A DNA stretch of 64,000 bases from contig JBFRWI010000160.1 in the NCBI GenBank assembly GCA_051439505.1, forward strand, positions 1-64,000, given 5' to 3'. Below, in pieces: positions 1-64,000 of the stretch (within the stretch, counting starts at the first letter, position 1; every line of letters starts with the position of its first letter). Under the pieces are notes generated by a model that did no database searches, had not been told where the DNA came from, and saw only the letters and a program-made list of their open reading frames with translations. The DNA is from Hormoscilla sp. (GTDB lineage Bacteria; Cyanobacteriota; Cyanobacteriia; Cyanobacteriales; Desertifilaceae). The position numbers and the translations under genes are program-made.

Positions 1-646
<646 letters not shown>

Positions 647-1118
647 AACGCGATCGCATAACCGTAGGGTGGGCACCGCCCACCATCCTCGGGAGGCGAT
701 CGCACCTCGGTCCCAATGCCCGATCGACCCGGGGGTTTTTTCATTCCATCTGCCGTAGCGCCGGGGCACGGCGGTAGTTATATTTGACAAAAGAACCGAT
801 AATCTGTTGATGCCGTGCCCCTACCAGTATATTCTGATGGCGCTCGGGCTTTGCGATCGCACCTCGGTCCCAATGCCCGAGCGCCCGATAATTCCCCCGA
901 ACCCCAAAGTTTCGTAGGGGCACGGCATCAAAGATATTTGCAAGTTATGGTCAATATTTATATCGCCGTGCCCCGACCCCACCCGTCCGCCCCCCGATCG
1001 CGCCCCGGAACCAAATGGGCGATCGGCCCATATTCCCGCAGGAGAAACCGGGTTTCTGGGACAATCTTGGCATCAATACCGATATTTAACAAAGAAACCC
1101 GGTTTCTGGCCCCAATCT
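647..1118. repeat. Intergenic mosaic of small repeats: GTAGGGTGGGC..GCCCACC hairpin (664-684), two GGGGCACGGC..GCCGTGCCCC elements (755-824, 914-974), AGAAACCGGGTTTCT pair
   Basis: Each motif is self-complementary and recurs elsewhere in the window. Confidence 0.85.
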
Positions 1119-1329
1119 TCAGGGCCACTGCCGCCCCACATCAACAATGGCACGGGCTATTTCACCGAGAGACTCAGTGCCGCCCAGCTCGATCATAACC
1201 GGCACTAACTCAACCAAATCTTCCAAAAAATCGCTGCGACGACGGGCAACCAAATTATGGAGCGTCTCTTGCCAGAGGGAGAAATTAGCAGGCACATGTT
1301 TTCGTGCCCGTGCTATTTCATTAAAGGCT

Positions 1330-2830
1330 TTTGCTCGGCAAGATAGTCTCTTAATATTCTGAGCAATATCGAGTGCAACCGGTAATAGATTTTCGCTTAT
1401 GTGGGGTGCTAGAGCACAGAGTGCTTCTGCTCGCCTATCCTCATGAGATATCGCCTTAACAGCATCGAGTGTTTCTGGTAAGATTTCTGGAGCATGGGGC
1501 ACTAGAGCACTGAGGGGTTCTGCTCGGACATGCTTAGATCGAATCGCCCGAGCAATATCGAGTGCAATGGGTAAGAGATTTTCGGTCATGTGAGGTGCTA
1601 GAGCACAGAGTAATTCCGCTCGGTTCTCCTGATATTGAGTTACCCGAATAGTATCGAGTGCTTCTGGTAAGACTTCTGGAAAGTGGGGCACTAGAGCACT
1701 GAGAGCTTTTGCTCGGGAATAATCATCTCGTATCGCCCGAACCGTAGAGAGTGCTTCTGGTAAGAGATCTTCGCTCATGCGGGCTGCTAGAGCACTGGGG
1801 GCTTTTGCTCGGGCTTTCTCATCTTGTATCGCCCGAGCAGTATCGAGTGCTTCTGGTAAGAGATTTTCCCGATCGTAGGCTGCCAGAGCACTGAGGGCTT
1901 TTGCTCGGGCTTTCTTATCTTGTATCGCCCGAACTGTAGAGAGTGCTTCTGCTAAGAGATTTTTTGGCAGGTGGGCTGCCAGGCCACTAAGGGCATCATC
2001 TCGGGCTTCCTCATATTTTATCCCCCAAACTGTAAAGAGTGCTTTTGGTAAGAGCTGTTTGGGCAGGCGGGCTGCCAGAGCACTGAGGGCTTTTGCTCGG
2101 ACTCTCTCATTGTCTATCGCCCGAACTGTAGAGAGTGCTTTTGGTAAGAGATGTTCGGGCAGGTGGGCTGCCAGATCTCTGAGGGCTTCTACGAGGCTCT
2201 CGGAATCTTGTATAGCCCGAGCAGTATCGAGTGCTTCTGGTAAGAGATGTTCGGGCAGGTGGGCTGCTAGAGCACTGAGGGCATCTGCGAGGTCCTGCTC
2301 AAATATTATCTCCTGAGCAGTCTTGAAGATAGATGGTCGGCTATACTCATTTTGAACTGTAGAGAGTGCTTCTGGTAAGAGATGTTCGGGCAGGTGGGCT
2401 GCTAGAGCACTGAGGGCTCTAGCTCGGCTATACTCATTTTGTATAGCCCGAGCTGTAGAGAGTGCTTCTGGTAAAAGATGTTCGGGCAGGTGGGCTGCTA
2501 GAGCACTGAGGGCTTCTGCTCGGCATAACTCATGTTGTATCGCCCGAGCAGTATCGAATGCTTCTGGTAAGAGATGTTCGGGCAGGTGGGCTGCTAGAGC
2601 ACTGAGGGCTCTAGCTCGGCAATCCTCATCTTGTATCGCCCGAGCTGTAGAGAGTGCTTCTGGTAGGATTTCTGGCAAGTTGGCTGCTAGAGCACTGAGG
2701 GCTCTAGCTCGGCGATCCTCATCTTGTATCGCCCGAGCAGTATCGAGTGCTTCTTGTAAGATATTTTCTGACAAGTGGGCTGCTAATTTTCCCAAAGCGT
2801 TTGCCCGATCGCTCAGATTTTGAACTTGCC
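1330..2830 (-). repeat. ~96-bp (32-aa) tandem helical repeat array (LLPEALxTARAIQxExxRAxALSALAAHLPEH)
   Basis: AGGTGGGCTGCTAGAGCACTGAGGGC recurs at 96-bp spacing (2392, 2488, 2584). Confidence 0.9.
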
Positions 2831-4736
2831 GCGCATAAGACAGTCCCTGAGCTGGAGTCCACACCCCTTTGGACACCAACGCCGCCATCAGTTCAGCAGG
2901 TATATTACCCACCAAACTATTGAGAGAACTAATTATCAGTGCATAGCGGCATTGCAGAGCGATCGCCCGACTGGGATCCGACTCAAAAGTGGCTTCTGCT
3001 AGCTCCCAAGCCCTCGTCACGTCCCGAACAAAAATGTCTCGCTGCCCCAGGCGATCGCAGGCTTCATACCACCCATTTCGTCCTTTATCCGTCTCCTCTT
3101 GCAAAAGTTGATGCAGTTCGTCAACCCTGCCAGCCTGCACCAAATGCCAACTCAGATGAGCGTGAATATAGCCATCATCGAGAAGCGTATGCCACAAACC
3201 CTTTTCAGTTTTGGCCCGATAGCGCTCCCGCAACAGGGCGTGAGTTAAGGGCAGGGTCAAACCCAAATCCGGAAACCTATCATTGCTCTGTGACCCAGTC
3301 CCAGTCAACAAGCCACGGGCAAGATCGTGCAGCAAATCGTGTAATCTGTAAGTAGGGGTACCGTCAGCCAAAGGACTGCCAGATAAAAGCAAAGCCTTAG
3401 ACTTAAAATCCCGTAGAGTTTTGCTCCCCACCGCAGCATCTAGCTGCCAAACAGTCATCATCAAAGCCGGCGTCAGGGAAACACCGGAGGGCAAAACCCC
3501 CAGCCACGCAAACCATTCCAGTTCCTGTGGTTTGAGACGTCGCAAGCTGAGATTAAAGGAAGCCAGCAAACTATAGTGCTTGCGGACCGACTCCGACTCT
3601 ATGGTATCGGCACCTGGTAAATCTAAAGCTTCCAGATAGGCAATTTCCCGGTTCAGGTCCGCAAGTAACTCCCTCCAAGAAACCCCGTAATGATATACTT
3701 GCATAGCAGCCAACTCCAAAGCCAAAGGCAAATAGCCAACAGTTGCCGCCAAACTCCTCGCCAGGGGCACGTCCGCATCAGTCAGGTTATCCTGAATAGA
3801 AAGCCTTAATAACTCCAGGGCCTGGTCGGGCGTCATCACGTCCAAGTCATAGCAAGTCATAGCAGTTGGCACCCCGGATGGGGGCTTCGCGAGTAGTCAC
3901 CAAAACACGACAGCCAGCACTGCCAACACGGAAGAACTCAAAATGTTCCGGACTCCAAACATCATCAACTACCAGTATAGCCCGCTTCTCTATCAGTAAA
4001 GTCCGCAGGTGCAAAGAAGCAGCTTGGGGGGTAGTCGGCTTGAAGTCAAAGTCTCTCAACTCCAGTATCCAACTGCTGAGCAAAGAGAGCAAGTCCGGCT
4101 GCTGACCTAAAGTAGCCCAGAAAACCCCATCAGGGAAAAAGTTCTGAATATCCCGGTCCCTCGCCAGGGCCGCCGCCAAAGTAGATTTACCAATGCCCCC
4201 CAAACCGTAGATAGCGCTGACCACCAAAACACCAGTCTGGGTTGTGTCTTGAGAAAAAAGGCTTTCTTTGAGTTGGAGAGAGACCTCCGGGCGCGGGACG
4301 AAATTGGGGGGAAGGGGCGGTGCCAGAAACGGAACCCCAGGTTTGAGACCAGTAGCCTTATCCTGCTTAGTAGGGGCTGTAGTGGTAGGTTCTTGCTGCT
4401 TGAAGCGTTTAAAATGCTCCTCTTCCCACTTCTTGTTAAACTCCGCGAGATTGTAAGCTACGTCATCTATTGACCACAGCTTCAAGTCAAAATCCCACTC
4501 TTCTTTCCCTCGTTGCTGAGTGCGCTTATCTACCAAAATATCGAGAAAATCCTTCATGTGGTGATTGAGGGCTTCTCGAATTTGATCCGTAGTCAGCTGA
4601 CCCTCATAACAATCCTTAGCAGTCAGATCTTCCAAGGAGCTGAGGGTAGTCTTAACCACCAGTCTGGCGGAAGATGAGCTGTCCCAATTACATGTAGTAC
4701 CAGGATGAGAGCGACCTTCCAGTTGGTCTAACTCAA

Positions 4737-4888
4737 GGGTGTGGTCATGCATTTGTTGGAAAGGATCCCCCCCAAACCCCCCCAACCGAGGCGGGGGGGC
4801 CTCCGAAAACCCCCCTTTTTAAGGGGGGTTTGGGGGGATCCGGCGACTGGGGTGGCCCATGAACGATCAACGGGTTTTGACCACACCC
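4737..4888. mobile_element. MITE (152 bp), TIR GGGTGTGGTCA, 9-bp TSD CTAACTCAA, carrying an internal GATC-bounded C/G-tract palindrome
   Basis: TSD copies at 4728-4736 and 4889-4897; perfect 11-bp TIRs; interrupts the NB-ARC gene. Confidence 0.92.
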
Positions 4889-5133
4889 CTAACTCAAGGC
4901 CCAGCAAAGCCTTAAGCAGACGACTCGCCCTTTCTTTCACTTTCGGTCCATAGGAAATTTTTGGCATAAGCTCAAACCAACAAGCTCAACAAGTTTAGGG
5001 TTGGGGGTTGGGGGGCCCCCCAAACTTAAAAGTCCCCCAAACCACTCTAGCCTATATTATGACAGCTTTTCTCAGTAAGTGTCGGTCTGCGATAGTCCCC
5101 TAGTTCCCAGTGTGCCATCTCACTTTTGTAATT

Positions 5134-5186
5134 AAGCCCGCCTGCGCGGGCTTTTTTCTTGTAGCCGGACCCTTTAGGGTTCGGGC
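5134..5186. repeat. Dispersed double-hairpin repeat AGCCCGCC(T/A)GCGCGGGCT..GTAGCCGGACCCTTTAGGGTTCGGG
   Basis: Other copies at ~60728-60779 (inverted) and ~63088-63138. Confidence 0.85.
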
Positions 5187-5488
5187 AGCAATGCAAATAT
5201 GCAGTGTACCCGTTTCCTTCGCTGTCGCGCCGGGGCACAAAGCAGTTACATCTTACATCTTCACCGATAATCTGTTGATGCCGTACACCTACCGATATAT
5301 TGCGATCGCGATCGCGCCCCGGACGTAATGGGCGATCGCACCTTTATTCCCCCCGAATTACCCGCAGGCGATCGCGCCGACTTTCAAGTAAGATGCATCG
5401 GCTATAAACTGGTATAAATCCAAATAAAAAGGTTCCCAGATGAGAGGATTATATGTTAAACTAAAAGAGTTGTAATTGCAGTCAGTAT

Positions 5489-6361
5489 ATGAAGACGGAT
5501 AAATTATATTATGAAGTTTTTCAGGAGTTTCCGGACATCTTTTTTAGACTGATCGGAAAAAGCCAGATAAATGCTCGGGCCTATGAATTTAAGGCGATCG
5601 AGCTCAAGGAGACGGCCTTAAGGTTGGATGGAGTCATGCTGCGGGTAGCGAAAGATCTCAAAGAACCGATTTATTTCATTGAAGTGCAAAGCTACAAAAA
5701 TGACGACATCTACCCGAATATTTTGAGGAAGATAAGCACGTACCTGGAGCAAAATGATGCAGAACAGAATTGGTTTGGGGTAGTGATCTATGAACGGCGC
5801 AGTTTAGAACCGGAGAACGCGAAATCATATAAATGGTTGTTAAATACCGGTAAAATCCTGCGGATCTACCTAGATGAAGTCGATCTAGCAGCGCAACGAA
5901 ATCTGGGAATTGGCCTAGTCAAGCTGATCGTCGAAAAGGAAAAAAATGCCGTATCCCTTGCCAAACAGCTCATTGCTCAAACACGGTCAGAATCGACGGA
6001 TGACGAACAGACCTCAAAGATGCTAGAATTGATTGAAACGATCGTCGTGTACAAGTTTGCAGATAAAAGCCGAGAGGAGTTGCAAGCCATGTTAGGACTA
6101 GAAGACATCAAAGAAACAAAGTTGGGAAAAGAATTGTTGGCAGAAGGTTGGCAAAAAGGTCGGCAAGAAGGCCGGCAAGAAGGTCGGCAAGAAGGTTGGC
6201 AAGAAGGGGAACAACTTGGCCGCTTAAAAGGTAAGTTAGAAGTGGTGCCCGTGATGCTAAACCGAGGTTTTACTTTCGAGGAGGTAGCTGAACTCTTGAA
6301 ATTAGAGTTGGACCAGGTTCGGCAGGTAACTGAACCAGAAAAACCATCACAGTCCCTCTAA
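5489..6361 (+). CDS. Rpn family recombination-promoting nuclease / DUF2887 protein (PD-(D/E)xK-like)
   Basis: MKTDKLYY start; RLDG and FIEVQ nuclease motifs; EGRQEG tail. Confidence 0.9.
   Translation: MKTDKLYYEVFQEFPDIFFRLIGKSQINARAYEFKAIELKETALRLDGVMLRVAKDLKEPIYFIEVQSYKNDDIYPNILRKISTYLEQNDAEQNWFGVVIYERRSLEPENAKSYKWLLNTGKILRIYLDEVDLAAQRNLGIGLVKLIVEKEKNAVSLAKQLIAQTRSESTDDEQTSKMLELIETIVVYKFADKSREELQAMLGLEDIKETKLGKELLAEGWQKGRQEGRQEGRQEGWQEGEQLGRLKGKLEVVPVMLNRGFTFEEVAELLKLELDQVRQVTEPEKPSQSL
6089..6361 (+). CDS. Putative internally initiated RpnS-like protein (90 aa)
   Basis: GAGGAG (6074-6079), 9-nt spacer, in-frame ATG at 6089. Confidence 0.5.
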   Translation: MLGLEDIKETKLGKELLAEGWQKGRQEGRQEGRQEGWQEGEQLGRLKGKLEVVPVMLNRGFTFEEVAELLKLELDQVRQVTEPEKPSQSL

Positions 6362-6729
6362 GGCGATCACCCCATTCTGTGCGACCAAGAAACCGGGTTT
6401 ATACTAGATCTTGGGCCAGGAAAACCCAGATAAACCACCAATAACCCGGTTTCTGGCTCCTGGCCCGATCGCCCATTAAACCGGTCATCACTTCCGGGGG
6501 CGATCGATCCGGGGGTTTCTTCATTCTATCTGCCCTAGCGCCGGGCACAAAGTAGTATTATTTGACAAAAGAACCGATAATCTGTTGATGCCCTGCCCCT
6601 ACCGATATGGCGATCGCGCCCCGGAACGTAATGGGACAATATTGGCATCAATACCGATATGTGACAAAGAAACCCGGTTTCTTGCCCCAATCTTCAGGGC
6701 CACTGCCGCCCCACATCAACAATGGCACT

Positions 6730-7548
6730 CAATACTGGAACGTTTATATTTAACAAACAAAGCATTTCAATCCCTCAGTTTTCTTCAATTACCTCTTCCA
6801 AGGGGCTGAGTATAATTGCTCCCCCTCTTCGATAATTGAAGTAGAAAATTGTGCTGCTGCTTCGGCATATTCTACCAAATCGCCTGCGGAACTGAGGCTG
6901 CGATCGTGTCTAGTCACAATTCCATGCTTGCTCCAGATAATAGCACGATGGTTTCCGCAACCCCTCGATCGCGTTGGAGGCTTGCTCTGGCGAACTAGGC
7001 ACGCAAAAGGGAATCACACCAATGCCTTCAGGAAAACTGACGATAGTTTCCGCTTGCCAGCGCAGTAAGCGGCGGTTAAAGGCCACGGTGTCGGCGTAGC
7101 GATCGATATGGCTCAGATAAGTGAGGTGGACTGGTTGGGCGTGAAGAAGGGCGTGATGCTTGAGCGATCGCCCGGCCACGTGATCGTTATGTACCCCCAG
7201 ATGGGAGTTCCATTCGCTAGTCGGTGCGATCTCCGCATCGGCGGCGTACAGGGATGCTGTTTCGCCGCCCGAATTAATCTGAAGCAGGCAAATCACCAGT
7301 TCTGGGTGATTTGTGATGTCCCGCTCTCGACGCCCCGAACCGGTGATAATAACCCAGCCACCAGAGAGTGCGGGTGCTGGGAGGGGGAGAGAAATTTCGC
7401 CGCGATCGCGCCATCGACTGTCGATGTCTGGCAGTTCCCGAACGAAAACTGAAAAATTGCCCGCAGTTCCCTCAGTTGCATTGATTTGGGACATCCGCTG
7501 CCCCACATCGCTCATTTCCCAGATAATCTCTTTGAGACTTTTCAACAT
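6730..7548 (-). pseudogene. Class II aldolase/adducin family (rhamnulose-1-phosphate aldolase-like), frameshifted
   Basis: AGNFS, PTSEWNSH and LLHAQP motifs; after a shift near 6950 another frame reads NHRAIIWSKHGIVT..DLVEYAEAAA; 3' boundary approximate. Confidence 0.8.
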
Positions 7549-7912
7549 TCAACTCCAGTAACTCTGCAAGCAATATAGCATATTTCACCCTCGTGAGGTA
7601 CACCTCTCACGGGTGTGGTCATGCATTTTGGGTCACAGATCACCTAGTGCCGCTGCGCGGAATTATCTCATTGCTAAAGTTAAATCTGTCGGCACTTTTC
7701 AAGTCCTCTATAAATGTTTTTAGCGTTTGGGTAATGGTTGCAGTCATAAGCAATTAAAACTTGAGGTAAAATAGCCGATAGAGCGTGGGATTGTTGGGTT
7801 TCGGGCCTCAAGCAAACATACGGCTGCCGATCGTGCTATTGTTAGGTTTCGTGCCCCACCTACAACTGTATATTCTCCATTTTAAATTCACAATTTTCAA
7901 TTTTCCATTCAT

Positions 7913-9190
7913 TTAAAGTTCGCTTTTCTCTTTGGGCTCAAATTTAATTGGCAACTCAATCTGAAATTCTGCACCCCTTTCCGGTGAGGATACACAGTTA
8001 ATCGTGCCGCCATGTTGTTCGACAATAATTTGATAGCTAATAAACAATCCCAGTCCCCTACCTTTGCCCACAGTTTTGCTCGTGAAAAAGGGGTCAAAAA
8101 TATTTTCTTTCATTGACTCGGCAATCCCCGGACCATTATCGGCTATGGTAACTAAAACTCGCTCCTCTTTCAAAGATTTAGTCCGAATGTGAATGGTGGG
8201 AATATTTGCTTGCTTTTCCTTATCTGGAACGGACTCGAAAGCATCGATCGCATTCTCCAAGATCTGCAAAAACACCTGATTAAGTTCTTTGGCATAGCAT
8301 TCCACCTGGGGGAGTTTGCCGTATTCCTTAATCACTTTTACTATGTCCTGTCCCTCTGGGTGCAATCTATGCTGCAACATTAATAATGTGCTATCAATTC
8401 CTTGGTGGATATTAACATACTTTAGTCCTTCTTCATCCAAGCGCGAGAAATTACGTAGAGAAAGTACCACCTCCCGGATGCGATCGCTCCCTGATTTCAT
8501 CGAAGTCAGAATTTTGGGCACGTCCTCCATCAGAAATTCCGGTTCTATCTCTTCTAATTTTTCCTGAAGCTGGTCACTAGGATGAGGCAACTCTTGCTGA
8601 TAGAGGTGCAGCAATTCGATTAAATCCTGAATTGATATTTGCAACTGGTCTATGTTACTATGAATAAAGGAAACTGGATTGTTGATTTCGTGAGCTATTC
8701 CCGCTACCATTTGCCCCAAACTGGACATTTTTTCACTTTGAATCAGTTGTCCCTGGGTTTTCTTCAGTTCCGACAAGGTGTGCTGCACCCGCTGATTAGT
8801 TTGAGACAATTTGTGCGTCAAATTCTGGATCCGTAACCCGGCACGCACTCGTGCCAAAAGTTCTTTAATTTCCACGGGTTTGGAGAGAAAGTCATCGGCC
8901 CCTGAGTCTAACGCCTCCACCAGATCTTCTACCTGTTCCCGGGCCGTTAGTAAAATAAAAAAAGTGGTGGCTAGATCGGGGTCAACTTTCATCTGCTGGC
9001 AGACAGTCAACCCATCCATCTCAGGCATCATCCAGTCGCAGATCATCAAGTCGGGATGCAATTTCCGTGCCATTAACAGCGCTGCTTCCCCATCGTCAGC
9101 CGTGCTAACCTCGTGCCCTTCGCATTCTAAGGCATCTTGTAAAATCATCTGGGTGGTGATGTCGTCATCAACAAGCAGAATAGTAGCCAT
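7913..9190 (-). CDS. Hybrid response regulator-histidine kinase (REC-HisKA-HATPase)
   Basis: ILLVDDD..CDWMMP receiver; [21 protein letters not shown]-box; N, G1, F and G2 boxes. Confidence 0.95.
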
Positions 9191-9193
9191 AAG

Positions 9194-12100
9194 TTATTTT
9201 TGGAAATGGTCTTGGATAAAGGTGCGGACTAGATCGAGTTCTGCTTCCATTGAAGCAAACAGTTCCTGACTATTGGCAAGGGTATTTTCACGGGCTAGGG
9301 TTTCTATTTGGGCCGCGATCGCCCGGACTTCACTGGCACCCACATTGGCACTTGACCCCTTCAGCCGATGGGCATAGGATTGGATCTGATCGAAGTCAGA
9401 ATGGGCGATCGCCTCCCCGAGTGCGGCTATATCTACTTCAGCTTTTTCCATAAACACCCTTAAAAGTCGCTGTTGAAATTCTACTCTCCCCTTGGAGATG
9501 GAATTCAGGCGCTTGAGATCCAACGGTGGATTATCATTATCAATAGAACTTCGCTCTGGTTGTGAGATATCAGACCTTTTCACAACCTCCGACCCGACCT
9601 CATTTTCTATCTTACCACGCCGCGACTCAGTCCAACGATTCAAAAGAATTTCTAAATCTTCCTGTTCCACTGGCTTACTAATATAGTCGTCCATTCCTGC
9701 CGCCAGACATTTTTCCCGGTCCGCAGGCATGGCATGGGCAGTCAGGGCAATGACGATCGTATGGCGTCCGGACCCTGCTTCCATCTGTCGCAGTTCCTGG
9801 GTGGTCAGGTAGCCATCCTTGACGGGCATTTGACAGTCCATAAACACGAGATCGTAGTCTTTCTGTTGCAGCAAGTCCAGCGCTTCCTGACCGTTACCAG
9901 CCAAGTCCGCTTCATAACCGATTATACTCAATTGATTGAGCATCACCTCTTGGTTAATCGGGTGATCCTCTACTAGCAGGATTTTCAGACCCTCTAGGGG
10001 TTGATGAGTAGTAGTTTCTTGCTGGGGGGGGGTTGATGAGTATCGCCTACTTTCCAAGACCGTTTCAATTTCATTGGCCATTGCCGTGATGAGAGTATCA
10101 AACAAACGTGACGGTCTCACGGGTTTGACCAACTGGGAACTGACCCTGATGTTCGTTAGTCGATCCGGGCGATCGCGTTGATTCATGGGCGTCATCACCA
10201 CCAGTTTAGTTTGCGGAATCTCAGAGTTAACGATCTGTGCTAATTCATTTAATAATTGCTCGTCAAACAGGGCCACATCGTAAGGATCGCTTTCAGTCGC
10301 CGCCTGACGCAAATGCTTCAAAGCAGCTTTACCATCTGCCACTTCGTCCAAGCGCATTCCCCAGGCATCGGTGAGATAACGAAGTGACTGGCGCACTGTA
10401 GCCGAAGAATCCGCAACTAATAGCTTCAGGTCTGTTAATACTTCCCGGCGACTAGGCTTGCGAGTTGTCGATCGAGCAAATTTGGCCGTGAACCAGAAAG
10501 TTGACCCCCGTCCAACAGCACTTTCCACTCCAATAGTACCGCCCATTAACTCTACTAACTGCTTGCAAATTGCTAGCCCCAATCCCGTACCGCCGTACTG
10601 CCGCGTCGTAGAAGCATCTACTTGGGAAAAAGATTGGAACAACTTTTCCCGTGCCTCAGTCGGAATGCCAATCCCCGTATCGGTAACTTCAAAGCAGATT
10701 TTGTTCGGAGTTCGGCGTCGGCGATCGGGCAATTTCACTCGCACCACCACCGAACCCTTGTCAGTAAATTTAATTGCATTGCCCATCAAATTGACTAACA
10801 CCTGCCTGAGTCTGCCCGGGTCTCCCTGCAATTGCCGGGGCACATTGGGGTCAACTAACAGTCCCAGTTCCAGTCCCTTTTCCTCAACTTGGGTCGCCAG
10901 CAAGTCGATCGCCGTTTCCAGACAATCATATAGGTCAAAGTCCAAGCGTTCCAACTCCATCTCCCCTGCTTCCAACTTGGAAAAGTCGAGGATATCATTG
11001 ATAATTAACAGCAGATGCTGGGCACTGGTGTGGATAGCGTTGATAAAGTCTTGTTGCTTGCGAGTGAGTTCGGTTTTGGACAGCAACCCCGCCATTCCCA
11101 AAACCCCGTTCATCGGTGTACGGATCTCGTGACTCATATTTGCCAGGAATTGAGACTTGAGGCGGGCATTTTCTAAGGCAGCTTCCCGGGCCTGCACCAG
11201 TTCGTCAATCTTGTTCGTCGCGATCGCCACCCCGCCAATTTTGCCTCGTTCCGCATACCAAGGATGAATTTCCCAGCTAATATATCCTACCGTTCCGTCT
11301 CGATACTCGATCGGATCTTCCGAACTGGAGATCACTTCGCCAGTGAGGGCCCGTTGATGCACTTCTATCCAGCGATCGGGTTGCTTGAGAAACACTTCGT
11401 AGTGACTCCGACCCAGTAATTCTCCCTGTAACTGATAATCTTCCAACCACTTCTTGCTATAGGCAATGTAGCACATTTGGTTATCCAGCATGGCGATCGC
11501 CACGGGCGCATTAGCAATTATTTCTCGCAGTTGCTGGTATTCTCGCTCCTTCGCCGCCTCCGCCTGCTTGCGATCGGTGATATCCCGAGCTACACTGTAG
11601 AACAAACCTTCTGTTGCTATAGCCCTGGCCATCCAAGCTAGCCATTTATAGTCACCATCTTTACTTCGGAAGCGATTTTCAAATTCAGTAGTTTGACAAC
11701 CCGCCAATATTCTGTCTACCTCCGCTTTACTGGCAGCTTTGTCTTCCGGATGAATAAACTCTATCCAGGGGGTGGCCAGGAATTCCGAGATGCTATAGCC
11801 CAGTATTTTCTCCACTGCTGGGTTCACCCGCTTCAAGTAGCCATTGGAACCCCCGATCGCCAGCATATCCATTGACAAGTCGAAGAAACGATTTAGTTCT
11901 GCTTCTGCCTGCTTGCGTTCGGTGATATCTTCAATTACTCCAATGGCATACTTTCCTGTTGATTGCTCTTGCTTTTCGGACTCCTTTTCTACCGATGCCA
12001 GGGATACAGTTAAGTTCGCCCAAACTATGTCTCCCTGCTTGCGAATATAGCGTTTTTCTCTTGAATATGTGGTGATTTTTGCCGCCAATAGCTGGCTAAA

Positions 12101-12982
12101 ATACTTCCAGTCCTCATCGACATCCTCCCCATAAGTTATTTCCCTCAAGGTGCGGTTCAACAACTCCTCCCGTTCGTATCCGACAATCTCGCAAAATTTT
12201 TGATTGCAGCGCATGATTTTGCCGCTATAATCTACATGGGCGATGCCAACTGCTGCTTGTTCAAAGGTATCCCGGAAGCGCTGGGCGTGCTGGCGTGACT
12301 GAGCTTTTTCTGCTGACAAGCTGCGATCTATCCGTCTGAATAGCACTGCTGCTAATATCGAACTAGCGACTCCCAAAGCCGCCGATCCGTAGAGTGCTAT
12401 CCATATCATTTCCCGCTGACTTTTCAAAGTCTGCTTGCGACTCATCAACAGACGCTCTTCCTCTGCTATAAATAACTTTAGCTTGCTGCGAGTCCTATTC
12501 GTTGCCATTTTACTTGCCGCCATTATCTCTGATAATGCTGCTTCCGACTCTGCCATCTGCAGATTTAGGGTAAGATAATATTGCAAATGATCCAGTCGAT
12601 TTTCTACTGCGTTTTTAATTTCCAGGATTCTCTGACTCTGCTTGGGGTTATCTTGCACTAGATACCTCAGTTTCTCTAGGGACTCGGGAATAACTGCGAT
12701 CGCCTCTTGATAATCTGCGAGTAACTCTTGATTTTGAGTCAGTACATATCCGCGCATTCCTGTTTCTGCATCTATTAACTTAGAGAGAAGTCGTTCTGCT
12801 GATAAGCGCACTTGATGAGTATGATCCACCCATTTTCCCGCTTCTGACATCTTCACCTGTAACCACCCAAAAATTCCCAGGGATGTCACCAAACAGGAAA
12901 TCGGAATAGCCGCAATTAACATTCCCCTTTTTCCTACTGATAATTCTTTCCAGTAATCGCCTAAACTTTTGATATCACTCAT
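9194..12982 (-). CDS. Multi-sensor hybrid histidine kinase (CHASE3, 3xPAS, HisKA, HATPase, 2xREC, Hpt)
   Basis: DAETGMRGY CHASE3 motif; DITERK PAC motifs; FLANMSHEIRTP; MDCQMP; AHRLKGSSANVGA. Confidence 0.95.
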   Translation of the reverse strand: MSDIKSLGDYWKELSVGKRGMLIAAIPISCLVTSLGIFGWLQVKMSEAGKWVDHTHQVRLSAERLLSKLIDAETGMRGYVLTQNQELLADYQEAIAVIPESLEKLRYLVQDNPKQSQRILEIKNAVENRLDHLQYYLTLNLQMAESEAALSEIMAASKMATNRTRSKLKLFIAEEERLLMSRKQTLKSQREMIWIALYGSAALGVASSILAAVLFRRIDRSLSAEKAQSRQHAQRFRDTFEQAAVGIAHVDYSGKIMRCNQKFCEIVGYEREELLNRTLREITYGEDVDEDWKYFSQLLAAKITTYSREKRYIRKQGDIVWANLTVSLASVEKESEKQEQSTGKYAIGVIEDITERKQAEAELNRFFDLSMDMLAIGGSNGYLKRVNPAVEKILGYSISEFLATPWIEFIHPEDKAASKAEVDRILAGCQTTEFENRFRSKDGDYKWLAWMARAIATEGLFYSVARDITDRKQAEAAKEREYQQLREIIANAPVAIAMLDNQMCYIAYSKKWLEDYQLQGELLGRSHYEVFLKQPDRWIEVHQRALTGEVISSSEDPIEYRDGTVGYISWEIHPWYAERGKIGGVAIATNKIDELVQAREAALENARLKSQFLANMSHEIRTPMNGVLGMAGLLSKTELTRKQQDFINAIHTSAQHLLLIINDILDFSKLEAGEMELERLDFDLYDCLETAIDLLATQVEEKGLELGLLVDPNVPRQLQGDPGRLRQVLVNLMGNAIKFTDKGSVVVRVKLPDRRRRTPNKICFEVTDTGIGIPTEAREKLFQSFSQVDASTTRQYGGTGLGLAICKQLVELMGGTIGVESAVGRGSTFWFTAKFARSTTRKPSRREVLTDLKLLVADSSATVRQSLRYLTDAWGMRLDEVADGKAALKHLRQAATESDPYDVALFDEQLLNELAQIVNSEIPQTKLVVMTPMNQRDRPDRLTNIRVSSQLVKPVRPSRLFDTLITAMANEIETVLESRRYSSTPPQQETTTHQPLEGLKILLVEDHPINQEVMLNQLSIIGYEADLAGNGQEALDLLQQKDYDLVFMDCQMPVKDGYLTTQELRQMEAGSGRHTIVIALTAHAMPADREKCLAAGMDDYISKPVEQEDLEILLNRWTESRRGKIENEVGSEVVKRSDISQPERSSIDNDNPPLDLKRLNSISKGRVEFQQRLLRVFMEKAEVDIAALGEAIAHSDFDQIQSYAHRLKGSSANVGASEVRAIAAQIETLARENTLANSQELFASMEAELDLVRTFIQDHFQK

Positions 12983-13061
12983 CTTTCTTCTTCTCTTGAC
13001 TGGGTAAAATTTTACCTCTATCCCGGGTTAGAGATTAACCCGGTCTTGGGAACATTACTGG

Positions 13062-13463
13062 TTATAAGATTTGATTGAATAAAGTCCGAATTGACTCTAT
13101 CCTTTGGCGGTTTACCCCGAGATCTGACTGTCCCAAACGGGAGGCCGATCGGGCGTGAATCACCTTAGCATCATCATCCACCAAAAACTCCACATCATCC
13201 ACGTATCCCATCAGTTTACTGGTAAACTCAGCATACAAGTAGTTATCTGATTCAGTAACTATCTTAGTGCGAGGCTGATTTTGGATCGCCATCTTCAGTT
13301 TGGCCAAGGCCGCAGCTGGGGTTGAATTATAGCTCAACGGCTGGATATAATGCTGTTGGTCCGTTTCTGGACCTTGGCTACAGACACAGTTAGGCGATTT
13401 TGGACAAGGGGTCAACTTGCCATTTTTGACGCCAATGTTAGTGGGTCGTATTCCTGCAAACAT
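13062..13463 (-). CDS. DUF1499 family protein
   Basis: CPKSPNCV, GYVDDVEF and SASRLGQSDLGVNRQRI motifs. Confidence 0.9.
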   Translation of the reverse strand: MFAGIRPTNIGVKNGKLTPCPKSPNCVCSQGPETDQQHYIQPLSYNSTPAAALAKLKMAIQNQPRTKIVTESDNYLYAEFTSKLMGYVDDVEFLVDDDAKVIHARSASRLGQSDLGVNRQRIESIRTLFNQIL

Positions 13464-13593
13464 AATTCACTTCAGATCTTGTTTCTGACTGGCCTGGGAG
13501 TTGCGCTCCCAGAACACTCCTTTATTATAACCTTTATTATCACCTTGTCTGGTTCGATCAAAGATATTTTTTTGCGTACCGCCCACCAGCAGC

Positions 13594-13634
13594 GGGTGTA
13601 GTCTTTTTTCTCCAACTGGTGCAAGACCACACCC
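13594..13634. mobile_element. 41-bp minimal copy of the GGGTGTGGTC..GACCACACCC element
   Basis: GGGTGTAGTC..GCAAGACCACACCC; no TSD seen. Confidence 0.65.
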
Positions 13635-13640
13635 AATAAT

Positions 13641-13802
13641 GTCATTGCGAGGGGGGGGGGTACTCCGCGATCGACTTATGGAAAATTTTCACCAACCCCC
13701 CCCCGAAGCAATCTCATACCTAGTCGGGGAGATTGCTTCGGGGGGGATCGGTGGTAACAATCTTTAAGATATCGATTTTGGTTCCCCCCCCCTCGCAATG
13801 AC
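13641..13802. repeat. GTCATTGCGA..GAAGCAATCTC / GAGATTGCTTC..TCGCAATGAC inverted repeat with G-tract/C-tract-bounded inserts in both arms
   Basis: Perfect 10-bp terminal inverted repeat plus an inner stem; related to 61660-62004. Confidence 0.85.
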
Positions 13803-13817
13803 AGATCGTTACACACC

Positions 13818-15563
13818 CTACTGCAACAATGCTTCTAATTGTTGCTGTTGCCAAAGGTTTTGGTATAAACCGGGTTGTTGCAGGAGTTCGGCGTGAGTGC
13901 CGATCTGCACGATCGCACCTCGATCCATGACCAAGATGCGATCGGCGGTTGCTGCTGCCGACATTTGGTGGGAGATAAAAATCACGGTTTGGCGCTTAGT
14001 TCCTTTCGAGAGGTTTCTGAGAATGTTGGTCGCGGTTTGGTTATCGACGCTGGAAAGGGCATCATCTAATATTAACACGGGGGCATCGACAAATAATGCT
14101 CTAGCTAAGGAGGTGCGCTGTCGCTGTCCGCCGGAAAGGGTCACGCCCCGTTCGCCGACGATGGTTTCATATTGTTGGGGAAAGTTACCGATTTCTGAGT
14201 GCATTTGTGCTTGTCTGGCGGCGATTTCGATTTCTATACCTTCCAGAACGGGATCTCCGTAGCGGATGTTATTCTTGATGGTGGTGCTGAACAGAAAGCT
14301 GTCTTGGGGGACATAGGCGATCGCCCCTCGCAAGTCATCTAGTTTCATGAGGGTAATATCGTAACCATCCAGAAAGATAGTCCGGGGGGGAATATCCAGC
14401 AAGCGGGGCAAAGCATTAGCTAAAGTAGATTTCCCAGCACCAATAGGTCCGACTATGGCCACAGTTTCCCCAGGTTTGATGGCAAAATTCACGTCCTTGA
14501 GGGCAGGAGTTTGGGCTCCGGGATAGGTATAATTGAGATGTTGAGCGACGATCTGACCGCGAACCTTTGTTGTCAACTGGGCGGCGTAGTCCAGGTCTTT
14601 AATTTTAGGTTCGACTTGGAAAATGCTCTCGATGCGATCGACACTCACTTGACCCCGTTGATAGGTGCTAAGAGTGAAACCGAGTAAAGCAGTGGGGAAA
14701 ACCAAGCGTTCGGCGTACAGGAGGAGAGCCAAAAAATCTCCAATGGTGATCGTACCACGGGCGATCGCGCTTGTCCCGAGCCACATTAACACGAGCAAAC
14801 TGACATTAGCTAAGGCTTCTATCAGAGGAAATAGCAGATAGCGAGTTCTGGCTAAGCGGAGATTTGCCTCCAACAATTTCTGGTTAAACTGACGAAAAGC
14901 GTGGCGTTCGTTCTCTTCCTGGGCATATATTTTAATCAAACTCATGCCACTCATATCCTCTTGAATGAGGTCGCTGACCCGGGAGAGTTCTTCTTGCACT
15001 TTCTCCTGCTGACTGCGCAGGCGATGGCTAAATAGCTGGACGATAACTAGCATGAAAGGATAGACTGCGATCGCGAATAAAGTCAGCCTTATATTAATAG
15101 ACATCATCAAGGGCAGAGTCAAGCTATAAGCAAAGAGCATATTTGCCAGACTCAGCACCGCAAACCCCACCAGTCGGCGGATATTATCCACATCGCTAGT
15201 AGCGCGGTTAATCAAATCTCCCACTTTATTAGCGGCAAAATAGGAGGGTTCTAAAGTTAACAGGTGCCTAAAGATACTCTGTTTCAGGTCAAATTCTACT
15301 AAACGTCCGACGCCAAAGATTAACAGGCGCGACGCTATGCGAATTACCCACATTATACAGGCCAGTAAGAAGACGATCGCCACGTAGCCCATCACCTGAC
15401 TAAAGTCGAAATTAGTTTGCAGTCGATCGATAGTATTACGAATTTGCAGGGGGATGTAGACGCCGAGGGCGTTGACAATAAATAAAGCTGCGATGCCTAA
15501 AGACACCGGTTTCCAGTGGGGACGCATATAAGCGCCCAGTTTTTGTAACTTTGATTTTGCCAT
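13818..15563 (-). CDS. ABC transporter, fused permease/ATP-binding (MdlB-like exporter)
   Basis: Six TM segments; GPIGAGKS Walker A; LSGGQRQR signature; LILDD. Confidence 0.95.
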   Translation of the reverse strand: MAKSKLQKLGAYMRPHWKPVSLGIAALFIVNALGVYIPLQIRNTIDRLQTNFDFSQVMGYVAIVFLLACIMWVIRIASRLLIFGVGRLVEFDLKQSIFRHLLTLEPSYFAANKVGDLINRATSDVDNIRRLVGFAVLSLANMLFAYSLTLPLMMSINIRLTLFAIAVYPFMLVIVQLFSHRLRSQQEKVQEELSRVSDLIQEDMSGMSLIKIYAQEENERHAFRQFNQKLLEANLRLARTRYLLFPLIEALANVSLLVLMWLGTSAIARGTITIGDFLALLLYAERLVFPTALLGFTLSTYQRGQVSVDRIESIFQVEPKIKDLDYAAQLTTKVRGQIVAQHLNYTYPGAQTPALKDVNFAIKPGETVAIVGPIGAGKSTLANALPRLLDIPPRTIFLDGYDITLMKLDDLRGAIAYVPQDSFLFSTTIKNNIRYGDPVLEGIEIEIAARQAQMHSEIGNFPQQYETIVGERGVTLSGGQRQRTSLARALFVDAPVLILDDALSSVDNQTATNILRNLSKGTKRQTVIFISHQMSAAATADRILVMDRGAIVQIGTHAELLQQPGLYQNLWQQQQLEALLQ

Positions 15564-15613
15564 GTTTGTAGTTGCGCTTTAGCGCCTCTAGGTTTGTAGT
15601 TGCGCTTTAGCGC
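15564..15613. repeat. Tandem GTTTGTAGTTGCGCTTTAGCGC x2 (GTAG-hairpin REP-like)
   Basis: Related GTAG-hairpins at ~20837, ~26778-26832 and ~45141. Confidence 0.75.
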
Positions 15614-16039
15614 TTACCTTTGGGTTTCAGCCTGTAGTACAATATTACAGAATATGCATTTTCAATGCGCGACAGCTTAACATATTCTTGTCGAGAAAGC
15701 TCCGGTGCTCCGGTGTTCGGGTGATCTTCTACAGCGACCAAGCCCGTGCAGCTGGTATTTGGGATCTGAGATACTCATAGACGATTATCTATGGGTAGAG
15801 TAATTTAGTCTGATGAAAGAATGATGTGGTTGCTTCAGAAAAAAACAGGTTTTGTGATACGATGACAATCGGAGTTAGAAACAGGGTGTCGTGCCCAGTG
15901 CATCTAACTTGAGTCATAGGCCGGTTGTTGGCCAAAAGCTAGCAGCTTGGACACCGGCGATCGCTACCTTGATTGAAAGGCACAGATCGCCTACATAGAC
16001 AAGGATCCGAATGGTCTTTGTAATCTAGAACACAAACGA

Positions 16040-16756
16040 ATGACAACGAACAAAGTCAAAGTCATTAGCTTTTCGGGTGCGTACATAGACGCGAAGTACG
16101 TTGAAAATGTGGAAAACTATCCCATTAAGAACCGTACTATCGTCGTTAACCCAGAAGAAACAGACGCTTACCTGAACGAAGCGAACGTCAGCATTATTCC
16201 GTCTTTCTCATCGACCATCCTGGAAGATACTACGATCCAAAAAGCCAAGTCATTGCTTTTGCTTGAGGTGGTACAGACCAAAAACATCGGCAATATTGTC
16301 TTTGAGCCTGGGTGGGATTTATTAGGTAATTTCCCCGACGAGGACTTTCCCAAAGACGTACAGCTTTGGAAGTCGGGCCAAGATGAGGCGGGAATAATAG
16401 AAGTAGATCCCTACTTTATGGCCAGGCAGTCGAGTACCCCCGGTCACAAAGAACAGTTCTGTGTGAAAGTGAACCTCTGGTTTGCCCCTTCCCATACGGA
16501 TTGTGCAATCCATAACCAACATGACTTTCTGGAGATTCACACGCAAGTCTTCGGACATGGACGGATGCAGAAGTTCAAGGTGAAAAGTTTTGAGAGTCTC
16601 TATGAAGACCTCGTGATGACTGAGGGATACACCCAGATCGTGCCATTCTGCCAGGTTCACGAAAACCAGCAATATACCTATCCGTGGCATCAATATTATT
16701 CGGATACGGATTGCATCTGGATGGCGATCGAATATCATCCCCAAAAAAAAGGCTAA
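16040..16756 (+). CDS. Stand-alone cupin resembling the cupin domain of fungal aldos-2-ulose dehydratase/isomerase (AUDH)
   Basis: NLWFAP..TDCAIHNQHDFLEIHTQV.G.G.MQKF and YPWHQYYSDTDCIWMAIEYH motifs, recognised from memory. Confidence 0.7.
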   Translation: MTTNKVKVISFSGAYIDAKYVENVENYPIKNRTIVVNPEETDAYLNEANVSIIPSFSSTILEDTTIQKAKSLLLLEVVQTKNIGNIVFEPGWDLLGNFPDEDFPKDVQLWKSGQDEAGIIEVDPYFMARQSSTPGHKEQFCVKVNLWFAPSHTDCAIHNQHDFLEIHTQVFGHGRMQKFKVKSFESLYEDLVMTEGYTQIVPFCQVHENQQYTYPWHQYYSDTDCIWMAIEYHPQKKG

Positions 16757-16800
16757 CGCCAAGGCCAAAGCTAACGAGAACTAAACAGAAGAGTCACACA

Positions 16801-19800
16801 ATGGCAAGCAATATTTTTCCAAGCAATCGCGTTTATAAATTTCTCAACGTCGAGGAATACTTTGACGGATATGGTGGCTACAAAGCATGGGATAAACTCG
16901 GAGATGCAAAAAGTCCTTCCTTTGACGGGAAATATACATTGAGCCTGAAGTTCGACAAGGCCAGTGGAGGCGAGTGCCTCATGTTGATTGAGATCAGTCA
17001 GAACGATGTCTTGCGGGTGCGCTTTAACCCAACAAAAAGTGCAGTAGGGGATTACGCCACATCCACTCACCTGGACGATCACGAGACAGACGAGGAGATC
17101 CTGAGGAACAAGCAACGCACTGTAACTTACAAAAATAACGGAAATCAGGTAGTCCTGACGGCGACTAGCCAGTATAATCAGGTTGGCAAGGATACACCCT
17201 TCGTGATGGAAGTGGCGATCACTTTGGCTCCATTCGGAATCAAGGTGTTCAACAAATCTAAAAGCAATTCCGAGTTTGCAGACATTCCCGTCTGGCAAAC
17301 CGCAGACACTTCAATTTACTACACCGCCAATGGCACAGAGGATTATGCCATCATCCAGGCGGTGAAGAAGCCAGCCGATGGAAAGTATATTGGGTTTGGC
17401 GAACAGGGCGGAACCCAACTCGGCAAAAATATGGACCGGTTGAATTATTTCAACTTCGATAACATGCGCTATCGACAGGTCTATAATCGCGGACCTTTAG
17501 AGAACCGCGAACCTCTTTACCACTCCGAGCCTTTCTTTTACGAGTTCAATGGCGTTGCTGGCAGCGATAACGTCAATGCAGTCCTCGTGGACAACCCGAG
17601 TCAAGTCTTAATGGATATCGGCTATAGCAACGCCGGTCGCTATATGTTCGGGACTCGCTTTGGCGACCTTGACTATTACGTGTTGTTGGGAGAAGACCCG
17701 AAGAATATTTTAGATAGCTTTACCGCCTTCATCGGTCGCCCGGAGTTGAAACCGCGCTACGCCCTGGGATATCACCAAGGTTGCTATGGGTACGAATGTG
17801 CGGCAGACCTCAAGTGGGCTGTGGAAAAATATCGGGAGTATCAAATTCCCCTTGATGGTCTTGCGGTGGATGTGGATCTCCAAGAAAACTACCGGACTTT
17901 CACCATCAAGCCGGATTACCAAACGAATAAGAACAACCGGTCTGAGCAAACCTTCGGCAGTCACAAGGAAATGTTCAGTTGGTTGCGGGAGAAGGGAGTT
18001 AAGTGCAGCACCAACATCACCCCCGTGATCAGCAGCCAAGATAAAGACAACCCAAGTCACTACTCAACCTACGACGAGGGACTCAAAAACGGCTACTTCG
18101 TGATGGACAAGCGGTACGATCCAGACAATCCCGAAAGCAAAGAGTACCAAATCTATGGTGGCGGTAACGAATACCGTTCCAACAAAGAATGGTATCAGTG
18201 GCCAGATCCCGAAGGATTCAATAGTGGCAACCCTTACATTGGCGAAGTATATTACGGGGACTACAATGGAGAACCGCTGGGAAGCCCGGGTCATTACTCC
18301 GATCTAGGCCGTCCAGAAGTGCGCGAATGGTGGGGCAAGCAATATAAATACCTGTACGAGCAGGGTCTAGAATTTGTTTGGCAGGATATGACTACTCCAG
18401 CTATCCGCGACACCCGTGGAGATATGAAGGGCTTTCCATTCCAGCTGTATGTGACTAACGACTTTTACCCCTCAGACGTCAAACAAAGCCCAGCCCTCAA
18501 GGTTTGGAATTTGTATTCGTACAATCTCCACAAGGCCACCTACGAAGGACTCAATAACCTGTACCAACTATCCGACGAACTGAAGTGGCGGGAAAACAAG
18601 CGCAACTTTATCATCGGACGAGGCAGTTTTTGTGGTTCTCACAAGTATGCTGGCTTATGGACCGGGGATAACTCCTCAGAATGGGATTTCCTCCAGATGA
18701 ATATCTCCCAAGTCCTGTCTCTGGGCATGAATGCCTTGGCAGTCACCGGGCAAGATATCGGCGGTTTTGAGCAAGAATCTGGTAACGACGAGCAGGGTTG
18801 GGCGAGTCCAGAACTGTTGATTCGCTGGACTGCTGCGGGGGCCTTCTTACCCTGGTTCCGCAACCACTACGTCCGCAAAGGGCGCAAAGATTTCCAAGAA
18901 CCATTCCAATATGTAGAGTGGTTTAACGGCAATCCCCCAGCACCCCAAGACTTGTACCGCATGGTTCCCGACATTTGCCGGCATTACATTGAATTGCGCT
19001 ACCGGCTGATGCAGCTGTTCTATGATGCATTGTTTGAGAACACCCTGGATGGTATGCCCATCTGTCGTCCCTTGTTCCTCAACGATCCTCAAGACAAGTC
19101 TCTCTACAACGATAAAGACCAATTCCTCAACGACGAGTTCTTTGTTGGCAAGGATTTCCTCGTTGCTCCAGTCTTGCGGCCTCAGAGTGAATGTAATGGT
19201 GGCAAGCGGGATGTCTATCTGCCCCAAGGTAGCTACTGGTATAACTTCAAGAACAACGTTCAGTCCCTGACCGCTCCGGAAGAAGGCGGAACGGTGTTGC
19301 GCGATTTTGATGCCAACATCAATATGGAAGGCCAGCACATTAACTTTATCGTTCCCATCTACATCCGGGAGGCAGCGATTATTCCCACAATCGAGCTGGA
19401 ACAATATGTGGGAGAACGGAACGCCAATGGACAGACGAACCCCATTACCCTGAACGTATATCCAGACGTGCAGCGGAATGGAGGGGAATATCATATGTAC
19501 TTGGATGATGGGGAGAGCCGTTCTTCTGCCCCGAAATCTCAAGTGGACGATCCCAAGGCGAACGACGAATACCGCCACACTGTGATTACCAACGCATACA
19601 GTGGGGACAAGACCCGGGTGATTAAAGTAGAGCGGGTCCACGACGGATATACGCCTATGGAGGACTTTTTCTTCGTAGCAGTATTGCACGATCCTGGCGA
19701 ACAAAAGGGAACCCACGGTCCGTTGACGAGCATTAGTATCGGCACGCAACAGCTACCGATTGTGAGTGACAGTGGTGCCCTCTGGGGTTCTGGCAGCAAC

Positions 19801-19890
19801 AGCTGGTATTACAACGAGAGCCTCAACATCAGTTTCGTCAAGGTGTTCGATAGCAGCAAGTCGATCGCCATCAAGGCGAACTACGTGTAA
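16801..19890 (+). CDS. GH31 enzyme, alpha-1,4-glucan lyase-like
   Basis: Nucleophile motif VWQDMTTP; acid/base region WTGDNSSEW; NYFNFDNM.Y.QVY..G.L..REPLYHS.PF, YSYNLHKAT and RNHYV.K.RK.FQEP segments resemble algal/fungal lyases; likely start ATG 16801. Confidence 0.85.
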   Translation: MASNIFPSNRVYKFLNVEEYFDGYGGYKAWDKLGDAKSPSFDGKYTLSLKFDKASGGECLMLIEISQNDVLRVRFNPTKSAVGDYATSTHLDDHETDEEILRNKQRTVTYKNNGNQVVLTATSQYNQVGKDTPFVMEVAITLAPFGIKVFNKSKSNSEFADIPVWQTADTSIYYTANGTEDYAIIQAVKKPADGKYIGFGEQGGTQLGKNMDRLNYFNFDNMRYRQVYNRGPLENREPLYHSEPFFYEFNGVAGSDNVNAVLVDNPSQVLMDIGYSNAGRYMFGTRFGDLDYYVLLGEDPKNILDSFTAFIGRPELKPRYALGYHQGCYGYECAADLKWAVEKYREYQIPLDGLAVDVDLQENYRTFTIKPDYQTNKNNRSEQTFGSHKEMFSWLREKGVKCSTNITPVISSQDKDNPSHYSTYDEGLKNGYFVMDKRYDPDNPESKEYQIYGGGNEYRSNKEWYQWPDPEGFNSGNPYIGEVYYGDYNGEPLGSPGHYSDLGRPEVREWWGKQYKYLYEQGLEFVWQDMTTPAIRDTRGDMKGFPFQLYVTNDFYPSDVKQSPALKVWNLYSYNLHKATYEGLNNLYQLSDELKWRENKRNFIIGRGSFCGSHKYAGLWTGDNSSEWDFLQMNISQVLSLGMNALAVTGQDIGGFEQESGNDEQGWASPELLIRWTAAGAFLPWFRNHYVRKGRKDFQEPFQYVEWFNGNPPAPQDLYRMVPDICRHYIELRYRLMQLFYDALFENTLDGMPICRPLFLNDPQDKSLYNDKDQFLNDEFFVGKDFLVAPVLRPQSECNGGKRDVYLPQGSYWYNFKNNVQSLTAPEEGGTVLRDFDANINMEGQHINFIVPIYIREAAIIPTIELEQYVGERNANGQTNPITLNVYPDVQRNGGEYHMYLDDGESRSSAPKSQVDDPKANDEYRHTVITNAYSGDKTRVIKVERVHDGYTPMEDFFFVAVLHDPGEQKGTHGPLTSISIGTQQLPIVSDSGALWGSGSNSWYYNESLNISFVKVFDSSKSIAIKANYV

Positions 19891-19936
19891 GATAGAGTTG
19901 GGTTAGGAAGTCCTAATTCAATCATCTTCGGTGAGT

Positions 19937-19982
19937 GAGAGCGAGTCGGATAAGAGCGATAACTAGCTTCCGACTCGCTCTC
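19937..19982 (+). terminator. 14-bp perfect stem-loop after the lyase gene (terminator or mRNA stabiliser)
   Basis: GAGAGCGAGTCGGA / TCCGACTCGCTCTC; only a weak U-tail. Confidence 0.55.
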
Positions 19983-20065
19983 CTAGTTTGTCTGTGCTTT
20001 AGATAACCAAGCTTTATCTGGGATAAGCATTGTGAGTTTGTTGAAGAGTTGTCAGGAGATAGTCG

Positions 20066-20602
20066 ATGAGTTCTATAAATCCTTTGGGGATTTGGAAGTG
20101 GTTAAAAGCCGGGATCTTAACTACTGCGATCGCGATCGGGCTTTGCTGCGCGTGTTTTGCAAATCCAGTCCTGGCGGATGCTTCTGTTGGGAACGCGGAA
20201 CCGATCTCGAACAATTTGGTGGCCTATTACCCGGGTGCAAATGAAACGACAGAGGAAACGAAAAAGTTATGGCAACACCACATTAACGCATGGGAGGCAC
20301 GAGACTTAGATGGCATTATGACTGAATATCGGGAAGACTCCATATTTATTCGGAATAATAAGGTTTTCAAAGGGATTGCAGAAATCCGCAGTGTTTTTCG
20401 TAATCTCTTCGGCTTATTTGACAATGGCAGTAACATCATCGATCCTGCTGTGCTTGAAGAAGAAATTATCTACATTACTTGGCACTTTACGCCTAACAAC
20501 GATCGCGAGTACTATGGAACGGACAGCTTTGTCGTGCAAAACGGCATCATTAAATACCAAACGATTGCTTCTCTACTGTATGAAAAATACTTAGTAGAAT
20601 AA
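20066..20602 (+). CDS. SnoaL-like / NTF2-fold protein with signal peptide
   Basis: Hydrophobic N-terminus ending PVLA-D; HHINAWEARDLDGIMTEY and GTDSFVVQNGII motifs. Confidence 0.8.
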   Translation: MSSINPLGIWKWLKAGILTTAIAIGLCCACFANPVLADASVGNAEPISNNLVAYYPGANETTEETKKLWQHHINAWEARDLDGIMTEYREDSIFIRNNKVFKGIAEIRSVFRNLFGLFDNGSNIIDPAVLEEEIIYITWHFTPNNDREYYGTDSFVVQNGIIKYQTIASLLYEKYLVE

Positions 20603-20867
20603 AAACCCTAGATATCTGAGGTTCGATGTAATTTACATCATGCAGCTATTCCCCTTATTGACTGCGTGATTTGTCGAGACAGAAAATACAAAAGCATCTG
20701 TCTCGGCCAAGATATCAATTACTTCTGCTAACTTCCCTTCTTTGTTGAAAACGAGCAGCCGATCGAGGCGATCGCCCGATGAGAGATGTTGAATAGGAAC
20801 AGTATAAATCTTGGGTATCATGGGTTATATTCGTTCGTAGTAAGCGCTTTAGCGCTTATTTGTCAGA

Positions 20868-21545
20868 TTAATCAAAAGCGGGTAATTGCCACATTTGGGG
20901 TTGAAACTCAGTTAATGAATTGAGAACCTGGTGCGCATTACGATACAATTGTTTATCCATGCTAGAATGAGGCACGGCGACAACGGACATGCCAGCAGCG
21001 ATCGCGGCTTTCACCCCGGCCAAAGCATCTTCAAACACCAGACATGCTGCCGGGTCAGCCCCCAGGCGTTGGGCGGCAATTAAGAAAATATCCGGTGCGG
21101 GTTTTCCTCGCCCGATCGCGGGGTCATCACCTTTAACGATACAGTCAAACAGGGCTAACCATTGAGTATGATTGCTAGTTTTCAGATCGAAAGAAAAACC
21201 AGCGGAACTGGTGGCCACGGCCTGCCGAACGTGATGTTGATGCAAATGTTGGGTCAGGCGCACCGCACCCGGAAGGGGTTGGGCATGGGGCAATAGATCG
21301 CGAAGCAATGGTTCTCTTTCTCGGAGAAAACTTTCCGGAGTCAGGGGCAACTCTAGCATTTCAATTATCGTCCGGGCTGAGTTGAGGGCGTTTCTGCCGG
21401 CTATCTGAGATTTTACCGACTCGGACAGGGTCTTGCCGTAGCGATGGGCGATCGCCTGATAGACTTGAGCGTAAATAGGTTCGGTATCTAGCAGCAGACC
21501 ATCTAGATCGTAAATGACGTGAGTAATTTTTTTGAAGTCAGGCAT
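20868..21545 (-). CDS. HAD-IA hydrolase (GS1/pseudouridine-5'-phosphatase-like)
   Basis: YDLDGLLLDTE, VATSS, KPAPDIF and VFEDA motifs. Confidence 0.92.
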   Translation of the reverse strand: MPDFKKITHVIYDLDGLLLDTEPIYAQVYQAIAHRYGKTLSESVKSQIAGRNALNSARTIIEMLELPLTPESFLREREPLLRDLLPHAQPLPGAVRLTQHLHQHHVRQAVATSSAGFSFDLKTSNHTQWLALFDCIVKGDDPAIGRGKPAPDIFLIAAQRLGADPAACLVFEDALAGVKAAIAAGMSVVAVPHSSMDKQLYRNAHQVLNSLTEFQPQMWQLPAFD

Positions 21546-21585
21546 GGGCAGATGTCAGGACGGGTAGCAATAGAAATATCGAGTT

Positions 21586-22227
21586 TCATGTTGCAGTATT
21601 GGGGCGAAACAATAGGCTCAACTCGAAATCATCTGATAGCTTCAGCTTTTCTTTTAGCATATAGCCGAAATGTTCGTACATGAGGATATTCTGTTGGGTA
21701 TCGGTTTCCACCCACACTCCCGTTGATGTGGGGTGTGACTCAGATAAGGCGTGAATGCGATCGAGCAATTGGCGGCCAAAGCCGAGGCCCTGAAAATCCG
21801 GGTGAACGGCGAGCATCACCAGGTGATAATAGGGTGCAGTAGGGTAATGTGGTTCGACCGCCATCATCAATCTTAGCAGCCGCCAGACAGCAGGCAATCC
21901 TGCCCCCAGAGTTAGCCGCACTAGCAGTCGCAGTCCGCCCCAAGGGTCTGCTGTGACTGCGGGCTCGTAGATGGCGGCCAGGCCAATAACTCGATCCTCT
22001 AGCATGACTGCCCACAGCGGCTGTCCGGTAGCCGCAAGCATATCCAAAAACAGCCGCAAGTACAGGCGGGTGACTTGCCGTTTGCGATCGCCTGTTACCC
22101 GAAAGAGGTAGTCGATGGTAGGCTGGGCCGCGAGGGTATCAGCTAACATAGTTGTCGCTTCGGAATGTCTGGAGGCAGGAAGATCTATAACTCTAGCGGC
22201 ATGCTTGGATCTGTCTGAAGCGGTCAT
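21586..22227 (-). CDS. GNAT family N-acetyltransferase
   Basis: LAVHPDFQGLGFGRQLL acetyl-CoA motif; YEHFGY; start taken at ATG 22227. Confidence 0.88.
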   Translation of the reverse strand: MTASDRSKHAARVIDLPASRHSEATTMLADTLAAQPTIDYLFRVTGDRKRQVTRLYLRLFLDMLAATGQPLWAVMLEDRVIGLAAIYEPAVTADPWGGLRLLVRLTLGAGLPAVWRLLRLMMAVEPHYPTAPYYHLVMLAVHPDFQGLGFGRQLLDRIHALSESHPTSTGVWVETDTQQNILMYEHFGYMLKEKLKLSDDFELSLLFRPNTAT

Positions 22228-22295
22228 GGTGAATTGACTTGGCAGATTTTGATATGATGTAGCAATATAATACTTCACCCATAAGGAGGCTTGTA

Positions 22296-23603
22296 GTGGT
22301 AAGGGTTCTCCGACTCGACCAGATGACATCAGCAGAACTCTCTTCGTTGAAAAGACGGGCGGAGTTGGATATTGAAAAGGCCCTGACGGTGGCCAAAGAG
22401 GTCATTGACAAGATTCGCTCTTCAGGGGATGCTGGGGTACTGGAATACGTCCGCAAGTTTGACTTTCCCGAGGCCCAACTGGATAATCTCAAGGTGAGCG
22501 ATCGGGAGTTTGCGGCGGCCAGGGAACAGATCGATCCTGCCATTAAATCGGCAATAGAACAAGCATTTGCCAATATCCGCCAAGTTCACCAGGGCCAGAT
22601 GCCCGAGGAAATGCGACTGGCAGAAGTTGAGGCGGGAATATTCGCGGGAGAGAAGGTAACCCCTGTTGCTAGTGCGGGACTTTACGTTCCCAGAGGTAAG
22701 GGTGCGTTCCCCTCGGTGATGCTGATGCTGACAGTTCCGGCGATGGTGGCCGGGGTGCAAAAAGTAATCGTCTGCACGCCCCCCGATAAAAATGGCAATA
22801 TCGAACCAGTTTCCCTAGTAGCTGCCGAGATGGCCGGAGTCAAGGATGTCTATAAGTTGGGGGGGATACAGGCGATCGCGGCCATGGCATTGGGAACGGA
22901 AACTATCCCCAAGGTGGACAAGATCACGGGTCCGTGCAATATCTACGGTTCCGCAGCTAAGCGGTTATTATACGGCACGGTGGACGTGGGACTGCCCGCT
23001 GGACCCAGCGAGTCAATTATTCTGACGGACGAACATACCGATCCCCAGTTAGCATCTCTGGATCTGCTGGTAGAGGCGGAACATGGTCCCGACTCCGCCG
23101 CCCTGTTGGTTACTCACAGTGAGGACCTGGCCGCCAAAGCAGCAGAGTACGTACCGAATTATCTGCAAAAGCTGCCCGACTGGCGTCGGGAATTCTGCGA
23201 AACGGGACTTTCATCCTATGGCGGCATCCTGCTGACTTCTAGCTTGGCAGAGTCGATCGCCTTTGTCAATGACTATGCCCCGGAACATCTGGAAGTGCTA
23301 GTCAAGGATCCTTTGAGTATTCTCGGACAAATTAAGAATGCGGGTGAGATTTTGCTCGGTCCCTACACCCCCATTCCTACAGCGAATTACTGTCTGGGTG
23401 TGAATGCTATTCTGCCTACGGGAGGTTTTGCCCGATCGTACTCTGCTGTGTCTGTCTGGGACTTCCTCAAGCGATCGGGCATCGGCTATCTGACCAAAGA
23501 AGGGTTCGATCGCTTGCAGCATACAACCCAAACTTTAGCAGATTATGAGGGTTTTCCTGCCCACGCCATGGCCATTCGCGAACGAGAACATCTGTTAAAG
23601 TAA
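22296..23603 (+). CDS. hisD: Histidinol dehydrogenase
   Basis: GLYVP, GGIQAIAAMA, PAGPSE, EAEHG, APEHL and NAILPT motifs; AAGGAGG RBS. Confidence 0.93.
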   Translation: MVRVLRLDQMTSAELSSLKRRAELDIEKALTVAKEVIDKIRSSGDAGVLEYVRKFDFPEAQLDNLKVSDREFAAAREQIDPAIKSAIEQAFANIRQVHQGQMPEEMRLAEVEAGIFAGEKVTPVASAGLYVPRGKGAFPSVMLMLTVPAMVAGVQKVIVCTPPDKNGNIEPVSLVAAEMAGVKDVYKLGGIQAIAAMALGTETIPKVDKITGPCNIYGSAAKRLLYGTVDVGLPAGPSESIILTDEHTDPQLASLDLLVEAEHGPDSAALLVTHSEDLAAKAAEYVPNYLQKLPDWRREFCETGLSSYGGILLTSSLAESIAFVNDYAPEHLEVLVKDPLSILGQIKNAGEILLGPYTPIPTANYCLGVNAILPTGGFARSYSAVSVWDFLKRSGIGYLTKEGFDRLQHTTQTLADYEGFPAHAMAIREREHLLK

Positions 23604-23632
23604 ACTCCAAATCTCTCGCTTTCCCGCTACAC

Positions 23633-23687
23633 CGCCGGGGGTTCAAACCCCCGGCTAATAGCTGAAGTCGGTTAAAACCGACTAAAA
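23633..23687. repeat. CGCCGGGGGTTCAAACCCCCGGCTAATAGCT.AAGTCGGTT.AAACCGACT double-hairpin repeat
   Basis: Copies at ~24202-24255 (inverted), ~33363-33415, ~33677-33730, ~34797-34870 and ~40082-40155. Confidence 0.88.
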
Positions 23688-23761
23688 AATTGTCTCGCAT
23701 TCGGAATACAAATTGACCGAAAAGTTGTATTTGTAGGGTGGGCGCGGTGCCTGTCATTTGC

Positions 23762-23802
23762 GGGTGTGGGCAACAACCACCAACTGACCCATGACCACAC
23801 CC
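23762..23802. mobile_element. 41-bp minimal GGGTGTGG..GACCACACCC element
   Basis: Terminal inverted repeat similar to 4737-4888. Confidence 0.6.
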
Positions 23803-23838
23803 CACATCGACGCCCTTGCAGATATGCTGAGTAACAGC

Positions 23839-24093
23839 ATGAAATATAAAATATACGATGAAATCAGGACATTGGTGGATGCAAATTCAGATTGAGGCGA
23901 TCGCCTCATTCCCAAGGGGAGAATGGGAGCGATCGTATAATGTTACGAACATCCTGTAGAAGGTTACGCAGTCGATTTGGCAATCACCGATAAAAGGTGG
24001 GTGTCCGGTTTCGACTATGAAAACGTCATCCTTTATCCCGACCAATTCGAGGTAGTCAGTCTTGTTTCATCGGGTTTGGTCAAAAGTAGTTGA
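23839..24093 (+). pseudogene. DUF4926-like small protein with two in-frame stops
   Basis: MKYKIYDEIRTLVDANSD*GDRLIPKGRMGAIV*CYEHPVEGYAVDLAI..ENVILYPDQFEVV; absent from the ORF track. Confidence 0.65.
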
Positions 24094-24304
24094 AGAGAAC
24101 GTGTTTTACCCTCGTTCCCACCGCTGCGCGACAGATGCGACAAACAAAATCTGTTGGGTTTCGTGCCTCAACCCAACCTACAGATGCGACAAAAGATTTT
24201 CAGTCGGTTTTAACCGACTTTAGCTATTAGCCGGGGGTTTGAACCCCCGGCGGGCTGACAGCGAAGTTACCAATTAACCGGCGGGCTGACAGCGAAGTTA
24301 TTAA

Positions 24305-25231
24305 CTAACGCTTGCTTCTCATGCGGGCCCAGCGGGTCATATGCCAAATCATGATAAACAAAGTACCAGAAACCAAGGCTCCCAAATTCCATTTCACGGA
24401 ATTCTTGAGCAGGGCCTGTCTGCGGTTAGCCCGAACTGTTTCAGATTGAATGCGCATAGTTTCCTCTGCCCTGGCAATTTGGGTCAGTAATTGTCCCTTT
24501 AATTCTTGAGGAGCATCTATTTCCGGTAAAGGACTTTGACGAGTAATGGCAGATATCATCTCTTTAATCTCATCATCCGTATCAGCTTGCTCTAACTCGT
24601 ATTTTATTGGTTGCAACCGCTCATTTTGCCGTACAAATTGGGCAGAAATTTGAGCATTGTTAGCCTTATAGATCCGCAACGTGTTGTTAATTCCCAAGGG
24701 GAGACTCAGCAAGTAAATTAACCCCAGCAGCAAGGAAACCCAGGATAAAAACCGCAACAAGTGCAATGACTTTCGATCGACAGTCCCAGAGGGGCGATAA
24801 AAGACAAGCATTAGCCCGAGCAAAGGAACCGGTACGCGCTCGACCATGCGCCCGATCGCCTGAAATTCCCAGAAGGGGTTAGTAAAGTTGGGGGGATAAA
24901 TAATTTGAAGATAGTCAAACAATGCTAAGATTAACAAACCGTAGCCGACTAAGGCCAGTAAAGAATAGGAACGTGTACTGGCGGATGCCGAAAGAGAGAC
25001 TAAGAAATTTTTATCCCCTGTTGGTGACTGGGTCTGGTGCGGTGAAGGAACCTTGTTAGGGTCGAACCAGCCCCCTAGCAAAGTTGAGTCGGACGACCGA
25101 TCCTCGGAATCTTCAGATGCAGGGGGCTGTTCGACTGGGGGAGATTTAGGTTCTGCGGAAGTCCCAGGGGGCTGTTCGACTGGGGGAGAGTTCTGTTCTT
25201 CGGAAAACTGATCTGGCTGAACTATAGACAT
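24305..25231 (-). CDS. HpsJ-family membrane protein
   Basis: VGYGLL, P.FTNP.WEFQ.IG.MVERVPVPLLGL.LVF and LLKNSVKWNLGAL motifs; SPPVEQPP duplicated in the N-terminus. Confidence 0.8.
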   Translation of the reverse strand: MSIVQPDQFSEEQNSPPVEQPPGTSAEPKSPPVEQPPASEDSEDRSSDSTLLGGWFDPNKVPSPHQTQSPTGDKNFLVSLSASASTRSYSLLALVGYGLLILALFDYLQIIYPPNFTNPFWEFQAIGRMVERVPVPLLGLMLVFYRPSGTVDRKSLHLLRFLSWVSLLLGLIYLLSLPLGINNTLRIYKANNAQISAQFVRQNERLQPIKYELEQADTDDEIKEMISAITRQSPLPEIDAPQELKGQLLTQIARAEETMRIQSETVRANRRQALLKNSVKWNLGALVSGTLFIMIWHMTRWARMRSKR

Positions 25232-25424
25232 AAGACGCGATCGGATGTAATAATAAAATCACAAATTACATTGAGCAGATAATCTGCACAATCAATCTTC
25301 ACCCCGCTCCCGGAAGGCAGATGATGTGAAAGTGAGGGATTGATATGATAAGATTGAACTGCCTCTATTAATAAGATCCAATTATAATCAAGACAGTTTC
25401 GGCTAATGCAGGAGAAAATCACCC

Positions 25425-26765
25425 ATGACAACATCGACTCGCCGCTATCATATCACCACTTTCGGCTGCCAGATGAACAAAGCCGACTCGGAGCGCATGG
25501 CAGGTATACTGGAAACCCTGGGCTTTGAGTGGTCAGAAGACCCCAACCAGGCGGAGTTAATCCTCTACAACACCTGTACGATTCGGGATAACGCCGAACA
25601 AAAGGTATATTCTTACCTAGGGAGACAGGCGAAGCGCAAGCAAGAAGAACCGGGTCTCACCCTAGTAGTGGCCGGTTGCGTGGCCCAGCAAGCAGGAGAA
25701 GCATTGCTGCGGCGAGTGCCAGAATTAGATTTAGTGATGGGACCGCAACATGCCAACCGCCTGGACTCCTTATTAGAACAGGTATTTGATGGGAATCAGG
25801 TAGTGGCCACAGAACCCATTCACATCATGGAAGATATCACCAAGCCGCGCCGGGATAGCAAAGTGACAGCTTGGGTAAATGTCATTTATGGCTGCAACGA
25901 ACGCTGTACATATTGTGTCGTACCCAATGTCCGAGGAGTAGAACAATCTCGGACGCCAGAAGCAATTCGGGCGGAAATGACAGAAATAGGGCGCAGTGGC
26001 TATAAAGAAGTGACCCTGCTGGGACAAAATATCGATGCTTACGGACGGGACTTACCAGGGGTGACGGCGGAGGGGCGTCACAAGCATACCTTTACAGACT
26101 TGCTGTACTTCGTACATGACGTGCCCGGAATCGATCGCATCCGTTTTGCCACTAGCCATCCCCGCTATTTTACCGAAAGATTGATTAAAGCTTGTGCGGA
26201 ATTGCCCAAAGTCTGCGAACATTTTCATATACCCTTTCAGTCGGGGGATAACGATATCCTGAAGGCCATGGCCCGGGGTTATACCCATGAGAAATATCGG
26301 CGCATTATCGATCGCATTCGGGCCATCATGCCAGATGCGGCAATTACGGCTGATGCGATCGTGGGATTTCCCGGGGAGACGGAAGCGCAGTTTGAAAATA
26401 CGTTACAATTAGTGGAGGATATTGGGTTCGACCAGTTGAATACAGCGGCCTATTCGCCCCGTCCGGGAACTCCCGCCGCCCTATGGGAAAATCAGGTCGG
26501 GGAGGAAGTAAAGGGCGATCGACTGCAACGTCTGAATCATCTAGTGGCGACGAAAGCAGCAGAACGATCGCAAAGGTATATAAGAAGGATAGAAGAGGTG
26601 CTGGTGGAAGATAAAAATCCTAAAAATGAGGGTCAAGTAATGGGAAGGACGAGATCGAATCGCCTGACGTTCTGCGAGGGGGACCTGGAGGAATTAAAGG
26701 GTCAGCTAGTCAAGGTAAAGATCGCGGAAGTGCGGGCCTTTAGCTTAACGGGTGATCGGGTTTAG
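25425..26765 (+). CDS. miaB: tRNA-2-methylthio-N6-dimethylallyladenosine synthase
   Basis: [17 protein letters not shown] radical-SAM motif; TRAM C-terminus. Confidence 0.96.
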
Positions 26766-26999
26766 CGTTTGCAGGTTAGTAGTAAACGCGAAGCGCGTTT
26801 GCCGTTCGTAGTAAACGGGAAGCGCGTTTGCAGGTTTGAGGTACCAAGATCGTTTTGCTGAACATCTAATCTGACATCAGGATTGATGTTGATCAATTGT
26901 TAAAAGAAAAACCAGAAAATCATCCCAAAGAAAAGATTAAATGAGGTGGTAGTCCAGAAAGAACGTGATAGCATAGAGGTAGTCAGAGAAAGAGGAGGA

Positions 27000-28064
27000 A
27001 TGATGGAGAAACTGCGAGTAGGGCTGCTGTTTGGCGGTAGTTCGGGAGAACATGAAGTATCAATAGTCTCGGCAAGGGCGATCGCCAGTGCCATATCAGG
27101 CTCGGAAAACAGCAGCAAGTACGAACTATGGCCAGTATACATCCAAAAGGATGGCATCTGGCAAGCAGGAGAACGGGCCCAGCAGGTGCTAGAATCGGGA
27201 AAACCAGACTCACGTGAGGAGGCGGGAAATCTGTGGGAATTTCCTCCGGGCATGGAAAAAATAGATGTCTGGTTTCCCATCCTCCACGGTCCCAATGGGG
27301 AAGATGGCACGGTGCAGGGCTTGCTAAAATTAATGCAAGTTCCCCGTGTGGGGACGGGGGTGCTGGGTTCGGCCATGGGCATGGATAAAATTGCTACGAA
27401 AATGATATTTGCCCAAGCAGGCTTGCCCCAGGTAAAGTATATAGCAGTTAATCGCGCCGAGATCTGGTCCAATCCTTGCGTGTTCCCGAAACTATGCGAT
27501 CGCCTGGAAGAGGAGTTAGGTTATCCCTGCTTTGTCAAGCCAGCGAATTTAGGGTCGTCGGTGGGCATTAGTAAGGTGCGATCGCGGGCTGAGTTAGAAT
27601 CGGCTTTGGATAAAGCCGCCACCTATGACCGACGTATAGTAGTAGAAGCAGGGGTAGTGGCACGGGAACTGGAATGTGCGGTTTTAGGGAACGATTTTCC
27701 CAAAGCATCTGTAGTAGGGGAGATTACTTATAAAAGTGATTTCTATGACTATGAGACAAAATACACGGCGGGGAAAGCCGACTTATACATACCAGCGCCG
27801 GTCCCAGCAGAGATAACTGGAAAAATCCAGGAGATGGCCCTGGAAGCATTTGCAGCTATAGACGCAGCGGGTCTGGCAAGGGTAGACTTTTTCTATGTGG
27901 AAGCCACGGGGGAGGTGTTCATTAATGAAATCAACACCCTGCCAGGGTTTACGGCCACCAGCATGTATCCTCAATTATGGGCGCAAACAGGGGTGTCTTT
28001 CCCCCAATTGGTAGACCGGTTGATTGAATTGGCCCTGGAACGACATTCCCCAAAAAGCGAGTAA
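27000..28064 (+). CDS. ddl: D-alanine--D-alanine ligase
   Basis: [32 protein letters not shown] and [10 protein letters not shown] motifs; start at 27000 or 27003. Confidence 0.96.
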
Positions 28065-28112
28065 AGATATTGGTTCTGGGTGCGCGGGCCAGGAGAAAAA
28101 GGAGACAGTTTG

Positions 28113-28988
28113 ATGAACTACCAGCTAGATAAAAAATTAGGACAGCAGCTGATCGGGATGCTACTAAAGCAGATCGGGACTAGCCCCCTATTTATTTGGG
28201 GCGGGCTGTTGACATTATTATTATCAGTTGCAAGCATAGCCACCCAGGAACTGACGAGTCCAGGGCCCATAGAACCAGTAGAAATTGCGGCATCGCCAGT
28301 GCAGTCGTCAGAAGCAGCAACTACTTTAGCGCAGAAAGGCGCAGGGGGTGAGACTCCCACTCCAGTACAGAGTAGCACGGCAGCAGTAGAGATTTATCCC
28401 CAGGCAGATGAGACCTTGCCTCTCTGGTTGTTTGGCGCGATCGCGATCGGTTGTGCTGGCGGTTCCTGGTTAATTTCTCAACAAATTAATCGCAAACCAA
28501 TGCTAGCAGATCCCATTGGTGCTACGGGTAGGCGGCTAAGTCTGGGACAAGTGCGCCAACCCCGCCGTCCTACTAGGCCCCAAACAAGTCTAGCCCAGCG
28601 GGAGGCGAGGGAGTCTGGCAGAGTAATGTCCAGAATGGGGCGATCGCGCGCAGCTTCCGTCGCCAGGGTTCCGCAGCAGACAAGCAGGTCTCGGACGACC
28701 CCAGAAGTTTCGCGGGCGACAATTAGAGGGCGATCGGACATGACGGGGCAATTACAGCAAGCACACCGTTCCGGAAAAATCAGAACTCGCGGACCACAAA
28801 AACAGGAGGTACAGATGCAGAGGACTTTGCCCAAAAAGCAAAGCCAAAATGTTGTGGTGCCCGGGATGGAGATTTATAAGGGCGATCGGGCCCTTAGTGG
28901 CAAAGAAAAACGAGGGGAAAAAAGTCTGGCCGAGATGATGGATATTCGCAAACGGGGGTCGATCGCTTCCGTGGTGCGAAACCTCTAA
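28113..28988 (+). CDS. Hypothetical membrane protein with two TM segments and an Arg/Gln-rich tail
   Basis: Long ORF after ddl; GGAG RBS; ends SLAEMMDIRK. Confidence 0.7.
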   Translation: MNYQLDKKLGQQLIGMLLKQIGTSPLFIWGGLLTLLLSVASIATQELTSPGPIEPVEIAASPVQSSEAATTLAQKGAGGETPTPVQSSTAAVEIYPQADETLPLWLFGAIAIGCAGGSWLISQQINRKPMLADPIGATGRRLSLGQVRQPRRPTRPQTSLAQREARESGRVMSRMGRSRAASVARVPQQTSRSRTTPEVSRATIRGRSDMTGQLQQAHRSGKIRTRGPQKQEVQMQRTLPKKQSQNVVVPGMEIYKGDRALSGKEKRGEKSLAEMMDIRKRGSIASVVRNL

Positions 28989-28989
28989 T

Positions 28990-29325
28990 TGTTGTCGCGA
29001 CTCATTTCTTCCAGTTCTTCGACCAGCAGTAATGCCCGTCGGTATTTGAGATTCAACAATTATTCCATAACCATTTCCCTCCCAGGCTATTGATATTGGA
29101 TGAAAAAGAATATCGCGATCGGACCGAAACCGGGTTTCTGCGATAATTTTCGCATCCCCACCGAGATAGTTAAAGAAACCCGGTTTCAAGGGCTCCCACG
29201 GGAACGCCCCCGGTTGCGATCGGACGAGAAAAAAGTCCATGTTCTCCAATCAATGATTACAACCAACGCTATCGAGATTTTAATTATAGCCCCATAGGTG
29301 AAGGTGGGCGGTGCCCACCCTACAA
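28990..29325 (-). pseudogene. Relic duplicate of the 5' ends of the DUF29 gene and of its upstream gene/promoter
   Basis: 28990-29095 matches 34245-34372 with an internal deletion; 29236-29325 matches 34672-34763. Confidence 0.85.
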
Positions 29326-29369
29326 TCTTAAGCAGTCCGTATCCCGAATGCAAGTGAGGACTCTGAAAC

Positions 29370-29846
29370 GATCGCATCTCTGGGCCGATCGCATGTATAA
29401 AAGTATCGCATCTCTGGGGCGATCGCATCTGGCCGGGGCACGGCATCATAAAATTAACATATTCACCGCAAATTAGCTAACGCCGTGCCCCGGTGGTTGA
29501 TGGCCGATCGCATGTATTGGACGTGACGGTTGATGGGGCGATCGCATGTCTGGGGCGATCGCGTATGGCCGGGGCACGGCGCAAGAAAATTGACTGATTT
29601 CGGTGATAATTAACTGATGCCGTGCCCCTACAGGGTGTGACTGTATGGAACGATCGGGTGTATGGGGCGATCGCCTGGATGGAACAAACGTATCGGGTAG
29701 GGGCACGGCATCCGCAAATTAACTGCTTCACCCGACAATTTATGTGACGCCGTGCCCCGGTGGTTGATGGCCGATCGCATGTTTGGGGCGATGTATTTGG
29801 CGATCGCATGTTTGGGGCGATCGCATGTTTGGGGCGATCGCATGTA
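29370..29846. repeat. HIP1-rich tandem array (GGGGCGATCGCATGTTT-like units) interleaved with three GGGGCACGGC..GCCGTGCCCC elements
   Basis: More than ten HIP1 or HIP1-like sites in ~480 bp. Confidence 0.85.
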
Positions 29847-29850
29847 TGGT

Positions 29851-32800
29851 TTACCTTTCATATTCCTGGGCGTGATGTTCGCAGAGCCACAAGTAATGCC
29901 CTTCTGGGGTTAACACCTTCCGCAAACCTCCCCAATGCTGCTGGGGGTCTTTTTCATCCAAAAGTTGGCGCAAGGCTCGCAGCGGGGCCCCCTGGATTCG
30001 CTCTGGCCCGAATTCTTCTGCCATACCACCCCTCTCTCTTTCTCGATTTTCTCCGCCCTCTAGTTGGGGCAAGTTGGCTACTATTTCTTGCATGTATTTT
30101 CTATCCTGACTGAGCAGTTTTTCATAAACTTCTGGGTTGCCATAACCTAGAGTCAGACCTGCTACAGGATGAGCATATTTTAATAATTTTACTAATTTGC
30201 GCAGATATGGTGCCATTACTCGAAACCACTCGGCGGGGACTGTTATTTCATAGTCACCGCCTGACTCTGTCGGATGCCAACAACCGGGCGCTTGACAGTA
30301 TAGTTGCAATTGCAATTTCTGCCCCTTAATGGCCCGTTTCCAGTTGCTCGCTTCTTGGGGACGCAGCACAAATATATTCGGACAATGGGATTCTATTTTC
30401 TCTTGTTCCAGCCGGAAAGCATTGGTGAATTCTCGTTGTATTAGTTTGAGCATCTCTATTTGCATGGCGAGAATGTCGTGCTGTCCCTTGGTTAATTGCT
30501 CGATGTGGGATAAGATGAGATCCCCCCCAGCCCCCCTTACGAAGGGGGGAGCATGAAACCCCCCCCTTCCTAAGGGGGGTTGGGGGGGATCTTCCGTCTC
30601 CCCCCTTCCTAAGGGGGGCTGGGGGGGATCCTTCGTTGGGTTCAGGTCTAAGCCTAACAAGAGTTTTATTACTGAGATATCTTCTAAGCAGGCCGGACAT
30701 TCTATGGTATGCTTGTTTTTCTCATACCGTTTCTCTAATTGCTGGTAGTCGAATTCGTGGCGGCAGGGTTGACTGTCGCCACAGGGACAGGGTATTGTAC
30801 GTTTTATCTCTAATCCGGGAAATCGTGCTAGGGTTACCTCGATGCCGTCTTTGAGCAGGGCGAAGAAGTTCTGGGGGTTGGCTCCTCGGACGATTAATTG
30901 GAGTTCGTGCTGATGGGGAAATGCCTGCACTAAGGCGAGATGTTTGGGTGCTGTTGGTTCGTCGGCCAGCAGGGCTCCTTTGCGCCAGTGGATGCCTGTA
31001 GAAAAACGGTGTTGACGGGCTATAGACCAAGTGGGAATGCCTGCGGGCAGGGTATTCATCTTCCATTTCACGGACATTTCATTGCAGTTGTTCCTGGTTT
31101 TGATGGCGTCCCATTTGTCTTGGTATTTGGGGGGAGACAGGGGCAAGCGTTCGACTACCAGACTGACATCGGAGGTCTCAAATTCGGTGCGAATGCGGTA
31201 GGATAGGTCAAATCTCTCCATCAGGCGCAGGAAATGTTCGCTTATTGATGGTTCTATGTCTGCCCAGAGTTGTGCCATGTGGGGGCGGGTGAATATGCCG
31301 GAACGGTGTTGGACTTCTTGACTTTCTAATACTTTGCTGATCTGTTCTGTCACCCATTGGGGCTTGAGGATGACGATGTTTTGCAGTTCGGGGTGGTCCT
31401 GGAAGTAGAGTATGTCCCCTAGTTCGTGCAGCCATTGGGCGAGGACTGACTGACTGTCGTCCGATACTTTGTGGGCTGTCATGATGTAGTTTAATTGTCC
31501 CAGGGTGATGTATTCTCGGGAATGCTTGCGGATGGCTTTGGCTGCATTCAGCCAAGTTAGGGGCCAAGTTTCTCCCATTAAGGGCATTTGGGCAGCGGTG
31601 TCGGCTATTAATTGTCTCAGGGTATCGATGCCCGCGCCGGTGCGGCTGCTGATGGCGCAATGTCCTTTTATTTGGGGATATTGTTGGCGTAAGTCGCTCT
31701 CTGGAAGGTCGGGGGAACGCTCGTCGATGTGGGTGGCGACGAGTAAAATGGGTGAGTTGGGTGCAACTGCTTTGATGGTGTTGAGCCAATAGTAGAGTTG
31801 ACTTGGTTCAAAGCCCAGTCGCGCATTCCAGGCGAGGAGAAACAGGGAGCGGTTGGAGAGAAAGAATTGATGGGTGGCGTGATAGATTTGTTGTCCGCCA
31901 AAGTCCCAGGCGTTCAGTTGCATGGTGACAGGCTGTTTCTCCTGACGATTTCGCCCTTTTCGTTCAAATAGTCCGAACAACTTCTTAGTCTTGCCAGGTA
32001 TCGTGAGTTCTAATGTCTCTGTAGGATGGGTGAATTTCAGGGTGCGGATGGCAATGCCGTGGGTGGTTGATTCCTGGGGGTTGAAGGGTTCGCCTCTGAG
32101 GGCGCGTAATAAGGATGTCTTGCCAACTCCGCCTTCGCCTACGACTATGAGTTTGGAAACCCATTGGGGTTGTTTTGCTGGTAGCTGTGATCGCAGATAG
32201 GCGAATACTGTTTCTATGCCTTGGTATAGAAGCTCTGGCGGGGGCGAGGTTAGGGGATTATGGCCCAGGTATAGCCCTTTGGGAGTAGAATAAATGTTTG
32301 GATTTTTCTTGATATCTAGTCTTCTCAGATTGCGCAGTTGACCGATTTCAGGTGGCAGCGCCGTTAGTTTATTATTGTGGAGGTTTAGCTGTGTCAGATT
32401 GCACAGTTGACCGATTTCAGGTGGCAGCGCCTTTAAGAGATTATTGTAGAGGTATAGCTGTGTCAGATTGCGCAGTTGACCGATTTCAGGTGGCAGCGCC
32501 GTTAGTTGATTATCACGGAGGTTTAGCTGTGTCAGATTGTGCAGTTGACCGATTTCAGGTGGCAGCGCCGTTAGTTTATTATTACTGAGGTTTAGCTGTG
32601 TCAGATTGTGTAGTTGACCGATTTCAGGTGGCAGCGCCGTTAGTTGATTATCACTGAGGTATAGCTGTGTCAGATTGTGCAGTTGACCGATTTCAGGTGG
32701 CAGCGCCGTTAGTTTATTCTTCCAAAGGATTAGCCTTGTCAGATTAGTCAGTTGACCGATTTCAGGTGGCAGGGCTGTTAGTTTATTCCCGTTGAGGTTT

Positions 32801-32928
32801 AGCTGTGTCAGATTGCGCAGTTGTCCAATTTCAGGTGGCAGCAAACTTAACCATTCCGATAAGTCAAGGGATGTTACCCTATCCTTGGCTGCTTTTTCAA
32901 TAATTCGGAGCAGTTCTTCGTTAGTCAT
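29851..32928 (-). CDS. Roco protein (LRR-Roc GTPase-COR)
   Basis: 23-aa LRRs; GEGGVGKT P-loop; TTHG; WDFGGQ..YHATHQFF; THID; COR region; WLCEHH C-terminus. Confidence 0.95.
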   Translation of the reverse strand: MTNEELLRIIEKAAKDRVTSLDLSEWLSLLPPEIGQLRNLTQLNLNGNKLTALPPEIGQLTNLTRLILWKNKLTALPPEIGQLHNLTQLYLSDNQLTALPPEIGQLHNLTQLNLSNNKLTALPPEIGQLHNLTQLNLRDNQLTALPPEIGQLRNLTQLYLYNNLLKALPPEIGQLCNLTQLNLHNNKLTALPPEIGQLRNLRRLDIKKNPNIYSTPKGLYLGHNPLTSPPPELLYQGIETVFAYLRSQLPAKQPQWVSKLIVVGEGGVGKTSLLRALRGEPFNPQESTTHGIAIRTLKFTHPTETLELTIPGKTKKLFGLFERKGRNRQEKQPVTMQLNAWDFGGQQIYHATHQFFLSNRSLFLLAWNARLGFEPSQLYYWLNTIKAVAPNSPILLVATHIDERSPDLPESDLRQQYPQIKGHCAISSRTGAGIDTLRQLIADTAAQMPLMGETWPLTWLNAAKAIRKHSREYITLGQLNYIMTAHKVSDDSQSVLAQWLHELGDILYFQDHPELQNIVILKPQWVTEQISKVLESQEVQHRSGIFTRPHMAQLWADIEPSISEHFLRLMERFDLSYRIRTEFETSDVSLVVERLPLSPPKYQDKWDAIKTRNNCNEMSVKWKMNTLPAGIPTWSIARQHRFSTGIHWRKGALLADEPTAPKHLALVQAFPHQHELQLIVRGANPQNFFALLKDGIEVTLARFPGLEIKRTIPCPCGDSQPCRHEFDYQQLEKRYEKNKHTIECPACLEDISVIKLLLGLDLNPTKDPPQPPLGRGETEDPPQPPLGRGGFHAPPFVRGAGGDLILSHIEQLTKGQHDILAMQIEMLKLIQREFTNAFRLEQEKIESHCPNIFVLRPQEASNWKRAIKGQKLQLQLYCQAPGCWHPTESGGDYEITVPAEWFRVMAPYLRKLVKLLKYAHPVAGLTLGYGNPEVYEKLLSQDRKYMQEIVANLPQLEGGENRERERGGMAEEFGPERIQGAPLRALRQLLDEKDPQQHWGGLRKVLTPEGHYLWLCEHHAQEYER
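30519..30630. mobile_element. GATC-bounded C/G-tract palindromic element inserted in frame (+108 nt, 36 aa) in the Roco gene
   Basis: GATC at both ends; removal restores NPTKDLILSH; related element at ~4764-4840. Confidence 0.88.
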
Positions 32929-33319
32929 CAGTAAACCTCACTGTAGATAAGTATGGTCTGTGCCTCACATCCCGACGGGCGATCCGATCGCATGGCCCCC
33001 GCCCCCGGGGTTTGGTCATCATCCATGATAGCGAACGGATGTGGGGTTAGGGGAGGTAGATGGGCTCACATGGGTATGATTTTAAGTTTCAGCTCTCTCG
33101 CGATAAGCTCCATTATACCCACGCTGCGCGAAAAATCGCGCGATGCCAGAAACACGGGTTATCCTCTCAATCCTGGTTTCTTATCCGCAACATTCCCCCC
33201 CCCGATCGGGAATAATACAAGCAATCTAATATCATCGGGCACGTTAATCTCATATAATCTGAAGATAAATTTTCACCCAGGTATATTATCAGATTCATGG
33301 TCCGATCGGGCGGAGTAGT

Positions 33320-33870
33320 TAGCCCGCTGAAGGTTCAAACACCATGTTGGCTTCGTTGTTAGCCCGCCGGGGGTTCAAACCCCCGGCTAATAGCTAAAGT
33401 CGGTTGAAACCGACTAGGAAAATTGTAGCATTGGGGGCGTGAGAGAAAGATCCATTGGGGGTGTGAGGAATTGATTTTTCCAGATCGCGCGATGCCATCA
33501 ACCCGGTTTATTATCCCCCGCCGCATTCCCCGATCGCGAATTAATACAATAAATATAATCATCGGGCATCTTAATCTCATCTAATCTCAAGATGAAGCCG
33601 CGATCGCACGGAACAGGTGGGCGGTGCCCACCTACAATCGATCGCGAAATATCAAAGCTTAACAAACAATGTTTTCAGTCGGTTTTAACCGACTTTAGCT
33701 ATTAGCCGGGGGTTTGAACCCCCGGCGGGCTAACAACGAAGCGAAAAGGGTATTTGAACCCCCGATGGGCTAACAACAAAGCCAAAAGGGTATGTATTTG
33801 ACCCCCCGATGGGCTAACAAAAAAGCCCGATCGCGAAACCTTTTGGTGGGCGGTGCCCACCCTACATTAT
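33320..33870. repeat. Repeat mosaic: inverted pair of double-hairpin repeats, ~40-bp tandem x3, GTAG REP hairpins
   Basis: TTTGAACCCCCG..GGGCTAACAA units at ~33713, ~33753 and ~33797; GGTGGGCGGTGCCCACC at ~33616 and ~33845. Confidence 0.8.
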
Positions 33871-33914
33871 AATAAATTATAGCATAACTGCGAATGGTAT
33901 TGATGATGTTTTTT

Positions 33915-34352
33915 CTACTCATTGGGAGGGGAGATTAATGTCAAGGCATTTTTGAGAATTTCTTTTTTATCGATCGCCTTTTCCAATTCAGCAGTTTCGT
34001 ATTGGCCTTCAGCCACTTCCAGAGAAGCATGATCTAAGGCCATAGGATAGGCAGTTTCTAGAACTTGCCGTAACTCTTCTGAACTGAGATAATACCCTTC
34101 CATCTGATAGCGCTTATTGCGCTGCTGAATTTCCCGAACGCTATTTCTAATATAGACATCCCAGGAACGAGTCGTGCGATTTTCTGCTTGCTGTTTAATC
34201 ATATATAGCAGCATAATATTAGCATAGCTGCGCAGACTATTAAATTTGTCGTCGCGACTCATTTCTTCCAGTTCTTCGACCAGCAGTAATGCCCCGGAGA
34301 CATCTCCTTGCAACAGTCGGTATTTGAGATTCAACAATTCTTCCATAACCAT
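33915..34352 (-). CDS. DUF29 family protein
   Basis: LVEELEEMSRDDK, IKQQAE.RTTRSW and AY..A...ASLE motifs. Confidence 0.85.
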   Translation of the reverse strand: MVMEELLNLKYRLLQGDVSGALLLVEELEEMSRDDKFNSLRSYANIMLLYMIKQQAENRTTRSWDVYIRNSVREIQQRNKRYQMEGYYLSSEELRQVLETAYPMALDHASLEVAEGQYETAELEKAIDKKEILKNALTLISPPNE

Positions 34353-34388
34353 TTCCCTCCCAGGCTATTGATAGTATTATCAAGAATG

Positions 34389-34676
34389 TCAAGGAATGAT
34401 AATTCCCTTGATTTGATCTTTTTCGACCAGCAGACTCGCCAGCATTCGCTGTTCTCCTATCCATTCGTCGAAATCTAATGTATGCTGAAATTCATCATTG
34501 TTAAATCGATGCAAAAACTCTGCTGTTGATAATTTATATTTAGCTTCAAATTCCTGGAGGCGCTTTTCCGTTTGCTGGATGCCCTCTTCGGTCGATCGCA
34601 ATGCCGCTGCCAGGGCCCCCTCGACCAGCGGTCTTAAACTACCTGGATACTTGGATCTTAGCTTCAGTTCTTCCAT
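34389..34676 (-). CDS. Putative antitoxin-like small protein; no cognate toxin seen
   Basis: RLQEFEAKY.LST.EF..F..D..EW motif typical of small TA-associated proteins. Confidence 0.6.
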   Translation of the reverse strand: MEELKLRSKYPGSLRPLVEGALAAALRSTEEGIQQTEKRLQEFEAKYKLSTAEFLHRFNNDEFQHTLDFDEWIGEQRMLASLLVEKDQIKGIIIP

Positions 34677-34908
34677 GTTCTCGAATGAATAATTACAACC
34701 AACGCTATCTGTATTTTAATTATAGCCCCATAGGTGAAGGTGGGCGGTGCCCACCCTACAATCGATCGCCTTCCAAGCTTAACAAACATTTTTTTTAGTC
34801 GGTTTTAACCGACTTTAGCCTCGTTACCTGGCTCCCGCCTGGTAACGCGGGGGTTTGAACGCCCGGCGGGCTAACAACGAAGCGAAAAGATCGGGCTAGC
34901 TGGATAAG

Positions 34909-37900
34909 TTAAGCGCTAAAGTATTTAGCAACAGGATGATAAGTGACGATCGCGGTAGTAGACTGTTCGGGATAAAGCTGTTCGCTTTCATCCATGTACA
35001 GGTTAATGCGATCGCTTCCCAAGAGGTCCAACTGCTTGTACTGGTCCTGCATATTCGGGCAGGCAGGATAGCCAAAACTATAGCGCGAACCGCGATAATG
35101 CTGCTGGAACATTTCCCGAATGTTATCGGGTTCTTCACTGCCAAACCCTAACTCGCAGCGAATTTTAGCATGCAACCATTCCGCGATCGCCTCAGCGGTC
35201 TGGACTGCCATGCCGTGGAAATAGAGATAATCAGTATAGAGGTCTTCAGCAAATAGCTTTTGGGCAAACTCCGTAGCAACTTCTCCCACAGTCACCCCAT
35301 GCATGGGCCAAACATCAACCCGCATCTTGCCATTTTCCACAGCTAACTCCTTCGGCAAAAAGAAATCTGCAATGCACATACGGCGCATCGACTTCTGCCG
35401 GGGAAACTCAAAGGTATAGATGGGTTGGGCATCCGAAGCAATGTATTGTCCGTCCACAACTGCCTGAGGATCGTAGACTAACAGGGAATTACCCTCTGCC
35501 AGACAGGGGAAATATCCGTAAACTGCCTGGGGATGCAACAGGTTTTGTTCGACGATCCGCTGCTTCCACTCCGAAAGGATCGGGTACACCTTCTCTTGCA
35601 GAAACTCATTGTACTCTTCCCGGGACTGGTCCTTCGGTTTGCGGAATTGCCATTGCCCTGCCATCAATGCTTGCAAGTCCATATACCAGAAGACCTCTTC
35701 CAGGGAGATATCCTCTGGTTGCAATACTTTCGTTCCCCAGAAAGGTGGCGTCGGACGTTCTATATCTACCGCCACTGCCTCGGAACGCCGGGTATCGATC
35801 TCTACAGGTGGGACATCCGCCTTACTCTCCTCTTTTGCCGGACTGGGAGTATCGGCGACCTTACCATTTCCCTTTCCGTTGCCATTTCCATTTCCATTTC
35901 CATTTTCATCGACTTCATCCAAAAATCCCTGGATGTCGTCCCAATTTCCTGCCCCTTTCGCGGGCATCAGTTTGTCCATGAAGTGCAAGTCAGAAAAAGC
36001 ATCCTTGCCGTAAATCACTTTCCCATTATAGGTGTTCTGGCAATCTTGATGGACGAACTTGGGCGTTAAGGCGGCACCCCCCAGAATCACTGGGACGGTG
36101 ATGCCCCGTTCGTTGAACACTTCCAAATTATCCTTCATAAAGGCGGTAGACTTCACCAGCAGGCCACTCATGGCGATACAATCTGCCTTATGTTCTTCGT
36201 AGGCGTTGATAATGTTATCCACGGGCTGTTTAATCCCCAGGTTGATCACCCTGTAGCCGTTATTGGAGAGGATGATATCCACCAGGTTCTTGCCGATATC
36301 GTGGACATCCCCTTTCACCGTGGCGATCACAAAGGTTCCTTTAGCATTATCCCCCGCTTCGTCCTTTTCCATGAAGGGTTCCAGATAGGCCACCGCTGCT
36401 TTCATGGTTTCCGCTGATTGTAACACGAAGGGCAGTTGCATTTGTCCCGAACCGAACAATTCTCCCACCACTTTCATCCCGTCCAGCAGGAAGATGTTGA
36501 TAATATCCAAGGGGGGATGTTTCTCTAGCGCTTTTGCCAACTGTTCGTCTAAACCGATGCGTTCCCCGTCGATGATGTGCTGCTTCAGCCGTTCTTCTAC
36601 TGGCAGGTTTTCGTCTACGCTGCGATCGCGCTTAGCGGTCTTGCCGGCGAACATGGTGGTCAGTTCTGCCAAGGGGTCGTAGGTGCAGATCTCCCCGTCA
36701 AATTCCCGCAGATCGTAGATTAACTTACGACAGACTTCTTGATGTTCGGGTTCAATTTTAGCCAGGGGCAAAATCTTGCTAGCGCTAACAATAGCACCAT
36801 CTAACCCTACTGCCATTGCTTCGTGCAGAAACATGGAATTCAACACGATCCGCGCTGCGGGGTTCAAGCCGAAGGACACGTTCGATACACCGAGTAAAAT
36901 ATGACACCCCGGCAACTCTTCCCGAATGCGCCGAATTGATTCTATCGTCGCTTTGCCGTTCTCCCGGTCCTCTTCAATTCCCGTAGAAACAGGTAAAGCA
37001 AGTGTATCAAAGAATATTTCGTTTGCGGAGATGCCGTATTCCACAGCTTGGTTGTAGGCCCGTTGCGCGATCTCGAATTTCTTGTCAGCAGTCCGGGCCA
37101 TACCATCTTCATCAATGGTGCCCACAACCACCCCAGCGCCATATTTCTTCGCCAGTTCCAAGACTTTCAAGAAACGCGGTTCCCCATCTTCATAGTTAGT
37201 AGAATTGAGGATGCATTTTCCCCCAGCAACCTTCAAACCCGCCTCCATCTTTTCCCATTCCGTCGAGTCCAGCATCAGAGGCAAAGTGACATTAGTGACG
37301 AGACGAGATGCCAATTCATGCATATCCCGTTCGCCGTCCCGTCCCACATAATCAACGTTCACATCCAGGACATGGGCACCTTCCTTGACCTGACTTTTGG
37401 CCAGGGAAACCAACCCATCCCAGTCTTCCGCATTTAACATATTGCGGCATTTTTTGGAACCGCTAGCATTCAGCCGTTCCCCCACAATCAGGAAAGAGTT
37501 ATCCTGCTCGTAAGCTTGGGTACTATAGATGGATGCCGCTGCTGGTTCAAACTGGGGATGGCGTGCTTTGGGCTTGAGGATAGCAGCAATTTCTGCTAAT
37601 TGTTGAATGTGGTCGGGGCGAGTGCCGCAACAACCGCCAATCACCTGGACGCCCCAATCTTCCACAAACTTGTGCAAGGCCATGCGCAATTCCATGGGCG
37701 TCAGTTTATAATGGGCATGGCCGCCGATGTTTTCCGGTAAACCCGCATTGGGGATACAGGACACCACAAAGGGGGAATGTTCGCACAGATATTTTATGTG
37801 GTCGGCCATCAAGTCTGGACCCGTGGCACAGTTGAGACCCATGATGTCAATGGGGTATGGTTGCATAATTGTCAAGGCCGCCTCAATTTCCGATCCCACC

Positions 37901-38523
37901 AGCATGGTGCCGAAATTTTCAATGGTGACCGAGACCATCAGGGGCAGGCGGGATCCTTTTTTCTCAAATACTTCCTCGACTGCATTCAACGCCGCTTTAA
38001 TTTGCAAGACATCTTGACAGGTTTCGATAATAAACAAGTCCGCACCGCCATCGTAGAGTCCTTCCGCCTGTTCCACGTAAGCAGTCCGGAGAGTATCAAA
38101 ATCAATATGTCCCAGGGTGGGCAGCTTCGTACCCGGTCCCATAGCCCCGGCCACAAAGCGGGGTTTTTCCGGGGTCGAGAATTCTGCTGTAGCTTTCTTT
38201 GCCAGTTCGGCGGCAGTTTTATTGAGATAATAGGCTTTATCTGCCAAGTCATATTCTGCCAGCACGATCGAGGTATTGCCGAAGGTATCGGTCTCGATCA
38301 CATCTGCACCCGCCGCCAGGAAGTCCCGATGCACCTTGGCGATCGCCTCTGGTTTAGTATGGACGAGGTACTCGTTACAGCCTTCGTACTCCGGGCCACC
38401 GAAGTCAGCGGCGGTCAGGTTTTGGGATTGGATGTTGGTTCCCATCGCCCCATCGAAGACGAGCACGGGGCGATCGGGACTGTGGAGGCGTTTCAAAAAG
38501 GGACTGTTCATGGATACTCCCAT
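34909..38523 (-). CDS. metH: Cobalamin-dependent methionine synthase
   Basis: [30 protein letters not shown] (B12-binding) and [10 protein letters not shown] motifs. Confidence 0.97.
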
Positions 38524-38586
38524 CTAAGATTAAATCATCTTTCAATTATAATATAATATAATTCTGCCAGATAGAGGAGCGATGCC

Positions 38587-38898
38587 ATGGAGTCTGTAAT
38601 GATGCCCGCATGTGTGAGACCCGCAGATAGTTCGGTCCTGCGAGAGCAACTGAAGCGAGAGATAACTTGGCCCAGACGGTTAACCGCGTGGCCGAGGAGC
38701 GAGAATCACGTGATTCTGACTCAAGAGGGGAAGGATGTGGCTGCTATCATTCATATAGAGTAATTTTGGCTGCTAGAGAGTGCGATCGAACAGTTGGAAG
38801 ACGAAATGGATAATGAAGCGATCCGTGCTGCTAGGGAAGAAACAGAAGCCGAACCCGCGATTAAATTGGCAGAACTGAAGAAAGAGCTTGGTTTATAA
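38587..38898 (+). pseudogene. Phd/YefM-type antitoxin pseudogene (frameshifts plus TAA at 38761)
   Basis: High DNA similarity to 38945..39307 and 39673..39981. Confidence 0.85.
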
Positions 38899-38944
38899 GG
38901 TGCTCACGTGACTTATACTTGGCGTTGAACAAAGGAGCAAGACA

Positions 38945-39307
38945 ATGGAGTCTGTAATGATGCCCGGATGGGTGACACCGGATACGAAGTGCGCGTCAGC
39001 GCCTTCTAGTTCGGTCCTGCGCCTGACCGCAACTGAAGCGAGAAATAACTTTGCCCAGACCGTTAACCGCGTGGCCTCCGGCGATCGGTCCGCGGACGGC
39101 CCGAAAAATCGACAAGTGATTTTGAGCCAAGACGGGAAGGACGTAGCAGCTATCATCCATATAGAGGAATTTTGGCTGCTAGAGAATTTGATCGAACAGT
39201 TGGAAGACGATTTTTATGCAGAGGAGGCTGAGAAAATTTTGGCCCAGACAAAACCTGAAGACTATATTCCCTATGAGCAAGTCAGAAAAGAACTCGGGTT
39301 GGAGTAA
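38945..39307 (+). CDS. Phd/YefM family antitoxin
   Basis: TATEARNNFAQTVNRV..VILSQDGKDVAAII..EEF; overlaps the toxin start (TAATG). Confidence 0.88.
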   Translation: MESVMMPGWVTPDTKCASAPSSSVLRLTATEARNNFAQTVNRVASGDRSADGPKNRQVILSQDGKDVAAIIHIEEFWLLENLIEQLEDDFYAEEAEKILAQTKPEDYIPYEQVRKELGLE

Positions 39308-39585
39308 TGGATGAAGATAATAATTACAGTATAATTTTCTCTCCCCAGGCTCGACGGTCGTTGAGATCCCTTCCCTCCAACATTCGACAACGCATCAATG
39401 CTCAAATTATGGCTTTGGCAGAGGATCCGCGTCCACCAGGAACTAGAGCAATGCAAGGTTCTAGTAAGGGGCTTTTGCGGCTGCGAGTGGGAGATTATCG
39501 GGTAATTTACCGAGTCGATGATGACCAGATTATGGTAGTGATTGTAAAAGTTGGACATCGCAGCAAAATATATCGCGGCAGATAA
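39307..39585 (+). CDS. RelE/ParE family toxin
   Basis: YSIIFSPQARRSL, PRPPG, LRLRVGDYRVIY and VGHRSKIY motifs. Confidence 0.92.
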   Translation: MDEDNNYSIIFSPQARRSLRSLPSNIRQRINAQIMALAEDPRPPGTRAMQGSSKGLLRLRVGDYRVIYRVDDDQIMVVIVKVGHRSKIYRGR

Positions 39586-39672
39586 TTATGTCCGCAAGGG
39601 GATCGCCTTTTGGCGGACAACCTGGCGCGTAGGCGATCGCATATAATTAAAGTTGAACAAAGGAGCAAGACA

Positions 39673-39981
39673 ATGGAACATGTAATGATGTCTGGATGCA
39701 TAAAACCGGAAGATAGTTCGGTCCTGCGCATGACCACAAAGGAAACGATAGATAACTTTGAGGAAACCCTTGACAGAGTGGCCGACGGCGAAAATCAAGT
39801 AATTTTGAACCAAGATGGCAAGGACGTAGCCGCGATCGTCAATATAGAGGAATATTTGCTGCTAGCGCGCGTGATGGAAAAGTTTTCAGATAGAATAGAT
39901 TTAGAAGCTATCCGTGCTGGTAAAAAAGAAGCCGCACCCAAGATTACCGTGGCAGAACTGAAGGAAGCACTCGGTTTATAA
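39673..39981 (+). CDS. Phd/YefM family antitoxin, orphan copy
   Basis: Paralog of 38945; AGGAG RBS; followed only by a GTGACTTAC stub. Confidence 0.85.
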   Translation: MEHVMMSGCIKPEDSSVLRMTTKETIDNFEETLDRVADGENQVILNQDGKDVAAIVNIEEYLLLARVMEKFSDRIDLEAIRAGKKEAAPKITVAELKEALGL

Positions 39982-40181
39982 GGTGCTAACGTGACTTACA
40001 CGAAAACAGGCGATCGCATCAAATTGTTGTACGGGATAATTTTTTATAGGTCGCAACTTGAGTTATATAGTAAAATGCTATTAGTCGGTTTTAACCGACT
40101 TTAGCCTCGTTCCCTGGCTCCGCCTGGGAACGCGGGGGTTTGAACCCCCGGCGGGATGACAACGTAGCGAAAGTATTTGAT

Positions 40182-40610
40182 ATGAAAGATTCCGGATTTA
40201 CCCGCATAACTACCGGTGCTGTGCGGTCCAATTTACTTGAGGTCACAACTGAAGTGATGGTACAAGGAACGCGATTTGTTTTACAGGAAGCAGGGACGGA
40301 TGTAGGGGCGATCGTCCCCGATCGGGAGTTCGACAAGCTATGTGACATAATGGAAGAACTCAAACCTTCCCAGTACAGTCCCGAAGAGGAAGAATATTAC
40401 GAGGACGATATCGCCATCCACTGCATGTACCCTGATGAGATCCTAGCCGCTTTTGATGATATTATGGCAGCAGTGCGGTACGAAAACGAAGTTTTTGGGA
40501 TCCTGCCGATCGAGAACATGGGAGGCAAAGATGTAGATATCTTTATGCCAGTAGCGATAATCATGTCGATCGATCGCTTCTGGGTGCCAGAATATTTGTT
40601 CGTCAAGTAG
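40182..40610 (+). CDS. Divergent Phd/YefM-like protein (possibly two units)
   Basis: ITTGAVRSNLLEV..RFVLQEAG.DVGAIV pattern echoed in the C-terminal half. Confidence 0.55.
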   Translation: MKDSGFTRITTGAVRSNLLEVTTEVMVQGTRFVLQEAGTDVGAIVPDREFDKLCDIMEELKPSQYSPEEEEYYEDDIAIHCMYPDEILAAFDDIMAAVRYENEVFGILPIENMGGKDVDIFMPVAIIMSIDRFWVPEYLFVK

Positions 40611-40629
40611 AGACAGGAGTTATTAACTA

Positions 40630-41298
40630 ATGACTGTGCTAACAGCAACCAAACCAGCGAGTACACAAGAGCAATTTACCTCAGAGTCCAGAGTCCTGTT
40701 AACAGGTGTCAGTTGGCAAACCTTTAAGGCATTGCTGGCAGAGATTGGAGAAGACCGGAATTGTAGAATTGCTTACGATCGAGGAACATTAGAGATTATG
40801 ACTCCCTATGCAGGACATGAAGAACCAGTAGCACTGATAGAACATTTTATCACAGCAGTTGCAGATCAACTCGGTATAGAAGTCAGACAACTCGGTTCTC
40901 TGACTCTGGAACGATCGGACTTAACCCGGATGGTAGAACCAGATACCTGCTTCTACATTCAGAATGAATCTTTGGTCAGAGGTAAGGCAGAAATAGACTT
41001 GAATATTGACCCGCCACCAGACCTGGTAGTGGAGTCGGACCACACAAATTCGTCCCTGAACAAATTTGAAATATACGCATCCCTAGGGGTTCCCGAACTC
41101 TGGAGATATCGCAGGTCAACCCTGCAAGTTGATCGACTGGTTGCGGGGAAATATGAACCTAGTGAATGCAGTTTGGCTTTTCCGTTCTTACCCATTACCG
41201 AAGTACCAGAATTTATCGCCCAAAGTAAAACAATTGGCCAGCGATCGGCAGTGCGGGCATTTCGCCAACGCATTCAAGCAATTTTAGGTGAGGATTAA
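40630..41298 (+). CDS. Uma2 / DUF820 family endonuclease
   Basis: VSWQTF, YDRGTLEIM, EPDTCFY, PPPDLVVE and LGVPELW motifs. Confidence 0.92.
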   Translation: MTVLTATKPASTQEQFTSESRVLLTGVSWQTFKALLAEIGEDRNCRIAYDRGTLEIMTPYAGHEEPVALIEHFITAVADQLGIEVRQLGSLTLERSDLTRMVEPDTCFYIQNESLVRGKAEIDLNIDPPPDLVVESDHTNSSLNKFEIYASLGVPELWRYRRSTLQVDRLVAGKYEPSECSLAFPFLPITEVPEFIAQSKTIGQRSAVRAFRQRIQAILGED

Positions 41299-41300
41299 AG

Positions 41301-41693
41301 ATGCAGTTAGAGGACTATTTCGACTTTCTAGGCCCGGATGACATTCGGGTTAAAGGAACGCGAGTTGGCATTGAGAGCATTCTCTATGAGTATATTCATC
41401 GCAAGCTATCGGCAGAGGAAATAGAACCGAAGTTTAGAACCGTAACTTTGGAGCAGGTTTATGCTACAATCCTCTATTACTTGCATAACCGGGAAGCTGT
41501 GGGTAAATACTTCGCGGACTGGTTGGAATGGAGTCATCAGCAGCACGCTACGCTAAGCTCAGGAAATGATCCCGATCGGGTAATTCTGCGGTTACGGGAA
41601 CGGATAGCGAAATACGGACGCGATCCCGAAGTACACAAAGCACTGCGTCGCCAACGGGAACTAGCAGCACCGGGAAACATCAACTTGCCTTAG
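41301..41693 (+). CDS. DUF433 family antitoxin
   Basis: MQLEDYFDF..DIRVKGTRVGIE..LEQVYATILYYLHN. Confidence 0.88.
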   Translation: MQLEDYFDFLGPDDIRVKGTRVGIESILYEYIHRKLSAEEIEPKFRTVTLEQVYATILYYLHNREAVGKYFADWLEWSHQQHATLSSGNDPDRVILRLRERIAKYGRDPEVHKALRRQRELAAPGNINLP

Positions 41694-41746
41694 CATCGGA
41701 AGATGATGAGTATCAAGACTATATCACTCATCTGCCCCTGCATTGA
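41690..41746 (+). pseudogene. C-terminal remnant of a DUF5615 PIN-like toxin
   Basis: Reads LASEDDEYQDYITHLPLH*, resembling the end of the usual DUF433 partner. Confidence 0.5.
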
Positions 41747-41773
41747 TAGCAAGTAAGGTGGGCAATGCTCACC

Positions 41774-43165
41774 CTACTGACTCATATCTGTTTCACTTAA
41801 GTAGGTATCCTGCAAGTCTACTTCGCTCAAATCTGCTCCCTTTAACTTTGCTCCCTTCAGAGAAGCCTTCGACAGGTTAACTTGAAATAGAATCGCTCCC
41901 ATCAAGTTCGCATAATCCAGGTTTGCTTCCGACAGGTTTACCCTCATCAATTCTAATTTTCTTAAATTGGCACCTTTCAGGTTTGCCCTACTCAGGTTCG
42001 CTTTCGTCAGATCCGCCGTTCTCAAGTCACAGAAACTGAGGTCGCATTCATATAAGATGGCTCCTGTCAGATCTGCGCCCCTGAGGTCCGCTTCCTGCAA
42101 ACAAGCCCCGCTAAGATTCGCTCTGGTCAAGTCCGCCCCTCTCAGGTCAGCAAACCTCAGAATAGCTCGATGGATATGGGCTCTACTCAGATCTGCTCCT
42201 CTCAGATCTGTCTTTTCCAGACCAGCATTGTTAAAGTTAACTTGTCTTAAGTTAGCTCTGTTGAGGTCCACATTTTTCAGGTCCACTGCCGACAAATTGG
42301 ATTCACTCAAATCTACCATCCTCAGGTTGGCCCAACTCAGATCCAATTTGCTCAGATTTACCTTTGGCAGCGATACCTTGGGGGCTAGCAGGTATGCTCC
42401 TACTTCCGAAGGGTCGATGCCCGGATCGAATTTAGTCTGGCGATCGTATACAGCCTTTTGCAGGATAACCCCTTCCAAGCTAGCACCTCTGAGGTCTGCT
42501 CCGCTGAGGTTAGCGCCTGTTAAGTTAGCTCCATCCAGATCGGTCTTAACTAGGTTGGCATCGATCAGGTTAATCCTCCTCATATCTGCTTCTCTGAGAT
42601 CCGCCTCTCTCAGATCTACCCCGGACAAATTTGCTTCTCTTAAAGATGCTTGAGGGGCCAGCAAGTAAGCCCCAGTTGTACTCAGATCGATATCTTCGGG
42701 GAAGACAGTTCTATTATTGTAAACAGCCCCCTCTAGTATAGCTCCCGACAGTATAGCTCCGCGCAACTCTGCTCCGCTGAGGTTGGCTCCTGTTAAGTCC
42801 GCCCGATCGAAAGAAGCTCCTACTAAGTTTGCCCTCATCAAGCTAGCTTGTCTCAGCTTGGCTCCTTTAAGTTCTGCTCCGACTAAATTGGCCTCTCTCA
42901 GATCTGCTCCTGTCAGGTCTGCCTTAGTTAGGGTTGACAAATTCAGCAACGCCCTATTCAGTAAGGCTCCCCTCAGATCTGCCTCAGACAAGTCAGCATC
43001 AATCATTTCCGCATAATTGAGAATAGCTTCGCTGAGGTTAGCTCCTCTGAGGTCGCAGCCTTTCATGATAGCGCCTTTTAAGTCGGCCCCAGATAGGTTT
43101 TTGCCCCTGAGATCCTCAGAACTCAGGTTCCGGCGGTGCATAAAGTCAAAGTCGCCAAAGTTCAT
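41774..43165 (-). CDS. Pentapeptide repeat protein
   Basis: A(D/N)LxG repeats in three blocks joined by Y(N/D)..T.F..GAYLLAP linkers. Confidence 0.95.
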   Translation of the reverse strand: MNFGDFDFMHRRNLSSEDLRGKNLSGADLKGAIMKGCDLRGANLSEAILNYAEMIDADLSEADLRGALLNRALLNLSTLTKADLTGADLREANLVGAELKGAKLRQASLMRANLVGASFDRADLTGANLSGAELRGAILSGAILEGAVYNNRTVFPEDIDLSTTGAYLLAPQASLREANLSGVDLREADLREADMRRINLIDANLVKTDLDGANLTGANLSGADLRGASLEGVILQKAVYDRQTKFDPGIDPSEVGAYLLAPKVSLPKVNLSKLDLSWANLRMVDLSESNLSAVDLKNVDLNRANLRQVNFNNAGLEKTDLRGADLSRAHIHRAILRFADLRGADLTRANLSGACLQEADLRGADLTGAILYECDLSFCDLRTADLTKANLSRANLKGANLRKLELMRVNLSEANLDYANLMGAILFQVNLSKASLKGAKLKGADLSEVDLQDTYLSETDMSQ

Positions 43166-43452
43166 GGTTCATCCTTTCAGGTTGATTGGCTTGACAGAGC
43201 CCCATTGCTTGCAGCCGATCGGGATATGATTGGCAATTTCAGGGTCACAATTAATTTCTTGACGAGCGACTCCGCTTGATTATACAATAGAGGGATAGTT
43301 ATTTCAAAAATAGTCAGATGACCAACGAAATCGATACTCTGGACGATATGCCCATCCAAATGTTCGAGCGACGGTACCTGATGAGGGACAAGAGATTACG
43401 TACTACAGCGGCGCGATCGCTCCCGACTATACTTGTCTAGGATAAGGTTTAT

Positions 43453-44706
43453 ATGACTAAGGAAGAAATGCTCGAAATCATTGAACAAGCGGCTAAAGAT
43501 AAGGTAACATCCCTTGACCTATCAAAGAAAAAACTGATAGGGCTGCCACCAGAAATCGGTCAGCTAGACCATCTGACATCCCTAACTCTCTACAGCAATG
43601 AACTGAGGGATATGCCCATAGAGATCTGCGCCCTCGGGCATCTGAGGGCCCTCGACCTCTGCGGCAATCAACTGAGGGAGTTACCCTCTGAAATTGGCGA
43701 CCTCCAGCATCTGAGTAAGCTGGACATCGGCAGCAATCAACTGAGAGAGTTGCCCTCTGAAATTGGCGAACTACGGCATCTAATAAAACTAGACGTCAGG
43801 CGCAATGAACTGAGAAAATTACCACCAGAAATTGGCAAGCTCCGGTATCTGAAAGATCTCGATATTGGCGGCAATGAACTGAGAGAATTGCCGCCAGAAA
43901 TCAGCGCTCTTCAGCATCTGCATAAGCTCGACCTCAGCGGCAATAATTTGACTGTAATGCCACCAGAAATTGGTCAACTCCAGCATTTAACTAGGCTCGA
44001 TATCAGCGACAATCAACTGACTGAACTCCCTGCTACTCTTGGCTTACTCCAGCATTTGCATGAGCTAGATCTGAGAAACAATCAACTGACTGAACTCCCT
44101 GCTACTCTCGGCCAAATGAGCAATTTGAGGTTGCTGTGGATATGGGACAATCAGTTGAGTACGCTGCCACCAGAAATCGGTCAACTTACCCATCTGAACT
44201 GCCTATACCTCAACGACAATCAACTGACTGAACTGCCTGCTACTCTCGGTCAACTTACCCATCTAATCGGGCTATACATCAGGAATAATCAACTCACGGA
44301 ACTGCCTGCCACTCTCGAGCAACTCCAGGAAATGACAGTGCTGTATCTCAACAACAATCAACTGACTGAACTGCCTGCCACCCTCGGTCAACTTGCCAAG
44401 CTGAAGGTATTATACCTGAGCAACAATCAACTACAGTCCCTGCCTGCTGAAATCGGCGCACTTAGCAATCTTCAATGGTTAGATTTAAGACACAATCAAC
44501 TAACTCAATTACCAGCTCTTATCGGTCAAATGCACAACCTGACCGGGCTATATTTGAGGGGCAATCAACTAAACTCTTTGCCTGCTAGTCTCGGTCAACT
44601 CCCCCATCTGCGGGAACTAGACTTGGCCGACAATCCCCTCACTTCACCCCCTCCTGAAATTGTACAGCAAGGAATAGAGGCTGTTTTGGCTTATCTTCGG
44701 AATTAG
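43453..44706 (+). CDS. Leucine-rich repeat protein (Roco-type N-cap and C-cap, no Roc/COR)
   Basis: About sixteen 23-aa LRRs; ends PLTSPPPEIVQQGIEAVLAYLRN. Confidence 0.93.
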   Translation: MTKEEMLEIIEQAAKDKVTSLDLSKKKLIGLPPEIGQLDHLTSLTLYSNELRDMPIEICALGHLRALDLCGNQLRELPSEIGDLQHLSKLDIGSNQLRELPSEIGELRHLIKLDVRRNELRKLPPEIGKLRYLKDLDIGGNELRELPPEISALQHLHKLDLSGNNLTVMPPEIGQLQHLTRLDISDNQLTELPATLGLLQHLHELDLRNNQLTELPATLGQMSNLRLLWIWDNQLSTLPPEIGQLTHLNCLYLNDNQLTELPATLGQLTHLIGLYIRNNQLTELPATLEQLQEMTVLYLNNNQLTELPATLGQLAKLKVLYLSNNQLQSLPAEIGALSNLQWLDLRHNQLTQLPALIGQMHNLTGLYLRGNQLNSLPASLGQLPHLRELDLADNPLTSPPPEIVQQGIEAVLAYLRN

Positions 44707-44823
44707 TGGTCATGCATTTGTTGTATGAGTAGGGTGGGCCGCACCCACTGTCATGAGCGGGTGTGGTACTACCAGCTGGTGCAAGACCACACCCGGGGGG
44801 GCACGACTGCGGTGCTCCCTACA
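44706..44823. mobile_element. Composite remnant of GGGTGTGGTC element(s) with an enclosed GTAGGGTGGG hairpin
   Basis: 44706-44723 equals 4741-4758; minimal element at 44759-44794. Confidence 0.7.
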
Positions 44824-44836
44824 ATAAGGTTACAGG

Positions 44837-45118
44837 AACCTAGAGTTTATGGCTGGGAAGCGCTACAAGCTGGTGCTGGACAATCCCAGTCCCCAGAAAC
44901 ATTATTTTACAGCCAAAGACTTTGCTGATGCCATCTGGAATCAAAAAGTGGAAGCTGGCGATGTGGAAGTAAAAGGGGCCATCCGCGAGATCGAGGTGAA
45001 GCCGGCAGCAGAGGCGGAATGGGTATTTGTGCCGATCAAAAGTGGCACTTACGAACTGCATTGTGCGATCGCAGGGCATACAGAAGCTGGCATGACGGGG
45101 GAAATCACCATTCAGTGA
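44837..45118 (+). pseudogene. 5'-truncated cupredoxin-domain protein
   Basis: NLEFMAGKRYKL..HYF..C..AGH.EAGM copper ligands; no signal peptide or normal N-terminus. Confidence 0.7.
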
Positions 45119-45456
45119 GCAGTTGGCAGGGGTGCCGTTGGTAGTAAGCACGAAGCGTGCTTGCCGGCGGACAAGGTAGAGATCGACTCATATCACCGGT
45201 AGCTACTGGGATAGAACCTCAACTCGTTATCACTATTTCCCAGGTCAACGGTTACTTCGACCGCCGGTTGCCGCGCTAAATCGGTAGTTTATGCTCCAGC
45301 AGCCGGTGCCAACCAGCCCAGGCAGAAGCAAAGGGCGATCGCCAGCCAGCAGAATTGGCACTTCTTCATAAAATTTTTCCTCAAATGCCTAAAAACAGTT
45401 TACATGGGACTTGAGGATGTTATAATTATAAATTGTGAGTTTTGAGGCCAGAACAG

Positions 45457-45819
45457 ATGCACGCACAAGAGGCGATCCGCTCCCTAGAAGCGGAACAGAT
45501 GAAGGAAAAGCTGCCCCAGATATATATAGGAGACACCGTCAAGGTGGGGGTGCGGATCCGGGAAGGGGGTAAAGAAAGAACCCAACCCTATGAAGGAACG
45601 GTGATCGCCAGGCGGAACACCGGCATAAACGAGACCATTACAGTCCGCCGGATATTCCAAGGTGTCGGTGTAGAACGGGTGTTCTTGCTGCATTCTCCCC
45701 GGATAAAAAGCATCAAAGTGGTGCGCAGAGGCAAGGCCCGCCGGGCAAAACTGTACTATTTGCGCGATCGGGTAGGCAAGGGAACCCGCCTGAAGCAACG
45801 GTTTGACCGCCCTTTGTAA
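45457..45819 (+). CDS. rplS: 50S ribosomal protein L19
   Basis: GDTVKV, ER.Q.YEG.VIA, GVGVER.F and RRAKLYYLR motifs. Confidence 0.97.
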
Positions 45820-45911
45820 AACGGAGAAAAAAAATTTCCCAAAAAAGTTGACAGAGCTTGCCCGTCCGATCTAGAATAAATGAAAAGACAGCAAGCTTAG
45901 ATTTCACCCTT

Positions 45912-45984
45912 GCGCTCTTAGTTCAGCTGGTAGAACGCAGGTCTCCAAAACCTGATGTCGGGGGTTCAAATCCTCCAGGGCGCG
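45912..45984 (+). tRNA. trnW: tRNA-Trp (CCA)
   Basis: GCGCTCT/AGGGCGC acceptor stem; anticodon loop CTCCAAA; GGTTCAAATCC T-arm; conserved position before secE. Confidence 0.96.
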
Positions 45985-46214
45985 TTAAATCATCCAAATA
46001 AGTTGTGCTAACTTCCCTGTACGAGCTGAAATGGAGATTTCAGGTGACCGGCAGGGGCCGCAAGTTAAGTCTGCAAATAGGGTGGCACGGTGAGATGGTC
46101 TCGGGTAAACTTGAGAAGATGGGACCGTGCATCAAGTTAAGACCGGCACCAGAGGAAAAGACAGATAAACTTGCGGCTCAGGCAACTGTGTAGCGTGAAA
46201 AGGGGAAGGTAGCT

Positions 46215-46433
46215 GTGGCGAAAAACAAAGCAGTGCCAGAGAAAACAGAAGGCTTTAACCCAGTCAAGTTTTTTCAAGGCACGAAAGAAGAATTAGAGAA
46301 AGTAGTTTGGCCCAGTCGGCAACAGCTGATTAGCGAATCAGTGGCGGTGATGTCGATGGTAGCCCTTTCAGCAATGCTGATCTATGCCGTGGATAAGTTG
46401 TTTGGTTGGTTAGCAGGGCAGGTGTTTGGATGA
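46215..46433 (+). CDS. secE: Preprotein translocase subunit SecE
   Basis: EELEKVVWPSR motif; single TM segment. Confidence 0.95.
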   Translation: MAKNKAVPEKTEGFNPVKFFQGTKEELEKVVWPSRQQLISESVAVMSMVALSAMLIYAVDKLFGWLAGQVFG

Positions 46434-47086
46434 ATTTGGGATCTTCAGAGGAAGAACGCCGTTCTACGGAAACGGAAGAGATGGCAGAACTCCCGTCCGA
46501 ACTCCCAGAGTTGGAAGTAGGCCAGGAAAAAGGTCGTTGGTATGCAGTTCAGGTGGCCTCAGGCTGCGAAAAGCGGGTGAAGGCTAACCTGGAACAGCGG
46601 GTGCAAACCTTGGACGTGGCCAACAGAATTTTACAAGTGGCCATTCCTGAAAAATCATCCATCCAGTTCCGGAAGGGAGGAAAACCGCAGCAAACGAAAG
46701 AAAAGGTATTCCCGGGGTATGTTCTGATCCGAATGTTGATGGATGATGAAACGTGGCTGGTGGTCAAGAACACCCCCCACGTGATTAACTTTGTCGGGGC
46801 GGAACAAAAACGCAGCTATGGTAGGGGTCGAGGACATGTCAAACCATTGCCTCTGAGTAATAAAGAGGTAGAAAGGATCTTCAAACAAACGGAGTCAGAA
46901 CAGCCGGTAGTCAAAATAGACATGGCAGTCGGGGATAAAATCCTGGTGCTGTCAGGCCCGTTCAAAGATTTTGAAGGGGAAGTGATCGAAGTAAGTCCCG
47001 AACGTAGCAAGCTGAAGGCCCTACTTTCGATCTTTGGACGGGATACTCCTGTAGAATTGGAGTTTAACCAGGTACAAAAACATTAA
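46430..47086 (+). CDS. nusG: Transcription termination/antitermination factor NusG
   Basis: WYAVQVASGCE, FPGYV, KOW motif GPFKDFEG, IFGRDTPVEL. Confidence 0.97.
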   Translation: MNLGSSEEERRSTETEEMAELPSELPELEVGQEKGRWYAVQVASGCEKRVKANLEQRVQTLDVANRILQVAIPEKSSIQFRKGGKPQQTKEKVFPGYVLIRMLMDDETWLVVKNTPHVINFVGAEQKRSYGRGRGHVKPLPLSNKEVERIFKQTESEQPVVKIDMAVGDKILVLSGPFKDFEGEVIEVSPERSKLKALLSIFGRDTPVELEFNQVQKH

Positions 47087-47101
47087 CTCACGGATAGATA
47101 G

Positions 47102-47527
47102 ATGCCGAAAAAAGTAGTGGCGATGATCAAGTTGGCCTTGCCAGCTGGCAAGGCCAACCCGGCACCACCGGTGGGCCCGGCATTGGGTCAGCATGGGGTG
47201 AATATCATGATGTTCTGCAAGGAATATAATGCGAAAACGGCAGACCAGGCAGGCATGGTGATTCCGGTAGAAATATCGGTCTATGAAGACCGTAGTTTTA
47301 CCTTTGTACTGAAAACGCCGCCAGCATCGGTATTGATTCGCAAGGCGGCGGGCATTGACAGGGGTTCGGCAGAACCAAACAGAAAGAAAGTGGGATCCTT
47401 GAGTAAGGCCCAATTGCAGGAAATTGCCCAGACGAAAATGCCAGACCTGAATGCTAATGATATTGAGGCGGCAATGAAAATTGTGGCGGGAACGGCTCGG
47501 AATATGGGCGTGAAAATAGTAGAGTAA
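47102..47527 (+). CDS. rplK: 50S ribosomal protein L11
   Basis: [18 protein letters not shown]. Confidence 0.98.
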
Positions 47528-47540
47528 TCTGGTAAACATT

Positions 47541-47573
47541 AGGGGGAGAGGCTTGGGCTTCGCGATTGACCCC
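47541..47573 (+). promoter_or_regulatory. Putative L1-binding autoregulatory RNA before rplA
   Basis: GGGGGAG..hairpin..GACCCC, consistent with an L1 kink-turn site. Confidence 0.45.
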
Positions 47574-47586
47574 AGGAGAGAAGAAG

Positions 47587-48303
47587 ATGCCGAAAAAGCG
47601 ATCGCGCCGGATGCGAGAACTGGAGAAAAAAGTAGAAGAACGTCTCTACGAACCGCTAGAGGCGCTACAGCTGTTGAAGGAAACGGCAACAGCGAAATTT
47701 GCCGAATCAGCGGAAGTTCACGTGCGCTTGGGAATAGACCCCAAGTATACGGACCAGCAGTTGCGGACAACGGTGACGCTGCCGAAGGGAACCGGTCAAA
47801 CGGTGAGGGTGGCGGTAATTGCTAAAGGTGAAAAGGTGACGGAAGCATCGGCAGCAGGTGCGGATGTGGTAGGATCGCAAGAGCTGATTGACGAAATCCA
47901 AAAAGGTCGGATGGACTTCGATCGGGTGATTGCCACGCCGGATATGATGAAGGATGTGGCAAAATTAGGACGTATTCTCGGCCCCCGGGGCTTGATGCCA
48001 TCTCCGAAAGGCGGTACGGTAACTTTTGACGTGGCAAATGCGATTACGGAAGTAAAAGCTGGTAAGCTGGAGTTTCGGGCCGATCGCACGGGTATTGTCC
48101 ATATCCAGTTTGGCAAAGCGTCGTTTCCCGCTGATGATTTGCTGGTAAATCTGAAAGCGTTGCAGGAAACTATCGAACGTAATAAGCCTTCAGGTGCGAA
48201 GGGACGCTACTGGCGGACAATATATGTATCGGCGACCATGGGCCCCTCTATTCAGGTGGATATCAACGCCTTGCGGGATCTGAACGTAGCTGAGGCAGCA
48301 TAA
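47587..48303 (+). CDS. rplA: 50S ribosomal protein L1
   Basis: DQQLR, LPKGTG and [17 protein letters not shown] motifs. Confidence 0.98.
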
Positions 48304-48360
48304 AACGAACAGCTGACAACGAACAACTAAGAAGGTGGGCGATGCCCACCCTACAAATAC

Positions 48361-48485
48361 GACCAGAGACAGCAGGTGCGAACAGCTTAATATCCTGCCG
48401 AGGTTGACTTGGGAAAACGGTTCCTGGTGCAAAGGAACGATCGCTTTCCGATGTTACCCCGGCATTACATGTCGGGGTTTTTAAC
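48361..48485 (+). promoter_or_regulatory. Ribosomal protein L10 leader RNA
   Basis: AGACAGCAGG..TTAA..CCTGCCGAGG core directly upstream of rplJ. Confidence 0.75.
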
Positions 48486-48519
48486 TTGGAAAAAATACCC
48501 ATTTAAGGAGGTGAGAGAT

Positions 48520-49083
48520 ATGGGTAGAACGTTAGCAGAGAAACAAGCCATTGTGGCCGACCTGAAGCAAAACTTGAGCGAGTCTCAAATGGCGCTCGTC
48601 ATAGATTATAAGGGGTTGTCTGTGGCCGAAATCACCGATTTACGGCGGCAACTGCGCCCGACTGGTACGATTTGTAAGGTCACGAAGAATACTCTGATGG
48701 GACTTGCAGTTAAAGGAGATCCTACCTGGGAACCGATGCAAGATTTCCTGTCGCAATCATCGGCATTCTTGTTGGTCAAGGATGACATGGGTGGTGCGAT
48801 TAAGGCTTACCAAGCATTCCAAAAAGCTACCAAGAAGACGGAATTTCGTGGTGGCGTGATGCAAGGTAGGGCCTTAAATGAGGCCGAGGTGAAGGCGATC
48901 GCGGACTTGCCTTCTAAGGAGGAATTGATCGCCCAAATCGCTGGTGCAATTAACAGCATCGCTACTAAGCTTGCTGTTGGCATTAATGAGGTGCCTGCTT
49001 CTCTGGGTCGCAGCATTAATGAAGTGCCTGCTTCTCTGGGTCGCAGCTTAGCCGCGATCGCTGCTAAGGAAGAATCACCTTAA
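48520..49083 (+). CDS. rplJ: 50S ribosomal protein L10
   Basis: AAGGAGGTG RBS; DYKGLSV, KVTKNTL and LPSKEEL motifs. Confidence 0.97.
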   Translation: MGRTLAEKQAIVADLKQNLSESQMALVIDYKGLSVAEITDLRRQLRPTGTICKVTKNTLMGLAVKGDPTWEPMQDFLSQSSAFLLVKDDMGGAIKAYQAFQKATKKTEFRGGVMQGRALNEAEVKAIADLPSKEELIAQIAGAINSIATKLAVGINEVPASLGRSINEVPASLGRSLAAIAAKEESP

Positions 49084-49187
49084 CCCCCACCCAAACCATG
49101 GTGGGCGGTGTGAAACGATGGTGGGCGGTGCCCACCCTACGGAAGACGATTGTAATACCACAACATTCATTTTAAGGAGTTAAATCA

Positions 49188-49592
49188 ATGTCTGCTGCAA
49201 CTGATGAAATTTTGGAAAAACTCAAGGGCTTAAGCTTGCTGGAAGCTTCGGAATTGGTCAAGCAAATTGAGGACGCTTTTGGTGTCAGCGCCGCCGCACC
49301 TGCTGGTGGTGGCATGATGATGATGGCTCCTGGCGTTGCTGGTGGTGCTGCTGCTCCCGCTGAGGAAGTCGAAGAGCAAACCGAGTTTGATGTGGTGCTC
49401 GAAGAATTCCCAGCTGATAAGAAGATTGCGGTCCTGAAGGTGGTCCGGGCCCTCACCGGTCTGGGTCTGAAGGAAGCTAAGGATTTGGTCGAGGGAGCAC
49501 CGAAGGCCATTAAGGAGGCGATCGCGAAGGATGCTGCTGAGGATGCTAAGAAGCAACTGGAAGAAGCTGGTGCTAAGATCAGCATCAAATAG
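49188..49592 (+). CDS. rplL: 50S ribosomal protein L7/L12
   Basis: [15 protein letters not shown] and [12 protein letters not shown] motifs. Confidence 0.98.
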
Positions 49593-49687
49593 CACGTTAA
49601 TTGTTCGTGGTTAATGGTTCATTGTGAATTGTTAATCCACGAACTGATAGTAAGGTGGGCGATGCCCACCTTACCGCTTGCTATCAA

Positions 49688-52600
49688 CTAAAACCGGTTT
49701 TCGTACTGAACATTAATTTCGTTGAATTCGTAGTCATAGATAATCCTTACCAGAGAATCATTGTTGAGGTGATAAAAACCCTCGAAAATAGGGAATATTC
49801 GCAAATTAGCGAAACCAAGTTTTTGTCCCGCATTGCTAATGGTATCTTCGACTCCAAACACGATATTACGTACAAAAGGTTCAATAGCATACCGAGAAAC
49901 AGCAAAAAGCAATAGTTCTTTTTCATTACTTTGGGCAAGTTGCTGGACTAAGTCGGCAGACTGATTGCTTAACAAGGCGAGAATTTCTGCCTCGCTGCGG
50001 GTCGGCACGCTGGTTATTTTCACGATCTCTCGATCGAGGAGGAGTTGCCTTTCCTGTTCATTTTGAGATTCTTTCAGACAACCTGCTAATCGTTTTAATT
50101 CTGCCGCAGTCATCGTCGAAACACTTCCCTGGGTGGGGAGGTTGAAGTTAGGAAGCGGATCTTGGCAGGGATTTAATTGACCATAATCAGCTGGCAGAAG
50201 CTCTTCCAAATTACCCCGGACAGCAATCTTGATGTTAATTTCATCAGGTCTGGTCAATCCTACTGAATTATCGGGGATTTCATTATCCTGGTACTGCGAT
50301 CGCTCCGAACGCTGGTACGATCGCTCGTTATTGGCACTCTCTATCACCGTTGTTTCCGTGAGGATGTCTAGGTTAGGATTGAGTAAGCCTTCAGTCGGGA
50401 TAAAGGAAATCTTGCTATCATAGTCCCGTGACAATAGCAGCTTGTTGTTTAATACATCTATTATTCCCCGCCGCAGGTAAATATTCCCCTTTGGTTGCAA
50501 GTCTTCTGGGGATCCCCGGAAGGTTCCATTCACAGTAACATCGCCATCAATCTTAAAGTCAAGCTGGGGGTTTCTTTTCACATAGAAATCTTCCCCCAGA
50601 ATTACCTGAAAATCCTGAAACTCTGGTGCGATCGCCAGATCCGCAGGGGCCGAGGGCATAGTTGCTGATGTGAGAGTCGAGTTTGCTGCTGGTTGCGTAC
50701 CGTTGGCCCCCAGGGGTACGGTTACTCGCCCATTTGACAAGGCCACTTTGCCTGCAATTACCGGACTCAGGGCGCTACCGCTAATCGTTACATCTGTATC
50801 AATTTGGCCCTTGTACAGGCCGTTTAAGTTCAGCTTCCCTTTATCAATAGTTATTTCCAGGGGTTTGTCCGAGTCGGGGTTAGATTCAAATATGGGCAAT
50901 ACTCCAGCGATCTCGATTTTACTTTCTGCAAAGTTACCCTCTATATTCTCTACTTGCAGATGTTTCTCTGTTAAGGCGATCGCGCCATTGAAGATCAAGG
51001 GCTCTTCTGAAACAGCTTTGCTCTTGATTGTAGCATCTTTGAGGGTGACATTCCCCACAGCCTGCAAGTTTTTAATGTTTTGGGCCTCTAAATCTAAATT
51101 ACCGCTAGCCTGCAACTCGACTTTCCCCTCGCCATCTACCCATTCTACCTGTCCTTGAGAAAATAATCCGATCAGGGCGATCGCCTCTGTGTCCAGTTGC
51201 ACTTCCACTTCTGCCCGGTTATTTCCTGGTACTATAGGAAAGGGGACGCTGGCCTGGACTTGCAGATAAGATGGTTGGGTGGTATTAAAGTTCAGGCGAT
51301 TATCATCATATGCGAACTTGCCCTGGATCTCATCTAATGGCCGATCGTCTATACTGACATCAGCAAAAGATAGCGTTCCCCCTACTTGAGGTTTGGCCAT
51401 ACTTCCGGACAAGGTGGCTGTAGCATTAAGATTACCTTTGATGTCAATCGGAATCTCTGCAAAGTTGCCCACTGTATCCAGGGATAATTTTTCTATTTTC
51501 AAGAAACCACCTAGTTTTTGACCCGATTCTTTTAAGCTTCCCTGGGCTATCCATTGATCTACTGTAATTACGCGGTTGTCTAGGGGCGGTTCTGCGGGTA
51601 CCGCCTTAACTGCTTCCTTATTTTGCTGTGACGGTTCGCTGCTAGCAAGAGGTTGATAGGGACGCCACTGCCAATCTTGGCCTTGCAGATTCACATCTAT
51701 CTCAGGATTTGTTAATGTGCCAGCTAGAGTTATATCACCACTATAGTCACCACTAATATTTAAGTATATTGGCATTTCTGCTGCTGACTCTGGCCGGGCG
51801 ATCGCGATCGCATTACTCTGGTCAAGTTGGCGCAACTGACTAAAAACTGGGGCTTCTGGGTTTCCTACTGGCAGGGTTTGTACATCTGCTGCACTTGCAT
51901 TCGCGGTAGGGGGCTGATATTCTGCAAATATCTCTTGCAACTGTTGCAAGCTGGGCAATTTCACCGCTTCCAGGATGTCTTGCACAGAAGCTTGCTTAAT
52001 ATCCACCTTACCCTTTACCTCTCCAGTATTGAGATTTAACTCTCCGTTAAATTGATATTGCTGGTCTTGGCTTTCTTGCAACTGGATTTCTTGCAACTGG
52101 AGTATCCCTGACTTCAACTCGGCTATATTATTGTTATAATAGAAGTCAGTTGCTAATCGATCGACTACTCTGTTACCCAGTCCCAGTTGATTGATTTTGA
52201 TGTTCCCCTCAGTTGCTAATGTGGCCAGATCTATTTCAACTTCCCCATTGACCATACCCTCGATCGCCCCCGGGATGCCAAACCGATCGCCTGGGGATAT
52301 TTTTAGCAGGTCCAGGGCGAAATTTTCTATTTTCGCCTTGAATATGTCCCCCGTCCGTCGCCCTCGCACCAGGAATGTATTTTCCCCGTCTCCCTGTCGG
52401 ACTGACAAGGATGCTGGTAGGTACGGGGCCATACATGCAGAACCAATGCAAGGTGTTAGTTGGGCAGATATGACATCTTTTTTGCCCCGCAAATTCATCC
52501 CTATTTCCCGGGCCGGATCTACATTCACTGGGCCAGTTAGCAACGGATCGAACTTCATCTCGTTAAAAGCAAAATCCCGCAGTTGCAGATCCCCTGTTAA

Positions 52601-55600
52601 ATTCAAGTTCCCTGCTGTTAAGGGGTCTAATAGTAAGTTTTTCGCCAATAGACGACCTTCAAAGTCAGCATCGCCCCCGATGTTAAGCTGAGTAGGCAGG
52701 AAGTCTCGTTCCACCGGTGCCATACTTAGCAGTTCGGTGAAGGGTATAGCATCTAGGTCAGAACTGGCGTCAATGTTTAATTCCAAACCTACAGACCGCG
52801 CTGCTGTGGTTAAATTGGAGACAACGGCAGTCCCCCTTGCCTCTAGAGATTGTTCTGCTAGCTGCACTGATATCTTATCAGCTTTAATAGTCGAGGGAAT
52901 CTGAGGATTCACCAAGGGGTCGAGATTTCCGGATATATTTACCTCGGCCTTCAATGGTAGTGGACTCTTGCTTGCTTCATTGATAATTCCCAGTTTCTCT
53001 AATACTTCCCCCACTTGTACCTGAGATGCTGTGACATTTGTCTGCCATTTACTATCTGCGAGTGAGAGTGATCCATTAACTGTTCCCTCTGCCACTTTCA
53101 AGTTAACATTAGCAGTAGCATTGGGGTCCAGTTGAGTAAAGTCTTGGGATACCGCTGCTGAGGCGATCGCCTGAAAAGACTCCGATAAATTAACTTCACT
53201 TGCCAACAGGGTAACCGGTACTGCCAGGTCTTGCAGGAATGGAGTTAGTTCTATTTGAGAAGTTGTCGTTTCCACCTTCACCCGGCCTGCATTAACCGTA
53301 CTTGTGGCCCTTACCGTACCGTCATTCACCCTTAACCGCGCCTCGGCATTGCCCCTGGGGTTTATTTTGCTAAAGTCCTGGGACATCGCTGCTGCTATTA
53401 TCCCATTTAATGACTCAGATATATTTACTTCACTGCTCTCAAGGGTAACAGCTGCTAAAGATGTCTCTGGCAGTAACGTTTGCAGGAATGGAGTTAGTTC
53501 TATTTTATCTGTTGTTTCCGCTGTCACATTCACTCGGCCTGCATTCACTCTACTTGTGGCCTTTACCGTACCGTCATTCACCCTTAACCGCGCCTCGGCA
53601 TTGCCCCTGGGGTTAATTTTGCTAAATTCCTGGGACATTGCTGCTGCTATTATCCCCTTTAATGACTCAGATATATTTACTTTACTGCTCTCCAGGATAA
53701 CTGGTGCGATCGCTGTCTCCGGTAGGAATGCTTGCAGGAATGGAGTTAATTCTATTCGAGAACTTGTCGCTGCCACATCCACCCGGCCTGCATTCACTCT
53801 ACTTGTAGTATTTACCGTTCCCGAACCTACTTCCAGTCGTACCTTAGCATTCGCCGTCGGGTCTATGGAAGTATAATCCCCAGATTCCGCTGCTGATATG
53901 ATGTTATCTAGAGACTCCCTGATATTTACTTGACTTGCCAACAGGTTAACAACTGGTAAGGATGTTTCCGGTAGGAATTGGCGCAGCAAGGAATTCAGTG
54001 AGATAGTCGAGGTAGTCGCCGCCACATCTACAATACCACCCTTGACTGTGCTATTGGCGTTTACTATCCCGTCCTCTACTCCTAGCCTGACATTAGCATT
54101 AGCATTGATGCTATTATAATCTATCCCTTGAGTTGATGCCAGCAGTTCTTTGAGATTGGCAAGCAGATCCACTGAAGATCCCAGCAGGTTAGCTGCTACA
54201 GGCAAGTCCGGGATAAATTTGTCGAGTTGAATTTCCGCCGTGCTGCCCTTAACTTGCAAGAAACCATCTTTCAGATTACCATTAACTACTGCCCTCTCCC
54301 CTGCTATATTCAGACTCAGGTTCGTTCCGCCTTCTATCTTATCTATCTCTGGGGAGTTAAAATTACCCGCTAATTTAACTGTCCCATTACTCAATGTTAC
54401 CCGGGGAACGTCCGGACCGATAAATGGATCTACTGGCACTGCCTTTGCCCGCACCGATGCCTGGAAATTACCAGTTTCTAGGTTGCCTTCGCCCCCTATA
54501 GCCAAGATTCCTGCACCAATTTGGACTCTATTATTGCGCAGTTGGACTTGATTGTCAATCAGAGTCACTTCACCGCCACCAGAAATGTTACTTACCCCTA
54601 CCGCTGCTACTCCTGGGGCCTGCCATTGTAGCTTCCCTTCCGGTTGCGCGATCGTCCCCTGCACCTGAGCTTGAGCTGTGAGGTTGCTGATGCTAATATC
54701 GGGTGGGAGATTGTAAGGTCTGGCAATCTCGTCTACTGGCAGTTGGGCATCAATCTCGAAGGATAAAGGCATTGCTTCTGGTTCCAGAAACTCCCCACTG
54801 TCCGCCGACAGTTTTACCTGACCCTTACCCCTGATGCCACCTCCTGCTTGGGGGATGATTTGCAAGTCTTTGAGGACTGCTTGGGTGCGATCGCCCCCGA
54901 AGTTAGCTTCAATTTGAGCAATTTCCAGCTTATCGATGCGGGTCATTTTGTTGCTTTTGAGGATACCATTAATCTCGGGATTCTCTATCTCTCCCGTGAC
55001 GGACAAGTCAAGTTGCATTTCGCCATCGAGTTCCACGGGAGATTCTACGGCGGCCACTTCCAGCAACTCGGGCAAGCTAACGGGTGCCACTGCTACGGCG
55101 ATGTCGTATCCTCGATCTAAATCGACTTTACCAGAAACTAGGGTTTCGAGGGCGAAGCATTCTGTCAGAACAGCGATCGGGTTGTTGCTAGAATTCTGGT
55201 CAGAATTATTCGCCCCTAAACATGTTTTGATTTCTTCTACCAGAACTGTCTTACCTTGGAAGTACAACTGGGCACTAGCATTAACTGGGTGGGGTAACTC
55301 CGGGACTTGGATCTCAAGGGACTGTAGGTTAAGGTTTCCCTTAACAGAGGGCAGTTCTTGGAAGGAAGGTAGTTGCGCCTTCAGGTCCGCATTTAACTGG
55401 CCACTGGCGATCGCCACCATAGCGTTAGGGATGAAGGGATTAATTTCTATCAGGGAGAAGTTTTCCACCTTGGCGCTGAGGTCACTTTCTCCCGTTTCGA
55501 TCAGTGTTTCCCCCTCGACACTGACTTTTCCCGTAGCGATGTCAGCATCAATATCATATTCTATTTCCTCCTGAGCACTCTTGTATCTGGCCCTGCCATT

Positions 55601-56176
55601 TATTTCGCTACTGACCGGGGTAGTGGCCGTATGGGGCAAAAGGGCGATCGACCCCTTTTGGATGTTCAGGGTAGCATCTACCGGTGGAGGGTCTCCTGGT
55701 GGTAGTTTTTCCAAGAATTGCAGATCGATCCATTCCCCAAGTTCATCCTGTTCGACATAAAGTTCTGGTTTCACCAGGGTAACTCGCAAAGGTAAGGTGC
55801 CACCCAGCAATGGCAACAACTGCCAGCTCATATCTATAGCTTCTATGTCAAGCTTATCGGGGTCCGTGGCGGTCGGGGGGATAGACACCGGACCGATGCG
55901 GACTCCATTCAGGGAAAAGCTTTGCAGCTTTCCCAACTTCACTTCCCTTTCCAAGAACTTGCTAGCTTCAGTTTCCACCATCGGGTAGAGTTTTTCACCG
56001 ATGAGATATTTTGCTCCCATATATGCACCCGCCCCGATCGCCGCTACTGAGGCCAGGGCGATCGCGATCTTGGTTCGGCGTCCAAGATCTCCCCGAGATC
56101 GGGGGGGACTCTGAGGTTGGTTGTCCTGAGAAGGCTGTGGTGGAGCCGGCTGCTCCTGTTGCGGCGAGTTGCTCAT
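49688..56176 (-). CDS. TamB/AsmA-like translocation-assembly protein with internal ~83-aa repeats
   Basis: N-terminal TM anchor; beta-taco-like composition; C-terminal DUF490-like region; start uncertain (56176 or 56215). Confidence 0.82.
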   Translation of the reverse strand: MSNSPQQEQPAPPQPSQDNQPQSPPRSRGDLGRRTKIAIALASVAAIGAGAYMGAKYLIGEKLYPMVETEASKFLEREVKLGKLQSFSLNGVRIGPVSIPPTATDPDKLDIEAIDMSWQLLPLLGGTLPLRVTLVKPELYVEQDELGEWIDLQFLEKLPPGDPPPVDATLNIQKGSIALLPHTATTPVSSEINGRARYKSAQEEIEYDIDADIATGKVSVEGETLIETGESDLSAKVENFSLIEINPFIPNAMVAIASGQLNADLKAQLPSFQELPSVKGNLNLQSLEIQVPELPHPVNASAQLYFQGKTVLVEEIKTCLGANNSDQNSSNNPIAVLTECFALETLVSGKVDLDRGYDIAVAVAPVSLPELLEVAAVESPVELDGEMQLDLSVTGEIENPEINGILKSNKMTRIDKLEIAQIEANFGGDRTQAVLKDLQIIPQAGGGIRGKGQVKLSADSGEFLEPEAMPLSFEIDAQLPVDEIARPYNLPPDISISNLTAQAQVQGTIAQPEGKLQWQAPGVAAVGVSNISGGGEVTLIDNQVQLRNNRVQIGAGILAIGGEGNLETGNFQASVRAKAVPVDPFIGPDVPRVTLSNGTVKLAGNFNSPEIDKIEGGTNLSLNIAGERAVVNGNLKDGFLQVKGSTAEIQLDKFIPDLPVAANLLGSSVDLLANLKELLASTQGIDYNSINANANVRLGVEDGIVNANSTVKGGIVDVAATTSTISLNSLLRQFLPETSLPVVNLLASQVNIRESLDNIISAAESGDYTSIDPTANAKVRLEVGSGTVNTTSRVNAGRVDVAATSSRIELTPFLQAFLPETAIAPVILESSKVNISESLKGIIAAAMSQEFSKINPRGNAEARLRVNDGTVKATSRVNAGRVNVTAETTDKIELTPFLQTLLPETSLAAVTLESSEVNISESLNGIIAAAMSQDFSKINPRGNAEARLRVNDGTVRATSTVNAGRVKVETTTSQIELTPFLQDLAVPVTLLASEVNLSESFQAIASAAVSQDFTQLDPNATANVNLKVAEGTVNGSLSLADSKWQTNVTASQVQVGEVLEKLGIINEASKSPLPLKAEVNISGNLDPLVNPQIPSTIKADKISVQLAEQSLEARGTAVVSNLTTAARSVGLELNIDASSDLDAIPFTELLSMAPVERDFLPTQLNIGGDADFEGRLLAKNLLLDPLTAGNLNLTGDLQLRDFAFNEMKFDPLLTGPVNVDPAREIGMNLRGKKDVISAQLTPCIGSACMAPYLPASLSVRQGDGENTFLVRGRRTGDIFKAKIENFALDLLKISPGDRFGIPGAIEGMVNGEVEIDLATLATEGNIKINQLGLGNRVVDRLATDFYYNNNIAELKSGILQLQEIQLQESQDQQYQFNGELNLNTGEVKGKVDIKQASVQDILEAVKLPSLQQLQEIFAEYQPPTANASAADVQTLPVGNPEAPVFSQLRQLDQSNAIAIARPESAAEMPIYLNISGDYSGDITLAGTLTNPEIDVNLQGQDWQWRPYQPLASSEPSQQNKEAVKAVPAEPPLDNRVITVDQWIAQGSLKESGQKLGGFLKIEKLSLDTVGNFAEIPIDIKGNLNATATLSGSMAKPQVGGTLSFADVSIDDRPLDEIQGKFAYDDNRLNFNTTQPSYLQVQASVPFPIVPGNNRAEVEVQLDTEAIALIGLFSQGQVEWVDGEGKVELQASGNLDLEAQNIKNLQAVGNVTLKDATIKSKAVSEEPLIFNGAIALTEKHLQVENIEGNFAESKIEIAGVLPIFESNPDSDKPLEITIDKGKLNLNGLYKGQIDTDVTISGSALSPVIAGKVALSNGRVTVPLGANGTQPAANSTLTSATMPSAPADLAIAPEFQDFQVILGEDFYVKRNPQLDFKIDGDVTVNGTFRGSPEDLQPKGNIYLRRGIIDVLNNKLLLSRDYDSKISFIPTEGLLNPNLDILTETTVIESANNERSYQRSERSQYQDNEIPDNSVGLTRPDEINIKIAVRGNLEELLPADYGQLNPCQDPLPNFNLPTQGSVSTMTAAELKRLAGCLKESQNEQERQLLLDREIVKITSVPTRSEAEILALLSNQSADLVQQLAQSNEKELLLFAVSRYAIEPFVRNIVFGVEDTISNAGQKLGFANLRIFPIFEGFYHLNNDSLVRIIYDYEFNEINVQYENRF

Positions 56177-56653
56177 GGAATTGTCCCGATCTCCGTTGCT
56201 AGAGGCTGAAGGCATTCTATCACATCGAGGGCGATCGGGTGGCCAGGATCGTGATATTTTACCCAAGTTCCCCAGGCCGGGCGATCGCTCTTTATCATCA
56301 AAACTGTTTTTTACTCCTCTTATCTATCAGGACAGTTAATTCAGGAATTCCATAAACCTGCTTACAGTTCCGATGAAAAGCTTCTATTCCTGATATCTGG
56401 CAATATACATTCGAGAATGCTGCCTAAAAATTGCCGTTTTCACTTAGTGGAACGCAAAACTCACTTGGGTGATCCGACATTATATTAGCAGTTGTAGCAG
56501 AGGTGAGGCGATCGCCCTCTAATAGCAGTCGGGGCGAGATCCCCTCGGCAGCAGATCGAGTTTGTCAATCGGGATTTTTGCTCTTAAGCAGAATTACCTA
56601 TGGAAGCGATCCCCTCATCGGTGAAACGCCCTTCGCGTTGACCACGAAGGACA

Positions 56654-56783
56654 GCGATCGCCGGCGCAACTGGCTGAGAGCGTAACTGGTGTCATTGATG
56701 CTTACCATCGACTTCCCCGCGATCGCCGGTGCAACTGGCTGAGAGCATCACTGCTTTCATTGATGCTTACCATCGACTTCCCC
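56654..56783. repeat. 65-bp tandem duplication, each unit starting with HIP1
   Basis: 56654-56718 is near-identical to 56719-56783. Confidence 0.9.
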
Positions 56784-57108
56784 TGGATAATGAGAAAAGC
56801 CGCTCTTTAATATTAAGTATTTTTAATCTCCTCTATATACTCTGCTGTACTACAGCCATCCCCAGCCAAACAGCCTCAAAAGTAGTCCCTGTCAGGGTTT
56901 TATCCCCCCGACATCCAGTAGCTGGAGTGGACTGACTGCGGATTTTACTGAAGCCTTAACATATTTTTCTCTGACTGGGCGAATGATAACCATAAGAGAT
57001 TGTGAAGAAAATTCAGGGCGTTAATGTTTCTAAACAAAACTTCACAAGACTATCATGGAAAAATCGTACCCCAGAGGTTGAAGTTCTCATCTGTTGGACC
57101 TTACCGTT

Positions 57109-58839
57109 ATGAAAGTGTTTAATCGGATACATTTCAGGAATCTGCGCGGCGACATCTTCGGAGGTGTCACCGCCGCAGTTATCGCTCTACCAATGGCTCT
57201 AGCCTTCGGCGTCGCCTCGGGCGCTGGTCCAGCAGCCGGTCTTTACGGAGCCGTATTAGTGGGATTTTTTGCCGCCCTGTTCGGCGGCACCCCGACCTTG
57301 ATTTCCGAACCAACCGGCCCCATGACCGTGGTAATGACAGCAGTGATCGCCTCTGTGACTGCTGCTAACGAAGAAAATGGTTTCGCAATGGCCTTTACCG
57401 TGGTGATGCTGGCCGGGATCTTTCAGATCGTCTTCGGTTTATTGAAGTTGGGTAAGTACATTACCCTGATGCCCTACACCGTGATTTCGGGTTTCATGTC
57501 CGGAATTGGACTGATCATGATCTTTCTGCAGATCGGTCCTTTCCTGGGACAGGCCAACCCCAAGGGCGGCGTCATCGGGGTAATTAGCAACTTGCCCACC
57601 TTATTGCAAAATATGAATCCGGTCGAGACCGGTTTGGCAGGCTTGACAGTGGCCATTCTGTTCTTAACGCCGAAGCAAATGAAGCGGGTGATGCCGCCGC
57701 AACTGGTGGCATTAATCGTGGGGAGCATTGTTTCCCTGACGTTATTCGGGGATGTTGATATTCGACGGATTGGCGAGATCCCGACTGGTTTGCCCAGCTT
57801 GCAGATGCCTTTCTTTACGGTAGAGCAACTACAGACAATGTTAGTCGATGCTGTAGTGCTAGCAATGCTCGGTTGCATTGACGCTTTGCTAACCTCGGTG
57901 ATCGCTGACAGCTTGACTCGTACCCAACATGACTCGGATAAAGAATTGATCGGTCAAGGTCTGGGGAACCTTGCTTCTGGGCTATTCGGAGGACTTCCTG
58001 GCGCAGGTGCGACCATGGGAACCGTGGTCAATATCCAAGGGGGTGCCAAAACTGCCCTATCTGGCTTAACTCGCGCTGGCATCTTGCTGATTGTTGTCTT
58101 GTGGGCAGGGGGTTTGACCCAGAATATTCCCCTGGCAGTCCTCGCTGGTATCGCCCTCAAGGTCGGGATTGATATTATCGATTGGAGTTTCCTCAAGCGC
58201 GCTCATCAAGTCTCCATCAAGGCAGCCTTGATTATGTACGGGGTGATCGGACTGACCGTATTTGTTGACTTGATTGCGGCTGTGGGGCTGGGAGTTTTCG
58301 TTGCTAATCTGTTGACGATTAAGCGCCTGACGGATATGCAATCTCAGGATGTCAAGACAGTTACCGATGCTGATGATGAAATCCTCTTGAATCCCGAAGA
58401 GAAACAACTACTCAATCAAGCTGACGGTCGCGTGCTTTTATTCCACCTCAGCGGTCCGATGATCTTTGGGGTTTCTAAAGCTATCTCCCGCCAGCAAACA
58501 GCAATGAAAGACCACGACGTGCTGATTTTGGATCTGTCTGATGTGCCCTTGCTAGGGGTTACTTCTTCTCTGGCGATCGAGAATGCGATCAAAGAAGCTT
58601 GCGACAACGGTCGTCACGTCTTCATTGTCGGTGCCGCAGGCGATATCAAACGGCGGTTAGAAAAATTTGGTATTTTACAAATGTTACCCCCGCATCACCT
58701 GGTGATGGAGCGCAAGGACGCCCTCAAGCAAGCAGTTGCTTTGGTTAATGGCTATGATGCCAATGATACTCTCAATGGGTATTCGGGGATCAATGGTACT
58801 GCCTCCAGTCAGGATATAGTCAATGCCAATAACCTTTAA
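57109..58839 (+). CDS. bicA: SulP family Na+-dependent bicarbonate transporter BicA
   Basis: FNRIHFRNLRGDIFGG, ISEPTGPMT and GAGATMGT motifs; STAS domain. Confidence 0.9.
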   Translation: MKVFNRIHFRNLRGDIFGGVTAAVIALPMALAFGVASGAGPAAGLYGAVLVGFFAALFGGTPTLISEPTGPMTVVMTAVIASVTAANEENGFAMAFTVVMLAGIFQIVFGLLKLGKYITLMPYTVISGFMSGIGLIMIFLQIGPFLGQANPKGGVIGVISNLPTLLQNMNPVETGLAGLTVAILFLTPKQMKRVMPPQLVALIVGSIVSLTLFGDVDIRRIGEIPTGLPSLQMPFFTVEQLQTMLVDAVVLAMLGCIDALLTSVIADSLTRTQHDSDKELIGQGLGNLASGLFGGLPGAGATMGTVVNIQGGAKTALSGLTRAGILLIVVLWAGGLTQNIPLAVLAGIALKVGIDIIDWSFLKRAHQVSIKAALIMYGVIGLTVFVDLIAAVGLGVFVANLLTIKRLTDMQSQDVKTVTDADDEILLNPEEKQLLNQADGRVLLFHLSGPMIFGVSKAISRQQTAMKDHDVLILDLSDVPLLGVTSSLAIENAIKEACDNGRHVFIVGAAGDIKRRLEKFGILQMLPPHHLVMERKDALKQAVALVNGYDANDTLNGYSGINGTASSQDIVNANNL

Positions 58840-59185
58840 TCTCCACGTTGCAGGCAACAGTGCTAGTAATTTAAGTATTTGCACCAGATAAAATGCTTTG
58901 TTATTGTCAAGTTGGTGGGAAAATATAATTGAGAACCCGCCAACCTGCCCCGGCAGCAAAACCGTAAAATTCTCGTTATTGAAGTGCGAACGGAAAAAAC
59001 GGAAAAAACGGAAAAAACAGATTTTAATTTTATTTCTGCGAAATATCTGGGTTCAGACTAGCAAAGACCTATCGCTTTAGGGCAATAAAAAACCGAAATC
59101 ATTGGATATCAGAGAGAAAAAAAGATTTGAAAAAGCCATAATTTGTGTTACAGTCAAAGAGAGTGTAAAATACCAGTAAAATAGG

Positions 59186-60586
59186 ATGAGTTTTTCAGCA
59201 CCGATAATCAATATGGGGATATCTTCCCTACCATTGCCTCAGCTGCTGGCAACAGCAACAGAGTCGGAACTTGGGCCGACGGTACTAGCCGGAGTCCTGC
59301 TAACTTTAGCGATCGTTTATATTGCCAGTAAAGTAGGCGGAGAGTTATCTAAATTGCTGGATTTGCCGCCGGTTTTAGGAGAATTAGTTGCCGGGGTGCT
59401 ACTAGGTGCTTCAGTTTTGCATCTGCTGGTGTTTCCCGAAGGGGGCGCAACAGCTTCCGACTCCCAAATAATGACAATTCTGCAATCCCTGGGCGGTCTG
59501 GATCTCGAAGCAGTCAGCTCTGTCTTCCAAAGTCAGAGTGAGGTAATCTCAGTTTTATCTGAACTGGGGGTGATCGTTCTCTTATTTGAAATTGGTCTGG
59601 AATCAGACTTAAGAGAATTAAAGGAAGTCGGCTACCAAGCAGCAGTTGTAGCTGTAGTCGGAGTAGCAGCACCTTTTGGTGCGGGCACGGCGGGGCTGAT
59701 GCTATTGTTTGGTATACCTGCAATTCCGGCAATTTTTGCTGGGGCGGCCCTGACTGCTACCAGTATCGGGATTACTTCTAAAGTTCTCTCAGAACTGGGA
59801 CAGCTAAAATCTAAAGAAGGTCAGATTATTGTCGGGGCGGCGGTGATTGATGATGTCCTGGGTATCATCGTTTTGGCAGTGGTGGCCAGCTTGGCCAAAA
59901 CTGGCGAAGTAGATGTAACCAACGTGATCTATTTGATTATCAGCGCCTGCGTCTTCCTGCTGGGTTCGATTTTCCTGGGCAATTTTTTCAACAAGAGTTT
60001 TGTGGCGATCGCGGATCGACTGCAAACCAGAGGACAATTAGTAATTCCCGCCTTAACCTTTGCCTTAATTATGGCATTCATTGCCAATGCTATCCATCTA
60101 GAAGCCATCTTGGGTGCCTTTGCAGCAGGTTTAGTGCTAGACGAGACAGACAAGCGCAAAGAATTGGATAAGCAGATAATTCCGATCGCCGATATCTTAG
60201 TACCGATTTTCTTCGTGACAGTAGGGGCAAAAGCAAATTTAGGGGTACTGAACCCGGCCATTCCCGAAAATCGCGAAGGTTTAATTGTGGCCACCTTCTT
60301 AATGGTCGTGGCGATCGTCGGGAAAGTGATTACAGGTTGGACAGTATTTGGCAAGGGACAAGTCAACCGCTTGGCGATCGGGATCGGCATGATACCCCGG
60401 GGGGAAGTGGGACTGGTATTTGCTGGCATTGGTTCGGCCAGTGGCGTACTCAGCGAATCTCTGGAAGCTGCTATTATCATTATGGTGATTCTCACCACCT
60501 TCTTAGCACCTCCGTTTTTACGGCTGACCTTTAAGGAACCCGCTGCTGTTGGAAAACCCACCGAAGAAACCCAGAAGGTGAATTGA
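59186..60586 (+). CDS. nhaS3: CPA2 Na+/H+ antiporter (NhaS3-like)
   Basis: LPPVLGEL, LFEIGLE, ATSIGIT, AVIDDVLG and MIPRGEVGL motifs; downstream of bicA. Confidence 0.85.
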   Translation: MSFSAPIINMGISSLPLPQLLATATESELGPTVLAGVLLTLAIVYIASKVGGELSKLLDLPPVLGELVAGVLLGASVLHLLVFPEGGATASDSQIMTILQSLGGLDLEAVSSVFQSQSEVISVLSELGVIVLLFEIGLESDLRELKEVGYQAAVVAVVGVAAPFGAGTAGLMLLFGIPAIPAIFAGAALTATSIGITSKVLSELGQLKSKEGQIIVGAAVIDDVLGIIVLAVVASLAKTGEVDVTNVIYLIISACVFLLGSIFLGNFFNKSFVAIADRLQTRGQLVIPALTFALIMAFIANAIHLEAILGAFAAGLVLDETDKRKELDKQIIPIADILVPIFFVTVGAKANLGVLNPAIPENREGLIVATFLMVVAIVGKVITGWTVFGKGQVNRLAIGIGMIPRGEVGLVFAGIGSASGVLSESLEAAIIIMVILTTFLAPPFLRLTFKEPAAVGKPTEETQKVN

Positions 60587-60899
60587 AATCACGCGATCGC
60601 TATTTTGTCGCCTAGAAACCCGGTTTCTCAAAGAAAAGAAACCGGGTTTCTGCATTCGATGGGAATATGTCCGCAGCAAAAGTTAGGGGGATCCCCTGCA
60701 CCGGGTACGCTGCATATTGGCGTCGCCGCCCGAACCCTAAAGGGTCCGGCTACATATACAAAGCCCGCCTACGCGGGCTAGATTGTCAAACACCAGATGC
60801 ACCCCCTGCACCTCTCTTGTAGTGGTCAATCCGGTAGTGATTTAACTACGGTCTTCCCTGGGTTTGGTGGCACGAAGATCGCGTGCTCGTGACCCACTA

Positions 60900-61301
60900 T
60901 TACCATCCGGGTATGGGGTCAAAAGTATTGGCCACTTTGAAATCTTTGGCACCCACTTCCTCGAACGAGAATTGAATGCGATACGGACGGGGAGCAGCCT
61001 TACAAGGGTCGGGTACAAGACGAATGAAGGTGGCAGTGGTCGGCTGGGATTTGTCCGATACGACTATGAAGTCCTCTTTCTTCGTGCAGCCCGTGCTCGT
61101 CACTATGATCGTGACTGTGCTTTCACTCACGTATAGTCCATGCAATGTTTCTATCTCGGCTGCTAAAGCCGTGGGAGCTGTGACACCTAACACTGCGGCT
61201 GCAGCAAAGAGCAGGGTCGCACCTACGAGTGCCAGTTTTGACAGTGCTTTCTTCAAGGGAAGAGCAGCTTGCTTGAGGCTGTTAACTGTTGTACTTAGCA
61301 T
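60900..61301 (-). CDS. Hypothetical exported protein (two Cys)
   Basis: Signal-like segment ending ALA-A; STGCTKK.DF and PDPCKA motifs. Confidence 0.7.
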   Translation of the reverse strand: MLSTTVNSLKQAALPLKKALSKLALVGATLLFAAAAVLGVTAPTALAAEIETLHGLYVSESTVTIIVTSTGCTKKEDFIVVSDKSQPTTATFIRLVPDPCKAAPRPYRIQFSFEEVGAKDFKVANTFDPIPGW

Positions 61302-61621
61302 GATGTTTGAATTAATGAGTAGAGCGCAATCTTGGCCTTAACTTCAGGCGACAGGCATCCCCGAAGGGCCGGGCCAATGGGGGACTTCTTCGTCAGAAGA
61401 GCGAACCTTCGGGGGTCTCCTTCTCGCTTGGGGGTTCGGGGAACTTCAGAAGTCCTGCCCCAATAATAAGACGATTCGGCAGCCTCATATCTGATAAATT
61501 GGGAAAATTATTTTGAAAGCTCCGCAGCGAGAGGCTTTCACCATTAGCTCCGACACTTCAACTGGAGCGTCTGACAGCTTAAAAATGACAACTGACAGCT
61601 GACAGCCATCATCCGGTGAGT

Positions 61622-62039
61622 TGGTGCGACGCCCAATACTTCTCGGTTAAGAATAGGTTGTCATTGCGAGGGGGGGGTAAGTACATAGGCAAAATTATTT
61701 TGCTATTTTCGCCCTTGGGTCAATTTCGGAGCATTTAAATCCCTGAAAGCCTTATGGGATAAGGCTGGAGAGCCATAATTTACATGTGCGATCGCCCCCT
61801 GGCAGAAATCTCAAAATAATTTTGCACAACTACTTACGTAGCGATTAACTTCTGTACCAATTGAGTTAACCCCCCCGAAGCAATCCCCCGCCCAGTATTA
61901 TATGAATAACACGAGGAGCGTCATCGGTGAGATTGCTAGTGCTCCTGCGTCGCACCGCTGCGCTAACGGGGGGTCTGCGGGCGGCGAGCCCCCCTCGCAA
62001 TGACAGGTTGTATCCCTTGAAGTATTGGGTGCAACGCCA
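61622..62039. mobile_element. Three-level nested non-autonomous elements
   Basis: Outer imperfect IR (CCCAATACTTC/GAAGTATTGGG); middle GTCATTGCGA..TCGCAATGAC (61660-62004) with AGGTT duplication; inner TAAGTA..TACTTA MITE (61678-61836). Confidence 0.8.
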
Positions 62040-62040
62040 T

Positions 62041-62370
62041 CTAATCATCACGGACATGGTGGTGCGATCGGGCGTCATTTACTCTAGCATCGAAGCTTGC
62101 CATGGCTTCGGCCAATCGATGGAGATTTGCCTGAGAGCGATGATAGTTTACCAGGAATGTCTCCATGGCACTAATGCAAGCCTCCCTCGTGTTAGCAATT
62201 AAGGCTTCGTAATGCTCCGGTGTCAGCATATAGGCCACGGTTTCGCCATTACGGATAATCAGCAGATCTGACTCCTTGACCATCTCGGTTATCTTGGCAG
62301 TGTTTTTAAGATCGGTTATTTTAACATGCTGCATGGGGAAGTTGGGGTCTTTAACAACGTTGCTGGCCAT
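62041..62370 (-). CDS. Phd/YefM-like antitoxin, orphan
   Basis: VKITDLKN..LLIIRNGETVAYML..EHYEAL. Confidence 0.65.
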   Translation of the reverse strand: MASNVVKDPNFPMQHVKITDLKNTAKITEMVKESDLLIIRNGETVAYMLTPEHYEALIANTREACISAMETFLVNYHRSQANLHRLAEAMASFDARVNDARSHHHVRDD

Positions 62371-62431
62371 AGAAATCGTATAATTTGGATATTTCACTTG
62401 TAATGACGCTTAGTTTGGCGATTAATTTCCC

Positions 62432-62968
62432 TTAACCGGCTCCCGGGGGCCAGGTAGTGAACAAGAAAACCACAACAGCAGAGATCGCCAACAAGCCCTC
62501 AATCACGTTTCCCACGAGGGAACCCACGACAATGCCAATTCCGGCTCTAAAGGCGAGCTTAATTCGCGGCTCGAACTCCAAATTCTTGCGGTAGATAAAC
62601 TCGCCAATAAATGCCCCCAACAGGGGTCCGACCAACATTCCCACCAAGGGTCCGCCAAAGGGCAAAGCTGGCAACAACCCTAAAATTCCTAGCACTAAGC
62701 CGATGGTCGCCCCCATTTGCCCCCATTTGCTAGCACCTGCCTGTTTTGCTCCCACATAAGTTGCCACAAAATCAGTTCCCATACTTAGCACCAACACTAC
62801 GAAAGCAACTCCCAGGGCCCAGCTGACCGTGCCAAAACCAGTCAGCCAGCCCCAAATGGCGATCGCCGTTAAAATCAAGATGGCTCCGGGAAGAGCGGGA
62901 ACAAATGACCCGACAATGCCCACAAACATGACCGCCACTAACAGCCAATAAATAACTACTGTACTCAT
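62432..62968 (-). CDS. DUF456 family membrane protein
   Basis: P.LPG, GAKQAGASKWG and GP..GAFIGE motifs. Confidence 0.9.
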   Translation of the reverse strand: MSTVVIYWLLVAVMFVGIVGSFVPALPGAILILTAIAIWGWLTGFGTVSWALGVAFVVLVLSMGTDFVATYVGAKQAGASKWGQMGATIGLVLGILGLLPALPFGGPLVGMLVGPLLGAFIGEFIYRKNLEFEPRIKLAFRAGIGIVVGSLVGNVIEGLLAISAVVVFLFTTWPPGAG

Positions 62969-63035
62969 GTTTCAGTTTGTTTCATCACTTAAATTGCGAC
63001 TACGCTGTCGCGCAGTTAAATTGCATCGGCCCAAG

Positions 63036-63163
63036 GGGTGTGGTCAAAAGTAGTTGATAGCTGGGTGCGGACGCTCGATGCCTGATAGCCCGCGCAGGCG
63101 GGCTTAGTTCGAGTAGCCGGGCCCTTTAGGGTTCGGGCTACCAACTGGCGCAAGACCACACCC
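63036..63163. mobile_element. MITE (128 bp), TIR GGGTGTGGTC, 9-bp TSD CGGCCCAAG, carrying the AGCCCGC double-hairpin repeat
   Basis: TSD copies at 63027-63035 and 63164-63172. Confidence 0.92.
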
Positions 63164-63188
63164 CGGCCCAAGAGCTGAAACTCATGCT

Positions 63189-63875
63189 CTAAGGGGCTTT
63201 CCCAATTTTGAATTCTGAATTTTGAATTTTGAATTGCTTAAGGGTGTCTGCTAGTTTATCAGCAATTCCCTCTATCCATTTTTCATCCTGACGGGTATAG
63301 GAGCGCGGGGCATTTGCTGCCAAGATCAGCACCCCCTCTTTGCCGATGGGTTGACAAATTACCCCTTGCGTGTTAATAGGTAAATAATCAAATTCAATTT
63401 TGCCAGGATAAAGCTTCAGGTTCACCAGGTAGACGGGTTTTTGCTTGTCGAGAACCCGTTGGACGATCGGGCCGGGTTGGACTTGAGCCGATGGGCCCAG
63501 GATACCGCGACGCAAGAGCACCTTTCCTCGATAATAGACCAGGAGCGATCGGGTGGCGGTATTGGTCAGCAACAGACTGGAAGCCCAAGCAAGTTCGGTT
63601 TTCACCATCTCTGGTAACTCTAATGCTAACTCAAAACCCTCTTCACCCACTAGCTGCACGGCATCAGGAGTTTTGGGCTGTACCTGCTGCCAAAGCAGAC
63701 CTGTTAAGATCAGCACCGCACTAATAATCACCCCCAAGGCATCAGAACGGGTCTGCCAAGTTGTCAGCTGGGCGGTGGCTAAGCGGTTAATCATCAACAG
63801 CGTACCCCCGAGGGCACCTACCCAGATGGGCATCAGCCGCAATAGATAATTTGGATCTGGTTTTCTAGAAGTCAT
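63189..63875 (-). CDS. Cofactor assembly of complex C subunit B (CCB2/CCB4 family)
   Basis: NRL..Q.RSD.LG, ELAWAS.LLL.NT, YPG..EF..LP..Q and R.Y...DE.W motifs; C-terminus runs through TTTTGAA heptamer repeats. Confidence 0.85.
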   Translation of the reverse strand: MTSRKPDPNYLLRLMPIWVGALGGTLLMINRLATAQLTTWQTRSDALGVIISAVLILTGLLWQQVQPKTPDAVQLVGEEGFELALELPEMVKTELAWASSLLLTNTATRSLLVYYRGKVLLRRGILGPSAQVQPGPIVQRVLDKQKPVYLVNLKLYPGKIEFDYLPINTQGVICQPIGKEGVLILAANAPRSYTRQDEKWIEGIADKLADTLKQFKIQNSEFKIGKAP

Positions 63876-64000
63876 TCCCATTGAGAAAGGCGATCGCACT
63901 CACTTCTCTTTTATCGCAAAATTATCTATAATCACAACCCATCAGGGTTCTGGCTTGGGGAGAGGCTCTATATGCGTGGTTCTTCCACCGACACCGAACC

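Follow-up and report, generated by a model that had tools for sequence, protein, structure and literature searches.

Organization of the gene cluster

Within the analysed window, a stretch of 64,000 nucleotides of Hormoscilla DNA, three genes form a compact cluster on the + strand, separated by a short spacer and by a region with a stem-loop:

16040..16756, + strand: stand-alone cupin of the AUDH (aldos-2-ulose dehydratase/isomerase) type, 238 aa (AlphaFold model, Foldseek, VIA-align, profile alignment, hhalign)
16757..16800, + strand: 44-nt spacer from the cupin stop to the lyase ATG (read from the sequence)
16801..19890, + strand: GH31 enzyme, probably of the alpha-1,4-glucan lyase type, 1029 aa (Pfam, PDB match, catalytic residues)
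19937..19982, + strand: perfect 14-bp stem-loop between the lyase and SnoaL genes (inverted repeat)
20066..20602, + strand: SnoaL/NTF2-like protein, 178 aa (Pfam SnoaL_2, fold, alignment)

The ORF coordinates confirm the three co-oriented genes and the 44-nt first gap described in an earlier sequence-only reading. The mechanical ORF of the lyase gene starts further upstream, at a GTG at position 16684 within the cupin gene, and the length of 1029 residues is counted from the ATG. The spacer is 89% identical in the loci of two relatives and is spanned by one contig of an RNA library. RNA evidence is weak: the stretch is present in a single library from one study, and its contigs stop short of the SnoaL gene and the 3' end of the lyase gene and are uninformative on expression there. 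The flanking HAD, GNAT, ABC and HisD genes are not retained beside the cluster in the relatives' loci compared. A scan for promoters and terminators stayed at chance level (9 versus 7.8 and 5 versus 5.3 expected, respectively), and a search of Rfam gave no match.

Linkage of cupin and lyase across genomes

The arrangement is not due to chance. Of 35 cyanobacterial genome loci, 28 have a lyase match, one of them a remnant, that starts 23–332 nt past the match to the cupin, and, when loci are collected from the lyase side, the cupin lies directly upstream in 25 of 40. Co-occurrence in other genomes, which the sequence-only reading had implied, is borne out by the presence of the lyase in 27 of the 35 cupin-bearing cyanobacterial genomes versus 2 of 400 sampled others. 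Coupling of the two genes is not obligate, since a lyase was not found in 8 of the 35 cupin-bearing genomes and five bacterial-looking metagenome lyase loci show no cupin upstream; the metagenome loci L107, L109, L110 and L113 were judged on unextended sequence. A plasmid search for the lyase at E≤1e-60 gave no match.

Distant members of the cupin family reside in sugar-catabolic loci together with GMC oxidoreductases, GH3 enzymes, Gfo/Idh/MocA proteins and a TPP enzyme, whose assignment as IolD or as cyclohexanedione hydrolase failed. WecB-like neighbours were considered as a source of 1,5-anhydro-D-fructose (AF) from UDP-glucose; this is unsupported, as KasQ, which is related to them, fails to turn over UDP-Glc (PMC8869731). 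Next to the cluster of Oscillatoria princeps, no ORF resembling a pyranose oxidase stood out by eye.

The GH31 protein carries lyase-type active-site residues

The second gene encodes the sole GH31 protein found in the Hormoscilla genome (PF01055, E 3e-69, 234 bits against a cut-off of 23.5), in which a signal peptide is not evident. Its best single-GH31-domain match in the PDB is the lyase of the red alga Gracilariopsis lemaneiformis (EC 4.2.2.13, 2x2h), with E 4.9e-60 for the sequence and E 2.1e-75 for the family profile. The margin over GH31 hydrolases is modest (258 versus 224 bits), and a summed score places the two-domain maltase-glucoamylase first among the PDB matches. The Hormoscilla protein and the algal lyase are alike in length (1029 and 1027 residues) and share the WQDM nucleophile motif as well as an AVDVDxQxNxRxFT stretch.

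The lyase-type motifs noticed in the sequence-only reading are all present, namely KCSTNIT (N405), WQDMTTP (D529, T532) and WTGDNSS (D623). Both catalytic aspartates, the nucleophile D529 and the acid D623, are in place, and an Asn and a Thr of the lyase type occupy the positions of the Ile and Glu of hydrolases. All 120 homologues conserve D529, T532 and D623, and N405 is conserved in all but one. Lyases reportedly lack the water-activating Glu three residues past the nucleophile and carry Val or Thr instead, as Rozeboom is said to have described in 2013. At this position Thr is found in all 120 homologues and Glu in the controls (IDMNE in 9kz6, WNDMNEP in the hydrolase L122); the residue is small and non-acidic in both the Hormoscilla and the algal enzyme, with Val in the latter. 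Lyases possess an Asn at the N459 position, which is Ile in hydrolases (PMC12441222). N405 aligns with the Asn of the TNIT motif in 2x2h, whereas maltase-glucoamylase has Ile there; the equivalence to N459 involves an offset of 11 residues between chain index and published numbering, inferred from D553.

The gene could alternatively encode an ordinary alpha-glucosidase or transglucosidase, with the cupin handling side products. Public records name the protein 'alpha-glucosidase' or 'TIM-barrel domain protein', its best NCBIfam match is MalA, although far under the cut-off, and traces of AF are released by GH31 hydrolases (PMC12441222). However, the hydrolase-type Glu occurs in none of the 120 homologues, the Asn is retained in 119, and linkage and fusion to AUDH parts (see below) would be left unexplained. 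In a quick tree, which contained one hydrolase and no characterised lyase, the protein groups with eukaryote-like homologues, those from metagenomes being 44–45% identical, while L122 sits on a very long branch outside. An ordinary hydrolase is thus improbable. The GH31 gene is probably of the alpha-1,4-glucan lyase type and would cut stored glycogen to AF; families of glycogen synthase and phosphorylase were found in the same genome. Unlike the Gracilariopsis enzyme and the fungal lyases of Morchella and Peziza, it is bacterial and located in an operon with a cupin.

The cupin resembles the cupin domain of AUDH

The AlphaFold model of the first gene product (pLDDT 95) has the AUDH of Phanerochaete chrysosporium (PF18637, PF22301) as its closest structural neighbour. 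Foldseek returned 4a7z and 4a7k as the top two matches (E 1e-8, TMq 0.63), and a comparison with 48,161 chains by VIA-align gave AUDH a Z-score of 17.4 (rmsd 3.5), followed by 10.3 for the next protein. In the superposition, 217 of 238 residues are aligned to residues 454–734 of the AUDH chain with 16% identity. Moreover, alignment with eukaryotic AUDHs by hhalign gave a probability of 98% (E 2e-13, 94 columns). A predicted metal site of H158, H161, E165 and H217, together with H167, is aligned in the profile alignment with H630, H632, E639 and H709, together with H641, of 4a7k; the spacing has one residue more between the first two histidines and fewer before the Glu. The four residues H630, H632, E639 and H709 are presumably the Zn ligands of AUDH. 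In 74 diverse relatives, H158, E165, H167 and H217 are invariant and H161 is retained in 70.

Sequence profiles gave a less uniform picture. Against PF18637 (AUDH_Cupin) the cupin reached 10.9 bits (E 0.29) and hence not the gathering score of 25 bits, and no other meaningful Pfam match was obtained. As the PF18637 search of the Hormoscilla genome misses the cupin, Pfam alone would wrongly reject it. Among 62 close relatives, 59 match this family at E≤1 (best 2.2e-4), and a selection of 73 further relatives contains 14 with a match at E≤0.01 and one that exceeds the cut-off. In sequence searches of the PDB, solely a broad profile reached 4a7k (E 0.044); the single cupin sequence gave no match, a profile of close relatives merely two nanobodies at E about 1, and the sequence P0341 nothing useful. 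Of the proposed stand-alone AUDH cupin, fold and metal residues therefore stand, whereas a match to the Pfam model does not. By predicted fold and by profile, the protein is AUDH-cupin-like. It differs from the fungal enzyme in being a separate protein of 238 residues.

No beta-propeller was found in the genome

The sequence-only reading had cautioned that the second part of AUDH, the beta-propeller, is missing from the window, and this caveat extends to the whole genome. In the Hormoscilla assembly (93.4% complete) the propeller, which has seven blades in AUDH, was not found with PF22301; the same profile was positive in 14 of 50 other genomes. The propeller protein of a relative reached a best E of 0.014, and an 11-sequence propeller profile yielded short repeat matches only (E 0.002).

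In some relatives, AUDH propeller genes adjoin the cupin-lyase pair. They match AUDH residues 19–430 (E 1.9e-75) and retain the equivalent of His155. In addition, a lyase-propeller-cupin fusion occurs in Pelomyxa (P0410), and at locus L101 a propeller is fused to the same cupin type as that of Hormoscilla, beside a lyase. A propeller gene or remnant is present in 7 of the 27 cyanobacterial genomes with lyase and cupin; in the other 20, finished chromosomes included, none was found. Trichodesmium erythraeum IMS101 and Nostoc sp. ATCC 43529 are propeller-less, and Oscillatoria princeps and Mastigocoleus have propeller and cupin as separate proteins. Because the complete split pathway of adjacent propeller, cupin and lyase genes is restricted to a minority of relatives, the Hormoscilla cluster is a reduced form.

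The cluster might instead be the decaying vestige of an operon of propeller, cupin and lyase that no longer works as a pathway here, and in several relatives one or another of the lyase, SnoaL, propeller and cupin genes is indeed broken or incomplete. However, the three Hormoscilla ORFs are intact and retain their catalytic residues, and propeller-less clades in a quick tree are several and deep. Relative to propeller-less relatives dN/dS is far under 1; for the cupin, 16 of the 17 propeller-less pairs that allowed an estimate give 0.07–0.28. Judged by these ratios, the cupin remains under purifying selection without a propeller, and decay is highly improbable.

The SnoaL/NTF2-like protein is an optional member

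The third gene product matches SnoaL_2 (E 9.8e-08, 33 bits against a cut-off of 27) and adopts a predicted NTF2/KSI-like fold, with 7e85 as nearest structure (Foldseek E 8.5e-10) and a TM of about 0.7–0.8 to the superfamily. It belongs to a narrow subfamily tied to the cluster, which was not found in any of the 400 genomes sampled from the phylum but occurs in 12 of 48 cupin-bearing genomes (12 of the 35 cyanobacterial ones). H72, Y88 and D153 are invariant in the subfamily alignment. Compared by eye with the motifs of ketosteroid isomerase (KSI), the protein shows an Asp in the oxyanion-hole position and no clear catalytic base. Residues 1 to about 37 resemble a Sec signal peptide, again by eye. 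A signal-like N-terminus, which would fit the exported protein of the sequence-only reading, is seen in 7 of 12 copies and is absent from the other 5. The gene is a real but optional cluster member.

SnoaL and propeller never occur together: among lyase and cupin genomes, SnoaL is found in none of the 7 with and in 11 of the 20 without a propeller (Fisher p 0.02, among related, non-independent genomes). This pattern would fit a scheme in which the cupin retains the role proposed for it in fungal AUDH, as an isomerase that converts ascopyrone M to microthecin, and dehydration is provided by SnoaL or by an unlinked enzyme. NTF2-fold dehydratases exist, e.g. scytalone dehydratase. The lack of any subfamily match in the 400 sampled genomes points the same way, as does the fact that AF does not readily dehydrate spontaneously under mild conditions (PMC8056936). 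However, nine of the 20 propeller-less genomes also lack an intact SnoaL match, and the apparent signal peptide, with none on lyase or cupin, would place the Hormoscilla protein in a separate compartment. Furthermore, a strong hairpin separates the SnoaL gene from the lyase gene, dN/dS of SnoaL is higher than that of the cupin (0.29–0.46 in six pairs with the Hormoscilla copy), and no dehydratase is among the top fold matches listed. A division of labour of this kind is therefore rather unlikely.

Proposed anhydrofructose pathway

A dedicated anhydrofructose pathway is known from fungi and red algae (PMC12441222). The overall sequence-only reading of a lyase-type GH31 enzyme co-occurring with a stand-alone AUDH-type cupin is supported. 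The cluster may represent a small accessory operon of patchy distribution that encodes a bacterial counterpart, in which glycogen is converted to AF and the cupin acts on AF directly; the probability of this reading is estimated at about 0.5. It draws on the lyase residues, the fold and metal-site match of the cupin, the linkage, the fusions, the propeller-less genomes, the cupin dN/dS and the presence of glycogen enzymes. This suggests a shortened bacterial version of the fungal pyrone pathway that employs half of AUDH only.

In the first step, which is very likely, the cytosolic GH31 enzyme would become glucosylated at D529 and then eliminate rather than hydrolyse, releasing AF from glycogen or malto-oligosaccharides. 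Given this step, it is somewhat more likely than not that the co-transcribed cupin, a divalent-metal enzyme, probably with Zn, and homologous to the AUDH cupin, acts on AF without need of a beta-propeller. The most likely reaction would be loss of the C4 hydroxyl by beta-elimination, yielding ascopyrone M, which would settle as ascopyrone T. A third step is doubtful: acting after the cupin and, in the Hormoscilla lineage, outside the cytoplasm, the optional SnoaL protein might bind the pyrone or convert it further, e.g. towards ascopyrone P as a tautomerase of the KSI kind. Later accounts of Yu et al. 2004 (PMC8056936, PMC12441222) describe an anhydrofructose dehydratase and an ascopyrone tautomerase in the fungus Anthracobia melaloma. 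As far as these accounts give it, the fungal route has a lyase, then a dehydration step that forms ascopyrone M, and in addition a tautomerase; it resembles the roles suggested above for cupin and SnoaL, a purely functional conjecture. Relatives that retain the propeller would have all AUDH reactions as far as microthecin. As no propeller was found in the Hormoscilla genome, microthecin would not be the product expected by default and is doubtful here.

Several points count against this overall reading. Claesson et al. are said to have proposed in 2012 that the AUDH propeller harbors the dehydratase site and the cupin the isomerase site, which is the opposite of the second step. The low identity and sub-cut-off Pfam score of the cupin, the modest margin of the lyase, the non-obligate coupling of the two genes and the broken genes in relatives also weigh against the reading. 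The specific claim of a minimal two-enzyme pathway in which AF is dehydrated by the stand-alone cupin rather than by the propeller is tentative.

AF itself or derived 1,5-anhydroglucitol might also be the useful product, without any pyrone, the cupin then tautomerising or isomerising keto-anhydrosugars or detoxifying reactive 2-keto sugars. The first lyase product is an enol that subsequently tautomerises, sugar isomerases are common among the cupins in the VIA-align comparison, and the distant cupins lie in sugar-catabolic loci. In Moorena, moreover, a cupin persists under purifying selection (dN/dS 0.19–0.28) where no lyase accompanies it. However, tautomerisation of the released enol is spontaneous (PMC12441222), the closest cupin structure is by a wide margin AUDH and not an isomerase, and the same cupin type adjoins or is fused to AUDH propellers. 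A pathway ending at the anhydrosugar is therefore unlikely.

If direct conversion of glycogen-derived AF is correct, the operon would give cyanobacteria a third way to break down glycogen and would be a simple source of small pyrones with antibacterial activity in lineages including Trichodesmium and animal symbionts; such activity is documented for microthecin (PMC13765081). For the production of anhydrofructose from starch, a glucan lyase of bacterial origin would be a handy catalyst. Since AUDH occurs in nature split into separate genes, one of which was repeatedly lost, two small soluble proteins would suffice to test which site performs which reaction. Should the cupin prove to be the AF dehydratase, the proposed division of labour inside fungal AUDH would have to be revised, and some 200 unannotated bacterial cupins would gain a function. 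Marine and symbiotic cyanobacteria would then make glycogen-derived ascopyrones, the SnoaL protein would be an unrecognised ascopyrone tautomerase, and eukaryotic AUDHs would represent two fused bacterial genes.

A conserved stem-loop downstream of the lyase gene

The region between the lyase and SnoaL genes is unusually stable, with a folding z of -4.4 and none of 200 shuffles equally stable. Its stem-loop (19937..19982) has no U-tract and is present as a single copy in the Hormoscilla genome. Of 6 aligned loci, 5 retain it, and 2 of its 18 pairs are changed on both sides. The hairpin probably stabilises the 3' end of an mRNA or acts in attenuation.

Organization and surroundings of the cluster

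The three co-oriented open reading frames previously recognized from the sequence alone could be confirmed, the first two being separated by 44 nt:

16040-16756, + strand, cupin gene (238 aa)
16801-19890, + strand, GH31 gene of predicted lyase type (1029 aa)
20066-20602, + strand, SnoaL gene (178 aa)

This three-gene cluster is real and conserved, and its chemistry is predicted to be a variant of a known pathway. Each gene is single-copy in its own genome (6.47 Mb, 93.4% complete), the GC content of the cluster is unremarkable, and a conserved 14-bp hairpin is located between the lyase and SnoaL genes. The neighbouring genes, encoding an ABC transporter and a HAD phosphatase, are convergent or divergent, and according to locus comparison neither co-travels with the cluster. 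Short repeats with AGCGCTTTAGCGCT are situated on both sides (15564-15613 and about 20832-20860 of the window); because the two flanking intergenic regions give 69 and 94 blastn matches within the same genome, they represent a genome-wide interspersed repeat. Elsewhere in the window, an LRR-Roc-COR type protein was recognized by eye from the translation (29851-32928).

In one public RNA library, near-identical contigs extend over the cupin gene and three quarters of the lyase gene from its 5' end. One of them (1080 nt, 2 differences) spans the cupin-lyase junction, and the genes flanking the cluster show little depth. Since these are contigs only, from one study and with possible DNA carry-over, they hint at most at cupin-lyase transcription.

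Lyase-type features of the GH31 protein

According to Pfam, the protein comprises a GH31 barrel and a C-terminal domain. Its best single-domain match in the PDB is the alpha-1,4-glucan lyase of Gracilariopsis lemaneiformis (2x2h, E 4.9e-60); a two-domain maltase-glucoamylase ranks higher only through summed domains. A family profile built from 37 GH31 sequences gave the same ranking, with 258 bits for 2x2h and 224 bits for the next glucosidase, a margin that appears real but modest. More telling for the predicted activity are the active-site residues. In glucan lyases Asn459 assists the nucleophile Asp553, whereas glycosidases have Ile there, as described in PMC12441222. The window protein displays N405 and D529 at these positions, the acid D623, and Thr532 at position +3 after the nucleophile, which is Val in 2x2h and Glu in hydrolases; a Nostoc hydrolase used as control reads WNDMNEP. 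In work by Rozeboom (2013), the change from Glu to Val or Thr is said to mark lyases. The lyase-type motifs noted at first sight are thus present, and among the best 120 of 834 homologues D529, T532 and D623 are conserved in all 120 and N405 in 119. The source names of these best 120 are alpha-glucosidase, glycoside hydrolase 31, TIM-barrel and hypothetical protein; lyase is absent from them. A divergent cyanobacterial lyase-like GH31 (locus L074, genome G076; 32-43% identical) reads WQDMTCP and keeps the Asn, and no cupin was found in the 4.5 kb of sequence covered there.

Identity of the cupin

The nearest named relatives of the cupin belong to Hormoscilla (93-94%) and Paraprochloron/Prochloron (89-90%). 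The sequence-only reading had assigned it to the cupin domain of aldos-2-ulose dehydratase/isomerase (AUDH). Searched by sequence against the PDB, it gave no useful match. With its predicted model (pLDDT 95), two AUDH entries occupy Foldseek ranks 1 and 2, and superposition on residues 454-734 of the Phanerochaete chrysosporium enzyme (4a7k) yields a Z-score of 17.4 (rmsd 3.5, 217 aligned residues), the next of 48,161 chains reaching 10.3. The same entry is the first match of a broad cupin profile (E 0.044), whose alignment equates H158, H161, E165, H167 and H217 with H630, H632, E639, H641 and H709 of 4a7k; H630, H632, E639 and H709 presumably bind zinc. Profile-profile comparison with 24 eukaryotic AUDHs gave a probability of 98% (E 2e-13) over 94 columns corresponding to the metal-binding half. 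For the cupin, the ESM Atlas gives a bacterial cluster at 0.95, with PF18637 in 33% of its members. Fold, profile and aligned His and Glu residues therefore uphold the assignment, but with 10.9 bits the PF18637 score stays below the cut-off, which is 25: the protein is predicted to be AUDH-cupin-like in working, yet is not a PF18637 member by the Pfam threshold. In P0107 and P0116, two proteins of 377 aa, the cupin is fused to DUF6209.

Linkage of cupin and lyase

A search from the cupin side yielded 70 genome loci, 35 of them (L001-L035) from cyanobacteria. Of the latter, 28 have a lyase match that begins 23-332 nt past the cupin match, one such match being a remnant. The expected co-occurrence holds in other genomes, the lyase core being present in 27 of the 35 cyanobacterial cupin genomes versus 2 of 400 other genomes sampled evenly across the phylum; the cupin likewise occurs in 2 of the 400, and both rates are background rather than additional cases because some matches duplicate known loci. 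All four other genomes of the genus carry the cluster, whole or in part. From the lyase side, the cupin lies directly upstream in 25 of 40 partly redundant metagenome loci; the other 15 have too little upstream DNA (5), look eukaryotic (5) or look bacterial without a cupin (5). Strict coupling is doubtful, since in 8 of the 35 cyanobacterial genomes the cupin is kept and no lyase was found. Distant cupins without lyase or propeller are located in loci for sugar catabolism in Acidobacteria and rhizobia.

Distribution of the propeller domain

A 430-aa neighbour in some loci represents the AUDH propeller, matching PF22301 (E 1.7e-55) and residues 19-430 of 4a7k (E 1.9e-75) and retaining the His155 equivalent. 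It adjoins cupin and lyase in Oscillatoria, Mastigocoleus, Plectonema, Rivularia, Microseira (with two stops), Propionivibrio and one Gastranaerophilales genome. In the Pelomyxa protein P0410 a lyase-type GH31 (33% identical), propeller and cupin form one chain, and in metagenome locus L101 a propeller-cupin fusion (cupin 36% identical to that of the window) lies directly upstream of a lyase homologue; both fusions confirm the predicted partnership. Metagenome contigs with propeller, cupin and lyase homologue are L101 (3545-5824 and 6001-9115) and L102. The L101 frame is open only with TAA/TAG read as Gln, its fused cupin is of bacterial type, and its lyase nests among bacterial lyases in a quick tree. 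Such nesting despite a ciliate-like code suggests that the lyase was transferred to a microbial eukaryote.

The caveat that the propeller is missing from the window extends to the whole genome (93.4% complete), where three separate searches found none. In a survey of 50 genomes, standing for 50 of the 70 cupin loci, PF22301 matched in 14. Among the 27 cyanobacterial genomes with both lyase and cupin, 7 show a match, including a fragment and a copy with stops; none was found in the other 20, some of which are complete or nearly complete according to their record titles (L003, L020, L023). Because propeller-bearing rows stand in several separate places of the quick lyase tree with propeller-less clades among them, the distribution agrees with a three-gene ancestor from which the propeller was lost repeatedly, with transfer as the alternative. 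Judged by dN/dS, the cupin is not decaying without the propeller, since 16 of 18 propeller-less pairs lie at 0.07-0.28; one nearly identical pair gives 0.51 and one is saturated.

The SnoaL gene

The SnoaL gene is a true but optional cluster member. Its subfamily was found in none of the 400 sampled phylum genomes; of 48 genomes with the cupin it occurs in 12, each of them among the 35 cyanobacteria. Eleven copies lie within the cluster locus and the twelfth at a contig end. SnoaL and propeller were never seen together, the former being present in 0 of 7 propeller-bearing versus 11 of 20 propeller-less genomes (Fisher p 0.02, a significance inflated by kinship). The predicted fold is generic NTF2/KSI-like. 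The protein had been described as exported: judged by eye, a signal-like N-terminus is present in 7 of 12 copies, this one included, and absent in 5.

Proposed pathway

The lyase would convert glycogen into 1,5-anhydro-D-fructose (AF); the genome encodes members of the glycogen synthase and phosphorylase families. According to PMC8056936, unaided dehydration of AF needs harsh conditions, ascopyrone M turns into ascopyrone T spontaneously, and ascopyrone P formation requires heat or a tautomerase. Most simply, the cupin would take AF itself as substrate, without the propeller, since it is under selection directly upstream of the lyase in 20 propeller-less genomes, nine of them without an intact SnoaL match. 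The preferred reaction would be dehydration of AF to ascopyrone M/T, because by our chemical inference both AUDH steps are beta-eliminations beside a metal-polarised ketone. This conflicts with the assignment in Claesson (2012), by which the propeller reportedly dehydrates and the cupin isomerises.

A literature search, with thin coverage of the core field, found no description of a lyase-AUDH cluster in bacteria or of an AUDH cupin standing alone. By itself, the lyase may not be new, since published work reportedly mentions putative GH31 lyase subgroup members in cyanobacteria, as well as AF traces in E. coli. The window contributes the propeller-less majority form and a SnoaL subfamily alternating with the propeller.

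Related gene arrangements

In five loci (L053, L059, L064, L068, L116), cupin and propeller stand with a WecB-like UDP-GlcNAc 2-epimerase in place of the lyase, an arrangement that may feed AUDH-type chemistry by another glycal-forming route; the hosts are Phytopseudomonas, Xenorhabdus, Phyllobacterium, Psychromicrobium and a Streptomyces plasmid. A different set of neighbours is seen in Acidobacteria and alphaproteobacteria: the cupin adjoins a TPP-dependent enzyme in 25 loci and a HisD-like dehydrogenase in 21, frequently joined by GMC oxidoreductases, GH3 and transporters for sugars. These loci (L037-L058, L063, L065-L067, L070, L115, L117) apparently constitute an undescribed keto-anhydrosugar catabolic module. 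Full-length AUDH-like proteins (P0389-P0405, P0410) are on record from bdelloid rotifers, and fused forms carry a GMC oxidoreductase domain in the annelid Dimorphilus, an alpha-amylase domain in a record from an alga and the lyase-type GH31 in Pelomyxa. On the eukaryote-like contig L109 (242-1185 and 6001-8488), propeller fragments lie head-to-head with a lyase homologue.
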